This document shows positions 1-64,000 of a DNA stretch of 64,000 nt, piece by piece. Within the stretch, counting starts at the first letter, position 1. Every line of letters starts with the position of its first letter. Under the pieces are notes generated by a model that ran no database searches, had not been told where the DNA came from, and saw nothing but the letters and a program-made list of their open reading frames with translations. The translations under genes and the position numbers were made by a program. The stretch is from an uncultured bacterium (lineage in GTDB: Bacteria; Chloroflexota; UBA5177; JANWHV01). Location of the stretch: assembly GCA_963827235.1 (NCBI GenBank), contig CAWHAE010000016.1:1120001-1184000 (forward strand). The letters are read 5' to 3'.

Positions 1-610
1 CCTCGTCCCGAGTCTGCTGACGCTCTCGGACGTCATGGGCACCGGCTGGTTCGCTGCCATCGCGGCCGACGTGCAGCCGGGCAAGACGGTCGCGGTCGTC
101 GGCGACGGCGCGGTCGGGCTCCTCGGCGTGCTCTCCGCCAGTCGGCTGGGGGCAGAGCGGGTCATCGCGATGAGCCGCCACGCATCGCGCCAGTCACTCG
201 CCCGGGAGTTCGGCGCGACCGACATCGTGACCGAGCGCGGTGACGAGGGTGTGGCGCATATCAAAGAGCTGACCCAAGGCATCGGCGCCGACGCCGTGCT
301 GGAGTGCGTGGGCACCCAGGAGTCGATGCTGCAGGCGATCCGCGCTACCCGCCCGGGCGGGGCCGTGGGCTACGTCGGCGTCCCGCATGGGGTCACGCTC
401 GACGGCCAGGAGTTATTCTTCACGCACGTCCGGTTCCACGGCGGGCCCGCACCCGTGCGCCGCTTCCTGCCCGATCTGATCGACCGCGTGTGGCAGGGCC
501 AGATGAACCCCGGCAAAGTGTTTGATCTGACGCTGCCGCTCGATCAGGTGGCCGAGGGCTACCGCGCCATGGACGAACGCCGCGCCATCAAGGCGCTGCT
601 CCTACCCTGA
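1..610 (+). CDS. Zinc-dependent alcohol dehydrogenase (MDR family), 5' end outside window
   Basis: SDVMGTGWFAA, VAVVGDGAVG Rossmann motif, DAVLECVGT, C-terminal GYRAMDERRAIK; frame open from the window edge. Confidence 0.9.
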   Translation, partial: LVPSLLTLSDVMGTGWFAAIAADVQPGKTVAVVGDGAVGLLGVLSASRLGAERVIAMSRHASRQSLAREFGATDIVTERGDEGVAHIKELTQGIGADAVLECVGTQESMLQAIRATRPGGAVGYVGVPHGVTLDGQELFFTHVRFHGGPAPVRRFLPDLIDRVWQGQMNPGKVFDLTLPLDQVAEGYRAMDERRAIKALLLP

Positions 611-643
611 GAACTCTTCGGCACTGTACAAGGAGGATCCACG

Positions 644-1036
644 ATGGCAGCATGGTCGATTGACGAGCTGGACAGAATCGGAGCCGCGGAGGAGCTGCAC
701 ATCGCGCCACGCCGACGCGACGACACGCTGCGCAAGCCTGTGACGATCTGGGTCGTACGCCACGGCGACAACCTCTACGTCCGCTCCTGGCGCGGGCGCA
801 CCTCCGCCTGGTATCGCAGCGTCCAGGAGCGCCATGAGGGCCATATCCGCGCCGGTGGCGTTGACAAAGATGTCCTCTTCATCGAGGCTGGCGATGACGT
901 CAACGAAGCGGTCGACGCCGCCTACCGGACGAAGTACCGGCGCTACGCGGACAACTACGTCCCACCGATGCTCAGCCCCCAGGCTAGAGAGACAACCCTG
1001 ACGCTCGTGCCACGCGGATCGGGAGCTGATCGATGA
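644..1036 (+). CDS. DUF2255 family protein
   Basis: WSIDELDRIGAAEELHIA...TIWVVR...LYVRS...VDAAYRTKY signature; AGGAGG RBS upstream. Confidence 0.85.
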   Translation: MAAWSIDELDRIGAAEELHIAPRRRDDTLRKPVTIWVVRHGDNLYVRSWRGRTSAWYRSVQERHEGHIRAGGVDKDVLFIEAGDDVNEAVDAAYRTKYRRYADNYVPPMLSPQARETTLTLVPRGSGADR

Positions 1037-1101
1037 TCGCGCGAACAGGCGCCGGCATGCCCGCGCACGGCACAGCGTCCATGGCATGAGCCGGCGGAGG
1101 A

Positions 1102-1536
1102 GTGAGTCACACGACAAGAAAGGGGAACGCCATACACTTGACCGAGAACTCCATTACTACCAACCCGGGGTCGAGTGCCTGGTTCAACGGCACGGTCTTC
1201 GTCGACACGGAGGGGACGCCGTCGGGACCGTCGCGTCTGCCGGCGAGCGGCGTCCACTTCACGCCGGGTGCACGGACGGCATGGCACACCCACCCCAACG
1301 GCCAGATCATCTACGTCACCGAAGGCATCGGCCTGTGTCAGCGTCGCGGTGGTCCGGTCGAGGTTATCCGGTCCGGCGACCGGGTGTTCTTCGAGCCGGG
1401 CGAGGACCACTGGCACGGCGCCGCACCCAACCGCTACATCACGCATCTTGCGATGCTTGTGGTCGATGAGGCGGCAAAAAGCGCGACGTGGGGTGCGCAG
1501 GTCACCGACGACGAGTATGTCCGGCAACCCGGCTGA
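1102..1536 (+). CDS. Cupin domain protein (true start possibly ATA at 1132 or TTG at 1138)
   Basis: VHFTPGARTAWHTHPNGQ and GEDHWHGAAP cupin motifs. Confidence 0.88.
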   Translation: MSHTTRKGNAIHLTENSITTNPGSSAWFNGTVFVDTEGTPSGPSRLPASGVHFTPGARTAWHTHPNGQIIYVTEGIGLCQRRGGPVEVIRSGDRVFFEPGEDHWHGAAPNRYITHLAMLVVDEAAKSATWGAQVTDDEYVRQPG

Positions 1537-1686
1537 TCAGGCCTGCCAGTGCGTCCTCTTCCTGACAACGCTGTGGGCGGTGCATCCATCGCGCCTTATA
1601 CTCCCGATCATTGCAGGTTGAGCGCGGCGACGTTCTGCGCAGCGCTATCAACAGACTGCCGCACAGGCAGAAGAAGGAGAGATCTC

Positions 1687-2670
1687 ATGGAATACACGAA
1701 ACTGGGCAACACCGGCATGGACGTCTCCCGCATCTGTTTGGGGTGCATGGGCTTCGGCGATGCCGAACGCTGGACGCACAAATGGGTGCTTGACGAGGAG
1801 AACAGCCGGCCGATCATCCAACACGCCCTGGACCTGGGGATCAACTTCTTCGATACCGCCAACGTCTACTCCCTTGGCAGAAGCGAGGAGATCCTGGGGC
1901 ACGCCCTCAAGGACTTCGCCAAGCGGGACGAGATCGTCGTAGCCACCAAAGTGCACGGCAAGATGCGCCAGGAGCCCAACGGAGGCGGGCTCTCGCGCAA
2001 GGCCGTCCTCAGTGAGATTGACCAGAGCCTCACGCGCCTGGGCATGGACTACGTGGACCTCTACCAGATCCATCGCTGGGACTATCAGACCCCGATCGAA
2101 GAGACTATGGAGGCGCTCCACGACGTGGTGCGGGCAGGGAAGGCCCGCTACATCGGTGCCTCCGCCATGTGGGCCTGGCAGTTCCAAAAGGCACTCCACG
2201 TGGCCGAGAAACATGGCTGGACCCGCTTCGTCTCCATGCAGGATCACCTGAACCTGATCTACCGCGAGGAGGAGCGGGAGATGCTGCCGCTCTGCCGCGA
2301 GGAAAGGATCGGCGTGATCCCGTACAGCCCACTGGCCTCGGGACGCCTGACCCGCGATTGGACCGCCGAGAGTTCGCTGCGTGCTGCGACGGATCAGATC
2401 GCAATCAGCAAGTACGGTGCCACAGTCGACACGGATCGCGAGGTTGTCCGGCGGGTCGCGACCGTGGCGGAACAGCATGGAGTTCCGCGCGTGCAGATCG
2501 CGCTTGCCTGGTTGCTCCAGAAGCAGCCGGTGACCGCGCCGATTATCGGCGGTACGAAGATCAGCCACCTGGAGGACGCGGTAGGCGCGCTCGCCGTAAC
2601 CTTGACCCAGGAGGAAGTCACCTCATTGGAAGAGCCGTACGTGCCTCATCGCATCATCGGTCACCAATAG
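1687..2670 (+). CDS. Aldo/keto reductase
   Basis: MEYTKLGNTGMDVSRICLGCM, FFDTANVY, DLYQIHRWD, PYSPLASG; AAGGAG RBS before ATG 1687. Confidence 0.93.
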   Translation: MEYTKLGNTGMDVSRICLGCMGFGDAERWTHKWVLDEENSRPIIQHALDLGINFFDTANVYSLGRSEEILGHALKDFAKRDEIVVATKVHGKMRQEPNGGGLSRKAVLSEIDQSLTRLGMDYVDLYQIHRWDYQTPIEETMEALHDVVRAGKARYIGASAMWAWQFQKALHVAEKHGWTRFVSMQDHLNLIYREEEREMLPLCREERIGVIPYSPLASGRLTRDWTAESSLRAATDQIAISKYGATVDTDREVVRRVATVAEQHGVPRVQIALAWLLQKQPVTAPIIGGTKISHLEDAVGALAVTLTQEEVTSLEEPYVPHRIIGHQ

Positions 2671-2826
2671 CCGTTCTAGCTACCACCGCTACGCGGAGCA
2701 GTACGATCTGCCCATCATTGGTCCGGACGCGCGTGCCGCGACCATCAAGCTGGTACCGTGCTAAGCACTGGTCCCGGCGCGCGTGGTGTGCACGCGAAAG
2801 CGAAGTGAGAGAGAAAGAGATAAGCC

Positions 2827-2871
2827 ACGCGAGGCGCCATACTGTACGGTCCGCGCGACGTGCGTTATGAG
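2827..2871 (+). pseudogene. N-terminal remnant of a zinc alcohol dehydrogenase
   Basis: Reads (ACG)RGAILYGPRDVRYE after a purine-rich RBS-like tract; matches typical MDR N-termini, start codon lost. Confidence 0.55.
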
Positions 2872-2881
2872 GTTCATTTGA

Positions 2882-3886
<1,005 letters not shown>

Positions 3887-4629
3887 CGACAAGCATCTTT
3901 CGCCACTCGCACGAGCTGCGGACGCGGGAGCGATAGCAGTCGCTGCCAAACATGCGCCCGTGTGTTACTGCCTGTACGGTGCGCGTTCAGCGCATCGAGC
4001 CGGGCACGCGACGCCCAACGCACGAGCATGTCGATGCAGTCCAGCTCGCCTCGACCCGGCAGGCGCGCACGGCTGCACTAGCGACTTGCGTGGGAGGCAA
4101 GTAGGGGCACGAGCACCCTAGCGTTCGGGTTGCCCCAGCCGGTGACGGAGTCTCAGCCTGGGCCTGCTCTCCGTTATCAAACATGAGTTCGCTTGCCCAC
4201 TTCGGCGACCGTACTCATATCGCAGCACTTGCTCTTCTGCGGGTAAAGTTGAGGCCGTCACGCACGGCAAGGCGCGCTTGGGCACGTCCTGTGGTAAGGC
4301 AGGTCGCCGAGGTGCCGATTCCGTTCCTGAGCCATCAGCTTGCGATTGGCGATCGCACAGGCACGCTGCACGAGGGACGTGGGTCCGATCAGGACGCGCA
4401 GCCGGAGGCAGGGTCTGGCCGTCAGGACTGAACGCTACGCTATGTCGCCTCGCTGACCGCTTCGAGTTAGCATTACCGCATCGCGGTGCGGCAGCCGGTG
4501 ACCGCCATATCCTACTCAGTCTGGTTCGGGATGGTAACTAACCTGATGCGGACGAGCTGCATCTGCAGGCTGTTACGGCACAGGGGCCGGGCGTGCAAGC
4601 GCTGCTTGGTGTGGCAAGGGAGGACAGGC

Positions 4630-5118
4630 ATGACCCTCCAATCGTCTATCGGAGCAGCTGCGGTCGCCTGGTTCGTGCTGGTTGCCTCGCTGCCAGGCGC
4701 AGCGGCCGCATACACTGGTACGGCCTGCACGACGAGCTGGGCTGCGCTGACGACGGCCACGGTGGTATACGGCAAGTTCGACATGACGAGCCACGGCGCG
4801 GACACGGGCGACGCCAGTCTGAACCTACCCACGGGCGTTGCGGTAGACGCAAGAGGCGGGCTCTACGTCGCAGATACCGACAGCAACAGCGTGCTCTACT
4901 ATGCCCGAGGCAGCACGATGGCCAGCAAGACGTACGGCCAGCCCGACATCAGGGGCAGGGAACCCGGCACCAGCGTCGCCAGACTGAACCAGCCGACAGG
5001 TGTTGCAGCGGATGCCAGCGGCAGGCTCCTTGTAGCGGAGTATGGCAACGACCGGGTGCTCCGCTTCGCCCGGGGCAGCAGAGTGGCCACCACGGTGTAC
5101 GGCCTACGCGGGCGGTAG
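4630..5118 (+). CDS. Secreted NHL-repeat protein, apparently truncated
   Basis: Signal-peptide-like N-terminus; two NHL repeats (LNLPTGVAVDARGGLYVADT, LNQPTGVAADASGRLLVAEYGNDRV), too few for a full propeller. Confidence 0.65.
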   Translation: MTLQSSIGAAAVAWFVLVASLPGAAAAYTGTACTTSWAALTTATVVYGKFDMTSHGADTGDASLNLPTGVAVDARGGLYVADTDSNSVLYYARGSTMASKTYGQPDIRGREPGTSVARLNQPTGVAADASGRLLVAEYGNDRVLRFARGSRVATTVYGLRGR

Positions 5119-5364
5119 CCGGATCCTCCACGCAGGTGAGCCACCCGAGCGAGCGCGCGAGCCCCTTTCTCCGACGCACACCCAGAGTGTCTGGAACGAC
5201 TCTCCCGAGCAAGGGCATGCACTTGCTTGCCGTCCGCGTCCGCTGTTACGATCAGTCTACGACTGGCGCAGGGAGGAAGGATGGCCGTTTCTCCAGCGTC
5301 CTTGCACGATCCTCTAGCATGTGACGTGAAAGGGAAGCCGCTACGCGTGACCAGGATGGCAGCG

Positions 5365-6294
5365 ATGAACGAGCGCACGGATTACCTGACCAGAGCGCAC
5401 CGGGAAGAATTGCTCGAGCGCATCGCTCACGTCATGCGGGAGGATGGCACCGCGGAGCCCATCGCTGGGCTGTACCTGATCCGCGTGTCCGAGCCGAACG
5501 TGCGAGTGCACAGTGTCTCCGTGCCCTCGTTCTGCGTCATCGCGCAAGGCGGTAAGGAGATCGCTCTCGGCGCGAGCCGCCACGGATACGACCCGGAGCA
5601 CTAGCTGCTCGTGACGGCCGAGCTCCCCTACATTGGGCGCGTCGTCGAGGCGTCCAGTCACCGTCCGTACCTCAGCCTGCGCCTCAATCTCAACCCGGCT
5701 CTGGTCGGTTCGGTCATGGTCGAGGTGGGGATCCCGGCTCCACGCGGTCAGGGTACGGCCAAGGCCATGGTCGTGAGCACGCACGATGCCGACCTGCTCG
5801 ACGCCACGGTGCGACTCGTGCGGCTCAATCGACGATCCCCCCAGGCGCGCGTGCTCATGCCGCTCGTCAAGCGGGAGATCGTCTTCCGGCTGCTGCTGGG
5901 CGAGCAGGGCCATCGCTTGCAGCACTTGTCCCTCCTCGGCAGCCACGCACATCCCATCGCCCAGGCCGTCGAGCGGCTGCGGAAGGACTACGACCAGCCA
6001 CTGCGCATCGGGCGCGTTGCCCGGGAGCTCGGGATGAGCGTGTCAGGCTTTCACGACCACTTCAAGGCCATCACCGACATGAGCCCGCTGCAGTTCCAGA
6101 AACAGGTACGACTGCACGAGGCGCGGCGCCTGATGCTCGGCGAGCACCAGGACGCCACCAGCGCCAGCCTGCGGGTCGGGTATTGCGAGGCCTCCCACTT
6201 CAGCCGCGACTACAAGAAGCACTTCGGAAACTCGCCGGTACGGGACATCGAGTACCTCCGGGCGACCATTGAGGACAGGGTTCGGCAGGGGTAG
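5365..6294 (+). pseudogene. AraC-family regulator (AraC_N + HTH) with in-frame TAG at 5602-5604
   Basis: PSFCVIAQGGK...YDPEH*LLVTAELP continuing in the same frame to MSPLQFQKQVRL and SHFSRDYK. Confidence 0.85.
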
Positions 6295-6457
6295 AACCGG
6301 TTGCCCTGAGCTATGCTATGGAGCAGCGGGCGGGTTGGGCGGTGTCATGAGTGCTGCCGGCGAGCGCGGCGCGGGCTCAGTGGTGGATGTTCGCGCTGAC
6401 GGGCCTACGATGTCCTGCTTGGCAACAACCTGTCCGTCGTAGCTGGAGAGAAGAGCA

Positions 6458-7501
6458 ATACAGGATTCTCACGCCGACGCACCCACAATCCCCGCCCCGC
6501 GACCGCTCCCCAAGGCGCCTGCCCTCCGTTGGGGCGTGTTAGCGCCCGGCGGTATCGCCGCCATGTTCGTCGACGCTGCCAATGCCTATTCCAACCAGCG
6601 CGTTGTGGCCGCCGGCTCACGTACGCTTGCCCGGGCTGAGCAATTCGTCGCCCAGCATGGAATCGCCCGAGCTTATGGCTCGTATCAAGCACTGGTCGAC
6701 GACCCCGAGGTCGATGTCGTCTACGTGGCCTCCACCCATAACACCCATGCCGAGCTCGCCCTGCTGGCCATCGCCGCGGGCAAACATGTGCTCGTCGAGA
6801 AGCCGTTCGCCACGACCCGCGCCGAGGCGGCGCAGGTGGCTGCAGCGGCGCGAGCAGCAGGCGTGCTGGCCATGGAAGCAATGTGGACCCGCTATATTCC
6901 GCAGGCGGACGTCATCCGCCAACTGCTGGAAGCCGGGGCCATCGGCGACGTTCGCATGGTCGCGGCGGACTTCGGCTTCTGCTTCCCCCACGACCCCACC
7001 CATAGGCTGCTCGACTCCGAGCAGGGCGGCGGCGCGCTGCTCGACGCGGGCGTGTATCCTGTCTCGTTTGCCTCCTCGATCCTCGGCGCCCCGCGCTCGG
7101 TGTGCGCCACCGGCCGCACCGGGCCGACCGGCGTGGACGTCGAGGTGGCGATGGTGATCGACCATGGCGACACCGCGTCGGTCGCTTTCACCTCGCTCAC
7201 CGCATCACTGCCGGTGCGGGCTACGATCATGGGCAGCGGGGGACGGATTGAGGTGCACCGCCCCTTCTTCGGCCCGACCGGCATCACACTTCAGACGGGA
7301 GGTTTCGCCGTGGAGGAGACCCTTACCCACTGGGAAGACAAGGCGTTGCCAAAGCTACACGACGGCCTGTCCTATGAGGCCGACGCGCTGGCACGCTTTG
7401 TCGCCGACGGGCGGACCGAGTCACCGATACATACGCTGGACGAAACCGTGGCGATCATCGCCACCCTGGAGGACGCGCGCCGGCAGGTGCTCGGTCAATA
7501 A
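6458..7501 (+). CDS. Gfo/Idh/MocA oxidoreductase (start uncertain; ATA 6458)
   Basis: LRWGVLAPGGIA upstream of the GTG at 6536 is in frame; HVLVEKPF, MEAMWTR, GGALLDAGVY. Confidence 0.85.
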   Translation: MQDSHADAPTIPAPRPLPKAPALRWGVLAPGGIAAMFVDAANAYSNQRVVAAGSRTLARAEQFVAQHGIARAYGSYQALVDDPEVDVVYVASTHNTHAELALLAIAAGKHVLVEKPFATTRAEAAQVAAAARAAGVLAMEAMWTRYIPQADVIRQLLEAGAIGDVRMVAADFGFCFPHDPTHRLLDSEQGGGALLDAGVYPVSFASSILGAPRSVCATGRTGPTGVDVEVAMVIDHGDTASVAFTSLTASLPVRATIMGSGGRIEVHRPFFGPTGITLQTGGFAVEETLTHWEDKALPKLHDGLSYEADALARFVADGRTESPIHTLDETVAIIATLEDARRQVLGQ

Positions 7502-7840
7502 GTCGCGGCATGGCGCACTCCGCACACCTGGCGGCGGGTGGACTTTCCTAGGAACTCGCCACGGCGGCGATAGCGGATCGCGCTCTCCATTTCTCCTGCG
7601 CGAGGTGCAGCCGGCGAAACGCCGGCACGAGACCCAGTCGAACTGCGTCTGGCGATGGACGCACTGCCGAATCTGCTTGACACATGTGTGCATAACCCGT
7701 GAGACCACCCGGTCGCGCAGAAATGAGTCCCACCGGCGCATGTGGTGCATGCGCGACCGATCGGCTATGTTCCCGGACGACCGTGCTCAGGTGGTAGTGC
7801 CGATGGGTATCTCGATAGGAAGCTCCGAACTGGCGGCGGA

Positions 7841-8032
7841 TCAGCCGTGCGCCTGCTGGGCGTGCTTGGGCAGAAGTCCGCCGAGCAACAGCATCAGGAA
7901 ATACAGACCCGCGGTGATACCGAAAGCGACTTTCGCGGCGGCGAAGTAGGCGTGGCTGGACGGCTGCCCTACACGGGCGAAGAATATCGTGCCGAGAACA
8001 GGCATCTGGCTCAACATGGTGACCAAGTCCAA
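7841..8032 (-). pseudogene. Probable C-terminal remnant of a membrane transporter (MFS-like)
   Basis: VLGTIFF...FAAA...LYFLMLLLGGLLP hydrophobic helices; no upstream body. Confidence 0.35.
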
Positions 8033-8208
8033 GAAAGCCGGCGCAATCGCCCCGAAACCGTCTCGCAGTCGGATCGCGCATAACCGGCGTACCAGAACTT
8101 CCTCGAAAGAAATCCGGGAGGCGGTGTCGGATCGGGGCAGAGGTGTTCGTAGAGTAGGGTGAGAGGCCGCCCACGAGGGGCGCCCCGAGACACGGGAGAT
8201 GATCCGAG

Positions 8209-8544
8209 ATGCAGTACCTGGTTTCCGTGATCGACGACACAGCCGGCTTGGCCACCCCGTCCGAGATGGCTGCGATCGACGCGTTCACCGACCGGCTCAT
8301 GACCGAGGGCCACTGGGTCTTCGCTGGCGGCCTCGGGTCGTCCAACAAAGCCACGGTCATCGACAACCGGAGTGGGGAGGCGGTGTTCGCCGACGGGCCC
8401 TTCCTGGAGTCGAAGGAGCACCTCGTCGGCTTCTGGATCATCGAGGCCCTCGACCTCGACGTGGCGCTCAAACTCGCCGCCGAGGGGTCAATGCACTGCA
8501 ATCGGAAGGTCGAGGTGCGGCCGTTCCTGGGCGAGGGCGCGTGA
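8209..8544 (+). CDS. YciI/DGPF-family protein
   Basis: WVFAGGL, VFADGPFLESKEHLVGFWII, VEVRP motifs. Confidence 0.9.
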   Translation: MQYLVSVIDDTAGLATPSEMAAIDAFTDRLMTEGHWVFAGGLGSSNKATVIDNRSGEAVFADGPFLESKEHLVGFWIIEALDLDVALKLAAEGSMHCNRKVEVRPFLGEGA

Positions 8545-9748
8545 TCGACGTCCGGGAGGCGATCACCCAGGCCCACCACGAGGGGTGGGCGCGGGTGGTC
8601 GCTGCCCTGACGAGGCGCTCCGGTGACTTCGACATCGCCGAGGAGGCGCCGCCCGAGGCGGTCGCGACCGCCCTCGAGCGGTGGCCGGCCGACGGCGTAC
8701 CCCCGAACCCCGGCGCCTGGCTGACCACCACCGCCAAGCACGACGCCATCCACCGGATCCGGCGCGAGAGCAAGCGCGACGACGAGCAGACGGGAGCTCA
8801 GCTGGTGTACGACGACGACCCGCCCGAGCCTCGCGGGGCTATTGACGACGAGCGGCTCCGGCTGACTTTCGCCTGCTGTCACCCGGCGCTCGCGCTGGAG
8901 ACCCGCGTGGCGCTGACGCTGCGCATGGTCGGCGGTCTGACCGTGCCCGAGATGGCCCGTGCCTTCCTGGTGCAGGAGACCACCATAGGGCGGCGGATCA
9001 CCCGCGCGAAGGCCAGGATCAAGGCGGCTCGCATCCCCTATCGGGTGCCGTCTGCGGAGGATCTCCCGGCACGCGTCTCCGGCGTACTCGCCGTCCTGTA
9101 CCTCGTCTTCAAGGAGGGCTACCTGGCGACCGGAACCGACACCGATCCCGTCCGTCACGACCTGACCGCCGAGGCGATCCGACTCACGCGTCTGGTCCGT
9201 GCCCTCCTGCCGGAGGACGGTGAGGTGGCCGGGCTGCCGGCGCTGATGCTTCTCGCCGACGCCCGCCGCACCGCACGGGTTTCGGCGAGCGGCCAACTGG
9301 TCCCCCTCGACGAGCAGGACCGTGGGGCCTGGGACGCGCCGCTGGTGCGCGAGAGCCTCGCCGACGGGGTGTCGCCAGGGCGCTACCGAGATCCTCGCAG
9401 CGATCAACGTCGTGCATACCTCCGCCCGCGACGTACGCGACACCGACTGGTCGCAGATCGTCGCCCTCCACGACCAGCTCGTCCGCCTCGACCCCTCGCC
9501 GATCATCGCCCTCAACCGGGCCCATCACGGTCGCCGAGCTTGACGGCCCGGCGGTAGCACTGGCGGCGGTCGACCGTCTTGAGGACAGATTGGCCGGCTA
9601 TCACGCCTACCATGCGACCCGCGCCGACCTGCTGCGCCGGCTGGGCCGTGGTCAGGAGTCGCGCGCGGCGTACGACAAAGCAATCGAGCTGGCGGGCAAC
9701 ACCGCCGAGACCGCCTACCTAACACGCCGCCGCGACCAACTGGAGTAG
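8541..9748 (+). pseudogene. ECF sigma factor with TPR-like C-terminal extension (ECF42-like), two frameshifts
   Basis: WPADGVPPNPGAWL, DERLRLTFACCHPAL, RITRAKARIK; frameshifts near 9388 (GRY/ILAAIN) and 9522; ends YLTRRRDQLE*. Confidence 0.85.
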
Positions 9749-9750
9749 TG

Positions 9751-9788
9751 CCCGTGCCAGATCGCCCATATGGGCGATCTGGCACGGG
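9751..9788. terminator. Perfect 38-bp palindrome directly after the ECF stop codon
   Basis: CCCGTGCCAGATCGCCCAT|ATGGGCGATCTGGCACGGG. Confidence 0.6.
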
Positions 9789-11009
9789 GATCCCAGTCGA
9801 AACCGCGTGCAAAGCGGCGTCCGGCCTCGATGGAATGCGCCGCGCGGGGCAGATGGCGGGGTGGCCGGCCAAGCCTCCCGGCGCCGGCCCTCCAGATTCC
9901 AGTCCAGGATCAGCCCGCAGGACGGTTTGAGCCGTCCGGTCTTACGGATCAGCGCGGCCGCACACCAGATCCCCGACCACTTCGCCGGACGATGGTTGGC
10001 GCACTTCGGCATGATGATGCATCAGCTCGCTACCAGCGAGGGTACTTGTCCGCGACCGCCGACCGTTCAGCAAAGCGTGCGGCTGATCTACGCCTCGGGC
10101 GCATGTCTTCGATCAGGGTGAAGGTAGAGCTGCCGCTACCAGGCATCCGCGATCACGGTGATCAAGAAGTTGTTGTTTTGTCCCGTGCATAGTTCATACT
10201 CTGCATGCCCCAATGGGCAGGCCGCTGAGGACGTGGGGCACTCTGGAAGAGCGCGCTTCGAGGCTGGTCGAGCTGGGCCGGAGAACACTGGAAGTCGGCG
10301 CGGCTGCAGAAACGCAGGTATCCAGCCGCATCGGCAATCGCAGGTAAACACGGCACTCCTATGTTCAAGCCGCAGTGGTTACAGGGATGCACCCTTCATC
10401 TGCCGCATGCGAGGCCCAAAATCACGATCGGGTGAACAATTGCTCCGTCGTAAACAAGTCCAGCCCTGCTCGAACTCCGCCTTGAGATTGTGACGGGCTA
10501 TCTGGGACAACACCTCACCGAGCAGTGCCTGAGCTGCTCTGGCGTCAGGTAGCGAAGTGGCGCGCCTCGACAACAAGAAGCCGTCGAGCCGCACGCGATC
10601 GCTGAGATGGCTTCCATAACCGGCCAGATACTAGGACATAAGGCGTCTCCTTGACGGAGGGAAATCCGGGTACAGCCTGCAAGTCAGCCTCCCAGCCAAC
10701 GCGGCAAGTCCTGTGAGCACGTGGTCGGCAACTCGCTGCCACCTCGCGAGGTGTGCCGTCTCGTACGCATCTGCTTCACCGAGTCAGAAGGTGCAAGTAT
10801 AGCCCGACCGGTCCATGTGCCGTGCAGAGCACGCATGAGATGATGTGCGCGAACCCGGCTCAGCAGCGTGTCTCGTGGACGGGGCAAGTGAAGCAACCGG
10901 CTCTCGCATGTCACTGCAGGAGAGAGTGCGGATCGCTTGCGCGCGAAGGAGCGTCGAGCACCGCCCGGCCAGGAGAGCAGCCGAATGGGCTGGCGAAAGG
11001 AGTATCCAG

Positions 11010-12164
11010 GTGAGGATCTCGCATGTGACCTTACGTGCAGGAATCGCGGCGCTTTTTGCGCTGGCCGGTTCGCTGGCGCAGACAGCGGCGACACCGGCGC
11101 GGGCCACGGAGACCCCGGAGTATACGGTTAGCCTGACGGTTAGCCAGAGTTCGGTGCCAACTGGCACCGTGGTTACGCTGACCGCTACCGCCGACCGAGA
11201 CGTTGGCGACTACTATGTCGACATCGTGACCGACCTCTCGAACCCGTCCCACACGCATGTCGGTCCCGACTGCGGTGGCGGCACTGTCTGTACGACCACG
11301 GTCCACTTCAGCACAGCCGGATCTCACACCTACTATGCCATTGTCGACCAAGAGGACTGGACCATCCTGGCTCAGTCGACGCCCCGGCAGGTGACGTGGT
11401 TCAGCTCAGCTTCTACTGTTGAGTTGCCGCAGAGCTATGCCATCGACCCGATCCCGGACCATCATCTCGGCGATCCGCCGGTTCTGGTAACTGGACGGGG
11501 CGACTACGTGACGGCGCCGGCGTTCAGTGCCACCGGTGCTTGCAGTCTATCCCCGGACAGCATACACCTGATCCTCACCGGCGCCGGCAGCTGCAGGGTG
11601 ACCGCTTTCCTGCTTGGTGTGGGCAACTACATGAGCTACACGTCGGAGCCCGTGACCTTCACGATCCTACCCGACCCGCCGGCAGTGACGTGGCCCAGCC
11701 CAGCGGACATACCCTACGGGACGGCGCTGGGATCGACGGAGCTCGACGCCACATCGTCAATGCCAGGCACCTTCGCGTACACGCCTGCCGCAGGTACCGT
11801 GCTGCCGGTCGGTGCCAGCCAGGCACTCACGACGACGTTTACGCCGGCAGATGTGGTGAACAACACACCGGTCGTTGCCACGACGACGATCACGGTTACC
11901 AGGGCCACGCAGCATCTAACGCTCTACCAACTGCCTAACCTGGCAGTCGGCACAGCGGTGAAGGTCGTCGCGAATCCTGGTGCTTCCGGCGCGCCGGTGG
12001 TCCTCGCTGCGAGCGGGGCATGTACTCTAGATGCGGACGGAGTGACGCTCACTCCATCGGCTGCTGGCTTTTGCACCATCACGGCCAACGAATCCGGGAA
12101 CGCGCAGTATCTGGACGCACCCGCTGTCACACAGACCGTGTCGGTCCAGGCGAAACCGTCGTGA
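11010..12164 (+). CDS. Secreted/surface protein with Ig-like beta-sandwich domains
   Basis: AAGGAG RBS + GTG; signal peptide; Thr/Val/Pro-rich beta repeats (VTWPSPADIPYGTAL, GTFAYTPAAGTVL, CTITANESGN). Confidence 0.75.
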   Translation: MRISHVTLRAGIAALFALAGSLAQTAATPARATETPEYTVSLTVSQSSVPTGTVVTLTATADRDVGDYYVDIVTDLSNPSHTHVGPDCGGGTVCTTTVHFSTAGSHTYYAIVDQEDWTILAQSTPRQVTWFSSASTVELPQSYAIDPIPDHHLGDPPVLVTGRGDYVTAPAFSATGACSLSPDSIHLILTGAGSCRVTAFLLGVGNYMSYTSEPVTFTILPDPPAVTWPSPADIPYGTALGSTELDATSSMPGTFAYTPAAGTVLPVGASQALTTTFTPADVVNNTPVVATTTITVTRATQHLTLYQLPNLAVGTAVKVVANPGASGAPVVLAASGACTLDADGVTLTPSAAGFCTITANESGNAQYLDAPAVTQTVSVQAKPS

Positions 12165-13744
12165 TCAAGTAGCAGGCGGACCAGAACTGTTTATCCGGCT
12201 ACGGCGCCGGGATTGCGGGCGCCTACTAATCGCACTCGCCGGGGAGAGGGATAGTCGTGCTCCCTCTCCCGGGGCGTTGTCCTCGCTCGCTAACAAACCT
12301 GGTTCCTCTGGCCGGGTACTTCTCGGAATCCCTGCCGACCTGCACAGCCAGTCTCGCCGGGCCTACTGACGCACATCACAGTGGCTCTGTGGAGCAGAGT
12401 ACCGACTACTCTACAACCTGGGCTGACAGCGCGCCGCGAGTAGCACTAATCCAACTGCACCGCGTTCACGCCCTACACGTCGTCGAGTTTCCCTGCTCGA
12501 GTGTGCCGGCATGCCATGCCGCAGAGGGTCAAGGTCACACTCACTGCAAGGAAAGCAGGTCGATGCGTTCCTCACTGCAACGTCGAACGTCAAGAACAAG
12601 ACAGTTGCGTTGACCCGCGGGTGCGGCCGCCTCGGCGCCTACGATGCGGACCGCAACCTCGAGCTGCAAGAATCCTGCAATTCGAAGCTTCCAACCACAC
12701 GCAGGCAGGCAGGGTTTGCGATAACGGCCCCGTGATCGCGCGGACCCGACGTTGGGCGTTTCGCCGAACCCGCTGCCCATCGCTGGGACTCATGCATGAC
12801 GATGCAACCTCACGTTCGCCGTCGTGGGGCGATGGCCTCGCGATGTGACAGGTGATCTGGCTGGCTCGGCTCGTCATGCTTGGGCGCAGATCGCACATGT
12901 CAGACGCTCGAGTACTGCCGGTCTAGACAGTCCAGTTCGAACATCACGTGCTCCCGCGGGCTCTCGCCCACCGACTGTGCCATCTTCATCACTGGTCCCT
13001 GGCTGACGAACACGTCGCATTCCAGCACCTGACCGCTTGACCCTGCATATGGAGGAGCGGCTCGATGATCACTCGTCTGTGCCGGCAATGATGGGCTGCC
13101 GACCCCAGGCGCACCTGTCTCGGCGGGCTGGGCCGGAGCCCCGCTCGTAGGGTTCCGGGACGGTTTCTCCGAATCGAGGTTGCCATCCGACGAGTCCGCC
13201 TCCGCCGGGCGAAGACCTACACAGGCTAGAGCATCGGCTGTGTGATCGCATGGGCCATCGCCTTGGCGGTCGCACGAGGTGTTGCCGACAAAGAGTGGCA
13301 GCACAACACGCTCGTAGTCTGCGCCGGTTGGTGGATCGGCTGTGTCTCGGCGACCATCGCCAGGGCCGTCTACCCGCCGCCCAGGCCCAACCCGCTCAAT
13401 CGGCTGGCAAGCTGAGGCTTCGGCAGAGGCAGATACCAGGATCAATTCCCCACCAGGATACGGTCACGCTTTGCCGCCCGGCGAGCGGGCTGGTGCATGG
13501 AAATGCACCGTCGCGACCGGCACGCCACTGTGATCTTCTCTCGGTCTGTGCAGCGATCCGGTCGGAGCGAGTCGTTATGCCTGGGCGCAGATCTTCGATT
13601 CTACGAGGCGGGCCGCAGTGGCAATCGGGCAGGCTCCAGCTACCACGGGCAACAGAGGATACTGTTCCTGCGACTGACCGGTTAGCCGCTGTTGATCCTA
13701 CGCGAGGATCGCGCACTACCGTGCCAGACCGTCTTGAAGGGGCC

Positions 13745-15208
13745 CTACGATCGCCACACAGGGCCGCTGCCCTCGGCGGCAGCGGTGCGCAGCCGTGGCA
13801 GTCGCAAGCGAAACGTGCTGCCTTGCGGACCGCTGCTCTCCAAATCGAGCGTCCCGCCCATGGCGGTGGCAAACTGAGCGGCCAGGTACAGGCCGAGCCC
13901 GGTACCCGTATGCCCGGCGCGAATGACGCTCCCCGGCAGTCGGCCGAAGCGCGTGAACAACTGCGCGCGCCCCGCCTCAGGAATACCCCGGCCATGGTCC
14001 CGGATGCGCACGGTCACCGTCGTGTCTTCGCTCGTCCAGTAGGCCTCGATCTGGCTGCCTTGCGGGGAGTACTTGGCTGCGTTGTCCAACACGTTCACGA
14101 GGATTTGCACCAGGCGCGCGGAGTCGGCCAAGACCATCACACCGTCAGGACCGTCGGTCTCGATCTGCTGGCCTGGATAGCCGCCACATACCTCGCTGAT
14201 GGCGAGCGCAATTTGGGGTGCAAGCTCCACAGGCCGGCAGTCCACGCTAAACTGCCCACGTTCGAGGCGGCTGGTCACCAGCAGGTCATCAACGAGACGG
14301 CGCTGGCGCTTTGCACCCAGCAGCACGTGCTGCAGGTATGCCAGCCGGGCCTCGTCGCTCAGCGACGCCCAGTGTGCCTCGAGCAACTCGGCGTAGCCGA
14401 TGATGGCGGTGAGGGGAGTCCGGAGTTCGTGACTGACGGCTGCCACGAACGCGCTCCGCAGCTGCGCCAGTTCTTCGGCTGCCTTGGCTCGGGCTTGCTC
14501 GTGCAATGCCCTGTCCTGGACCGCTCGTACCTTGCGCAGCAGCCAGTGGCCGGGAATTGCGGCAACGGCCACGAGGGCGGCGTTCCACGGCTGCCGCCAG
14601 AGCTGCGCCAGCAGGACGCCCAGGTAGGTGACGATCAGGTCGGCGATGTAGGTCTGCCGGGTGTTCCCCGTGACTGCGCGCCAGGGTGTGCCCGTGTCCA
14701 GCGCCGCAATGAGGAAAACAAGAGCGTTAGCCGGTACGGAGGCAACGAGGATTGTGGTGAGGAGGGCGGCGAGGTACAGCGGCCAGAGGTGGTGGCCTGG
14801 GTCCAGCAGCCGCACCGGGAGTACGGCGAGCTGGACAAAGATCAGGTTGTTGCACATGGAGAACGTCGCTTGGAGCGAACGCTTCTTGCTGCGGAAACGG
14901 TTGTCGCGCAGCAGCCGGTCGATGAGCAGGGCGGCAAACACTGCGCTGGTATAGCCCGCGGGCAGAAGGAGCGCGCCACCCACGGTGACGCCGCTGGTGA
15001 CCTGGTAGGAGAGATTGGGGCCAAGCACCAGGGGCCAGCGACCGGCACACAGCGCCAAGGTCAAGACGGCAAGGCAGACGAGCAGATCGTCCGTGCGGAG
15101 GGAAGCGGTCGCCAGTGCCCACCAGGTGCCGACCGCCGTGAGGCTCCCGGCCACGATGACCGTGGCCCACACGAGGTTCCGCAGCCACAAGCGCGCGCGT
15201 TCCGACAC
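13745..15208 (-). CDS. Membrane sensor histidine kinase (orphan)
   Basis: Multiple N-terminal TM helices; H-box VSHELRTPL, N-box NVLDNAAKYS, G-boxes DHGRGI and GTGLGL. Confidence 0.93.
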   Translation of the reverse strand: MSERARLWLRNLVWATVIVAGSLTAVGTWWALATASLRTDDLLVCLAVLTLALCAGRWPLVLGPNLSYQVTSGVTVGGALLLPAGYTSAVFAALLIDRLLRDNRFRSKKRSLQATFSMCNNLIFVQLAVLPVRLLDPGHHLWPLYLAALLTTILVASVPANALVFLIAALDTGTPWRAVTGNTRQTYIADLIVTYLGVLLAQLWRQPWNAALVAVAAIPGHWLLRKVRAVQDRALHEQARAKAAEELAQLRSAFVAAVSHELRTPLTAIIGYAELLEAHWASLSDEARLAYLQHVLLGAKRQRRLVDDLLVTSRLERGQFSVDCRPVELAPQIALAISEVCGGYPGQQIETDGPDGVMVLADSARLVQILVNVLDNAAKYSPQGSQIEAYWTSEDTTVTVRIRDHGRGIPEAGRAQLFTRFGRLPGSVIRAGHTGTGLGLYLAAQFATAMGGTLDLESSGPQGSTFRLRLPRLRTAAAEGSGPVWRS

Positions 15209-15303
15209 TGCTGTTCCCTATTTGCGCTGTGGGCTCAGGGCGCTTCACCAGGGCCCCGGGCACATCCAGGGAACGCCCTGTTCGTTACCATATGTCCACC
15301 TTA

Positions 15304-16581
15304 GGACCCTCTCCAAAACAACGGGGTCATTCACTGAGGCAGGATCACGTAGTTCCAATTGCCGTGAAAGGCGTCTCTGAGAAGGTTCAACGCTTCCATC
15401 TCCGCATCTGTGACTGCGATCTTGGTCGGATAGGTGTTGGTATCGCCGACGGCGGTCACTCGCAGGCCACGCGCGGTGGTTGTGCGAGAGATCAGCTCGA
15501 TCACGGTTTCCATGCTGGTGAGCGGGCGTGCCCGCCAGTTGACGGAGATGTAGGAGAAGAGCTTATGCTCGATCTGGTTCCACTTGCTCGTGCCCGGCGG
15601 CAGGTGGCAGACGCGCACACGCAGTCCTGTCTCGTTGGCCAAGCGTTGCAGTTCGCGCTTCCAGAGCCGCGCGCGCGTGCTATTTGAGCCGCCCCCATCC
15701 GCCACGATCAGCAGTTCTTGCGCGTCGGCATAGCGCGCACGCCCGTGCTGGGTCCACCAGCGCCGGATACTCTCGACCGCGAACGCTGCCGTGTCATGAT
15801 CCTGGCCCACGTTCACAAAGCCCGTGTTGTGCAGGACGTCGTAGACCCCGTAGGGAATCGCCTTCCCGTCCGCCAGGCTCAGAAAGTCGTAGACATTGAC
15901 CGTGGCAGGCTGCCCTTGGGGCTGCCACTCCTGGCCGTTGTTCTTGAAGTTGCCGAGCAACTCTTTCTTCTTGCAATCCACCGAAATGACCGGCTGGCTC
16001 GTCTGTTCGAACACCGCACAGGCGTCTTTGATGTGCGTGAACTGCCCGTCGCGATCTGGGTCGGTGGCGCCTTCGTGCTCTTTCCGGTTCGCCTGGAGCG
16101 TGTAGTCGTGCGCCTGGAGCAGGCGGCGGACCGTGGTCTCGCCGACGGTGTGCCCCTGCGCTGCCAATGCCTGTTGCAAGTGCGTGATGCTCTTGGTGGT
16201 CCACTTGAGCAGGCTCATCGGATCGCCCTTCGGGTCCAGCAGGGCCTCCAGGTCAGCCACCAGCGTCGGATCCTGGTCGCTCCGCCTCTTCCGGCCCCCA
16301 CCAGGCCGTCGCTGCCGATCTCCTGCCACGTAGGCCAGACCCCCCTCGATCTCCGCGACGCCCCGGCGAATCGTGTCACGTGTGGCGTGCGCCTCACGTG
16401 CCACTTGACTGATGCCGCCGCGCCCAATCTTCTTGGCCTCGACCGCCAAATACACGCGCCACTGCCGCTCATTGAGGGTGGCGTGCATGATCTCGTATGC
16501 CGTCGGTGTGTCGTGCTGTTCCATGAACCAAGCCTACCACCACACGACAAGGAGCGGGCTAAGTTATTAAGGAGTGGCCCC
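15304..16581 (-). mobile_element. ISAzo13-family insertion sequence
   Basis: Imperfect terminal IRs (GGACCCTCTCCAAAACAAC vs rc GGGGCCACTCCTTAATAAC) flanked by TTA at 15301-15303 and 16582-16584. Confidence 0.75.
15331..16524 (-). CDS. ISAzo13-family transposase
   Basis: GDPMSLLKWT, ISVDCKKKELLGNFKNNG, DGGGSN, PPGTSKWNQIEH, FHGNWNY. Confidence 0.95.
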   Translation of the reverse strand: MEQHDTPTAYEIMHATLNERQWRVYLAVEAKKIGRGGISQVAREAHATRDTIRRGVAEIEGGLAYVAGDRQRRPGGGRKRRSDQDPTLVADLEALLDPKGDPMSLLKWTTKSITHLQQALAAQGHTVGETTVRRLLQAHDYTLQANRKEHEGATDPDRDGQFTHIKDACAVFEQTSQPVISVDCKKKELLGNFKNNGQEWQPQGQPATVNVYDFLSLADGKAIPYGVYDVLHNTGFVNVGQDHDTAAFAVESIRRWWTQHGRARYADAQELLIVADGGGSNSTRARLWKRELQRLANETGLRVRVCHLPPGTSKWNQIEHKLFSYISVNWRARPLTSMETVIELISRTTTARGLRVTAVGDTNTYPTKIAVTDAEMEALNLLRDAFHGNWNYVILPQ

Positions 16582-17237
16582 TTAGTGGCGAGATCAACTG
16601 CCACAAGGCGCCGATTACCGCCCCAATGGTCCCGCGGTTCGGCCGCTATGGCGAGATGGCTCGATGGGGTCTCAGTGGGCCGGTCCACCGGCATCGCCGA
16701 GCGCAGTTGCGCCGTCTCAGTTGCACGGGCTTGAGAATAAGGGCCGGGGCACAGGTCGCCGCGCTACCGACGATGTTCGGCCAGCGCCCTTGCGGTATCG
16801 GCATCGCCATCACGCTGCATCGACCGCAGGGTGCACGCACAGCCGTCCTTTGGGGGCAACGCCCCCTGCATCGATATGCATCAGCCTGCTGACCTGCTCA
16901 ATGCTCCACAACCCCCTTTCGGCGTGCGGCTGCACGTGAAAGCAGGAACGCGATAGGCGCATGGCTCGCAACCCCGCGCCGGCAGCCGCGGTTGGCGTCA
17001 CGACCGATCGGCTAGGCCTAAGGACCGGTGCCGGGGCGCGACCTTCTGAACAGGCACACACGGACCTTTCGGACATGGTTGGCGGCAGCTCTCACGAGTA
17101 GGCTGGAGCTTGGCGTGCGACGAGCACGACCTCGCGCTGACGTCCTGAAACGCTCGAACCAGTGCCGCACCGGGTCGGCAGACCCGAGCGCAGCGGGCTC
17201 GCTGTTCCGCCGTGTACCGCATGCAAGGAGACGCGCC

Positions 17238-18731
17238 ATGTCTAAGCCGCTTCACTCGCGAGTATCGGTGGTGCTGGGCGCGATCCTGCTGATCAGTCTG
17301 GGTGTCTCAGCCAGCTCGGGCAGTTCTGGTGCCCACGCGAGCCAGATCGCCACCTTCCAAACGACGCCCTGTCCGTTCAAGGTCACCAATGGGGTGTTCG
17401 TGGCGTCGCACATCCGCTGTGGCTATCTGCTCGTGCCGGAGAATCGCCAGATTGCGGACAGCCCAACCATCAAGGTGGCGGTCGCCATCTTCAAACCGCA
17501 ATCGCCCAATCCTGCTCCCGATCCCCTCATCTTCGTGGTCGGCGGCCCGGGCGGGGAGACCATCCTCTCACGAGGGCCCACCATGGTCGGCAAGGGGTTG
17601 CCGGCTTTCGTCGGGAATCGGGATTACATCCTGGTCAATCAGCGGGGGACACTCCTCTCCCCGCCCACGCTCATCTGCCCCGCCGACGACACGATACCGG
17701 CCTGCCACGCCTCTCTGGTCAAGGAGGGCATCGATCCCGGCGCCTATAACGTGGTCGAGGACGCTGCCGACATTGCCGCCCTTGGGCCTGCCCTCGGCTA
17801 CAAAGCGGTTGACCTCTACGGCAACTCCTACGGGTCGATCATCACGTTGCAGGCGATGCGCGACCATCCGCAGGGCATACGCGCCGTCGTGCTGGACGGG
17901 GTCCTCACGCCCTCGTACGACCAGTTCACCGGTCGCATTCCCCATACCTGGCGCGCGCTCCAGCAGATCTTCGCGGACTGCGCCGCATCACCGTCCTGCA
18001 ATGCGCGCTACCCGCATCTGATTCAGACTTTCATGCAACTGCTGTCTCACCTGCAAGACCGTCCGGCTTCGGTCCGCATCTACTCCAGCGCGCAGAAGCG
18101 CTTCGCAACCGGGACCATCGATGGCGCGGACCTCTGGACCGGATTGGCCACGTACCTGACGGATGACACGGTCCTGCCGTTCGTGCCCCAGCCCACGTTC
18201 GCGCCGCTCGTGCCCAGACTCATTACGCACATGGCGAGAGGAGACTTCAGCGACGTCGTGCAGTACCTCGAAGCTATCCATTGGGACAAGCCATCGACCG
18301 ACAATAGCCTGATGAACGCCGCCATGGTGCGCAGTTTCGCCCAGTCTTGCAGCTCGCCGGACAAGATCGCGGCCGGTGCGACGACGCTCCCGCCCTCGAT
18401 CCGCACGGACGCTGTCGCGTTCTACGCCGCTGGCTTGGCAAGTTGCACCGCTTGGCACCTGCCCATGATTGCCGCCGTCAACCACACTTACTTCCGCAGC
18501 GAGATTCCCACGCTCCTCCTGTCGGGACGGTACGACTCGGCCGGGTCGCCCGCCCAGACGCAGGTATTGGCGCGCATGCTGGGGAACGCCTACCTGGTGC
18601 CCGTGCCCTCGGGTCACCATGCCGCCGAGGTCGGAGGGTGTCCGGACGAGATCGCTCGCGCCTTCCTCGCGAGCCCAGACCAGAAGCCTGACACGAGTTG
18701 TGTCGCACAGATGACTGTGCACTGGAAGTAA
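17238..18731 (+). CDS. Secreted alpha/beta hydrolase (TAP-like peptidase/esterase)
   Basis: Signal peptide; CGYLLVPENR, GGPGG, GNSYG nucleophile, VVLDG, LSGRYD, SGH. Confidence 0.88.
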   Translation: MSKPLHSRVSVVLGAILLISLGVSASSGSSGAHASQIATFQTTPCPFKVTNGVFVASHIRCGYLLVPENRQIADSPTIKVAVAIFKPQSPNPAPDPLIFVVGGPGGETILSRGPTMVGKGLPAFVGNRDYILVNQRGTLLSPPTLICPADDTIPACHASLVKEGIDPGAYNVVEDAADIAALGPALGYKAVDLYGNSYGSIITLQAMRDHPQGIRAVVLDGVLTPSYDQFTGRIPHTWRALQQIFADCAASPSCNARYPHLIQTFMQLLSHLQDRPASVRIYSSAQKRFATGTIDGADLWTGLATYLTDDTVLPFVPQPTFAPLVPRLITHMARGDFSDVVQYLEAIHWDKPSTDNSLMNAAMVRSFAQSCSSPDKIAAGATTLPPSIRTDAVAFYAAGLASCTAWHLPMIAAVNHTYFRSEIPTLLLSGRYDSAGSPAQTQVLARMLGNAYLVPVPSGHHAAEVGGCPDEIARAFLASPDQKPDTSCVAQMTVHWK

Positions 18732-19176
18732 GCCGCGACAGCATCGTGGCCCAGAAACTCGGAAAGTCACATCCCGAGTCTGTGGGCAGCGCCTGAGCAC
18801 ATAGCGAACTCATGCGTGACAACGGCGTCGCGATCGCGCTGGGTCTCGCTGCAGGGGCTGTCCGAGATAACGACGCCGACCGAGCCCGGCTGTTTGAAGA
18901 CGCGGTTCCAGCTACATCGTCCGGCGATTCTCGCGCTTTCGTTCGATGCCTATGGCAGCGAAATCATCGGGCGCAGGTCTCAAGCGGCAAGGGGGTGCCC
19001 TCATCGCGAGCGGGCTACACAGCGAGCTTGTCGAGCGTTCTCGCAGCCAATACCCGATGACGATCGGCATTCCCAGCAGAAGCTTCAACACGAGGCATAG
19101 CGCACTGTGCCCTCGACGACATAGCCGATGCCATTGATACTGAACCCATTCTCTACGATGAAAGCGCCCACCACTA

Positions 19177-20063
19177 GAGCCAGTTATGCACTTATTGTCA
19201 AGCTGTGTACGCTCGGAGTAGGACAACGACAAGTGTGACCAGGACAACGATGGACCGCAAACCCTATCCGAGTGACGTGCGTGATGACGAGTGGGCGCTG
19301 GTGGCGCCCTACCCGACCCTGATGATCGAGAAGGCGCCGCAGCGGATGTACCCCTTGCGCGAGGTGTTCAACGGGCTGCGCTGGATCGTGCGGACGGGGG
19401 CGCAGTGGCGCTGGCTGCCGCACGACCTGCCGCCCTGGCCGGTGGTCTACCAGCAGACGCAGCGCTGGCTGCGGGCTGGGGTGTTTGAGAGTCTGGTGCA
19501 CGACCTGCGGGCGGTGCTGTGCGTGGCACAGGGCCGCAACGAAGCGCCCTCGGCGGTCATCTTTGATGCCCGTACTCTGCAGTCGAGTCCAGAGAGCGGG
19601 GCGCGGGCCGGCTACGATGGGGCCAAGAAGCGGCGCGGCAGCAAGGTGCATCTGGCGGTCGACACCTTGGGGCAGTTGCTGGCGCTGTGTGTGACGGCGG
19701 CGAACGAGCAGGAACGCGCCCAGGTGGAGGCGTTGGCGCGGCGGGTGCAGGAGGTCACCGGCGACACGGTCGAGTTGGCCTATGTCGACCAGGGCTACAC
19801 CGGCGAGCAGCCTGCCGCCGACGCCGCCACGCACGGTATCCGACTGGAGGTGGTCAAGCTGCCCGAGGCCAAGCGGGGCTTCGTCCTCCTGCCGCGGCGC
19901 TGGGTGGTGGAACGCAGCTTCGGCTGGATGGCCCGCTGCCGCCGCCTGGCGCGGGATTACGAGCGCTTGCCGGAGACCTTGGCGGGCTTGCATTTCGTGG
20001 CCTTCGCTTCCCTCATGCTCAGTAATGTCGTGGACGTCATGGTTGATAGTGCATAACAGGCTC
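19177..20063 (+). mobile_element. IS5-family insertion sequence
   Basis: 16-bp IRs GAGCC(A/T)GTTATGCACT; TA duplicated within a CACTAGTG target. Confidence 0.88.
19250..20056 (+). CDS. IS5-family transposase (DUF4096 + DDE)
   Basis: [48 protein letters not shown]. Confidence 0.95.
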
Positions 20064-20164
20064 TAGTGCCGCTACGGGTTGTGGCAGCAGATCATCGACG
20101 CGTTCGGAGGAGCCGTCGACGGGGCCAAGCCGCTCACTAAGCAGATACGACTGCGACGGTCATC

Positions 20165-21694
20165 TTAATCGCTGTCGTAGGACGACCCGAGGCGGCGTAG
20201 CGATACGCGGAGCTTGCGCAACGTCGGTGTCCAAGCGATGCGCTTCCTGTCTCTATAGACGTGTAGACCGGGTTCCTGCCCATAGTGCGTACCCGACGCG
20301 TCATAGAGCACCATCAACAGCTGGCCATGGTAGCGTACGTTGTCGAGACAGAAGTACGCCCAGGCGCCGTCCGGCAGCAGGGGATCGATCTCCAGCACGT
20401 CGTCTGCGCGGGGCGTCAGGCCCACGAGGCCGGTGATCACCAAATCGCAAAACGTCGAGTGATTGTAGTCCGCACCGCGGTCCTTGTTCGGGCTTCCTCG
20501 GTCGTACAGCGTTTGGCGTGTGACCCATTCACCCGTATCGGGGTGCAAGCTCTCATCGATCCAGGGCACGGTGCTTCGGTCGGGCAGCGTGCGTCGCTGC
20601 GAGCGGGCATAGGTCCCCAGGAGCGACAGGTAATCGGCCTTGGTCACCACCGTTTGCGCATAGTCGTGCAGAACGTTGGCCATGCCCATGAGGGTGTGGC
20701 TCGTGGCGAACGGCCACGACGAGCCGCGCCACAGGCAATCGTGCTGATCCACTGTCGGCGCCGGCCACCAGGCAGGATGCCGGCGTTCAGCCGTGCATGG
20801 ACCATAGGCACCCAAGAAACCTTGCGGGTCATTCACCTGCCGCCAGGCCCGCTCGTAGCCCAGGTCGGGAAGACGGAACGCCCACGGCACGTATCCTTGC
20901 AGCTCGCGCACGTCGGCCAGCCGGCCCGCACGCTGCCGCAGGCCCAGGGCATCCGGGCCGTATTTCTCCCTGTCCGCCCTGTGCCCTGTTTCAGTAACCA
21001 GCGTCTTGAAGAACCCGGCGTCGGCGTCCCACAGCTTCGCTTGCACCAACGCTTTGGTCCTTGCCGCTTCGCTGCTGAACCGGGCTGCCAGCTCGCCCCG
21101 GCCGGCCAAGCCCGCGATGCGTGCAATCGCCACGGCGTCGGCATACATGTAGCTGTTGATGGTCGGGCGACAGCCGCTGCCGCTGATCTGGAACTCCATA
21201 CCGTCACGGTCGTCGACCTGCCAGAACAGCCCGCACGGATCTCGACGCTCCGCCTCCCACGCCTCGTAGTTCCGGACGAGATCGTCCAGCAGGCTGATCG
21301 GCAGCCTGGCATCACCGCTGACCAGATAGCGGGCATAGAGGGCGTCCGCGACCCAGAAGCTGTAGCTGCGCGGCGCTGCCGCCGGCCCGAACCAGAAGCG
21401 ACTGTAGTCGTCGAGATAGTTCGACCCGTGCAGCCAGCGACCTTCGTAGAGATGGTGGCCCGCGGCGCAGTTGATTGTATTGTGCACACCGGCCCATGGC
21501 ACGTCGCTCAAGAACTCCGTGACCACATAGCCGGCTGGTGTCGGCGTGAGGTGCTTGCGAAACACGCGCCAGCGGAAGTCATACGTCTGTCGGATATCCC
21601 GGTCCGGACAGTCAAAGTGCGGCACGTTGGCGGCAAGCCACGCACGCTCAGCCGTTGCGGCTTCTGCTGTAGCGTCTGCGGAGGGTACTAACAC
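20165..21694 (-). CDS. Six-hairpin glycoside hydrolase (MGH1-like / GH121-related)
   Basis: NVPHFDCPD..TYDFRW..RKHL, INCAAGHHLYEGRWL, DDRDGME, RPTINSYMY, DYNHSTFCDLVITG. Confidence 0.82.
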   Translation of the reverse strand: MLVPSADATAEAATAERAWLAANVPHFDCPDRDIRQTYDFRWRVFRKHLTPTPAGYVVTEFLSDVPWAGVHNTINCAAGHHLYEGRWLHGSNYLDDYSRFWFGPAAAPRSYSFWVADALYARYLVSGDARLPISLLDDLVRNYEAWEAERRDPCGLFWQVDDRDGMEFQISGSGCRPTINSYMYADAVAIARIAGLAGRGELAARFSSEAARTKALVQAKLWDADAGFFKTLVTETGHRADREKYGPDALGLRQRAGRLADVRELQGYVPWAFRLPDLGYERAWRQVNDPQGFLGAYGPCTAERRHPAWWPAPTVDQHDCLWRGSSWPFATSHTLMGMANVLHDYAQTVVTKADYLSLLGTYARSQRRTLPDRSTVPWIDESLHPDTGEWVTRQTLYDRGSPNKDRGADYNHSTFCDLVITGLVGLTPRADDVLEIDPLLPDGAWAYFCLDNVRYHGQLLMVLYDASGTHYGQEPGLHVYRDRKRIAWTPTLRKLRVSLRRLGSSYDSD

Positions 21695-21698
21695 CCGA

Positions 21699-22601
21699 TC
21701 ACCGCCGCGCTTCTATCGGCCAGACGATGCCCGACGCGGTTGCCAGCCCGATCTGCTCGCGGCGGTCGCTCGCGCGACTGGCGTTGTACCACAAATACCA
21801 CCGGTCCCTGTACCGCAGCACAAAGGGCTTATAGACGTTGCAGTCGTCCCACGATCCCGCCGGTCCGGGCTCGAGAATGGGGTTGCCGGGGTATCGCTCC
21901 CACGCATGAATGCCGTCCTTCGAACGGGCCAGGCACATGTGCGCCGCCTCAAAGCCATCGGCGAACCCGATGTAGAATGCGAGATAGCCGTCGCCGTCCG
22001 GCAGGATGCAGGCCGCCGTGACCCGGTCGGACTCGCAGCCGCCGGCCGGGCGCAGCACCGGGTTCTGGGGGTCCCGCCGCCAGGCGATCCCATCGTCGCT
22101 CTCGGCATACCCGACGGCATCGGCCTCATACATGTCACCGCCCGAATACCACATACGGAAGCGCCCGCGTTCGTAGAGCACAAACGGGCACATCAAGCTG
22201 TGCTTCTCCCAGGCGACCTCCGGCGCCAGCACCGGCTCCGTGGCCGCCCGCTCCCAACGCTTGCCGTCCTCACTGACGGCCAGACCTATGGCGCCTGTCG
22301 TCGCGTCGACATTCTGCCCGGTGTACCACATGTACCAGCGCCCGTTCGCCTGCACCACATGCGGGCGATTGACCTCGCTCTTCTCCCAGTCAATCGACGG
22401 GTCCCGCTCCAGGACGAGACGCGGCGCGCTCCAACCCACGCCGTCGTCGCTCTCGCTCAGGGCGATGGAATGTAGGTCGCGCCACGACAGCCACATACGC
22501 AGCCGGTCCCCAACGGGTGCTACGCAGCCGTCAAACAGTGCCGACACGGTATAGCCGGGTCCCAGTACAGGATTGGCGGGATGTTTGGTCCACATGGACA
22601 T
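21699..22601 (-). CDS. Five-bladed beta-propeller glycoside hydrolase (GH43/32/130-like)
   Basis: Repeated W.K/R.P.NPVL, AxSxDGxxW and YMWY blades. Confidence 0.8.
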   Translation of the reverse strand: MSMWTKHPANPVLGPGYTVSALFDGCVAPVGDRLRMWLSWRDLHSIALSESDDGVGWSAPRLVLERDPSIDWEKSEVNRPHVVQANGRWYMWYTGQNVDATTGAIGLAVSEDGKRWERAATEPVLAPEVAWEKHSLMCPFVLYERGRFRMWYSGGDMYEADAVGYAESDDGIAWRRDPQNPVLRPAGGCESDRVTAACILPDGDGYLAFYIGFADGFEAAHMCLARSKDGIHAWERYPGNPILEPGPAGSWDDCNVYKPFVLRYRDRWYLWYNASRASDRREQIGLATASGIVWPIEARR

Positions 22602-22722
22602 GGTCGTTACGCTCCCTTGCTGTCTTCGCTCGCTCCCGGTCTCACGCCGATGCAGCCGGATTGGCCGTTCCCCTCGACCGCTGGGGATCGTTCAGTATGT
22701 CAATGCCAGCGCGCGCTCCGCT

Positions 22723-23625
22723 TCATCCCTTCAGGCCGGCCTGCATCACGCCGGCGATGAAATAGCGCTGGAAGGCCACGAAGAGGGCGATAAGCGGCAG
22801 CACGGCGACCGTCGAACCGGCCATGACGGCACCCCAGGGCGTGTTGAAGCCGCTGCCGGACGGCAGATTCACCACTGCCAGCACGATGGTGTACATGTCG
22901 TTGCTCTGCAGCACCATCAGCGGCCACATGAAGTTGTTCCACGCCCCCATGAAAGCCATGATGCCCAGGGCTGCGAGGGCGGGTTTCACATTGGGCATGA
23001 TCACGCGCGCATAGATACCCAGATCGCGGCACCCGTCGATGCGTGCCGCGTCGAGCAGCTCGTTGGGAATACTCGCCATATACTGCGTCATGAAGAAGAT
23101 GCCGAACGCGCTGGCCACGCTAGGCAGGATGACCGCCTGGTAGGAGTTGATCCAGCCAATCTTGCTCATCAGCACGTACTGCGGCACCAGGGCGACGAAT
23201 TGCGGCACCATCATGGTGCTGAGCACGGCGATGAACAACAGGCGCTTGCCGGGGAATACCAGCTTTGCAAAGGCAAAACCGGCAAGCGAACTCAGGAACA
23301 CGGAGCCCGCCATGGTCGTGGCCGCGATGACGAGTGAGTTGAAGAGATTCCGCCACAGCGGCATCATGCCAAAGGCGTCCTGGTAGTTCTGCCAGGTTGG
23401 ATGCGCCGGGATCAGGTTGATGCCCGGATTGAATATGTCGCCTTCGGGCTTGAAGGACGCGGAAACCATCCACGCGAATGGAAACAGGAAAACCACACTG
23501 AGCACGATGAGCACCACATGCGTCAGCACCTGTCGCACGATGGGCCGCAGCCGCACCCGCAGCGGCCGTTCCCTGGACGAGCGCGCGCGATCCCCCAGCA
23601 CGACGCCGCTGCTGCGTCCGCTCAT
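22723..23625 (-). CDS. Carbohydrate ABC transporter permease (MalG-like)
   Basis: IPNELLDAARIDG EAA loop, WNNFMWPL, FQRYFIAG. Confidence 0.93.
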   Translation of the reverse strand: MSGRSSGVVLGDRARSSRERPLRVRLRPIVRQVLTHVVLIVLSVVFLFPFAWMVSASFKPEGDIFNPGINLIPAHPTWQNYQDAFGMMPLWRNLFNSLVIAATTMAGSVFLSSLAGFAFAKLVFPGKRLLFIAVLSTMMVPQFVALVPQYVLMSKIGWINSYQAVILPSVASAFGIFFMTQYMASIPNELLDAARIDGCRDLGIYARVIMPNVKPALAALGIMAFMGAWNNFMWPLMVLQSNDMYTIVLAVVNLPSGSGFNTPWGAVMAGSTVAVLPLIALFVAFQRYFIAGVMQAGLKG

Positions 23626-24533
23626 TCGCCTGCCTCCCCACGGAAGAACATTGCCTGTCCGATCGATGCGGTGACGGTGATGGCGAAGATCACGACCGCG
23701 ATGGCCGCCGCGTAGCCCAATCGCAGGAAGACAATACCGTTTTGATACATGTAGATGCCCAGCGTCATGGCCGAGTTGTCGGGCTGTCCGTGCGTGGTCA
23801 GCACCCAGGGTTCCTGGAACACCTGCACCGAGCCGATGGTGTCGATGATGAAACAGAACAAGATCATGCGTCGCAGGCCCGGCAGGGTGACGTGCAGCAG
23901 CTTGCGGAACCCGCTGGCCCCGTCGATGGACGCCGCCTCATACAACGTGGTGTCGACGGATTGCAGTCCGGCGAGAAAGACCAGCATGTACCAGCCGACC
24001 ACATTCCACAGGGTAAAGATGATCACCGACGGCTTTGTCCAGTCCGTACTGCCCAGCCAGTCGACGCCGGGCAGGCCCACGTCGTTGAGCAGCTGGTTGA
24101 TGATGCCGTAGTTGGTGTCGAGCATCATCTGGAACACCAGCAGCACGGCGGCGGCGGCGCCCACGTTCGGCAGGTAGATAATCGCCCGGTACACGCTGCG
24201 GAAACGCAGCCACGGCGCATTGAGCACGAGCGCGGTGACCAGCGCCAGGACGAGCATGATGAAGACGTGGCCGACCCAGAGATAGGCGGTGTTCTTCAGC
24301 GCGGTCCAGAACACGTCGTCCCCGAACAGCAGCCGGTAGTTCTTCAGGCCGACCCACTGCCAGGGTGACGCCATATCCCAGCTCAGCAGGCTGAGATAGA
24401 AGCTGAACAGTATGGGACCCAAGCTCAGGCAGAGGTAGATCGCGAAAAACGGCGCCAGGCAGAGATATGCGGTGCGAGCGCGCCACATGCGGGCCACCAG
24501 GCCAGGAGCTTGGCCCCGTTCTTGATTCATCAC
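23622..24533 (-). CDS. Carbohydrate ABC transporter permease (MalF-like)
   Basis: WVGLKNY, AGLQSV..LYEAASIDGA, GYAAAIA. Confidence 0.93.
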   Translation of the reverse strand: MMNQERGQAPGLVARMWRARTAYLCLAPFFAIYLCLSLGPILFSFYLSLLSWDMASPWQWVGLKNYRLLFGDDVFWTALKNTAYLWVGHVFIMLVLALVTALVLNAPWLRFRSVYRAIIYLPNVGAAAAVLLVFQMMLDTNYGIINQLLNDVGLPGVDWLGSTDWTKPSVIIFTLWNVVGWYMLVFLAGLQSVDTTLYEAASIDGASGFRKLLHVTLPGLRRMILFCFIIDTIGSVQVFQEPWVLTTHGQPDNSAMTLGIYMYQNGIVFLRLGYAAAIAVVIFAITVTASIGQAMFFRGEAGE

Positions 24534-24602
24534 CGTCTCACCACGTGTCCACGGATCTTCCTCATAGGTGTCGCTTGGCTTGCGGACAACTCCCGACCGC
24601 CG

Positions 24603-24657
24603 GCAGCATGGCAGCAGCGCCTGTCGGAGAGCGTACCGGACGCTGCTGCCATGCTGC
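24603..24657. repeat. 17-bp perfect inverted repeat between the binding-protein and permease genes
   Basis: GCAGCATGGCAGCAGCG (24603-24619) / CGCTGCTGCCATGCTGC (24641-24657). Confidence 0.8.
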
Positions 24658-24680
24658 TATATAGAGCGCTAGGGGGCAGG

Positions 24681-26018
24681 TCAACTCGCGGAGCGCACCT
24701 TGTCGGCTGCGGCCTTGATCGCGCTCGCCGCCGACGCATGGCCGGCAATCACGTCGCCCAGGGCCGTCTGAATGGTCGTGAGCGCCAGTGCATACTGGGG
24801 CGTGAAGTGCAGGGTATGCGCGTGCGCCTGGATGCTCAGGTCGATCGCGGCTAGGCGCTGACCGCCGAAGAACGGGGACGGCTTGTTGTAGTCGAAGCTC
24901 GGGCTCTGCAGGGCCGGCAGATACGCGGTGGGCAGATTCCACTTGTTGAACAAGCTGACCGTCACCGGCGTGTTCAAGAATGTGTGCTGCAGGTATTTCC
25001 AGATTAGCTGGCTGTCCATGCCGGGCTTCTTGACGGCCGCAACCACGGCACTGCCATTGATCGCATCATGCCCGCCGCCGTTCGTGAAGGCCGGGAATTC
25101 CATCACGCGCCACTTGCCCGCGGCGCTGGGCACGTTGTTCTGCAGGATCTCCGGCCACCAGCACTCCGTGATATAGGAGGTAATGACGCCCGTGCCCATG
25201 GACTGGAACCAGGCCGGCGACCAGCCTGGCATGGCTATCGACGTGCCCGCCTTGCTGAGCTCCACCTGGAAATCGAAGGCCTGCCTGAAGCCCGCATCGC
25301 TGTCGAACACCGCCATGTTGGTCTTGGGATCGAAGAGTTGACCACCCGACTGGGCCACAAGGTCGGTGTTGATACCGGGGGCGGGCTCCACATAGCCCAA
25401 ATAGTGCTTGCGGCTATCGGAGAACTTGTGGCCGGCGATCGTCTTGCCCGCCGAGAGGTAGTCACTCCAAAGCCGGATCTGCGTGGGGTCGATACCCGCC
25501 TCGTTCCAGAGATCCTCGCGATAGAACAGCATGGCGGTGTTGGCGCGCCAGGGCATACCGAACAGCCTGCCGTTGTAGCTGCAGGCCTCCAGGGCGGCGG
25601 GCGCCAGGTCCGAGTTGTACGGCTTGACCCAGTCGGTGATGTCCAGCAGAATGCCATTCTTGGCCAGCAGCGGGATATCGTAGCAGTTCAGCTCACAGCA
25701 ATCCGGCATGGAATCCCAGTTCTTGGCCACGTAGTTCGTGAGCAGATGCTCGCGGATGACGTCGCCGCCGCCCAACGAGCCCTGGTTCGAGGTCTCCACG
25801 TTGGCAAACTGGACCTTGGCATATTGCGGGCTGTCCTTCACCATAGCGGTGAAGCCGTCCTGGTAGAACTTATAGTTGCCCCAGGTGGAGAAATGGAACG
25901 TGGAGGGGATGGTTTCGCCAGCGGACGCGGCACGGACTGCGCCGGCGGGAAGGCGGGATGAGAGTGCCACGCCGGCACCCATCGCGGCGGAATACTTGAG
26001 GAATTGCTTTCTATTCAT
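24681..26018 (-). CDS. Sugar ABC transporter substrate-binding protein, Tat-like signal
   Basis: MNRKQFLK + hydrophobic stretch; YNGRLFGMPW, LFYREDL, GKWRV. Confidence 0.9.
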   Translation of the reverse strand: MNRKQFLKYSAAMGAGVALSSRLPAGAVRAASAGETIPSTFHFSTWGNYKFYQDGFTAMVKDSPQYAKVQFANVETSNQGSLGGGDVIREHLLTNYVAKNWDSMPDCCELNCYDIPLLAKNGILLDITDWVKPYNSDLAPAALEACSYNGRLFGMPWRANTAMLFYREDLWNEAGIDPTQIRLWSDYLSAGKTIAGHKFSDSRKHYLGYVEPAPGINTDLVAQSGGQLFDPKTNMAVFDSDAGFRQAFDFQVELSKAGTSIAMPGWSPAWFQSMGTGVITSYITECWWPEILQNNVPSAAGKWRVMEFPAFTNGGGHDAINGSAVVAAVKKPGMDSQLIWKYLQHTFLNTPVTVSLFNKWNLPTAYLPALQSPSFDYNKPSPFFGGQRLAAIDLSIQAHAHTLHFTPQYALALTTIQTALGDVIAGHASAASAIKAAADKVRSAS

Positions 26019-26192
26019 CGAGCATATCACTCCTACTTCGTGGTAGCCACCACACTGTGCTCAGGCATGCTGCTTGCCCGTAGTCACGAGAAACCGCTGG
26101 TCGGATCGACCCTACCCCCTTGCGAACGTGACCTACCTCCTTCTGTCCGTGCCCGGAATTGTGATGTATCCGCGCACTCCCAAGTAGATTAA

Positions 26193-26543
26193 GAAACCTA
26201 GTTTCCTTCCCATCGGCTGTAGCGTACGCTGCTCTCGGGCGCCTGTCAAGGGGTGCAGGCGATCTGGTAGCCATGTCCTGGCACTTCAGCCCAGCGTCAA
26301 CGTCGTGTGAGGCCCACCACGAGGGCGCGCCGCGCGGCATTTGGCGTCAAATCACGTCCCATTCAGCAACGCAGGAGCAGGATCCAGCTTGCTGGTAGGA
26401 AACCTACTTACCTTCGACCCTGGTCGGCCACACTTCACACCCGCGCTGGCGCGTGCGGTCACGCTGTGCGGGCCGGGACGTGCAGCACGAGGGCTTGGCT
26501 AGAGCGCCCCTGTGCCACATGACCGCTACGGAAACCTTGTTGC
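26193..26543. promoter_or_regulatory. Three candidate LacI-type operators in the divergent intergenic region
   Basis: GAAACCTAGTTTCC (26193), GAAACCTACTTACC (26399), GAAACCTTGTTGC (26531). Confidence 0.5.
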
Positions 26544-26665
26544 TGGATGACTCCCGGTGTGCTAGACTGGCGTGTGAGTTCTCAGACCGGGGCGTCGGCT
26601 GAGCCAGGATGCGCGTACCGCTGTGGCTGCCTAGCCGGGCGATGGAGAACAGGGTTGGTGTGCGA

Positions 26666-27724
26666 ATGGTTCGCTCTTCCGAGTCGCGCTTTCCTCCCGT
26701 TACGCTGGATCGACCCGCGACGATTCGCGACGTCGCGCGCGTGGCCGGCGTCTCCGTCGGCACTGCATCGAAGGCCCTCAACGGTCAAGGCAAGTTGCGA
26801 CCCGATACGATTGAGCACGTCCGGGCTGCGGCGTCCCATCTCGAATACCGGCCGAACGACCTGATGCAGAGCGTCCTGCGCAAGCGTACCTTTACCGTCG
26901 GCCTGCTGACGACGGAAAGTGGCCGCTTCACCATGCCGATTCTGCAGGGTATCGAGGATGTGCTGGCGACCGCGCAATTCTCGGTCTTCCTGTGCTTGGC
27001 GATCGATAATCCCGACCGCGAGCGCCAACATATCGATTCTCTGCTGGCGAAGCACGTGGATGGCATCATCGTGGTCGGCAACATCACGCAACGCCTGCCC
27101 ATAGACATTGGGCGCTCCCGCACGCCGATTCTGTATACCTACACCTACGTCCAGGAACGCAGCGCGCTCTGTCTGCTCCCGGACAACGAGGCCGGTGGGG
27201 CTCTTGTGACCACGCACCTCCTGCACGGTGGCCGGCGCCGGTTCGCCCACATCACTGGACCGGCCGATTGGGAGGCAGTCCGCTTGCGACGCGACGGCAT
27301 GCGTACCACGCTTGCCGACTACGGGCTCGACCTTCCCGACGATCATGTGCTTGCGGGACCTTGGCATCCGAGCTGGGGTTTCCAGGCGATGCACCAGATC
27401 CTCGACTGCGATCCGAGCGTCGACGCCGTCTTCTGCGGCAACGACGAGATCGCTAGCGGAGCCATCGATGCCGTGCGCGAGCGCGGCCGGCGCGTACCGG
27501 ATGACGTAGCAATAGTGGGGTTCGATAACTGGGAACAATTCGCCCTTGCCACGCGGCCGCCGCTGACCAGTGTCGACATGGACGTCTACGAGCTTGGGCG
27601 GCGCTCGGGCAGTCGCATGCTCGCCCTCATGAAGGGTGAGCGCGAGAGTGGTGTCGTTCGGCTGCCATGCCGCCTCGTCGTGCGTGCATCGTCAGGGCCG
27701 CGGCCGGGCTCCGGTTCCTGCTAG
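26666..27724 (+). CDS. LacI-family transcriptional regulator
   Basis: ATIRDVARVAGVSVGTASKALN HTH; AVFCGND, VPDDVAIVGFD, PPLTSV. Confidence 0.95.
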   Translation: MVRSSESRFPPVTLDRPATIRDVARVAGVSVGTASKALNGQGKLRPDTIEHVRAAASHLEYRPNDLMQSVLRKRTFTVGLLTTESGRFTMPILQGIEDVLATAQFSVFLCLAIDNPDRERQHIDSLLAKHVDGIIVVGNITQRLPIDIGRSRTPILYTYTYVQERSALCLLPDNEAGGALVTTHLLHGGRRRFAHITGPADWEAVRLRRDGMRTTLADYGLDLPDDHVLAGPWHPSWGFQAMHQILDCDPSVDAVFCGNDEIASGAIDAVRERGRRVPDDVAIVGFDNWEQFALATRPPLTSVDMDVYELGRRSGSRMLALMKGERESGVVRLPCRLVVRASSGPRPGSGSC

Positions 27725-28057
27725 CACGCGTGTGGTGACACCGCAGGAGACGTAGCGAGCCGAGACGGGCGGACGGTACGATGTGCAGTGCGGCCGTGCC
27801 AGTGCGAGCAAGCCGAGTCTTTGGGCTACCGCCGCGGTGGGCGCTTGGTCGCTGCGAGCGAACCACGACTGGCAGCTAGCAGGCTGGTACAGTGGTGGCC
27901 ATTCCCAGCTGAGCTTGGGTATTGTTTCGCGAGACTTGACGCCCGGACCGCGCGCCGGTAGGAGTACCGCGTAGAGATATGGTCGGAGTGCTACCAGCGA
28001 CGATCACGCACCAAGCCAGCCGCATTTTCATACAGGCTCAACAGCTTTCGCCAGGCT

Positions 28058-29001
28058 TCACCAGGGCCCGATCGTCTCGCGCAGCTGCCGGTCACTCCAC
28101 TTCGCGTAGACCCGCTTCGTCTCCGGCTTGGTGTGCCCCAGGTGGCGAGCCGTCGCTTCCAGGTCGTACGTCTCTGCATACAGGCGCGTCCCGGCTGTAT
28201 GGCGCACGGCATGCACGCCCTTCGCTGTCACGCCAGCCAGCGTGAGTAGGTGATGTGCCGCCATGCACTGGCCGCAGTACGGTAGGCGAACACGTACCCG
28301 TCCTCCCGCCGCGACAGGCTCTGCACCGCCTGGCGCGACGTTGCGCTGAGCGCCACCACCCGCTGCCTCCTACCCTTGTCGTGGCGCACGACGAGGTCCC
28401 GGCGCGCCAGGTGCACGTCGGCCCAGCGCAGGTCCGCACACTCCTGCGCTGGCAGTCCGGCATGGGCACCCAAGAGCACCAGCACACGATCCGCCGGGTC
28501 CGTCGCCGCCTGCAGCAGCGCCGCCACTTCGTCGTCGCCGTATGGCATCCGCTTCTCCCATGCCGGCGTCGCATCGCGCGGTGCGCGGCATTCGGCAAAC
28601 AGGTCGACGACCACTGCACGTGCCCAGCGCAGTGCTGCATAGAGTCCGCGGCCGCGAGCCGTCCCTGGATAGTCGCTGGCGTGAGGCCGTGCCGCTCAAT
28701 GTGCCGCACGTAGGCCGTACCGGCGTCTTGATCGGGATGCTGGAGATCCATGCGGTGAGCAAGCTGCGCACGCCGGTGCGATAGTTGCGCACGGTGTGGA
28801 CCGCGACCGTAGCGCCCGCACTGCTGAAGGCGCGCAGCCGCGCTTCGGTCAGGCTCCACAGCGTCCGTATGTCGTGTTCGTGTGCCGCCTGCGTCGCCGC
28901 GCGCCGATGCTCCGGGCGAGAATCAGGCAGCCAGGCAGCCGTGCCGTCGTCGCCAAAGTCGAAGCAAGGGACGAGAGCGCACCGATACCTTGATCGACCA
29001 C
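28058..29001 (-). pseudogene. Tyrosine recombinase/integrase, multiply frameshifted
   Basis: Fragments in different frames: LWSLTEA..HTVRNYRTGV, LLGAHAGL..ECADLRWADV, GVHAVRHTAGTRL, HLGH..T..YAKW; start approximate. Confidence 0.8.
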
Positions 29002-29367
29002 CTCTTCCGGTAGCAGTGCCCGTGCCAAGGCAAACCGGTACGCCAACAAGGCGACAGCACGGAGCACACTCACAGAAGGGTACAACGTCAGCGTGCGGTG
29101 CCGGTTCCAGCCAGGTCCGCTCCCTCACCAGCCGGGACGCGACTCGGTGTCGTCACCCGTAACGATGCTCGAGCGCGATCGCGTCGCAAGAGTCCATACC
29201 TGTGCGCGCAGTGTCACGTAGCGCTTTCGAAGCCAACTGAGTCGTTCATATAGACTAGCGCCAATACTCATCGGCATCACAGTGGTATGGAACATCCGAT
29301 AAGCTCAGATCCAGCCAGTCTTCGAGGCTGCAATACGGAACGGAGTTGAAAGGGAGGATCAGGACAG

Positions 29368-30148
29368 ATGACCGCGCCCGGCACCCACCGCCCCACGGCC
29401 TCAGCCTGGCTGTACCACATCCCGCTGATCTGGCTCACACCACAGGACCCGTCGCGCAAACTGGCCATCTGGATTCCCCCTGCCGGCGGGACGAAGGAGG
29501 ATACCCTCCCCTACTTGCAGGAATTGGCTGCAGCGGGGTTCGTGGCCGTGAGCAACGATCCCTGGCAGCATGGTGCACGCTACGTCGGCACGGAAACCCT
29601 TGAACAACGGTTTGCGAGCGCGAAAGCCAACTACTACTACCATGTATGGCCGATGGTCGGACAATCCGCGCTCGAAAGTCTCCGCGTGATCGATTGGGCC
29701 ATCGCCTCATTCGGGGTCGAACCTCCCTGCTACATCGGGGGCATCTCACTGGGGGGGCTACATCGCCGTGGCGGCTGCCGGTCTGGACCCGCGTATCGGC
29801 TGCGTCGGCGGGATTGTCTGCACGCCGGATTGGCGGGTGCCGGGCCTCCACTGGGACGGCCAGCTCCTGCCACTCGGCAAACCGGACGCCTACGCTCAGT
29901 TCTTCTTTGACCGGATCAATCCGCTCACGCACACGAGCCACTATGCCCACTGTCCAGCCATGACCTTCGAGTGTGGAGAACTGGACGACCACCTACCGTC
30001 TGACGGCGCAGTGCGCTTCCGAGAAGCGCTCAGGGACACGTACCGGGAGCACCCCGATCGATTACGCGTCAATCTGCATCCCGGTGTCGGCCATCAAAGC
30101 ACGCCGGCGATGTGGCAGAACTGCCTGTCCTGGTTTGCACACCATTGA
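29368..30148 (+). pseudogene. Alpha/beta hydrolase (esterase) with +1 frameshift in a G7 run at 29751-29757
   Basis: DPWQHG, GISLGG nucleophile elbow, CGELD, GVGH across two frames. Confidence 0.8.
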
Positions 30149-30615
30149 GTGAATGCACCCCGTCGGGGGAGAGGGCTCATCCGCATTTCCGACACCGATA
30201 GCCACGTCTCGGCAATCAATTCCGCAGTGGTCGTGGCTACTGGCCCATTGGCGCGCAGCTCCAGCCTGACCAGTGACACCGTGCGAGCCTTGCGCCCGCG
30301 GCTTGATCGCGGCCGCCCGCAGACGCGCTCCGGGAAGAAGAACATACTGGTCACAGTCCTCATGACCGAGCTCTGTATTACCATGCAGGCATATGCTTTC
30401 GCGGTATGTCATGCGCACCGTCTAGCATCGTACGGACTGACATGCTAGGGTTGAGTCTGGTGGCCGTGCCGCCGCACCGATTCCGCCCGCAGGCCAGCGG
30501 GAGACATTCACCGGTGCGATCGGCGACGCAAGATGCGCCCGAGCGTAGGGCAGTGAGGCGCTGATCGGGCGCGCGGGAGAGATCCAGGACCACGATCTCC
30601 TCTGGAGGGGGAGTG

Positions 30616-31125
30616 ATGACAGCCGAGGCGCCCGTTGGCTCGCTGGCCATCCTGCAAGTCGCCATCGTCGTCAAGGACCTGCGCAAGACGATGGAGCTGT
30701 ACCACCGGACGCTCGGCTGGGGGCCGTGGCACGTCCACGAGTACTTGGGGCCGCCGGCGCTGCACGACACCGTCATTCGTGGCGTGCCGACCCCGTTCAC
30801 GGTGCACCTAGCCAGCACGCGGGTCGGGCCGATCGACGTCGAATTGCTGCAACCGGTCGACGGCCCGAGCATCTTTCAGGAGTGGCTCGATCGCCATGGC
30901 GAAGGCATCCATCACATCGCGGGTCGGAAGGTGGGCAGCGATGCCACCGCGCTGCACACCGAGTTTGCCGAGCTTGGCGTGCCCGACCTCCTCACCGGAG
31001 GCATCGGCCAGCACTCCCGCTTCTTCTTTCTCGATTCGGAGTTCCTGCTCGCGTTCATTCTCGAGTCAGGAAGCGGCGCTGGGAGCGATGTGCCGCCCAC
31101 CTACATCTATCCTGCGCCGGAGTAA
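30616..31125 (+). CDS. VOC family protein (methylmalonyl-CoA epimerase-like)
   Basis: QVAIVVKDL, LGWGPW, ELLQPVDGPSIFQEWLDRHGEGIHHIA. Confidence 0.88.
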   Translation: MTAEAPVGSLAILQVAIVVKDLRKTMELYHRTLGWGPWHVHEYLGPPALHDTVIRGVPTPFTVHLASTRVGPIDVELLQPVDGPSIFQEWLDRHGEGIHHIAGRKVGSDATALHTEFAELGVPDLLTGGIGQHSRFFFLDSEFLLAFILESGSGAGSDVPPTYIYPAPE

Positions 31126-31251
31126 GTCGTTGGCACCCTAGTGGATCGTCGTTGCCGGCCATCGGGACCGCCATGCCACGACGATACACAGCGCGTCGTG
31201 TGACATCGGCCCGGGTTGGTGCCTCTTCTCTCTCGCCAACCCTCCCTCGGC

Positions 31252-31920
31252 TCAGCGCGCACCTCCCGCGACGGCAACCGCGCATCCTGTCTCCGCCGAT
31301 CGCAGTGCCGCCTCGATGACCGCCTGAGCCTTCACGCCGTCCGCGAAGCTGGGCACGGCCGGGCGGTCCTCCACTATGGCATCGACGAAGGCGCGCGCGC
31401 CGATCGACTGCGTCCGCAAGCGGTGCATGAATTGCTCGTACGGCGATTGCCCGTCGTCCGCCGAGCCGGCGATTCGCTCGGGGATAGGGAGTGGTCCGAT
31501 CTGGGGCTCGTCACTGCGGCCACCACGCAACTCCGCGCCGCGGCTGACGTTGAGATCTGCCTCCAGCGTGCCCTGTACGCCGTGTAGGACCACCTGCTGC
31601 TGCATCGCCCGATCCCCGAGGTGCGCCACGCTGCTGACCTGGATCGTCCCCTGGGCGCCGCCAACGAATCGCAGCGCCAGCATGGCCGCATTATTCGCCG
31701 GGTCGAGCACCCCCCCATCCGGCCCCGCGCGTGGGACAAAGGTGTCCAGCAGCGCGCTCACCGAAGCGATGTCGCCGACGCGCCAGTGCGCGAGGTCGGC
31801 CATATGCGACCCTGAGTCACCGAGATTGCCGTTCGCGCGCCGCCGATCGAAGCGCCACAGATACTCGCCGCCTCGGAAGAAGCCATATCCGATGGTGAAG
31901 CACCCGACTGCGGTTGTCAC
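31252..31920 (-). pseudogene. C-terminal half of a Gfo/Idh/MocA oxidoreductase
   Basis: WRFD..GNLGDSGSHMADL, PSFADGVKAQAVIEA; Rossmann N-terminus absent. Confidence 0.75.
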
Positions 31921-32279
31921 TTGGAGGCAATTGCGCCCGTGGCGTGCTCTTCAGAGTTCACTTTCGCACCCTGCGCGTGTAGCTGATCACCGCGATCACT
32001 GACAAGTCGGTTGCCCGCGCGGCTTGCTGTGGCGCTAACCAGGCTCTAGCCGCATGGCAGCATGTTCATGTGCTTGAGGGCAGTATACCCCCGCACCGCG
32101 GCTAGCTTGCGCACCCAGTGTCCGCTACCGCGCTGACGACAGCCTACGGGCATGATCGTCGCCGTCGGCGCCTTAGCCCTCTGGGCGTAGCCCCCTTTGC
32201 GCACGCGCGCGGCGGATCTGCTTCGTCTGCCAAGCGCGCATGCCGGATCTTGCTCCCGCATTCCTGCCTACGCAGCTGA

Positions 32280-32315
32280 ATAGTAAACGTAGATACTATA
32301 TCTATGTATAGTATC
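32280..32315. promoter_or_regulatory. Candidate MarR autoregulatory operator overlapping the start codon
   Basis: ATAGTA-N8-TACTAT (32280-32299) and GATACTATA-N6-TATAGTATC (32292-32315), an AT-rich patch in GC-rich DNA. Confidence 0.6.
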
Positions 32316-32795
32316 GACACGGGTAGAGCAACTGACGAACCGACACCGACCATCGGGTACCTGGTCTGGCGCCTGTCCATCAAGTGGCGCGTGGCCGTCG
32401 ACCGTGCGCTAGCCCCACTCGGTCTCACGCACGCCCAGTACTCCCTGCTATCCTCCCTGTACGGCCTGTCGCGATCGGGCGCCCAGCCCAGCCAACGACA
32501 GCTGGCGGATTGGACCGGCCTCGAGCCCATGTACATCTCCAAACTTGCTCGCAGCCTGGAACGCAGCGGCCTCCTAGCACGGGCGGAGAATCCGGTCGAT
32601 CCGCGGGCGGTCCAACTGACCCTGACCGCTCACGGCACCGAGGTTGCCACCACAGCCATGGCCATCGTGCACGACCTGCATGAGCAGATGCTCGCCCCGC
32701 TTGGCGGTTCCAGGAGTGCGCACAGTGCGGTCTTACGGGAGGCGCCGTCAGCGCTGCTGCGCGGTCGTCCGCCAGATGACGCCGCAGTGGAATGA
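32304..32795 (+). CDS. MarR-family regulator
   Basis: GYLVWRLS.KWR, LGLTHAQYSLL, SQRQLAD, DPRAVQLTLT. Confidence 0.9.
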   Translation: MYSIDTGRATDEPTPTIGYLVWRLSIKWRVAVDRALAPLGLTHAQYSLLSSLYGLSRSGAQPSQRQLADWTGLEPMYISKLARSLERSGLLARAENPVDPRAVQLTLTAHGTEVATTAMAIVHDLHEQMLAPLGGSRSAHSAVLREAPSALLRGRPPDDAAVE

Positions 32796-32882
32796 CGCCG
32801 CGACGCCCTGACCATCAGGAGAGCAACGCGAGGAACGTCACCATGGTTAACGCGACCGTTCCGTATCAGAAGCGGCGCCTGC

Positions 32883-32972
32883 ACTGAAGTCGCGGTGCCC
32901 GGGCGCCACTATCCCCAGGAGGACTCGCTGGAGGAGGTCGGGCAGGCCATCGCTCACTGGCTGGCGACGCTC
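32883..32972 (+). pseudogene. C-terminal remnant of a haloalkane dehalogenase-like hydrolase
   Basis: TEVAVPGRHYPQEDSLEEVGQAIAHWL, matching the LinB/DhaA-type G.H..QED motif. Confidence 0.6.
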
Positions 32973-33526
32973 GGATCGCCGCACGCCAGATCGAGCGGGG
33001 CGGGATAGGCGTTGACAAGTGGAGCGCGGGACGTAGCGCGGTCGGGTCGCTCTGCGCTCAAGCTCCTCAGGAGTGCCAATCGGTCACGAGAGCGAGTGGA
33101 CGTAGCTCACGCACGCCAATGCAGCCGGCCTGCGCGAAAGAGTGCGGGAGGCGTTCGTACGGTGAGTACCCGCTTCACAGATGGCCGGCCGGGTAGGACT
33201 GGGGAACGGCCAGTAGCCGTCGGCGATCATGATGGACACTGTCGTCCAATCCAACCACCTCGCCAGCCTGTTCCGGCGCCTCGGCCGTCACTTACGCCAG
33301 CGGCTGCCGGCGTGCGTGAGGCGCCGCTCGCGCTTATGGCCGTGACCTCCACGACTACGAGTAGTGCCCTTCGAAGGATTTCATCCATGTGCCCGGGTCG
33401 ATCGCCTCGGGATCGAGAGAGAATCGGTAGGGTGAGGCCCTGCATCTGGCAGACACCGTGGCTGCTCGCATCGTACGCTACGTATAAGGATGCGGTCTCA
33501 TGAACGCAGGAGGAGGAGAGGGCCAC

Positions 33527-35422
33527 ATGCAACCAGATGCGCTCGCGCGGGTCGCGATCCTGCCGGACGTGTTGTACGAGGCATCGATCTCGCCGCTGAT
33601 CTACGGCGATTTCATCGAGTTCCTGGGCGACCTCATCCCCGGGATGCGTGCCGAGAAAGTCAGGGACCGCGCCTTCGAAGGCGCGCAGCCGGCAACGTAC
33701 GTCTGGCCGCCGGATGGGCAGCCTGCCTCGCCGGCCTGGGAGCCATTTGCCGCCGGGCAGCCTGCCTTTGCCTCGGCGCCGGACCAGCCAGCCCAGCTCG
33801 AGATGGTTCCGTCGACCGTGCAGGTCGTCATGGACGCTGAGCGCCCATTCGTGGGCAGCCGGTCGGCCCGGGTCGACGTGCGGCAGGCCGGCGACCAGGC
33901 CTTCGTGGCTGGAATCGCGCAGCGGGACATCGCCGTCACCGCCGGACTGCCCCTGGCGTTCGAAGCGTACGTGCGCGGCGACGCGGACATGGGCGGCGAG
34001 TTACGTGTGATGGTGGGCCAGAACTATGGCGCCTTCTTCCGGGCCTACGCCACGATCTCCCTCCATGGGGTGACCGACGCGTGGCAGCGCGTGGCGGGAT
34101 CGCTCGTCCCTGACGCGTCCGATGCGCACGCTTCGCTGGCAATCGGGGTGTGCCGAGGAGGCACGTTCTGGCTGGACAAGGTCTCGCTCCTCCCGGACGA
34201 CCACCTCCGCGGGTGGCGGCACGACGTCGTGGCGGCAGTCCGCGCCATGAAGCCGGGCTGTCTCCGCTTCGGCGGCACGTCGTTGATCACCTACCAGTGG
34301 GAGACGGGCATCGGGCCGCGGGAGCGGCGCGTGCCATTTGTGAACCAGCCCTGGGGCAACCGGGAGGACCACGACGTTGGACTGCACGAGTTTCTGGATT
34401 TCTGTGAGCTGGTGGGCGCGGAGCCGCTGGTCTGCGTGAACGCCAATTCGACCACGGCGGCCCAGGTGCTGGATGAAATCGAGTACTGCAATGGCCCGGC
34501 GGGCACGCCCTACGGGCGCATCCGCGCGGCCATGGGCCATCCCGAGCCGTTTGACGTGCGATACTGGCAGATCGGCAACGAGCAGGAAGGTGCGCCGTAC
34601 GAGCAGGTGCTCGCCACCTACGCTCGCGCGATCCGCGCGCAGCATCCGGGCCTCGTCTTGCTGGCCTCCTACCCGTCGCCCCGTATCCTCAGCGCCCTCT
34701 CTGCCGACCTCGACTATGTCTGCCCTCACTTCTACGTGCCGTACGCCCGGGACGGTGAGGCGAGCCTGCGCGCCCTGGCCGTGGCGATCAAGGGGACCGC
34801 GCAGCACGCGGACCTCAAGATTGGCGTCACGGAATGGAACCACACGGCAGACCACTGGGGCTGGGCACGGGCCTGGCTGCTGACCCTGTACAATGCGCTC
34901 AACGCCGCCCGCATGTTCAACATGTACCAGCGGCTGGGCGACGTCGTCCGCATCGCCAATCGGTCGAACCTGACCAACAGCGTGTGCAGCGGCGTGGTAC
35001 AGACCAGCCCCAGTGATCTGTACCTGACGCCCACCTACCATGTGCAGGCAGCGTACGCCAACTTCGCCGGAGATGTCGCATTGGCCGTCCTGGCCGACGA
35101 GGACGACCCCCTCGATGTCGCAGCTACGCGGCGAAGCGGCGACGGCGAGGTCGCCGTCTTCGTCGTGAACACGCGAGCTACCCCCCAACGGCGCCGCATC
35201 GACGTCGGCGCCGCGGGTATGCCTCAGGGTCCGGTGCGTGCGTGGACGCTCACTGGACCGTCGCTGGATGCAGCCAACAGCTTCGTGGAGAAAGAGCGGG
35301 TGGCGCCCGTGGAATCCCTGCTTGCCGGCTGCGGCGCTACCTTCGACTATGTCTTCCTGCCCCATTCGCTGACGCTGTTGCGGTTTCTGCCGCGCGCCCA
35401 CACCTCTGTCGCCACACCCTGA
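33527..35422 (+). CDS. Alpha-L-arabinofuranosidase (GH51)
   Basis: ISPLIYGDFIE, LRFGG, YQWETGIGP, IEYCNG, WQIGNE, VTEWN, C-terminal beta domain. Confidence 0.88.
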   Translation: MQPDALARVAILPDVLYEASISPLIYGDFIEFLGDLIPGMRAEKVRDRAFEGAQPATYVWPPDGQPASPAWEPFAAGQPAFASAPDQPAQLEMVPSTVQVVMDAERPFVGSRSARVDVRQAGDQAFVAGIAQRDIAVTAGLPLAFEAYVRGDADMGGELRVMVGQNYGAFFRAYATISLHGVTDAWQRVAGSLVPDASDAHASLAIGVCRGGTFWLDKVSLLPDDHLRGWRHDVVAAVRAMKPGCLRFGGTSLITYQWETGIGPRERRVPFVNQPWGNREDHDVGLHEFLDFCELVGAEPLVCVNANSTTAAQVLDEIEYCNGPAGTPYGRIRAAMGHPEPFDVRYWQIGNEQEGAPYEQVLATYARAIRAQHPGLVLLASYPSPRILSALSADLDYVCPHFYVPYARDGEASLRALAVAIKGTAQHADLKIGVTEWNHTADHWGWARAWLLTLYNALNAARMFNMYQRLGDVVRIANRSNLTNSVCSGVVQTSPSDLYLTPTYHVQAAYANFAGDVALAVLADEDDPLDVAATRRSGDGEVAVFVVNTRATPQRRRIDVGAAGMPQGPVRAWTLTGPSLDAANSFVEKERVAPVESLLAGCGATFDYVFLPHSLTLLRFLPRAHTSVATP

Positions 35423-36225
35423 TGCCGCCTACAACCGCGACATTCCCAGGCGACTGGCGGCGGTACGTCGGACACGGTGGTCAGCGTGTGGTGCAGGGTC
35501 GCGCTGGTTGCTGCAGGCACCACGACAGCAGACCGCCGCAGCGGCACGTTCGTCTGCTCGTTCACGCTCTCTGGACGTCCCGCCGGCAAAGGGCCGCATC
35601 CTGGGGTTGTTGTCCGTACGGGAACGGACAGCCTCCTATGCCAGAGTGCGGGTCATGGCAAACGGAGCAGCGGCGCGTCTGCGCTGGCCCGGCCCTGGCG
35701 ACGTCGGCTGCTCTGGTCGACATCCAGCGCCACGACACCGCTTTCTTGGAGACCAGTCCGGACCCGCTCCACCGTGCTGCTGCCGCGGTCGAGCGGGCAG
35801 GATCACCCCTGGCCGCGATATACCTGCGCCCTGGCCGTCTCTGCAACCCGCCGATTATCGTTCCGCAATCTGCCGGTAGGAAAGTAGGACAGCGGCTCGG
35901 TGCGGGATGCTTGCGGCTGCTGACCATCGGCACCATGGCACGCACATCCGGAGGAGTTCACTCGCTGACGCACCGTGGCCTACGTACGGCAGCACAGCCG
36001 CGCCTGCCAGGGCCGTGTACTGAAGAAGGGATCGCGCACGCTGTTCGCGCGCTTTAATCCCACGATGCTGCAGATCCTGCGTACCAGCCAACTCTCAGCG
36101 GCTGCCACCTCGACGAGCACATCCAGCATTGCGCGATGTGCTTGCTCAATGCTCTGGGTCAGCGCCCACTGCAGATCGGAGAAGACGCGTTGCATAGCCC
36201 AACGGGTCAGCATCTGGAAGCCGTT

Positions 36226-36785
36226 TTAGCTGCCGGATTCAGCCCTCGATCGCAGGACCCAGCCGTGACCCGCGTCCGGGATGGGGTGCTGTCCGAGGAA
36301 GAGGCTCAGTTGGACCGCGTATTCCTGGACGTGACGCATGGTATAGAGTTGCAGCTCCAGAAAGCTGGTGGACTGCCCTGCCGACCAGGGATAGGCGCCG
36401 GGCCGATTCGCCTGCTCATCGGTCAGCGCGACCAGGGTGCAGTGACACTTTCGGCGCAATGACGCGAGATAGTCGCGCAACTCCTCCTTGTGTAGGGCTG
36501 TGCGGGCAGCGCTTCATGAGAATCGAGCACCCCGTGGGCAAAGGGAGCAGGGGGAGTAAACTCCCTCCTCTCCGGCATGCCGGTGAGATACAGGTCGAGC
36601 CAGACCAACGCGTGAAAGCCGACATACCAGAACTCGGCAAACTGCTGGGGGAACTCCGGCGGCGGGGAGTTTCGCCAGAGGCACTGGGTCCACAGCGAGG
36701 CGGGACAGGTCACCAGGGCGTTGTCCAGCATGTCGATGGCGGCGCCGAACTGCCGCCAGAGCGCGGCCTGCCATGGGGTCTCCAT
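36226..36785 (-). pseudogene. DinB-family protein, frameshift near 36490
   Basis: LWRQFGAAIDML, FWY..FHAL.WLDLYL, then other frame LRDYL..ELQLYTMRHVQE. Confidence 0.8.
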
Positions 36786-36817
36786 CTGTCTCAACCGCCT
36801 CGCCTTCTACTCCGTGC

Positions 36818-37219
36818 TCAGGCTCCTTGCTCCTCGCTACCGTCCCGTGCAGGAATACGTTCCTCGAAGATCAGGATGTTCCGAAAGGGATCGCAGAGCC
36901 AGAATCCTTTGGTGCCCCAGGCGGTCTCCTGAACAGGAGACCGGACAGCACCAGTCGGCTCATACTGCTGCTGCAGTGCCTCGATATTGGTGACGCCGAT
37001 ATAGCACACCCTGCAACCCTCTCGGGGTGCTTGTGGTGGATCGGAGACATTCCACTGCAGCGCGATCCTGTCACGTTCGACGATGGCGAACCCTTCGCCA
37101 TGATAGGTGTTCACAAAGCCAAGTTGTCCATAGAATGCCAGGGCTTGCTCCATATCTCCGACAAGAAGTCGAGGCGCGACTGACTCGAGTGTCGGTTGCT
37201 TCTCTAGGGATGCTGACAT
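36818..37219 (-). CDS. VOC/glyoxalase (bleomycin-resistance-like) protein
   Basis: APRLLVGDMEQALAFY..LGF, TAWGTKGF..DPFRNIL; AGAAAGGG RBS. Confidence 0.85.
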   Translation of the reverse strand: MSASLEKQPTLESVAPRLLVGDMEQALAFYGQLGFVNTYHGEGFAIVERDRIALQWNVSDPPQAPREGCRVCYIGVTNIEALQQQYEPTGAVRSPVQETAWGTKGFWLCDPFRNILIFEERIPARDGSEEQGA

Positions 37220-37285
37220 TGGTGCATATCCCTTTCTTGCCCGCAGTGATGCCTGGTGTCTGTGCCAACCCGGCACCGCCATCGC

Positions 37286-37811
37286 GGCGAGGAAAGCACG
37301 CGCCGCCGGGCACCCCTGGGAGACGCACGATGGGGAGCACGTCCCGAAAGACCTGCTCCCCATCGCGTACCTGTGTCCCCGATACTCCTGCTGGTGCCGC
37401 GGACACCGCTACGGCCTGCCTGGTTGGACCCCGTCGCAACGGGTTCCCACCGTTCCCCGCGATTCTCTCGAATCACGTGGTGGCGAGCTATAACGTGCCC
37501 CGAGACTCTCTACCGTCTCCCGCGTGCGTGTGGGATTGGGCGACGGTGGGCTGCCTCGTGCGGCCCTGGTGCGTGGTCATGGTCGACACGACGAACGGGT
37601 CTCCCATACTCTCCCGCCCGCCGGTATCTGGCGACGCTCCCGGCGATAGTTCCCTTCACCCGACCGGCGCTTGCACGCGCGGTCTGCAGTTGCGGGCCAC
37701 CTCAGGGTAGCGGTGCGGATCTCCTTCCTCGTACACAGTTGCATCAGTTCATTCAGGTACTACGAGCATAAGTCACGTCACGAGCGGCATCCAGGAACTT
37801 ATCCACCACGT
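37286..37811 (-). ncRNA. Copy 1 of a duplicated ~525-bp non-coding element: promoter plus putative ~430-nt structured RNA
   Basis: Highly similar to 46302-46828; conserved helices, GAGA and UUCG tetraloops, G-U-compatible substitutions on the minus strand. Confidence 0.65.
37765..37793 (-). promoter_or_regulatory. Sigma70-like promoter of element copy 1
   Basis: TGGATG-N17-TATGCT on the minus strand; hexamers identical in copy 2 while the spacer varies. Confidence 0.6.
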
Positions 37812-38048
37812 CTGAAACGTGCCCGATTTCAAAGGTGATCGGGTTCTGATTGGGAAGGCGACATGGACCACGCGCCGCCCAAGCCGTCGCGCTGCTCCCT
37901 GCCGCCGTGTGATGCCAGGCTCGTGATTAGGAACGAAGCATGCACGGATGTATCCGGATAACCGGCTGCACGCAAGGGATTGTCGCGGGTAGCCTCTACG
38001 GTGTGGGCTGATCACGGCATCGTGCCGGCAACCGCAAAGGGGCTCAGG

Positions 38049-38609
38049 ATGGCCTTGCTGATCTACTCGGCGATCACCTCGCTCGACGGCTATGTAGAGG
38101 ATGAGAACGGCAGCTTTGACTGGGCTGAGCCGGACGAGGAGGTGTTCGCCTTCGTCAACGACCTTGAGCGTCCGGTGGGCACGTACCTCTATGGGCGGCG
38201 GATGTACGAGACCATGGTCTATTGGGAGACCGCGCAGTCATTGGCCAATCACGCGCACGTCGAACAGGACTTCACCACGATCTGGCAGGCGGCCGACAAG
38301 ATCGTGTATTCCCGCACCCTGCAGACGGTCTCCAGCGCCAGGACGCGTATCGAGCGGGACTTCGAGCCCGAGGCGATCCGGCAGTTGAAAGCCACTGCGG
38401 AACGCGACATCACCGTAGGTGGTGCCGAACTGGCCGCCCAGGCGATCCGGGCTGGGTTGATCGACGAGTACCACCTGTTCCTCACGCCGGTCGCGGTCGG
38501 AGGCGGGAAGCCGTCCCTCCCAAACAAGATCGGTGTGCACATCGAGCTACTCGACGCACGCCGTTTCAGCCATGGCGTGGTGTATCTCCGGTACCGCACA
38601 AGGATCTGA
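38049..38609 (+). CDS. Dihydrofolate reductase-like (RibD C-terminal) protein
   Basis: SLDGYVED, YLYGRRMYE, KIVYSRTL, VGGAELA, IDEYHL. Confidence 0.9.
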   Translation: MALLIYSAITSLDGYVEDENGSFDWAEPDEEVFAFVNDLERPVGTYLYGRRMYETMVYWETAQSLANHAHVEQDFTTIWQAADKIVYSRTLQTVSSARTRIERDFEPEAIRQLKATAERDITVGGAELAAQAIRAGLIDEYHLFLTPVAVGGGKPSLPNKIGVHIELLDARRFSHGVVYLRYRTRI

Positions 38610-38639
38610 TCGTTCGCCACTCGGAGCACGGAGACTCAC

Positions 38640-39220
38640 ATGAGAAAGCTCACCATCCACGAACACATCTCGCTGGACGGCGTGATCCAGCAGTCCGCCG
38701 ATGACTGTAATTTCCCCTACGGCAACTGGAGCGTGCCCTATCGGACCCCCGCTGGCCGGGAGGCAATCCTCGCGGCATATGGCGAGCGCTTCGATCTGGT
38801 GCTTGGCCGGCGCACATACGATATGTGGTCGGACTCCTGGCCACACGCGCCGAGCAGTCCGATGGCGGACCGCCTCAATGCGGCCACGAAATGTATCGCC
38901 ACCCACCGGCCGGAAAGTCTTTCATGGGGCCCGTTCGTGTGCCTTGGCCCGGACATCGTCGAGGGCATTCGCCGGATCAAGGCGCAGGACGGCCCGGACC
39001 TTATCCTCGCGGGTAGCTCCACGCTGACATCGACGCTGCTCGAACATGGGCTCGCGGATGACGTCGTGCTGGTCGTCTCTCCGGTCCTGTTGGGCACTGG
39101 TAAGCGCTCTTTGCAGAAGGAACCCCGCCACGCTCTTTCGAGCTCGTCAGCACGAAGGCAACGCCGTCCGGCGTCATCCTCAGTGCGTACAAGGTGGCCG
39201 GGCCTTTGCAGACCGGATAG
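38640..39220 (+). pseudogene. RibD-C/DHFR-like protein, frameshift near 39108
   Basis: ISLDGVIQ, LGRRTYD, GSSTL, PVLLGTGKR then other frame FAEG...TPSGVILSAYK. Confidence 0.8.
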
Positions 39221-39354
39221 GGGTCGTCGCACAAGCAACAACGAACGCGGCGACGTTTGCGCCGGGTCTACGCGTAGGTTTTCTGACCGATTCTGCGACG
39301 ACCCCTCAGTGGCCCAGGGCTACGATTGCGGCGAGCCGTGGCGAGCCTGCACGT

Positions 39355-39412
39355 CCATGGCGTCGTGTATCTCCAGTACCGCGCAAGGATCTGATCGTTC
39401 GGCGCTCGGGGC
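39355..39412 (+). repeat. ~58-bp imperfect direct repeat of 38570-38627 (3' end of DHFR-like gene plus downstream bases)
   Basis: CCATGGCGT(G/C)GTGTATCTCC(G/A)GTACCGC(A/G)CAAGGATCTGATCGTTCG. Confidence 0.85.
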
Positions 39413-39552
39413 CAGGATGCGCATGGTCTGCGTTGTCCCAGGCAGGCGGTCCTGCGTGCTGTTTGCTGCCTCCTCCCGGCGTACAAGGTGCTCTGCGCTG
39501 CCGCCTGATTCCAGGTTATTGAAGGTACGTCTCGCCTGCTGTCCGGGGCTGA

Positions 39553-40434
39553 TCAGATGAAGTAGTGGCCCTGTTCGATGTCCTCGATGAGGCCGGGGTG
39601 GGTGGGCTTCCAGCCCAGGAGCTCCTGGGTGATGGTGCTGGAGGCGGGCATGTCGGTGCTGAGGAGGTGCACGAGCATGCCCCCGAACTCTTCGGCGGGC
39701 AGGGACCGGGCCGGCAGGTCCAGGTGCCGGCCGATGGCCTCGGCGATCTCGCGGACGGGCACGCCTTCGTCGCCGACGGCGTGGAGCACCGCGCCGGCGG
39801 GAGCCTGCTCGATGGCCAGCCGGTACAGGCTCGCGGCGTCCTTCACGTGGACGGCGGGCCAGCGGCTGGTCCCGTCGCCGATGTAGCCGGAGACGCCCTT
39901 GGTCCGGGCCACGGCGATGAGCTGGGGGATGAAGCCGTGACGTTCTCCCTCGCCGTGCACCGAGCGGGGCAGCATGACCAGGCAGGAGCGAACGCCCCGG
40001 TCTGCGGCCGCGAGCGCGGCCTGCATGTTGGTGATGCGGGCCGCGATGGGCCCGGCGGCGATGAGTTCGTCGCGTTCGGTCGCGGGTCGGCCGGGTGTGA
40101 CGAGCGTTGCGCCAGAGATCACCAGGGGCTTGCCGGAGCCGGCGAGGCAGGTGACAAACGTCTCGATGGCCGTGGCGTCGGTCCGCGTCGCAGCCTCGCT
40201 CACGCTGGGCACGACGAAGGCCAGGTGGATGACGCCGTCGCTGTCGAGGGAGCCGGCGCGCAGCACGTCGGTGTCGTTCAGGTCGCCGCGCAGCACCTCG
40301 GCGCCCATGTCGGCGACTGCTGTGGCGGAGGCGTCCGAGCGGGCGAGCCCGAGGACCTGGTGGCCGGCACTGATGAGTTCGGGGACGACGGCCGAGCCGA
40401 TCCAGCCGGAAGCGCCGGTGACGAAGATGCGCAT
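39553..40434 (-). CDS. SDR / NAD-dependent epimerase-dehydratase
   Basis: MRIFVTGASGWIG, VIHLAF, GDGTSRWPAVHVKD, LLGWKP. Confidence 0.9.
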   Translation of the reverse strand: MRIFVTGASGWIGSAVVPELISAGHQVLGLARSDASATAVADMGAEVLRGDLNDTDVLRAGSLDSDGVIHLAFVVPSVSEAATRTDATAIETFVTCLAGSGKPLVISGATLVTPGRPATERDELIAAGPIAARITNMQAALAAADRGVRSCLVMLPRSVHGEGERHGFIPQLIAVARTKGVSGYIGDGTSRWPAVHVKDAASLYRLAIEQAPAGAVLHAVGDEGVPVREIAEAIGRHLDLPARSLPAEEFGGMLVHLLSTDMPASSTITQELLGWKPTHPGLIEDIEQGHYFI

Positions 40435-40502
40435 GGAAAGGTCTCCTTGGTCGTGCTTTGGGTGATGAAGATGCGCGGCGAGGACGCCGCGGCCGAAACG
40501 AC

Positions 40503-40586
40503 GATGCGATCCGGTCGCATCAACTATACCACAACCATGCGATGAAGTCGCATCATCTCTCCAGGTGATGCGATCCCGGTCGCCTC
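40503..40586. promoter_or_regulatory. Three palindromic candidate TetR operators
   Basis: GATGCGA-N5-TCGCATC (40503), ATGCGA-N5-TCGCAT (40537), GATGCGA-N6-TCGCCTC (40567) between divergent SDR and TetR. Confidence 0.75.
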
Positions 40587-40601
40587 GCGTATGCTGTGAC
40601 G

Positions 40602-41217
40602 GTGAGCAGATGGGCACCGAACGCGCGTGAGCGCCTGGAGACCGCCGCGCTGGACCTGTTCGTGGAGAACGGGTACGAGGACACGACCGTCGCGCAGATC
40701 GCGGATCGCGCCGGTTTGAACCGCGCCACGTTCTTCCGGCACTTCGCCGATAAGCGGGAGGTCCTGTTCGGCGGTGAAGACGTGCTGGCCGGGCTGTTCG
40801 CCGACGGCCATCCGGGCTGCCTCTCCGGATGCGACGCTCACCGAGTGCCTGCAGGCGGCGTTCGCGGCCGCCGAGGTCGCGATGACTCCGCAGCAGCGGG
40901 CGAAGGCCGCCCAGCGCGTGCTGGTGGTCGCGGCGAACAGCGAACTGCAGGAGCGGGGACTGCTCAAGCACGCCCGGATCGCCAGGTCAATCAACGCCGC
41001 CCTGCGCGAACGGGGCGCAGACGAGCTGACCGCCCGGCTGGGGGCGGAAGTGGGGATGCTCGCCTTCACCATCGCCGTTGAGCGCTGGATGAAGGCGGAC
41101 AATGACGAGCCGTTCTCGCTCCATGCCGCAGCGGCATTGCGTGACCTGCAGGTGCGCGCGGCCGAGCTTGACTCCCGGTCCCGCCCCTCAGTCTCACGTG
41201 AGTTCAGCGAAACGTAG
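40602..41217 (+). pseudogene. TetR-family regulator, frameshift near 40805
   Basis: RWAPNARERL, GYEDTTVAQIADRAGL..TFFRHFADKREVLF; C-terminal ELQERGLLK in another frame. Confidence 0.8.
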
Positions 41218-41249
41218 GAGACCAGCTCACGCTTGTTACGAGTCAACAA

Positions 41250-41375
41250 AGGCCAGCTAGCGAACCGGAGGAAGGGCAGTTCAGGCGGCCGCCTGTACGC
41301 CTTCGACACGGAGAGGCACAAGAAGCGGCACGCCATGAAGTGCGGTATCAACCGGCTCAAGCGCAATCGTGCCAA
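41250..41375 (+). mobile_element. IS5-family transposase C-terminal remnant
   Basis: NRRKGSSGGR..AFD.E..K.R...CGINRLKRNRA. Confidence 0.6.
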
Positions 41376-41623
41376 ACTAGTCATCCACCACCGTGTAGAC
41401 CACCGTGAACACCATCTCCTACGGTACATCCATGGCAACCTCCGCCGCGACGGTATTCACGTGGTGTCTCGCTGTCCGATGAGGCTTTACTTGAGCGAAG
41501 CCAGCGAAAGCCGCGCGAGGAACCATCAAGTAGCCACGGTGGCTGGTCCGCCATCTGGGACATCTTGCTCGATGTTTTCCGCGTGTCGTGCCGCCGGGCG
41601 GTCGCATCCGTGCCACGATCCGT

Positions 41624-41911
41624 TCAGTCGAAGGACTCCGGCCACTGACGTTTTGAGTGGATGACGGCGAGGAGTTGTACCACGCCCGTGCGACTGCGAT
41701 AGGGCACAATGTATGGGGTGTTCGGTACAACAAGCTCGCGCGTGCCGTCCACGCGTCCTGGCCGCCCCAGCGCCGGTTGTTCGAGAAGCAGCGCGGCAGT
41801 CGCAAAGATGCGGTCGTAGACTCGCTCCGCGGCGTCGGGATCGTCACGCGCGATGTACGCGACAATCTCAGCCAGATCTGCTCGGGCTTGCGGCATCCAG
41901 CGGAGACGCAC
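41624..41911 (-). CDS. Type II toxin, RelE/ParE family
   Basis: RLRWMPQARADL.EI..YIARDDP, GRPGRVDGTRELVV, YIVPYR, VIHSKRQWP. Confidence 0.9.
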   Translation of the reverse strand: MRLRWMPQARADLAEIVAYIARDDPDAAERVYDRIFATAALLLEQPALGRPGRVDGTRELVVPNTPYIVPYRSRTGVVQLLAVIHSKRQWPESFD

Positions 41912-42190
41912 TTAGCCCTGCGCTGAGGTGCCGCTGCCCAGTCGAGCGCGCGCGTCGGTGACGATGTGCCGCATCTCCGCTTCGATCTCGTCCTGTTCAT
42001 AGCCCAAGTCGGCATCTGCTTCGGCCAGACCTTGGCGGATCTTGGCCACTTGCCAGCTCTCTTCGGCCAGGTAGCGCCGTACCGCTTCTGCCACGTGGTG
42101 ATTGCGGCTACGTCCTGTAGCGGCGGCGAGGGCATCCAGTTGCACCTTATACTCTTCCGCCATGCGGACCGGGATGTTTGTCGTTGCCAT
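41912..42190 (-). CDS. CopG/ribbon-helix-helix antitoxin
   Basis: LDALAAATGRSRN...EAVRRYL..E.WQVAKIRQGLAEAD; abuts the toxin gene. Confidence 0.88.
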   Translation of the reverse strand: MATTNIPVRMAEEYKVQLDALAAATGRSRNHHVAEAVRRYLAEESWQVAKIRQGLAEADADLGYEQDEIEAEMRHIVTDARARLGSGTSAQG

Positions 42191-42620
42191 CGCGGTGTAG
42201 CCTCCTCACTGCGAGTATAGCAGCTGTAGAGATCTGTAGACATACCGTCTGCAACACGAAGCGCCAACACCGATCGTGGTCCTTGGGCTCGTACGCAGGG
42301 GTCGGCGCGCGTCAAGGGAGAGGGCGATGCGCGGGCGCCAATGCGTTGAGACGGACTGACTGAACGCATCAACGCACTCACGCTTCGGCGCAGTGGCCGG
42401 CGGTGACGCTGCCGCGCAAGCGCCGATGACAGCCAATGCCATCAACTACAGAATCCGACCATCAAATGGGTCTCACATACAATGTCCAAACATCAAGGAA
42501 GTTGTCGTACGACACTCGCTGCAAGGTTGCCAGTCTACGCTCTCAGCCCCTCATGTGCACCGCGCGCCTCAAGCTCTGCCGGTGCTGCCGTTGTGCAGGA
42601 AGTTGATCTGCCGCTTACCA

Positions 42621-42656
42621 CCATCGCCATCGCCATCGCCATCGCCATCGCCATCG
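42621..42656. repeat. Hexanucleotide tandem repeat (CCATCG)x6
   Basis: Six perfect copies. Confidence 0.95.
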
Positions 42657-42860
42657 CACACGAGGGTGCGCCGGTCAGTATACAAATGAAGAGCATCGTG
42701 TCCCTGGGCGACGACGAGGCTCGCCCGGATGACTGCCGGCCGGGTGCAGCGTGATGCCGTCCAGCCGGCACAGGCCGCAGCCACTGGTGAGCCGTGGATC
42801 ATCAGCGTGGGCGCGCACCGGCGCGGCGGGCAGGGCCAAGGCGATAGACTGGGTTCGAAG

Positions 42861-44090
42861 CTATCGACGCCCGCGAAACGTTCGTCGCAGGTCCTCGACC
42901 CATTCTTCGGGGACTTCCCATGGAATGAAGTGACCGCCGTGGTCGTGCGCGGTGATGTTGACGTGGTTGTACCAGGCGGCGCGATCGCTTTCCAGGAAGT
43001 GCTGCACGCGTTGCTCGTTCGTGTCCACGCCGGGCGGATTCTCGTAGCCGACGAACGTGATCCCGGTTGGTGCTTCGACCACCGGCCAGCGATCATGCGA
43101 CGGCTGCCAGGGGTAGCGGTTGTTGTTCGCGTAGGTGCGCATGGACGTGGCGATCGCGTCTCCGGCCCAGTAGATCGTGGCATGGGTGAGCCGGTCGTCC
43201 TTGCTGAAGACGTTCTCGATGTTGCCGCCGGTGTCGGCCCAGTTGGTTCAGCGCTCCAGGATCCAGGCGAGCATTCCGGCAGGCGAGTCGGTGAGCCCAA
43301 AGGCCAGCGTGCTGGGGTCGAGCACGTGCGCGGCCAGATGCACGGCAAACCGCTTGTCCAGGCTCACGATCCGCCGATGGATCGCGGGCCGGAGCCCTTC
43401 GGGAATGGCTCGACCGCCGGAGTAGTCCCAGCCGCGGTCGCCATTGAAGAAGCTGAGCTTCAGCCCCGAGCAGATGTGGATCGCATACAGCTCGCCGGCG
43501 TACTTGTGCCCGAGCTGCCCGGTGATGAGCGCGCCGACGTCGCAGCCTGCGGCGGCGTATTTCCGGTAGCCGAGAATCCCCGTCATCAGCTGGCGCCAGA
43601 CGTCTGCTATCTTCCAGAAGTTCATGTCCGGGCTGCTCGACGGCGGTGTTGAGAAGCCGAATCCCGGCAGCGACGGCACGATCACGTCGAACGCCTCGCC
43701 GGGGTCACCACCGAACGCGCCGGGATCCGCCAACCGGTCGACGACCTTCGACCAGTGCCAGAACGTCCACGGCCACCCGTGCGAGAGGATCAGCGGCGTC
43801 GGGTTGGGGCCGGCTCCCGGCCTGCGCATGAAGTGGACGGGCACGCCGTCGACGTCGACCTTGTAGTGCTCGTAGGCGTTGATCGCCGCTTCCGCCGCGC
43901 GCCAGTCGTACCTGGTACTCCAGTACTGCACCAGCACCTGCAGATACGAGCGGCGCACGCCATAGTAGCCGTCATCGTTGCCGGCATCCTCGGGCCACTT
44001 GGTCGCCTTCAGCCGGACGACGAGGTCGTCGAGCACCGCATCCGGGACATGGATCGGCGTTTGCTGCAGCGGGAATGCTGTATCCGGCAC
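42861..44090 (-). pseudogene. Epoxide hydrolase (EHN domain) with in-frame TGA at 43248-43250
   Basis: VLDDL..RL...WP, YDWRAAE..IN, HGWP, PSLPGFGFS, LTDSPAGMLAWILER*TNW, GGHFIPWE. Confidence 0.88.
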
Positions 44091-44303
44091 GCCCAACTCC
44101 GTGACAGTGACTCAAACCCAAGGCAAGCATGTGGGCGTGTTTCCGTGCCGACGGCCCGGGGCGGCCGGCGGTTCGTTGCGCCGCCGCGACGAGGAGGCCC
44201 ACGACCCTGCCCTGAGTCTAGTCTACGGGACAAGGCGTCGAAGACGAGGGTTCGAGGCCGGCCGTAACCCAGTGTTGTGCCCTGGTGGCCATGCCGCTTA
44301 CTC

Positions 44304-44723
44304 TCATGCTCGGTGCATATGCCCGTCTTGGGACTTTATGTAGTCATAGGATTGTTGCACGATTTGTTCAAGTATTGGCAGTTGTATATCGCTAAGCCGC
44401 TTGATGTACACACAAACCCTGCTCGAAGTATGTTTGCCTAAGCGAGCCAGTAATTCAGAGTAACGTACCGTGCCGTCCATAAGGTAAATGGTTATCTTAC
44501 CTCTTCTTGGATAAAAACCAATAGTCTGGCTGTCGCCTTCGCGTCCGCTGTCGTATTTGTAGTGATACGTATCAAACCCGATAGTTCCCACATTCCACAT
44601 CTTTGGCTCATGTCCGCTTATTCTCTGCATCATTTCAACAAGCACGTGGCAATCTCTTACGCTTTCTTCATCGTCAAGTGAAGAAATATAGTCTGTGACT
44701 GAACTGTCATTATGAGTAGTCAT
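44304..44723 (-). CDS. DUF1801 (YdhG-like) protein, AT-rich
   Basis: PKMW...IGFDTYHYKYDSGREGD, GFYPR, LGKH..S..CVYIKRLSDI. Confidence 0.88.
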   Translation of the reverse strand: MTTHNDSSVTDYISSLDDEESVRDCHVLVEMMQRISGHEPKMWNVGTIGFDTYHYKYDSGREGDSQTIGFYPRRGKITIYLMDGTVRYSELLARLGKHTSSRVCVYIKRLSDIQLPILEQIVQQSYDYIKSQDGHMHRA

Positions 44724-44828
44724 TTTGTCCATGGGTCATATTGTACCATCTCAGACAGTGCCAACTCAACGAGCAGGGGCGGACGGCACGACAGCTGAGG
44801 GCATGTTAGCAGCGGACGGCGTCTCCAA

Positions 44829-45430
44829 TCAGAACGACCCAGCGTTGACCGGACCTGCGGCGCGGTAGGTGGTGATGAGGACGCCCTTGGGCGTGCTGCG
44901 CGTCTCGACCAAGGCAAGGCCGCGCGGCAGCACGCCATTCCCAAACAGCCGCTTTCCTTCGCCGAGCACCACCGGAGCGATCCAGTGGCGATATTCTTCG
45001 ACAAGCTCGGCAGCGATCAGCGTTTGCAGCATGCGCTGCTGCCCCCGACATGTAGCACAGGCCCATCCGATGCCTTGAGGCGGCGGACCTCGTCCATGAT
45101 ATCGCCCCCTATGCGCTGCGACTTCTCCCAGTCGAGCTGGTCGAGCGTGCGCGTGACGACGTAATTGGTCGCCTTGTTGAACGCCTTCGCGATCGGGTTG
45201 TCGCCCTGGTGCGGCCAGCAGGCGGCGAAGATCTCGTAGGTCCGGCGTCCCAACAGCATGCCGAACTCCCCAGCGATAGTCTCGTCGATGATCTGGCTGA
45301 GGGCGTCGTCCCCGAAGGGCATGGCCCAGCCTCCGTAGGTGAACCCGTTGCTCGGATCCGCGTCGGGGCCACCAGGCGCCTGCATGACGCCGTCCACCGT
45401 GACTTGGGTGATGGCGATGATCCTTCTCAT
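44829..45430 (-). pseudogene. RibD-C/DHFR-like protein, frameshift near 45030
   Basis: TVDGVMQAPGGP..D, LLGRRTYEIFA; other frame QTLIAAELVEEY..APVVLGEGKRLF. Confidence 0.82.
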
Positions 45431-45622
45431 TGTCTCTCTCCAGTTTCTTCGCATCGCATCCCAAGACGCGAGCACCAATTGGCCGCTCTCTCTGGCTTTC
45501 GGTTCACTTGCTTGCCTTGGACGGCAGCGAGAGAGAGCGCGCGACATGGTCGAGGCTCTACGCGGCAATCTCAGGCCCACCCTTTTGCCGTGGAGTCCGC
45601 CAATGCCGGCATCGCGGGCCTC

Positions 45623-46183
45623 TCATGGCCTGCTGCGATAGCGGAGGTGCACGACGCCGCACCCACACCGGTGTTCGTCGAGCAGCTCGAGCGGCAGGTG
45701 CACTTGCCTGGGCAAGGCGGGGAGGCCGCCTCCGACCACGACTGGCGTGAGGAACAGGTGATACTCGTCGACCAGCCCGGCACTGATGGCCTGGGCGGCC
45801 AGGGTCGCGCCGCCGATGCTGATATCGCGCTGCAGGCTGCCTTTCAGCTGCCGCACCGCCGCGATGTCGAAGTCTCGCTCAATCCGTGTCCTAGCGCTGG
45901 AGACCGCCTGCAACGTCCCGGAGTACACGACCGTGTCGGCCGCCTGCCAGATGGCGGCAAACTCCTGCAGGACAAGCGGCTGGTCGGCGACGAAGCGCGG
46001 GTCCTCCCAGACGACCATCGTCTCATACATCTTGCGCCCCAAGAGGTGCGTGCCGATCGGCCGCTCGAGCTCATTGATCAACGCGATTACCTCCTCGTCC
46101 GGCATCGTCCAGTCGATGCTGCCCTGCTCGTCCGCGACGTAGCCGTCGAGGGACGTGTTCGCAGCGTAGATCAGCTTGGCCAT
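45623..46183 (-). CDS. Dihydrofolate reductase-like (RibD C-terminal) protein
   Basis: SLDGYVAD, LLGRKMYE, IGGATLA, VDEYHL; AAGGAGG RBS; close paralog of 38049-38609. Confidence 0.9.
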   Translation of the reverse strand: MAKLIYAANTSLDGYVADEQGSIDWTMPDEEVIALINELERPIGTHLLGRKMYETMVVWEDPRFVADQPLVLQEFAAIWQAADTVVYSGTLQAVSSARTRIERDFDIAAVRQLKGSLQRDISIGGATLAAQAISAGLVDEYHLFLTPVVVGGGLPALPRQVHLPLELLDEHRCGCGVVHLRYRSRP

Positions 46184-46301
46184 ACAGGATCCTCCTTGTA
46201 CGCATGGTGCCTGCATCGCGCAATCTTCCCGCGGGTAGCCGCGTGGCATGGAGACCGCGAGCCTGGTTAGCGCGTGTCAGCAGATCCAGATTCGCACGCC
46301 T

Positions 46302-46828
46302 GGTGAGGAAGCCACGCGCTGCCGGGCGACCTCGGGAGACGCACGATGGGGAGCACGTCCCGAAAGACCTGCTCCCCATCGCGTACCTGTTTCCCCGATA
46401 CTCCTGCTGGTGCCGCGGACACCGCTACGGTCTGCCTGGCCGGACCCCGTCGAAAGGGGTCCCTTCCATTCCGCGCGACTCTCTCGAATCACGTGGTGCC
46501 GAGCTATAGCGTGCCCCGAGACTCTGTACCATCCCCCGCGTGCATGTGGGATTGGGCGACGGTGGGTTGCCTCGTGCGTCCCTGGTGCGTGGTCGTGGTC
46601 GACACGACGAGCGGGTCTCCCATACTCCCCCGCCCGCCGGTATCTGGCGACGCTCCCGGTGATGGATTCCCTTCACCCGACCGGCGCTTGCACGCACGAT
46701 CTGCAGTTGCGGGCCACCTCAGGGTAGCGGTGCGGATCTCTTTCCTCGTACACAGTTGCATCAGTTCATTCAGGTGGTACCAGCATAAGTCACGTTAGGA
46801 GCGGCATCCAGGATGTTATCCACCACGT
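46302..46828 (-). ncRNA. Copy 2 of the duplicated ~525-bp non-coding element
   Basis: Highly similar to 37286-37811; promoter TGGATG-N17-TATGCT at 46810-46782; terminal hairpin 46344-46381. Confidence 0.65.
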
Positions 46829-47041
46829 TTGCGAGTTGCCATTCCGACTTTGGCGGCGCACCATGGGGGCGCAGGTGCCTGGGTGATGAGGAGCTGCCCC
46901 ATGCGAGCGACGCTTTTCGCGGTACACTCACCCGAGCAACGCCGCTGCCATTCTTTGTCATTGCAGCCGAGCGCCTAGCTCGAGGGACGGCGTGGCACCG
47001 GGGCCCTGTGGTGGGAGGGCAAATCTGGAAAGGTGCTCTCG

Positions 47042-47665
47042 ATGCGGGCTCCTCGCCCGGGGACTGTCGGCCTGTGTGGAATCGCCGCGTTCGCCGGCCT
47101 GGTTGGCGTGGAGCATGTCCTGCGCCCCGACCATGATCCGTGCGGCCGCTATGTGAGCGAGTATGGCGTGGGTCCCTATCACCAGGTGATGACGACCGCG
47201 TTCTTCGCTCTCGGGATCAGCTCAACCGCCACGCTGGTGGATCTGTCGCGAACCGTTCCCGCCCCTGCCCGCTCGCGCGCCGGTCTCGTCTTCCTCGGCA
47301 TCTGGAGTGGGGCGATTCTCGTTGCCGGGCTCTTTCCCACGGACCTCTCGGGACCGAACGGCCGGCCGGAGCACCCAACGACGCCGGGAATCATCCGCGC
47401 GCTGGCCGGCGTTACCGGATTCCTCAGCGTGCCGCTCGCCGCGTGTCTGCTGGGCCGCGGGTTCCGGCGTGACCCCGCCTGGAAGCGCTTTGCCCAGCCC
47501 TCGCTCACACTGAGCGCGCTGCAGAGCGCCGCCGTAGTACTGTCCATCGCTAGTCCAGTGCGGTACATCGGCGTGAACGAGCGGGTCTTGATCGTGTGCG
47601 ACCTGGCGTGGCTAGCGTGGCTGAGTCAGGTTCTGCGGTGCGCGCAGTACCAAGTAAAGGAATAG
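47042..47665 (+). CDS. DUF998 family membrane protein
   Basis: HVLRPDHDP..YVSEYGVG, AGLFPTD, G.NER; multiple TM helices. Confidence 0.8.
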   Translation: MRAPRPGTVGLCGIAAFAGLVGVEHVLRPDHDPCGRYVSEYGVGPYHQVMTTAFFALGISSTATLVDLSRTVPAPARSRAGLVFLGIWSGAILVAGLFPTDLSGPNGRPEHPTTPGIIRALAGVTGFLSVPLAACLLGRGFRRDPAWKRFAQPSLTLSALQSAAVVLSIASPVRYIGVNERVLIVCDLAWLAWLSQVLRCAQYQVKE

Positions 47666-47667
47666 AC

Positions 47668-48066
47668 ATGAACACGCTAGTCCCAATGACAACAAAGGAG
47701 ATCTTCGAGCAGGCGCTGCCTGCCATTCTGAGCGGTGATCTTGCCGGCCTCCTTGGCTGTTGCGCCGAGGATGTGGTCTTCGAGTTTCGCGTCGCGCCGG
47801 CCGGCCGGCCACGCCGCCTGGAAGGCCGCGAGCAGGTCCGTGCATACCTGGACGCGGTCTATGCGCGCCTCTCGATCGAAGGCGTCATCAGTCTCGAAAT
47901 CCACGAGACGACGGATCCGGCTGTCGTGATTGCCGAAATGACCCTCAAGATCACGTTGCGCGATGGTACGACCCGCGAAGCGGCCTACGTCGAGGTCGTG
48001 ACGGTGAGAGACGGTCGGATAGTGCACATCCGTGATTACTGGAGCCCACTCGCGCTCGCAAACTAG
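47668..48066 (+). CDS. SnoaL-like / NTF2-family protein
   Basis: AEDVVFEF..P, LEGRE.V..Y, HETTDP..VIAE, VRDGRI.HIRDYWSP. Confidence 0.88.
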   Translation: MNTLVPMTTKEIFEQALPAILSGDLAGLLGCCAEDVVFEFRVAPAGRPRRLEGREQVRAYLDAVYARLSIEGVISLEIHETTDPAVVIAEMTLKITLRDGTTREAAYVEVVTVRDGRIVHIRDYWSPLALAN

Positions 48067-48126
48067 AGGCAGGATAGCAACCAAACGTGTAATCCGGCAT
48101 AGGGCCAGATACTCCACGAATCGGTG

Positions 48127-48300
48127 TCACGCCCCCGTGTTCTTGAGGACGAGCAGATAGAAGGCTCCAAACGCCCCGACAATGCAGATGTTCGCCAGCA
48201 GCCGTGCCCAGAACTGATGCCGCAAGAACAGGACATCGACACTCACGACAAGGGCGATCATCACCACAACGTACAGTACAATTGGCATCTGCTTTGGCAT
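48127..48300 (-). CDS. Small two-TM membrane protein (57 aa; below the ORF-track cutoff)
   Basis: MPKQMPIVLYVVVMIALVVSVDVLFLRHQFWARLLANICIVGAFGAFYLLVLKNTGA; AGGAG RBS. Confidence 0.7.
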   Translation of the reverse strand: MPKQMPIVLYVVVMIALVVSVDVLFLRHQFWARLLANICIVGAFGAFYLLVLKNTGA

Positions 48301-48341
48301 GTCAATCTCCTGTCAAGTTACACCGCCCGCTGAACACAGGC

Positions 48342-48609
48342 TCAGGTTCTGGGAGATGCGGAGCGGGCGATGGTCAGCTCCCAGTAGCCGGCCGCGCCTG
48401 CCGGCGCCGCCCCCAGGAACAGCGCTGCCCACCCGTACGTCTTCCCGTTGGCGCCGCCGAACACGAGCGTCAGGACCACAGACAGCCAGGACGATACCAG
48501 CTGCAATGCGCGCGCTTGCAAAGGCACGGAGATGGCGGTACTCCCTCGGCGGGATCAACCGTCGCAAGTCGGCACGCAGGGGAATGGTATTTTCGTGCTG
48601 TGCGTCCAT
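48342..48609 (-). pseudogene. Small membrane protein, frameshifted
   Basis: RRLIPPREYRHLRAFASARIAAGIVL then other frame LTLVFGG..YGWAALFL..GYWELTIARS; AGGAG RBS. Confidence 0.5.
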
Positions 48610-48807
48610 AGGATGTCTCCTCCGACCTGCGGTGTCCGGCCACCCGGCCGCCTCTCAAGACGGTAGCACGTTGAGAGGTGGGCCGTCAGGAGTGACTGTC
48701 GCGAGGATCCGGCTGGGCGGGTACGTGTGCTCACCGTGCTCACACGCGGCTGGCCTGGGCGCATCGCGCACCCGGCGTAGACCGTCTACTGACATAGCGG
48801 CAACGAC

Positions 48808-50383
48808 TGATTTAGGCAGGAGGAGGTTGCAGTATAGGGCAGGGTATGCCAAGCTGGACAGACCAGGAAGAGTGCCCCCGGATCCCTGGCGCAGTGCAAG
48901 GTGGACGCCATGGCACGCACGTACTTTCCCCTCACCACGGCCTCCCAGCGGCGGCTATGTTTGAGACCTGGCAGACGACGGGCGACGTAGCGCAGGCTTG
49001 TCGGGTGGCCCACGTCGGCCAGCGTACCTTCTAGTATTGGAAGCCCCGCTTCGTGGCCGGGGGCTACCCGACCCTGGAGCGGTGTGGCAGTCATGTGCCC
49101 CATCACCCGCACCAGACGGCCCCGGCCGTGGCGGAGCGGGTGATTGCCCTCAAGCAGGCGCAGCCCGGCTGGGGTAAACGGCGGCTGGCTGAGGAACTGG
49201 CCAAAGCGCAGGGGTGGGTACCCCTGGTCAGCCCGAATACGGTCCAGCGCATCTTGCGGGACGCTGGCCTGTGGCCGGAAGCGGCGCCGCCGGGAAAACG
49301 GGCGGGCCGAGCGGCGAGAGCCGCAGCGCCGACGAGCCCGGCCAAACCCTGAACGTCGACCTGTGCTTCGTGCCCGCCGTGCACCAGGTGGCGCAGCACC
49401 TGCCGGCGGTGAGCGGGTCGTCGGGGCATCTGGTGGTCTACGGGCCACGCCCACAGACGGACGATGCGGTGCGGGTCTGGCCAGGCCAGGTGTTCGCCGA
49501 CCCTGCGCTGGACGATGCGGCAGCGATGCGGGAGTTCGTGTGGCGGTCGGCGCCGCCCACACCGCGGCGCGCCGCCGGGCACGGGCGCCAGGAGACGGCG
49601 GAACAGGCGGCGGCCCGGCTGCTGCGGGAGCAACGCAAGCGCGTGAATGGGCAGCGGGCCCAGGTGCTCGCCCAGCGCAAACAGGAGGATGCCGCTTGGC
49701 GCGCAGTCTGCCGCGAGCGGCAAACACGGCTCCGCCCTGCGCGCTGGACCCCGCGCCAGCCAGCCGCCTACCTGGCGGCGGAGGACTACTTCCTCGTGCT
49801 GCAGGACCAGCGGCAGGCCACGCTCACCCGACGGGAACAGGAGGATGCCGCCAAGCACGCTGCGCTGGTGCGCCTCGCCCCGCCGCCCGCGCCGCCGGTC
49901 ACCAAGCCGCCCTGGATCGCCATCCTGGTGGTCACGGATAACTGCACCCGGCAGTGTTTGGGCCTGCCCCTGTTCGTCGCCGGCCCCCAAGGTCACCGCC
50001 GAGGTGGTCGTCGCCGCCCTCCGTGAACTCTTGCCCGCCCAGCTCCAGTTCCTGATCTCCGACCGCGGCTGCCACTGCACCGCCCAGCAGTTCGCACAGT
50101 TCGCCGACGAGGAGGACTTCGTGCATGTCCTGATCGCGCGCCATCGTCCTGCGAGCAACGGGATAGCGGAAAGAGTTGTGCGCACCGTCAAAACCTGGCT
50201 CGCTGAGCACGCCTGGAGCAGCACCGAGACCCTGGAGACCCTGCTCGAGCAGTGCCGGCTGGCCTATAATGACCGGCCGCACCAAGGCCTGGCACTTCCC
50301 GGCCTCTCCCCCAACGAGTTCGCCAGCCGCTTCTGGCTGCTCTAGGTTCGACGTCCAAGTGCAACATCTGTCTGCCTAAATCA
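48808..50383 (+). mobile_element. IS481-like insertion sequence with degenerate transposase (48910-50345)
   Basis: 26-bp IRs TGATTTAGGCAG..GTTGCA(G/C)T; HTH + WGKRRL + rve core (SDRGCH, SNGIAERVVRT, YNDRPHQGL); TAG at 49032 and frameshifts. Confidence 0.8.
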
Positions 50384-50908
50384 TGGGCTTGCGACTTCCT
50401 ACCGGCTACCGACCTCCTCTTCCGCTCGATCCACGCCTTCTTCGTGATCGAATTGGCCACTCGCCGGATCGTGCATGTCGGCGTCACCCGCCACCCTACC
50501 GATGTCTGGGTCACCCAGCAACTGCGTGAAGCTACCCCCTTCGGTCGGCACCCCAAACACCTGATTCGCGACAATGACACCGAGTTTGGATCGGCCTTCC
50601 GGGCTTTAGCCGCCACCGGCATCGAAGACGTCCGCACAGCCATCCGGGCACCGAGGGAAAACGCCTGCTGTGAGCGCTTGATGGGAAGTGTCCGTCGCGA
50701 GTGCCTGGACCACCTGCTCATCGTACATGAGAAGCACCTGCTCCGGGCGTTGCGCGAGTACGCGCAGTACTACAATTCCTCTCGGCCGCACCAGGGGCTG
50801 CACCAACGCTTCCCCGATCCGCCGGTCTCGTCCGGCAGCCCGACAGGCACAGTCTGCGCTATGCCGGTCCTCGGCGGGCTTCACCATTCGTACGCTCGGG
50901 CAGCCTAA
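50384..50908 (+). pseudogene. 5'-truncated rve integrase-core transposase
   Basis: WACDFL..DLLFR, IELATRRIVHVGVT.HPT, LIRDND, ENACCER, RRECLDH, PVLGGLHH. Confidence 0.85.
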
Positions 50909-51109
50909 CGGCGCGTGGATACCCTTTCCAGCCAGGACAGGCGGGATCATTGCACTTGCATCGGAGGTGCAAGCATCCACGGCAATGCAGCCAGAAGGTC
51001 ACAGCAAGGTGCTCATCATAGGCCAGAATGACGTTTTACCCGCCGCCAATCCCACGCTGTCGAGCGACCTTCGGCGGCTACCCTGTGTGTTGCACTCCAT
51101 GTGGCATGT

Positions 51110-51300
51110 TCTGCCTGCGGAGCCGCTCAACCTGAGCCCGGTCTTGGGCGTTGGCGGGGCTGGCATGCAGGACCAGCAGGTGGCACAGCGTGTCCATCGC
51201 GTCGTGGATCTTCGGACCGACGGACCGCTTGGCTCCGTAGTAGACGGCACGTGCACCACTCTCGGGCGTCGAATGCAGAGTGCGCGAGTTGGCAGCACCG
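51110..51300 (-). mobile_element. Degenerate IS5 transposase fragment related to the 19250 element
   Basis: [25 protein letters not shown]......AN.QDRAQVE vs [31 protein letters not shown]. Confidence 0.65.
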
Positions 51301-51494
51301 CGGGACCACATAGCGATGCGAACCCCGTGCAGCCTCTGACTACCGCCGGTGACCATATTGCCTCTGGACTTACTGGCAGTTGCGCCTCACAGGACACTCA
51401 GCCCCGCAATCAGTGATGCACGGAGGCCGGGCAGTGGTCACCATCGGTATAGCATGTGCAGCCCAAGCCGGACTGTCCCGCGTGGGTGCCGGCA

Positions 51495-52349
51495 CTACCT
51501 CGCCGGGGGACTGCCTGCCGCAAGCGCGCTGGGCATCTCCCGTGGCATGCTCGGGCGCTGCGTGCACCATCGGTGGTAGAACGTTGTGTAGTGCACGATG
51601 TCGATCCCGCGCTCTTTGGCCGCATGCAGCAGCGCTTCAGTCATGTGCATGCTCGGATCCTCGCGAACGCTGCTCCAGTCGTGCTGCCCATATGACCAAA
51701 CAAGGTCGCGACGCGCGATCTCGTCCAGGTTAGGCTCGACCGCCTGCAGGTAGCCATCCAGATTGGCCCAGCCGAGGCTTTCGCGCAAAAGACAATCCTG
51801 CCAGCCTTGGTCCGGCATTTCCAGAAGATCCGGGAAACCTTGCGCCTCATACCCGAATGGCTGGACCTCGAAGGGCACCGGCTGCCAATCGTGGGCATCC
51901 CGCGCGTAGGTACGTGCATAGCGGATCCCGCAATCCCACAGGATCTCCAGGATGTCGGGCCGGTCGGAGAGTCCGCGATAGTAGCCCCATGGGCCAGTAA
52001 GACCGATACACGCCAGGCCGAGCATCTCCTGCAAGAGGGCGCTGGCCTTTGCGACCTCCTCGCGAATCTCCGCTAGCGTGCCACCAGGGAACAGCTGTAT
52101 GCCATCGTCGCTTTCCTGGCAAACGGTCTTAAGCCGCACATGCGAATACGTATGCTGCTGGATGTCGAAGAGCGGGTGGCCCGCGATGTTGCGGAACGCC
52201 TCGGGACTACGCTCCAAGGTCTGGCCCACGACGAACAAGGTTGCCGGGGCTTGTAGCTTCTCGTGTACCGTAACAGCTCGCTTCAGGAACGCGCGAGTGA
52301 TCAGAGGGTCAGGATCTTCGACATCATAACCGATGAGGAACGTTGCCAT
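51495..52349 (-). CDS. Polysaccharide deacetylase-family (NodB/CE4-like) protein
   Basis: GYDVE, ATLFVVG, IQQHTYSH metal motif, HDWS. Confidence 0.8.
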   Translation of the reverse strand: MATFLIGYDVEDPDPLITRAFLKRAVTVHEKLQAPATLFVVGQTLERSPEAFRNIAGHPLFDIQQHTYSHVRLKTVCQESDDGIQLFPGGTLAEIREEVAKASALLQEMLGLACIGLTGPWGYYRGLSDRPDILEILWDCGIRYARTYARDAHDWQPVPFEVQPFGYEAQGFPDLLEMPDQGWQDCLLRESLGWANLDGYLQAVEPNLDEIARRDLVWSYGQHDWSSVREDPSMHMTEALLHAAKERGIDIVHYTTFYHRWCTQRPSMPREMPSALAAGSPPAR

Positions 52350-52475
52350 TACGTCTGCCGCTCCCTTGCTACTGGTGCCAGGCCTGCAATGCACGTGCCG
52401 GCATCACATGGTCGGCAGTCGACGTGCCGGGTACCTGGATACTGCAGAGCCACGAAATCCGCCAGTCCACCACCA

Positions 52476-53591
52476 TTACGACGCCGCTCCAGGATCTCGG
52501 GGGGCGCCGCGCGGGGCACCGATTGAGCCCCCGTCGTGGAACCGCATCGGCAGTATCACGCGGCGCGGCGGTTGGCCCGCCATCAGCTCCAGAAGTAGCT
52601 GCACTGCTGTCGTCCCCATTTCGAAGGCTGGCTGCCGTCCGCATGTGAACTGTGGTGGCGCGTACGGGAACGGATTCACTGGGTCGACGCTGCAGACCGA
52701 AAGATCGTCGGGTATACGCCATCCCAGCCGTTGGGCGGCGTTCCACGCAAGCAGTGCCAGCGCCGTATTGGTTGCGAACACCGCGGTAATCTCCGGATGC
52801 TCCAGGACGTAGCTGGCAAAGCGCGCAACCTGAACGTCTGTCACGCCGTCGTCGGCCCCCAGGTCAAGCTGCTGTTCAGTGTAGATGAGGGAGCGGGCTT
52901 GAGGGATGCCCGCGTCGGCGAGTGCATGCAGGTAACCCTCGACCCGGTCCTCGATCGTCGACGTGTCCTGGGGTGGATAGATCATCGCGCAGATGTGCTT
53001 GTGGCCTGCGGCGACCAGCTTGGCCACGAGTTCGCGTGCTCCAGCCACATTGTCGCTCTGGACCGACGCGCACTGGATGCCCCGCAGGTACCGATCGACG
53101 AGCACGAACGGATAGGCGTCTAGCGAAAGCCGCAGCACCTCCGCGTTGTAGGCCTCGCCATCCTGCAAGCAGAGCGCGATGCCCGCCGCCTGCGCTGCAC
53201 GCGCATCGCGTACGGCCCGCTCCTCGTCTTCACGCGCGGCGCCCGATAGGTAGAACAACAGGTTATAGCCCGACTCTCGGCCAGCCTGCTCTATACCGCG
53301 CAGCAATTCATGGTCGAAAGGATAGTCGATGTCCGGCTGAATCCAGGCCAGACACCCCCGTCGGCCGGCCTCCTTCGGACGCACACCTTCCAGGACGACT
53401 GTGCCGCGCCGCGGGGCTCGTTTCACCAAGCCCTCTCGTGCGAGCGAGGACAGCGCGGTCGCTGCGGTGCCACGGCTCACCGCATGGGTGGCGGCGAGCT
53501 CCACCTCCGTCGGCAGCTTGTCGCCCGGCTTGAAGACACCGGACATAATCTGAGCCCGCAGCAGATCGTGGATACGTCGATAATGCCCCAT
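52476..53591 (-). CDS. GntR-HTH + LacI-type sensor regulator (AraR-like)
   Basis: PGDKLPTEVELA...VSRGT..AL..L..EGLV; PFVLVDR, TAVFATN, IPDDLSV. Confidence 0.9.
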   Translation of the reverse strand: MGHYRRIHDLLRAQIMSGVFKPGDKLPTEVELAATHAVSRGTAATALSSLAREGLVKRAPRRGTVVLEGVRPKEAGRRGCLAWIQPDIDYPFDHELLRGIEQAGRESGYNLLFYLSGAAREDEERAVRDARAAQAAGIALCLQDGEAYNAEVLRLSLDAYPFVLVDRYLRGIQCASVQSDNVAGARELVAKLVAAGHKHICAMIYPPQDTSTIEDRVEGYLHALADAGIPQARSLIYTEQQLDLGADDGVTDVQVARFASYVLEHPEITAVFATNTALALLAWNAAQRLGWRIPDDLSVCSVDPVNPFPYAPPQFTCGRQPAFEMGTTAVQLLLELMAGQPPRRVILPMRFHDGGSIGAPRGAPRDPGAAS

Positions 53592-53900
53592 GCGCACCCT
53601 GGGCTGCACTGTTGCAGCAATGAACACACGCGTCGTCAGACACACCAAGCGTAACTCAAACGCTCTCGTGTAGCAATAGATCTTTCAATATAGCTAATCC
53701 TGATCGCTTCTCTCTCTCAGGACACATGGTCGGCCGAAGGTCGTCGCCAGGGCCTCGGCTACGCGGGCGTGCCCAGCTGTCATGCCCGTGGGAGTACAAG
53801 CGTGCTGGGCCTGGATCCTCCGGAAAAGCACGCCTGGCATTCACAACTCCAGGCTTGATTGACGCGACGACTTGAAGGCCGTTTGGCCGACACCTCTGTA

Positions 53901-53930
53901 TTGCAGAGCCCGGAGATCATATGCTATTAT
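53901..53930 (+). promoter_or_regulatory. Candidate promoter of the transporter/catabolic operon
   Basis: TTGCAG-N18-TATTAT with extended -10 TG. Confidence 0.45.
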
Positions 53931-54068
53931 GTCATAGCTATCCGTCAGGGCCGGAGAGCCGTCAACGATCATCCATCGTGGAATTAACTCCACAGAGCGC
54001 TGCAGGTTGGGGTCCGCGGGCCGGCAGACACGCAGCGCAATGTGTGTAGCGCGCGGGGGTCAGGCTGA

Positions 54069-54995
54069 ATGCTGGCAGGCGACGAGACTGCGACGGCCAA
54101 CCCAGAAGTGGACACGACGGCGTCGTTCACGGAATACCACCAATTGGTAGCTGTGTTCAGACGGGTTGCCCGCAGCAAGCTGGCTCTCATGGGCATGCTT
54201 GTCGCCGTGGCGCTGGTCGTGGTCGCCGTGGCCGCACCGCTGGTCGCTCCACACGATCCCAACGAGCAGTTTGATTCCGGCCTCAGCCTTTACGGGGCGC
54301 CGCTGCCACCTGGCCGCCACTTCCTGCTGGGCACGGATAGCCTTGGTCGGGATGTCGAGAGTCGCCTGATCTTCGGAGCGCGTATCTCTCTGCTTATAGG
54401 TATCGTGGCCAACGGGCTGGCTATAGCGATCGGCGTCACGCTGGGTGCCCTGGCTGGATACTTCGGCGGTCTGGTCGAGACGGCCATCATGCGGCTCACC
54501 GACATCATGATGGCGTTCCCGCTGATATTGCTCCTGATCGCCCTGGCGGTCATCCTGCAGCCGAGTGTCGGCGTGATTATTGTGGTCATCGCCATCGGTG
54601 GCTGGGCAGGCACGGCTCGACTGATCCGCGGCGAGATAATCTCGCTCAAAGAGCGAGAGTTCATCATGGCCGCGCGCGCAGTCGGCGTCTCCGATATGGG
54701 AATTCTGCTGCGTCACATGCTGCCGCACATAATCCCGACGATAATCGTGTGGCTCATGCTGGGTATCGCGCCGGCAATCATGACCGAAAGTGTGCTGAGC
54801 TTCCTTGGCGTAGGCGTACAGCCGCCGACGGCAAGTTGGGGCAATATGATCAGCGATGGCCAAGCCTATTTCCGTATCGCGCCATGGCTCGTGGTCTATC
54901 CAGGCCTGGCCATAGTAGTGACGGTCGTCAGTCTGAATCTGGTCGGGGATGCCCTGCGTGATGCGTTGTATGCGGGAAGCGGCAGGCGTGGGTGA
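54069..54995 (+). CDS. Opp/Dpp ABC permease (DppC-like)
   Basis: LGTDSLGRDV.SRL..GARISL, EFIMAARAVG, SFLGVG, SWGNMI. Confidence 0.93.
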   Translation: MLAGDETATANPEVDTTASFTEYHQLVAVFRRVARSKLALMGMLVAVALVVVAVAAPLVAPHDPNEQFDSGLSLYGAPLPPGRHFLLGTDSLGRDVESRLIFGARISLLIGIVANGLAIAIGVTLGALAGYFGGLVETAIMRLTDIMMAFPLILLLIALAVILQPSVGVIIVVIAIGGWAGTARLIRGEIISLKEREFIMAARAVGVSDMGILLRHMLPHIIPTIIVWLMLGIAPAIMTESVLSFLGVGVQPPTASWGNMISDGQAYFRIAPWLVVYPGLAIVVTVVSLNLVGDALRDALYAGSGRRG

Positions 54996-55101
54996 GGGGG
55001 TGGTCTGCACACAGAGACAAAAGTAGCGGTGCCGGTGCCTGTTCGCGGTGACAAGCCCAAGGTGCAAACGCAATGCGTACACAACATGTAGTAGAGAAGT
55101 G

Positions 55102-56724
55102 ATGAAGGCGATGAGACGCGCAACTGTCGGCGCTCTGCTGGTCTGTATGCTTATCTTGCCGGCGTTAGGTCAATCGACAACCCGGGCGGCCACTACCCGC
55201 GCCACAGGGGGGACGCTGGTGGTCACCGCCCAGGCCGACCTTCCCTCGCTGGACCCGGCGATCGCCTACGACTTCAACGGTTACAACACGATCCATAACA
55301 TGTTCAATGGTCTGCTCGACTACAAGCAAGGCACCCTGCAGCTGGTGCCCTCCATCGCGGCGGCCATGCCCACTGTGAGCGCCGACGGTCTGGTATGGAC
55401 GTTCAACCTGCGCAAAGGAGTCCTGTTCCAGGAACCGGTCAATCGTGAGGTCCAGGCGTCGGACTTCAAGTACAGCTGGGAACGTGTGCTCAATCCCAAA
55501 ACCGCGAGTCCGGGCTCGGGTTTCTTCATGGACATCCAGGGCGCGGCCGCCTATGCCGCGGGCAAGGCGAAGGACGTGTCGGGGATCCAAGTCCTTGGGC
55601 CATACACACTGCAGATACGTCTGGTCAAGCCCTACGTTCCCTTCAAGTACATCTGCGCCATGACCTTCGCCTACGTGGTCCCGCGGGAAATCGTGGACAA
55701 GTATCCCAAGGACTTCTCGCACCACGCCGTGGGCACCGGCGCCTTCAGGCTGGCCCAGTGGATTCCAGGCCAGAAGATTGTGCTGGAGCGAAACCCTCAC
55801 TTCTTCATCAGCGGCCTGCCACGCGTGGACAGTGTCGTCTTCAATATCGGCCCGGCCCCCGATGTCGCCATCATGCAGGTCCAGCGCGATCAGGCCGACA
55901 TCCCTTCCGATGAGCTTACCGCCCCGGAGTACCTGAGCCTGAAGACAGATCCCCAATGGGGACCGCGCATCTATAGGGAACCAAGCATTGCCACCACCTA
56001 CATCTTTATGAACACTGCGATACCCCCGTTCACCAACAGGCTGGTACGGCAAGCCGTGGCCATGGCGTTCAACAAAGAGCGCCTCGTGGCGGTGGGCTCC
56101 GGCGGCCTGGGCTCGCCGACCGGTGGCGTGCTGCCCCCGCTGATGCCCTGTTACGATTCCCACCTGAAGACCTGGCAGTATGACCCGGCACAGGCTCGGC
56201 AGTTGCTGGCCCAGGCCGGATATCCTCATGGCTTCAGCACCACGATCTATGCCAGCGGCACTAGTGTGTCGCAAGCGCGTCCCGAAGAAGTGATGCAACA
56301 GGAGCTGGCCGCCATCGGCGTTAAGGCGGATATTAAGATGGCCGTCGGCTCGACCTGGGCCACGTTGATCACCACGCCCAAGGCAGTGCCGATCTCCCTG
56401 AACGCCTGGACGCTCGACTTCCCTGATCCGTCCGACTTCATTGACCCTATCTTGACGACCGCAGCCGCCCAGAACGGCGGCTCGAATTTCGCATTCTACA
56501 GCAATCCCCTCGTGGATAACCTGGCTGCCAGGGCCGATCAAGAACAGGATCAGGCCAAGCGATGCTCGCTCTACCACCAGGCGGAGCAAACCATCGTCGA
56601 CGATGCGCCCTGGGTGCCGATCTACAACCCTGACCACGCCACTATCGTCTCCTCGCACGTGGCAGGGTTCTACATGAGCCCAATCTGGTATGGATATGAC
56701 TTCGAGTACTACAGCGTGAAGTAA
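55102..56724 (+). CDS. ABC substrate-binding protein family 5 (DppA-like)
   Basis: Signal peptide; SLDPA, SADGLVWTFNLRKG, VGTGAF, VRQAVAMA, ARQLLAQAG. Confidence 0.93.
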   Translation: MKAMRRATVGALLVCMLILPALGQSTTRAATTRATGGTLVVTAQADLPSLDPAIAYDFNGYNTIHNMFNGLLDYKQGTLQLVPSIAAAMPTVSADGLVWTFNLRKGVLFQEPVNREVQASDFKYSWERVLNPKTASPGSGFFMDIQGAAAYAAGKAKDVSGIQVLGPYTLQIRLVKPYVPFKYICAMTFAYVVPREIVDKYPKDFSHHAVGTGAFRLAQWIPGQKIVLERNPHFFISGLPRVDSVVFNIGPAPDVAIMQVQRDQADIPSDELTAPEYLSLKTDPQWGPRIYREPSIATTYIFMNTAIPPFTNRLVRQAVAMAFNKERLVAVGSGGLGSPTGGVLPPLMPCYDSHLKTWQYDPAQARQLLAQAGYPHGFSTTIYASGTSVSQARPEEVMQQELAAIGVKADIKMAVGSTWATLITTPKAVPISLNAWTLDFPDPSDFIDPILTTAAAQNGGSNFAFYSNPLVDNLAARADQEQDQAKRCSLYHQAEQTIVDDAPWVPIYNPDHATIVSSHVAGFYMSPIWYGYDFEYYSVK

Positions 56725-56726
56725 CA

Positions 56727-57647
56727 ATGGCCAGCTACATCATTCGCCGGCTCCTGTGGGTTGTCGTGGTTCTGTGGGGTGTGTCAGTGCTCACCTTCAT
56801 CGTCACCTATGCCGTGCCGGCCGATCCGGCCAGACTCTACGCAGGCACACACGCCTCCGCCGCTGCAGTGCAGAGCATCCGGCACCAGATGGGACTCGAC
56901 CAGCCTGCCTACGTGCAGTACGTTGAGTACCTCTGGCGGGTCCTGCACGGAGATTTCGGTTACTCGTACCACCTGGGACTGAACGTGCTGCCGGCCATCG
57001 CCGGGCGTTTCCCGGCTACGGCTGAGCTGGCGTTGGGCGGCATCGTCGCCGAGATGCTCCTCGGCTTGCCGCTCGGCATCATCGCCGCACTTCGTCACGG
57101 TGGCGCCATGGACAGGGTGATCCTGTTGGTGAGTCTTGTCGGGATCTCCGCTCCCCAGTTCTGGCTCGGCCTGATGTTGATCTACTACTTCGGCTACGTC
57201 TGGCCGATCTTCCCTCTGGGTGGCTATGGCAGTCTCATCAACCTCGTGCTGCCGTCGCTGACTTTGGGAATCGGAGGTGCTGGGTGGTATGCGCGCATGC
57301 TGCGCTCGACAATGCTAGACATCATGGAGATGGACTACGTGCGCACGGCACGGGCGAAGGGTGTGCCCCGAAGGGGAATAGTAGTGCGGCACATGTTGCG
57401 GAACGCCCTTAGCCCCATCGTCACCATGCTGGGCCTCGATCTCGGCTACTTTTTGGGCGGCGTGCTGGTCGTGGAGACGGTCTTCGGCTGGCCGGGCATA
57501 GGCAGGCAGGGCTGGGAGGCCATCAGTTACCAGGACGTACCGATGATTATGGGCACGGTGCTCTTCGCCGCTCTGGTGATTGTCCTCGTCAACCTTGTTG
57601 TCGACGTGAGCTACGGCTTCCTCGATCCCCGCGTGCGTTACGAGTGA
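56727..57647 (+). CDS. Opp/Dpp ABC permease (DppB-like)
   Basis: YIIRRLL, GLDQP.YVQY, DYVRTARAKG, VETVFGWPGIG, LDPRVR. Confidence 0.93.
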   Translation: MASYIIRRLLWVVVVLWGVSVLTFIVTYAVPADPARLYAGTHASAAAVQSIRHQMGLDQPAYVQYVEYLWRVLHGDFGYSYHLGLNVLPAIAGRFPATAELALGGIVAEMLLGLPLGIIAALRHGGAMDRVILLVSLVGISAPQFWLGLMLIYYFGYVWPIFPLGGYGSLINLVLPSLTLGIGGAGWYARMLRSTMLDIMEMDYVRTARAKGVPRRGIVVRHMLRNALSPIVTMLGLDLGYFLGGVLVVETVFGWPGIGRQGWEAISYQDVPMIMGTVLFAALVIVLVNLVVDVSYGFLDPRVRYE

Positions 57648-57728
57648 GCGGGCCGATAGGCCCCTTCGGCCTGCTCACCCGTAGCGCACATCACATGAAG
57701 TATCAGACCCGCGGAGGGAGGACAGGCG

Positions 57729-59054
57729 ATGACCAGGATCACGTTTGTCGGCGCCGGCAGTTACAACTTTACCCGCGAGCTCGTGCGCGATATCCTGACC
57801 TTTCCCCTGCTGCCCGACAGCACACTCGTGCTTATGGACATCGATGCCGAGCGGCTCGAGTTCGCCGATAGGTCGGTGCGGCGGATCGTCGAGCTGGGAC
57901 GTTACCCGGCCCGCGTTGAGGTGACCATGGACCGGCCCACTGCGCTCAAGGACGCGGATGTCGTCGTCTGCACCATCCTGTCTGGTGGCGTCGACGTCTG
58001 GCAGCATGACCTCCTGATACCACAGACGTACGGCATTGATACCAACGTCGGCGACACACGTGGGCCGTCCGGCATCTTCCGCGCCCTTCGCACCATCCCC
58101 GTGCTGCTCGACATCGTGAAGGACATGGAGCGCTACTGCCCGGGAGCGGTATTGCTCAACTATACCAACCCAATGGCCATGCTCTGCCGCGCTGTCCAGC
58201 GCGAAACCTCCGTTCGCGCGACAGGCCTGTGCCATAGCGTGCAAGGGACTGCGGAGATGCTGGCGGGCTGGATCGGCGCGCCGGTGAGCGAGATCACCTA
58301 TACCTGCGCCGGCATCAACCATCAGGCATGGTACCTGCGCTTCGCATGGAACGGACGCGATGCCTACCCGCTGATCCGCGAGGCCGTGGAGAAACCCGAG
58401 ATATACAGCCAGGAGATTGTGCGCAACGAGATCTTCCATGCCCTGGGCTTCTATCCGACCGAATCGAGTGGCCACAATTCCGAGTACAACTGGTGGTTCC
58501 GAAAGCGGCCCGACCTGATCGCGAAGTATTGTCTACCCGGAACCGGATGGAATCCGGGCGAGTTCGGCTACAGCTTGAAGGAATACCGTCAACGCGAAAA
58601 GACCTGGCGCGATGAGGCAAGCAGCTGGTACGCGGCAGATGCGCCCATCGATCTCGCGCGAGGAAACGAATACGCAGCGTCCATCATCAATGCACTCCAG
58701 GGCGGTGAGCCTTTCTGCTTCAACGGCAACGTGCGCAACAGCTCGCTGATAACGAATCTGCCGCCCGATGCCTGCGTCGAGGTGCCCGTGTACGTGGACC
58801 GGGGCGGTTTCCATCCGGTGCATGTGGGCGCGCTGCCGCCACAGCTTGTCGCGCTCAACCACGTAAGCGTCATGGTAGAGGAAATGGCCGTCGAGGCGGC
58901 CCTTACCGGCGATCCGCGGCTGGTATTCCAGGCGATCGCCTACGACCCACTGACTGCGGCAGTACTCTCCCTGGCCGAGATCCGGGCACTGGTCAACGAG
59001 ATGCTGGAACAGAATCGTTCCTACCTGCCGCAGTTCCGGCACTTCGTGGCGTAG
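57729..59054 (+). CDS. melA: NAD+-dependent alpha-galactosidase (GH4)
   Basis: [57 protein letters not shown]. Confidence 0.88.
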
Positions 59055-59156
59055 TCGAAGCTGCCACGGCCGCCTGGCGGGAACCAGGCGGCCGTGCGAA
59101 AGTCGACGGGCACGGCGCAGATTGGTGGATGCGATGCAATACGGAAAGGCTTGCCA

Positions 59157-59924
59157 ATGGGTGTGCTCGATGGGAAGAAAGTGCTGGTGACAGGAGCGGG
59201 AACTGGTATCGGCCGCGGCATCGCCATGGAGTGTGCGCGGGCGGGGGCCAGTGTAGCGCTGCACTATGCTTCTAGCGGCCAGGGGGCGCAGGACGCACTG
59301 GAAACGCTGCGGAGCGAAGATGTCGAAGCCGTGGCCGTACAGGCGGATCTCAGCCGAACAGTCGAGTGCCAGGAGCTCGTAGACAGGGCCGCGGCACTCC
59401 TCGGGGGTCTCGACGTGCTGATCAACAACGCCGGCGTCAGTCTCAAGAAACCATTTCTCGACACGACGGTGGACGACTTCGACTTTGTCGTCGGCCTGAA
59501 CTTGCGCGGCTACTTCTTGTGCGCGCAACGGGCCGTGTCCTATCTGCTGGACCGAGGCGGTGGCTGCATCCTCAATATATCTTCAGGGCAGGCTATTCTG
59601 GGAGTGCCCGGACACGCAGCCTATGCAGCCACCAAGGGTGCAATCGTCAGCTTCACCCGCGAGTTGGCAGTCGAGCTGGCACCATTGCGCATCCGGGTCA
59701 ATGCTGTCGGGCCGGGTCTGATCGAAGTGCCGCGCTTCTACACTGCTATGCCCGGCTACACCCGTGAGCGCGCGGCGTCGCAGATACCCTGGGGCCGGGT
59801 CGGCGTTCCCGAGGATGTTGGACGGGTCGTCGTATTCCTCGTCTCGGATGCAGCCGACTTCGTCACCGGGCAGATGCTGTACGTCGACGGCGGCACGACC
59901 GCCACAATTCCAGATGCGCTGTGA
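59157..59924 (+). CDS. SDR oxidoreductase (probable sugar dehydrogenase)
   Basis: TGAGTGIG, NNAG, YAATK, IRVNAVGPG, FVTGQ.LYVDGG. Confidence 0.9.
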   Translation: MGVLDGKKVLVTGAGTGIGRGIAMECARAGASVALHYASSGQGAQDALETLRSEDVEAVAVQADLSRTVECQELVDRAAALLGGLDVLINNAGVSLKKPFLDTTVDDFDFVVGLNLRGYFLCAQRAVSYLLDRGGGCILNISSGQAILGVPGHAAYAATKGAIVSFTRELAVELAPLRIRVNAVGPGLIEVPRFYTAMPGYTRERAASQIPWGRVGVPEDVGRVVVFLVSDAADFVTGQMLYVDGGTTATIPDAL

Positions 59925-60047
59925 GGTGCGTGGTTCCTTATAGGGCTGAGCACACTCGGTCACTGCGCGCGATACGTAATCGACATCTGTCCGTCTGCCG
60001 GCTCACCGACGATACGGATGGAATGCAACCACAGAGAGGCGTGAGGC

Positions 60048-61802
60048 ATGGTGCAACCCACGGTCGACACGAGCCGGGGCGTGTCGCGCAGCGGCGCGTG
60101 GCTCAATCGGACGGACTTCGAGGGCTGGGCGCAGCGGGGCTGCCTCAAGGCTGAGGGATTCTCCGAAGCATCGTTCAAGAACCGCCCGGTCATAGGCATC
60201 TGCAACACGTGGAGCGAGCTCGTCCACTGCAATGCGCACCTACGAGCTGTTGCCGAGGCGGTCAAACGCGGCGTGCTCCAGGCCGGCGGGTTCCCGCTGG
60301 AGTTTCCGGTGATGTCGCTCGGCGAGCCGTTCATGAAGCCCACGACCATGCTCTACCGGAATCTGATGGCTATGGACGTCGAGGAATCCATCCGCGCCTA
60401 TCCGCTGGATGGCGTGGTGCTGCTGGTGGGGTGTGACAAGACAACGCCCGCTTGCCTGATGGGGGCTGCCAGTGCCGACGTCCCGGCTATCGTCGTACCC
60501 GGTGGCCCACAACTCAACGCATACTGGCGGGGACGGCCGATCGGCAACTGCACGGACTGCTGGTTCTACACCGAAGAGTTCCGGGCAGGCCGGATCTCGC
60601 TGGCAGATTGGCAGGACCTCGAGGAGTCGGCGGTCCGCTCCCCGGGCCACTGCATGACAATGGGCACGGCGTCCACCATGGCTTGTCTGGTCGAAGCGCT
60701 CGGGATGGCGCTTCCCGGATCGGCCGCCATACCGGCGGCCGATTCGCGTCATAAGCGAGCCGCCGAGGCGGCGGGCCGATCAATCGTCGATCTTGTCCGG
60801 CGCGATGTGAGGCCGTCCTCAATACTCACGATGCAGTCGTTTGAGAACGCCATTCGGACCCTGCACGCGATCGGCGGCTCGACGAACGGCATCCTGCACC
60901 TTATCGCGCTTGCAGGCCGCGTCGGCATCCCGCTGCCGCTCGAAATGTTCGAATCGCTCGGCGCCACGACGCCGTGCCTGCTCAACCTCAAGCCTTCCGG
61001 GTCATACCTCATGGAGGATTTCTTTTTCGCTGGCGGCCTGCCTGCCCTCTTGACCCGCATCCGCGATCTCCTGCATCTGGACACGCCGACTGTGTCGGGA
61101 CAGACCATCGGCGAGACACTCGACAGGGTCGCGGTCGTCAACGAGGCGGTCATACTGCCGAGAAGTCAGCCTCTCTCGCCGCACGGCGCGCTCAACGTGC
61201 TGCACGGGAATCTCTGTCCAGATGGCGCAGTGATCAAGGTGACAGCGGCGTCTAAGGAACTACTTGTCCATGAGGGAACGGCGGTCGTGTTTGAGGACCT
61301 CGCCGACCTTGAAGCGCGGCTCGACGATCCGGAGCTCGAAGTTGACCCATCCAGCGTGCTTGTGCTGAAGAACGCTGGACCATTAGGCGCCCCTGGCATG
61401 CCTGAGGTCGGTCAGCTCCCGATCCCCAAGAAGCTGTTGCGCGCCGGGGTCAGCGATATGGTACGCATCAGCGATGCGCGGATGAGCGGAACGGCGTACG
61501 GCACTGTGGTGCTGCACATCGCGCCCGAGTCGGCGGTCGGCGGGCCGCTATCCCTGGTACAGAACGGCGATCCTATTCGGCTCGACGTATCGAGCCGTTG
61601 CCTCGACCTGCTGGTGGACCAGCCGGAGCTGTCTCGACGCCAGCTTGCTTGGCGCGCGCGTGCGCCGTACTACGATCGCGGATTCGGAAAGCTCTACCTG
61701 GAGCACGTGCAGCAGGCAAATCTCGGCTGCGATTTCGACTTTCTGCGGGGCGCTACTCCTTGTATCGGTGCGGAGCCTCTTGCGCGGGCCGGAGCGGAGT
61801 AA
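60048..61802 (+). CDS. IlvD/Edd-family sugar-acid dehydratase (L-arabinonate dehydratase-like)
   Basis: PVIGICNTWSE..CNAHL, PTTMLYRNL, GCDKTTPA, GHCMTMGTASTM, GGSTN, ISDARMSGT. Confidence 0.92.
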   Translation: MVQPTVDTSRGVSRSGAWLNRTDFEGWAQRGCLKAEGFSEASFKNRPVIGICNTWSELVHCNAHLRAVAEAVKRGVLQAGGFPLEFPVMSLGEPFMKPTTMLYRNLMAMDVEESIRAYPLDGVVLLVGCDKTTPACLMGAASADVPAIVVPGGPQLNAYWRGRPIGNCTDCWFYTEEFRAGRISLADWQDLEESAVRSPGHCMTMGTASTMACLVEALGMALPGSAAIPAADSRHKRAAEAAGRSIVDLVRRDVRPSSILTMQSFENAIRTLHAIGGSTNGILHLIALAGRVGIPLPLEMFESLGATTPCLLNLKPSGSYLMEDFFFAGGLPALLTRIRDLLHLDTPTVSGQTIGETLDRVAVVNEAVILPRSQPLSPHGALNVLHGNLCPDGAVIKVTAASKELLVHEGTAVVFEDLADLEARLDDPELEVDPSSVLVLKNAGPLGAPGMPEVGQLPIPKKLLRAGVSDMVRISDARMSGTAYGTVVLHIAPESAVGGPLSLVQNGDPIRLDVSSRCLDLLVDQPELSRRQLAWRARAPYYDRGFGKLYLEHVQQANLGCDFDFLRGATPCIGAEPLARAGAE

Positions 61803-61820
61803 CGCCGGAAGGAGCGTGAA

Positions 61821-62714
61821 GTGGTGCTCAGCGGTATAGTCTGTCCGATGATGAGTCCGATCGATAGCGAAGGGCGCGTGAACCGCACCGCGACGGCCGC
61901 CCTCACCGGCCATCTGCTAGCCGGGCCGGTCGATGCCATCCTGGTAGCCGGCACGACCGGGGAGTTTCACTGCCTCTCGGACGCTGCATGGTCGTCGCTG
62001 ATAGACGTTGCGCTTTGTGAGATCGCTGGGGCGGTCCCGGTCCTCGTCAATGTGTCGCATTGCAGCGTGCGCGTGGCGGCGGAACGCGCGCGCCACGCGG
62101 CACGCCAGGGAGCCACCTATGTGACCTCGATACCACCCTACTATGTGCCGCTCGGAAACGACGGCCTCGTCGCGTTCTATCAGCATCTGGCCGACGCATC
62201 GAGTGTGCCGCTCGTTCTCTACAACATCCCCCAGTTCACCAAGTGCGACCTAATGCCGGTGCTGCCAATCCTGGCGGAACACCCGAACATCGTGGGCATC
62301 AAGGAATCGTCAGGGCTGCTCGAGGGGCTGACCGCGATCCCGCGGCGAGTTGGTCGACCATTCATTCGGCTGGCTGGCACCGACGTACTCTTGCCTGCCG
62401 CGGTTGCTCAGCAGATCGACGGCGTGGTGCCCGGTCTCGCCAATGTGATTCCGCGGCTGTACCGCCAATGGTGGGACACTCTGGAATCTGGTGATCGAGC
62501 CCATGCGCATGACAGCGAAGCCGGGATCCATGCCTTCACCGACCTCTACGCGGCGGTGCCTGGGGCAGCACCTCATATGGCTGTGTATCGTTCCGGTCTC
62601 CGCTTGCTCGGCATCGATCCCGGAAGTCCCTGCGGCATTGATGCGTCGCTTCCCGAGCACGTGCAGCGCCAGCTCGAAGCGGCGTTGGCGAACGCGACCC
62701 AGCTCGCGCCCTGA
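61821..62714 (+). CDS. DHDPS/N-acetylneuraminate lyase-family aldolase (probable 2-keto-3-deoxy sugar-acid aldolase)
   Basis: GTTGEF, PPYY, LYNIP, GIKES. Confidence 0.85.
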   Translation: MVLSGIVCPMMSPIDSEGRVNRTATAALTGHLLAGPVDAILVAGTTGEFHCLSDAAWSSLIDVALCEIAGAVPVLVNVSHCSVRVAAERARHAARQGATYVTSIPPYYVPLGNDGLVAFYQHLADASSVPLVLYNIPQFTKCDLMPVLPILAEHPNIVGIKESSGLLEGLTAIPRRVGRPFIRLAGTDVLLPAAVAQQIDGVVPGLANVIPRLYRQWWDTLESGDRAHAHDSEAGIHAFTDLYAAVPGAAPHMAVYRSGLRLLGIDPGSPCGIDASLPEHVQRQLEAALANATQLAP

Positions 62715-62867
62715 TACGAACACGTCGCATAACTACTGAAACCGTCGGTCGCTCTCCGCTCAGGCAGAATTCGGAAACCGTCATCTCCTGCATCAGCGCA
62801 ATCTCGCGCGAGAGAACCTCGTCGGCGTCGGCGGAGTGCGTCTTCGATCAACAGTGAGGAGACTGCT

Positions 62868-64000
62868 ATGACACGTGCGATCCATCTGGTGTGCAATGCC
62901 CATATCGACCCGGTCTGGCAGTGGGAGTGGGATGAAGGGCTGGCGGCGGCACTGGCGACATTTCGCACTGCCGCGGACATCTGCGAGGAGTCTGAGACGC
63001 TCATCTTCAACCACAACGAGGCGATTCTCTATCAGTGGATCGAGGAGCACGATCGCCGGCTGTTCGACCGAATACGCCGCCTCGCCGGCGCTGGGCGCTG
63101 GCACATCATGGGAGGCTGGTTTCTGCAGCCCGACTGCAATATGCTGGCCGGCGAGTCCTACGTGCGGCAGATAGGAGTTGGGCGCCGGTACTTCCTCGAC
63201 CGATTTGGCATGGCGCCGACGACCGCCATCAACTTCGACGCCTTTGGGCATTCGCGCGGCCTCGTCCAGGTCATGGCGAAGTGCGGCTTCGATTCCTATC
63301 TATGCTGCCGCCCCGATCCCGGCTGGCTGACGCTGCCTGCCGATACCTTCACCTGGGTGGGCTATGACGGATCGCGCGTCACTGTCCACCGTTCGGACCA
63401 GTACGAGTCGGCGCTGGGCGGGGCCCGCAGCAAAGTAGAGACGTGGCTACGCGGCCACCAGGAGACGCAGATCGGCCTCGTCTTGTGGGGCGTCGGAGAC
63501 CACGGCGGCGGACCTTCTCGGAGAGATGTGAAGGATCTAGATGCGCTGATCGGCGAGATTCATAACGCGGACATACGCCATTCGACCCCGGAACAGTATT
63601 TTCGCGACGTGCACGCTCGGGCGGAAGCACTGCCCGAGTTCGCGGAGGACCTCAATCCCTGGGGCGTCGGCTGCTATACGTCGATGGCCCGGGTGAAGCA
63701 GCGGCATCGGCGCCTGGAGGACTCGCTCTACTGTATCGAGCGCATGGCGGCCTGTGCTGCGGCCCAGGATCTGATGGCCTATCCGCACGAGGAGCTTGGC
63801 GCGGCCGAGAGGGACCTGCTGTTCGTGCAGTTCCACGATATTCTTCCGGGTTCTTCGGTGGAGGCGGTGGAATCGGCGGCCTTGCGCACCATGGACCACG
63901 GTCTCGAGCTGCTCGACCGCGTCCGCGTGCATGCCTTCTTTGCTCTGGCCGCCGGCCAGCCGGCAGCGACAGATGGCACTATCCCCGTGCTCGTCTATAA
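62868..64000 (+). CDS. Alpha-mannosidase (GH38), runs off window
   Basis: MTRAIHLVCNAHIDPVWQW, GGWFLQPDCN..GESYVRQ, DAFGHS, GVGDHGGGP, GCYTS, QFHDILPG; GAGGAG RBS; absent from the ORF track because it has no stop in the window. Confidence 0.93.
   Translation, partial: MTRAIHLVCNAHIDPVWQWEWDEGLAAALATFRTAADICEESETLIFNHNEAILYQWIEEHDRRLFDRIRRLAGAGRWHIMGGWFLQPDCNMLAGESYVRQIGVGRRYFLDRFGMAPTTAINFDAFGHSRGLVQVMAKCGFDSYLCCRPDPGWLTLPADTFTWVGYDGSRVTVHRSDQYESALGGARSKVETWLRGHQETQIGLVLWGVGDHGGGPSRRDVKDLDALIGEIHNADIRHSTPEQYFRDVHARAEALPEFAEDLNPWGVGCYTSMARVKQRHRRLEDSLYCIERMAACAAAQDLMAYPHEELGAAERDLLFVQFHDILPGSSVEAVESAALRTMDHGLELLDRVRVHAFFALAAGQPAATDGTIPVLVY

What the first reader, a model, noticed from the sequence alone, without database searches (positions are those of the whole stretch)
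37286..46828. Duplicated ~525-bp non-coding element encoding a probable long (~430 nt) structured RNA upstream of detox-type genes
Seen: two similar same-orientation copies (37286-37811, 46302-46828) with unrelated flanks. Each has a minus-strand TGGATG-N17-TATGCT promoter and ends about 70-120 nt before a gene (VOC then DinB; DHFR-like pair). A 9-bp long-range helix CACCGCTAC/GTAGCGGTG (37404/37707; 46420/46724) closes a ~310-nt multi-stem domain. Substitutions in helices keep pairing on the minus strand through G-U wobbles: GUCGUG/CAYGAC, ACCGUC/GAYGGU, CGUGAUUC-GAGA-GARUCGCG, GGUGA/UCRCC, GGGCGGG/CCCGYUC. On the plus strand these would be A-C mismatches. A 1-nt indel falls in a loop and breaks the internal ORF. 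Inference: a large cis-regulatory leader (riboswitch or attenuator) or a stand-alone ncRNA under structural selection. I see no hallmark of T-box, RNase P, SRP, tmRNA, 6S or group I/II introns.
Basis: partly seen in the sequence, partly recalled or inferred. Interest (0 to 1): 0.9.

Follow-up and report, generated by a model that had tools for sequence, protein, structure and literature searches.

The report
New large structured RNA gene family
The two repeats are genes for a highly folded non-coding RNA of about 430 bases, from a previously undescribed family in soil Chloroflexota that also turns up in soil and wetland RNA libraries; its function is unknown.

Summary
The duplication is real: 37286-37814 and 46302-46831 are about 92% identical, have unrelated flanks, and are the only copies in this 8-Mb genome.

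Each copy is a minus-strand gene for a ~434-nt structured RNA. It belongs to a family of 25 distinct near-full-length sequences from three Chloroflexota MAGs and 26 metagenome contigs.

Covariation supports the fold. On a sequence-only alignment, 29 of 69 pairs change on both sides (0/500 shuffles reach this). In the 3' domain the figure is 29 of 53. G.U cells outnumber A.C cells 240 to 32, which fixes the strand.

No Rfam 15 family matches, and there is no coding signal.

The family has a conserved promoter layout with an invariant upstream box, a closing stem that joins the 5' and 3' ends, GNRA-capped hairpins and a terminal hairpin.

The "leader of detox genes" reading fails. Downstream genes are unrelated to one another, and in 7 loci the next gene is convergent.

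The element is not MITE-like: it has no TIR, no TSD and no recurrent transposase.

Contigs from four metatranscriptomes lie on the RNA.

Best reading: a stand-alone, trans-acting large structured ncRNA of unknown function, comparable in kind to OLE, raiA and ROOL.

The parts
37326..37759 (-). Copy A of the RNA gene (about 434 nt; ends predicted, not mapped)
   Evidence: nhmmer family profile hit at 37759->37329. The -10 lies 13 nt upstream of ACCUGA. The terminal hairpin ends near 37326. The fold has z = -3.8 on this strand against -2.3 on the other.
46342..46776 (-). Copy B of the RNA gene
   Evidence: nhmmer hit at 46776->46345. About 92% identical to copy A.
37798..37808 (-). Upstream box TGGTGGATAAG of copy A (family consensus TGGTGGAYAAC); its reverse complement resembles a DnaA box
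   Evidence: Present at a fixed distance in 25 of 27 distinct upstream regions. In the 64-kb window TGGTGGATAA occurs only at the two copies.
46815..46825 (-). Upstream box of copy B
37765..37793 (-). Promoter-like TGGATG (37793-37788), 17-nt spacer, TATGCT (37770-37765)
   Evidence: Read. The -10 TAnnnT is conserved 13 nt before ACCTGA in the 27 upstream regions, while the -35 is not conserved. The consensus scanner does not call this site.
37732..37758 (-). 5' strand of the family-wide closing stem (starts ACCUGA, 37758-37753)
   Evidence: In 25 of 25 sequences this strand pairs with the segment before the terminal hairpin, with dG -18 to -34 kcal/mol. The pair next but one to the CCUG/CAGG core is U-A or U-G in subfamily 2 and G-C in 13 subfamily-3 members. 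Helix 1 has 3 of 4 pairs changed on both sides.
37368..37392 (-). 3' strand of the closing stem (contains CAGGU, 37373-37369)
   Evidence: helix 1.
37712..37723 (-). Invariant block GAGAUCCGCACC
   Evidence: Identical in all 25 sequences. No co-varying partner was identified.
37568..37711 (-). Variable 5' domain: a GNRA-capped hairpin, a hairpin whose loop (UGGGA) may pair with the 3'-domain loop (UCCCA), and a small UCG/CGA hairpin
   Evidence: Per-subfamily folds. Helix 4 has 4 of 5 pairs changed on both sides. Loop-loop core pairing holds in 25 of 25, but the energy control is weak.
37393..37567 (-). Conserved 3' domain (model R1): a closing helix, a hairpin arm, and a long arm ending in a three-way junction with two GNRA-capped hairpins
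   Evidence: R1 scores 133.9 bits. 29 of 53 pairs change on both sides, a value reached by 0 of 500 shuffles.
46409..46583 (-). 3' domain of copy B
   Evidence: R1 scores 122.4 bits.
37326..37367 (-). Terminal GC-rich hairpin with UUCG loop (presumed terminator or 3' protective hairpin)
   Evidence: Present in 25 of 25 sequences; 10 of 16 pairs change on both sides. Copy A has no U-tract.
36818..37216 (-). Downstream neighbour of copy A: VOC/glyoxalase-family ORF. It is a neighbour, not part of the element.
   Evidence: Pfam PF00903, E = 9.9e-6.
45623..46249 (-). Downstream neighbour of copy B: RibD_C-domain ORF. It is a neighbour, not part of the element.
   Evidence: Pfam PF01872, E = 7.4e-17.

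Best explanation
Each repeat is an independent gene for a ~430-nt, highly structured non-coding RNA transcribed from the window's minus strand.

Shown:
- The family has a conserved promoter layout: an A-rich tract, an invariant TGGTGGAYAAC box about 50 nt before the RNA's first conserved bases, and a -10 element.
- The RNA's 5' end pairs with a segment near its 3' end in a closing stem of roughly 20 bp.
- Inside that stem are a variable 5' domain and a conserved 3' domain with several GNRA-capped hairpins.
- A stable terminal hairpin follows.
- Covariation supports the fold, the sequence does not code for protein, and the strand is settled.
- The RNA is not tied to any one downstream gene.
- Paralogues (0-5 per genome) sit at stable chromosomal loci in a soil Chloroflexota lineage.

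Inferred:
- It acts in trans as a folded RNA, most likely as the scaffold or partner of a protein complex, or as an RNA-only assembly or ribozyme. Its invariant junction and internal-loop nucleotides would form the functional site.
- It is highly expressed.
- Its transcription may be controlled by a factor that binds the upstream box, possibly DnaA or a DnaA-like paralogue.
For: Family:
- nhmmer confirms 8 of 22 genome-contig pattern hits and 26 of 28 metagenome pattern hits.
- This gives 25 distinct near-full-length sequences in three subfamilies.

Structure:
- On the MAFFT alignment, 95.9% of cells pair against 90.1% in shuffles. 29 of 69 pairs change on both sides against a shuffled mean of 16.9 (0/500). 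Slid registers give 37-50% paired.
- In the model-fitted 3' domain, 29 of 53 pairs change on both sides against 16.2 (0/500).
- The closing stem forms in 25 of 25 sequences.

Strand: 240 G.U cells against 32 A.C cells.

Non-coding: no conserved ORF; 31 of 420 gap runs are multiples of 3; variable columns fall 83/96/98 by phase.

Not a leader:
- The next gene is convergent in L031, L034, L044, L050, L052, L053 and L027.
- Downstream gene families are diverse.

Own promoter: the box is at a fixed distance in 25 of 27 upstream regions, and the -10 is at a fixed distance.

Stable loci: the same neighbour recurs across contigs. ACS occurs in L004/L042, L037 and L056; NrfD in L044, L050 and L052; M24 in L031 and L034; NMO in L006 and L008.

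RNA libraries: in 4 of 4 laid metatranscriptome runs from 4 studies, contigs 80-99% alike lie on 37368-37775. One 62-M-letter soil run gave 82 contigs with summed word depth up to 945.

Not a known family: no Rfam match. Canonical RNase P is present elsewhere in 5 of 5 genus genomes.
Against: - No transcript ends, strand or level were measured. The laid runs are contigs, mostly from relatives (under 95% alike), and DNA can be present in RNA libraries.
- The sigma-70 scan does not call the minus-strand promoter. It finds a plus-strand promoter-like site inside the element and no canonical terminator for copy A.
- The -35 region is not conserved.
- The two window copies lack a U-tract after the hairpin, so read-through into the co-oriented VOC and RibD_C genes is possible. 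In subfamilies 1 and 2 all called downstream genes are co-oriented, so a local cis effect there is not excluded.
- The covariation sample is 25-34 related sequences in three clades, so cell counts overstate the number of independent events. The A5 alignment was fitted to the model, and the A3 structure was derived from A3 itself.
- The RNA was not found in 2 of 5 genomes of the genus (83% and 87% complete), so it is not essential to that genus.
- The function is pure inference. No partner protein gene recurs nearby.
Confidence: 0.8

Rival explanations
1. It is a cis-regulatory 5' leader (a very large riboswitch or attenuator) that controls the downstream gene, with the terminal hairpin as the expression platform.
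For: In the window and in all subfamily-2 loci with a called gene, the next gene is co-oriented and starts 3-272 nt after the element. The copy-A hairpin lacks a U-tract, so read-through is conceivable.
Against: In 7 loci the next gene is convergent, ending 10-185 nt away. The downstream genes are functionally unrelated. The terminal hairpin is very stable in 25 of 25 sequences, and no conserved alternative pairing was seen. At 430 nt it is well beyond known riboswitches (recalled). No Rfam riboswitch or leader family matches.
Confidence: 0.08
2. It is the RNA or DNA remnant of a mobile element: a non-autonomous transposon, or an orphan guide-type RNA such as an omega RNA.
For: Several features fit. 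The element is multi-copy with unrelated flanks. There are truncated copies (L030 lacks the 5' half, L032 the 3' part). Tandem pairs flank a PIN-domain toxin-antitoxin-like pair. One copy sits in a low-GC region next to a ResIII helicase and a DUF559/REase-like ORF, on a contig binned in another phylum.
Against: There is no TIR (8-9 of 30 matches) and no TSD (longest shared word 3-4 nt). No transposase, integrase, reverse transcriptase, IscB or TnpB appears among the 48 neighbouring ORFs scanned. Genomes carry only 0-5 copies. Paralogues keep orthologous neighbours across contigs. There is no variable guide-like segment at either end. Plasmids, phages and viral contigs give no match.
Confidence: 0.07
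3. It is a conserved DNA-level element (for example a protein-binding or replication-related site array) or a decayed coding sequence, and the apparent RNA structure is incidental.
For: The invariant upstream box is DnaA-box-like. High-GC sequence folds well by chance: the shuffle mean is -191 kcal/mol against -214 observed.
Against: Compensatory changes occur in 29 of 69 pairs, beyond every shuffle and every slid register. The G.U/A.C asymmetry is strand-specific. Hairpins are capped by GNRA or UNCG loops. There is no codon periodicity and no conserved frame. Contigs from RNA libraries lie on it.
Confidence: 0.03

Closest known systems
OLE RNA (ornate, large, extremophilic)
   Same: A large (hundreds of nt), multi-domain bacterial ncRNA with extensive covariation, stand-alone and of long-unknown function. 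Its general properties are recalled; its homo-oligomer cryo-EM structure is from the abstract listing of PMC12286853.
   Different: There is no sequence or structure match (Rfam). OLE occurs in Bacillota next to its partner-protein genes (recalled), whereas no partner gene recurs here. This RNA is multi-copy.
raiA motif RNA (ModT)
   Same: A complex-folded, very abundant bacterial ncRNA of unknown biochemical function (abstract listings of PMC12968392 and PMC11706538).
   Different: raiA is about 200 nt (recalled) and is found in Bacillota and, as I recall, Actinomycetota. No Rfam match here. This RNA is twice that size and is restricted to one Chloroflexota lineage among the genomes searched.
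ROOL and GOLLD RNAs
   Same: Large ornate RNAs with many GNRA-type tertiary elements. They form RNA-only multimeric assemblies (abstract listing of PMC12286853), which is one possible mode of action here.
   Different: They are associated with phages or prophages and with tRNA loci (recalled). This family has no viral, phage or plasmid hits and no homology to them.
HEARO / IscB omega RNA and TnpB reRNA
   Same: Structured RNAs of a few hundred nt that occur in multiple copies per genome.
   Different: Those lie next to or inside a nuclease gene of an IS element and carry a variable guide at one end (recalled). Here there is no nuclease among 48 neighbouring ORFs, no guide-like end, and no TIR or TSD.
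RNase P RNA (bacterial type A)
   Same: Similar size, a closing helix that joins the 5' and 3' ends, and GNRA tetraloops.
   Different: A canonical RNase P RNA (284-299 bits) is present once in each of the 5 genus genomes, including the 2 that lack this RNA. This RNA gives no RF00010 match.
6S / Ms1-type RNA polymerase-binding RNAs
   Same: Abundant, stand-alone RNAs whose 5' and 3' ends are paired.
   Different: Those are rod-like with a central bubble and are 180-300 nt long (recalled). This RNA is a branched two-domain fold. RF00013 hits nothing in the genus, though that model rings in only 5 of 14 control genomes.

Membership tests
Any Rfam 15 family | cmscan score at or above the family's gathering threshold | tested here: not met
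   There are 0 matches in the 64-kb window. Nothing scores below E = 1 on 37100-38000. On 8 loci covering all three subfamilies, the only 2 weak hits lie outside the element.
Riboswitch / cis-regulatory leader | Sits in the 5' UTR of a co-oriented regulated gene in essentially all members | tested here: not met
   The next gene is convergent in 7 loci: L031, L034, L044, L050, L052, L053 and L027.
Riboswitch / cis-regulatory leader | Downstream genes belong to one pathway or ligand theme | tested here: not met
   Downstream genes include VOC, RibD_C, AMP-binding/ACS, M20, NMO, M24, NrfD, AHSA1 and a helicase.
Riboswitch / cis-regulatory leader | Expression platform with mutually exclusive terminator and antiterminator pairings | tested here: inconclusive
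   A stable terminal hairpin is present in 25 of 25. I noticed no conserved competing pairing but ran no dedicated search for one.
MITE / non-autonomous transposon | Terminal inverted repeats | tested here: not met
   The first 30 nt against the reverse complement of the last 30 nt match at 9/30 and 8/30 positions.
MITE / non-autonomous transposon | Target-site duplications and many dispersed copies | tested here: not met
   The longest shared flank word is 3-4 nt. There are 2 copies in 8 Mb and 0-5 per genome in the genus.
Omega RNA / HEARO-type guide RNA | Adjacent IscB/TnpB-type nuclease gene and a variable guide at one end | tested here: not met
   No such Pfam family appears among 48 neighbouring ORFs. 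Both RNA ends are conserved.
RNase P RNA | Match to RF00010; one essential copy per genome | tested here: not met
   Canonical RNase P lies elsewhere (G000:C16:375902-376282) and in 5 of 5 genus genomes. This RNA gives no RF00010 hit.
Large structured ('ornate') bacterial ncRNAs as a kind | Several hundred nt, a multi-helix branched fold supported by covariation, and no coding capacity | tested here: met
   covariation; architecture; no ORF conservation.
Large structured ('ornate') bacterial ncRNAs as a kind | Homology to OLE, ROOL, GOLLD or raiA | tested here: not met
   No Rfam match.
Intrinsic terminator at the 3' end | GC-rich hairpin followed by a U-tract | tested here: inconclusive
   The hairpin is present in 25 of 25 (dG -27 to -43 kcal/mol). 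Short U-rich runs follow the GC core in most subfamily-2 and -3 copies but not in A or B. The consensus scan finds none for copy A.
DnaA-box-regulated promoter | Match to the DnaA-box 9-mer (consensus recalled) and binding by DnaA | not testable with these tools
   The reverse complement of the box, TTATCCACC, matches 8 of 9 positions. Clusters of TT[AG]TCCACN lie just upstream of two Bac_DnaA-domain genes in this genome. Binding was not tested.

The most novel reading that the evidence does not exclude
This is a new class of large functional RNA, on a par with OLE, ROOL or raiA: either a ribozyme or the core of an RNA-protein or RNA-only machine. It would be specific to a widespread soil and wetland Chloroflexota lineage. 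It would be kept in several specialised paralogues that share a catalytic or binding 3' domain and differ in the 5' domain. It would be expressed at housekeeping-RNA levels under control of a DnaA-box-like operator, linking it to growth or replication state.
Probability: 0.3. Interest if true: 0.85.

Novelty: new member of a known kind. Interest (0 to 1): 0.72.

Why it matters
Few large, intricately folded bacterial RNAs have been found. Almost every one characterised so far has turned out to be a ribozyme, a ribonucleoprotein core or an unexpected RNA-only assembly.

This family matches no Rfam 15 model, and three full-text searches found no description of it. It has strong covariation, a defined promoter and a defined 3' hairpin. 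RNA libraries from soil, peat, wetland and salt marsh contain contigs of it or its relatives.

At about 430 nt, with natural length variants, it is a tractable target for cryo-EM and biochemistry. It comes from an uncultured, poorly understood soil phylum. The paralogue subfamilies provide built-in comparative data for finding its functional core.

Tried and rejected
- Rfam at gathering and permissive thresholds found nothing.
- ARAGORN found no tRNA or tmRNA in 36500-47500.
- blastn of copy A against relatives found the family only in the genus.
- The covariance model R1 gave one weak hit outside the genus (G010, 30 bits). That hit lies inside what reads as a GNAT-like ORF and lacks the 5' motifs, so I rejected it.
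- R1 found no match in 150 other sampled genomes of the phylum (run with stricter filters). It also found none in 120 sampled genomes of the family that holds the Edaphobacter-binned copy. That copy is therefore either on a mis-binned contig or an isolated transfer. Its flanks are 55% GC, against 61-70% for all other loci.
- Of the genome contigs pattern hits, 14 of 22 were chance matches in unrelated phyla. Two of 28 metagenome hits (L039, L054) were not confirmed.
- Plasmids, phages and viral contigs gave no match.
- The upstream box as a regulon marker: GGTGGAYAAC occurs 30 times in the genome, about the chance number, and by eye most hits lie in apparent coding sequence.
- The 6S model hits none of the 5 genus genomes, but it is insensitive.
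- The loop-loop (kissing) interaction stays tentative. Cognate duplex energy is -11.6 against -9.9 +/- 3.5 kcal/mol for shuffled loops.
- Metatranscriptomes: the parts of 37200-37900 without cover (37200-37367 and 37776-37900) are not evidence for transcript ends. The contigs come mostly from relatives whose flanks differ. The 9 listed runs that I did not lay hold only a 0.05-0.06 share of the words and are not used as evidence.
- Three literature searches (listings and abstracts only, no paper read in full, supplements closed) found no description of this RNA. Supplementary motif lists of large discovery screens, which I could not see, might contain it.
- I did not determine the class or genus name of the organism beyond the public titles 'Chloroflexota bacterium' of two related MAGs.

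Full report
OBSERVATION.

The two copies are real. Local alignment gives 37286-37814 and 46302-46831. There are 43 differences over about 526 nt, 26 of them transitions, spread 15/14/11 over the three codon phases. The flanks are unrelated. blastn and an nhmmer family profile find only these two copies in the 8.0-Mb, 65% GC genome. No Rfam 15 family reaches its gathering score anywhere in the window, and nothing scores below E = 1 on the element. ARAGORN finds no tRNA or tmRNA.

A FAMILY, NOT A PRIVATE REPEAT.

blastn found partial matches in two of four other genomes of the same genus. Alignment showed that the whole element is conserved there, from an invariant TGGTGGATAAC box to a terminal hairpin.

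- A scan of species-representative genomes with a 3'-core pattern gave 22 hits. nhmmer confirmed 8 of them: seven contigs of two 'Chloroflexota bacterium' soil MAGs, and one contig binned as Edaphobacter.
- A scan of metagenome contigs with an invariant 5' block gave 28 contigs, 26 of them confirmed.
- After removing duplicates there are 25 distinct near-full-length RNAs in three subfamilies. Subfamily 1 is the two window copies.
- There are also a 5'-truncated copy (L030) and a 3'-truncated copy (L032).
- Tandem pairs occur in L029, L043/L055 and L053.
- Two natural variants, L031 and L034, lack one two-hairpin module.

STRUCTURE.

RNAalifold on 8 sequences gave 109 pairs, 34 of them with compensatory changes. 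Copy A folds with z = -3.8 on the minus strand and -2.3 on the plus strand.

On the 25-sequence MAFFT alignment, the 69-pair consensus is paired in 95.9% of cells, against 90.1% in shuffles. Twenty-nine pairs change on both sides, against a shuffled mean of 16.9 (0 of 500 shuffles reach 29). Registers slid by 1-3 columns give 37-50% paired and 5-13 such pairs.

I built a covariance model of the conserved 3' domain (174 positions, 53 pairs) and aligned 34 matches to it. In that alignment 90.5% of cells pair against 83.2%, and 29 of 53 pairs change on both sides against 16.2 (0/500). One GNRA-capped hairpin co-varies at 13 of 13 pairs.

Caveats: this alignment is fitted to the model, the A3 structure was derived from A3, and the sequences fall into three clades.

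Per-subfamily folds agree on the architecture.
- The 5' terminal ACCUGA... pairs with ...UCAGG just before the terminal hairpin in 25 of 25 sequences, at -18 to -34 kcal/mol. One pair is U-A or U-G in subfamily 2 and G-C in 13 subfamily-3 members. The middle segment differs completely in sequence but still pairs.
- Inside this closing stem are an invariant GAGAUCCGCACC block, a variable 5' domain and the conserved 3' domain.
- A loop in the 5' domain (UGGGA / GGAAU) is complementary to a loop in the 3' domain (UCCCA / AUUCC) in 25 of 25 sequences. One position runs G-C (8), G-U (6), A-U (11). The energy control is weak, so this contact is tentative.

It also has no counterpart in the other subfamilies. 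There its 3' strand, GUAG..., pairs inside the 3' domain instead.

STRAND AND CODING.

There are 240 G.U cells against 32 A.C cells. 90.5% of cells pair on the minus strand, against 76.6% if the other strand were the RNA. No ORF is conserved. Only 31 of 420 gap runs are multiples of three. Variable columns fall 83/96/98 by phase.

PROMOTER AND 3' END.

In 27 distinct upstream regions the layout is the same. An A-rich tract comes first. The box GGTGGAYAA follows, starting 49-51 nt before ACCTGA in 25 of 27. A TAnnnT -10 lies 13 nt before ACCTGA. The -35 region is not conserved.

The sigma-70 consensus scan does not call the minus-strand promoter of copy A. It reports one plus-strand promoter-like site inside the element and no canonical terminator. 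The promoter assignment therefore rests on conservation, not on consensus strength.

The terminal hairpin is present in 25 of 25 sequences, and 10 of its 16 pairs change on both sides. Short U-rich runs follow it in most subfamily-2 and -3 copies but not in the window copies.

The reverse complement of the box, TTATCCACC, matches the recalled DnaA-box consensus at 8 of 9 positions. In this genome, clusters of TT[AG]TCCACN lie directly upstream of two Bac_DnaA-domain genes. This is a lead on regulation, nothing more. The box itself occurs elsewhere in the genome only about as often as chance predicts.

CONTEXT.

I scanned 48 neighbouring ORFs against Pfam.
- Downstream genes are unrelated to one another: VOC, RibD_C, acyl-CoA synthetase, M20 peptidase, nitronate monooxygenase, M24 peptidase, NrfD, AHSA1 and a ResIII helicase.
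- In 7 loci (L031, L034, L044, L050, L052, L053, L027) the next gene is convergent, ending 10-185 nt from the element. The RNA cannot be their leader.
- No transposase, integrase, reverse transcriptase or IscB/TnpB-type nuclease appears.
- The window copies have no terminal inverted repeats and no target-site duplications.
- The same neighbour recurs with the same RNA subfamily on different contigs: ACS, NrfD, M24, NMO and MBL-M20. This points to stably inherited paralogous loci.
- A few copies do sit in accessory-looking settings. A PIN-domain pair lies between the tandem copies of L043/L053. The L027 copy lies in a 55% GC region with helicase and DUF559/REase-like ORFs.

DISTRIBUTION.

With model R1, the RNA is in 3 of 5 genomes of the genus, at 2, 4 and 5 matches. 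It is in none of 16 other genomes of the class, apart from one rejected hit. It was not found in the other 150 genomes searched in the phylum-level sample. It is in none of 120 sampled genomes of the family holding the Edaphobacter-binned contig. Plasmid, phage and viral collections give nothing. Canonical RNase P is present once in all 5 genus genomes.

EXPRESSION.

A k-mer search listed 13 runs, 12 recorded as RNA, from 10 studies. Each holds a small share (0.05-0.06) of the words.

I laid four of them at 80% likeness. All four are metatranscriptome contigs, from four studies: wetland, soil, peat and salt marsh. They gave 5, 82, 7 and 1 contigs, which lie on 37368-37775. Most are under 95% alike, so they come from relatives. 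In the 62-million-letter soil run the summed word depth reaches 945 over the conserved core.

I infer that family members are abundant RNAs, because such a small library could not give that depth from DNA. Contigs cannot show strand, ends or level.

CONCLUSION.

The finding is a genuine, previously uncatalogued family of large structured ncRNA genes. The stand-alone reading is well supported, and the leader and MITE readings are not. What the RNA does remains unknown.

Its size, branched fold, tetraloops, invariant junction nucleotides and apparent abundance place it with the 'ornate' large bacterial RNAs (OLE, raiA, ROOL, GOLLD; abstracts listed). By analogy, the most likely role is as the core of an RNA-protein or RNA-only assembly, or as a ribozyme. 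Three literature searches found no prior description.

Noticed in passing
G000:C19:133700-133822 and G000:C12:1628965-1629098 (outside the window): Clusters of three DnaA-box-like 9-mers (TT[AG]TCCACN) lie directly upstream of two shorter Bac_DnaA-domain ORFs (364-365 aa). The genome also has two full-strength Bac_DnaA hits, at C16:621254 and C12:11080. Four DnaA-type genes in one MAG with 9% contamination may mean real paralogues or a mixed bin.
   Followed up: partly
window 37980-39560 and 45017-46249: Four ORFs with RibD_C (DHFR-like) domains lie within 9 kb, two next to each RNA copy. The segment duplicated with the RNA does not include them.
   Followed up: partly
L043:772-1460 (+), also in L053: An 87-aa ORF overlaps the start of a 141-aa PIN-domain ORF (E = 1.2e-13), like a VapBC-type toxin-antitoxin pair. 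It lies on the opposite strand, between two tandem RNA copies about 1.09 kb apart.
   Followed up: partly
L027 (same element sequence as metagenome contig L038), 1-8000: A full-length subfamily-3 copy lies on a 9.8-kb contig binned as Edaphobacter. The flanks are 55% GC, against 61-70% for every other locus. The neighbours are a ResIII/DEAD helicase, a DUF559/REase_MTES_1575 ORF and several ORFs with no Pfam family. This is either mis-binning or a horizontally acquired island.
   Followed up: partly
L031:7240-7622 and L034:7173-7556: These two natural variants lack the long GNRA-capped hairpin of the 3' domain. In the neighbouring hairpin they also carry a UNCG-like loop (CUCG/UUGG) in place of GNRA. 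This hints that the two elements contact each other in the full-length RNA.
   Followed up: no
L030:404-641 and L032:176-357: There is one 5'-truncated copy (3' half only) and one 3'-truncated copy (first ~110 nt of the RNA, subfamily 1 type). They show that copies can decay or be broken by rearrangement.
   Followed up: no
L041:410-4540 and L042:749-3673: Divergently upstream of one RNA paralogue is a very long fusion ORF of 1376 aa. It joins two cytochrome b5 domains to P450, flavodoxin, FAD-binding and NAD-binding domains, like a BM3-type self-sufficient P450 with extra b5 domains.
   Followed up: no
Its identity is unconfirmed.
   Followed up: partly
window 37583-37610 (+): The only sigma-70-like consensus match in 37150-37950 is on the plus strand, inside the element (TCGACA-16-CATACT). 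It would be antisense to the RNA. I did not check whether it is conserved in the family.
   Followed up: no
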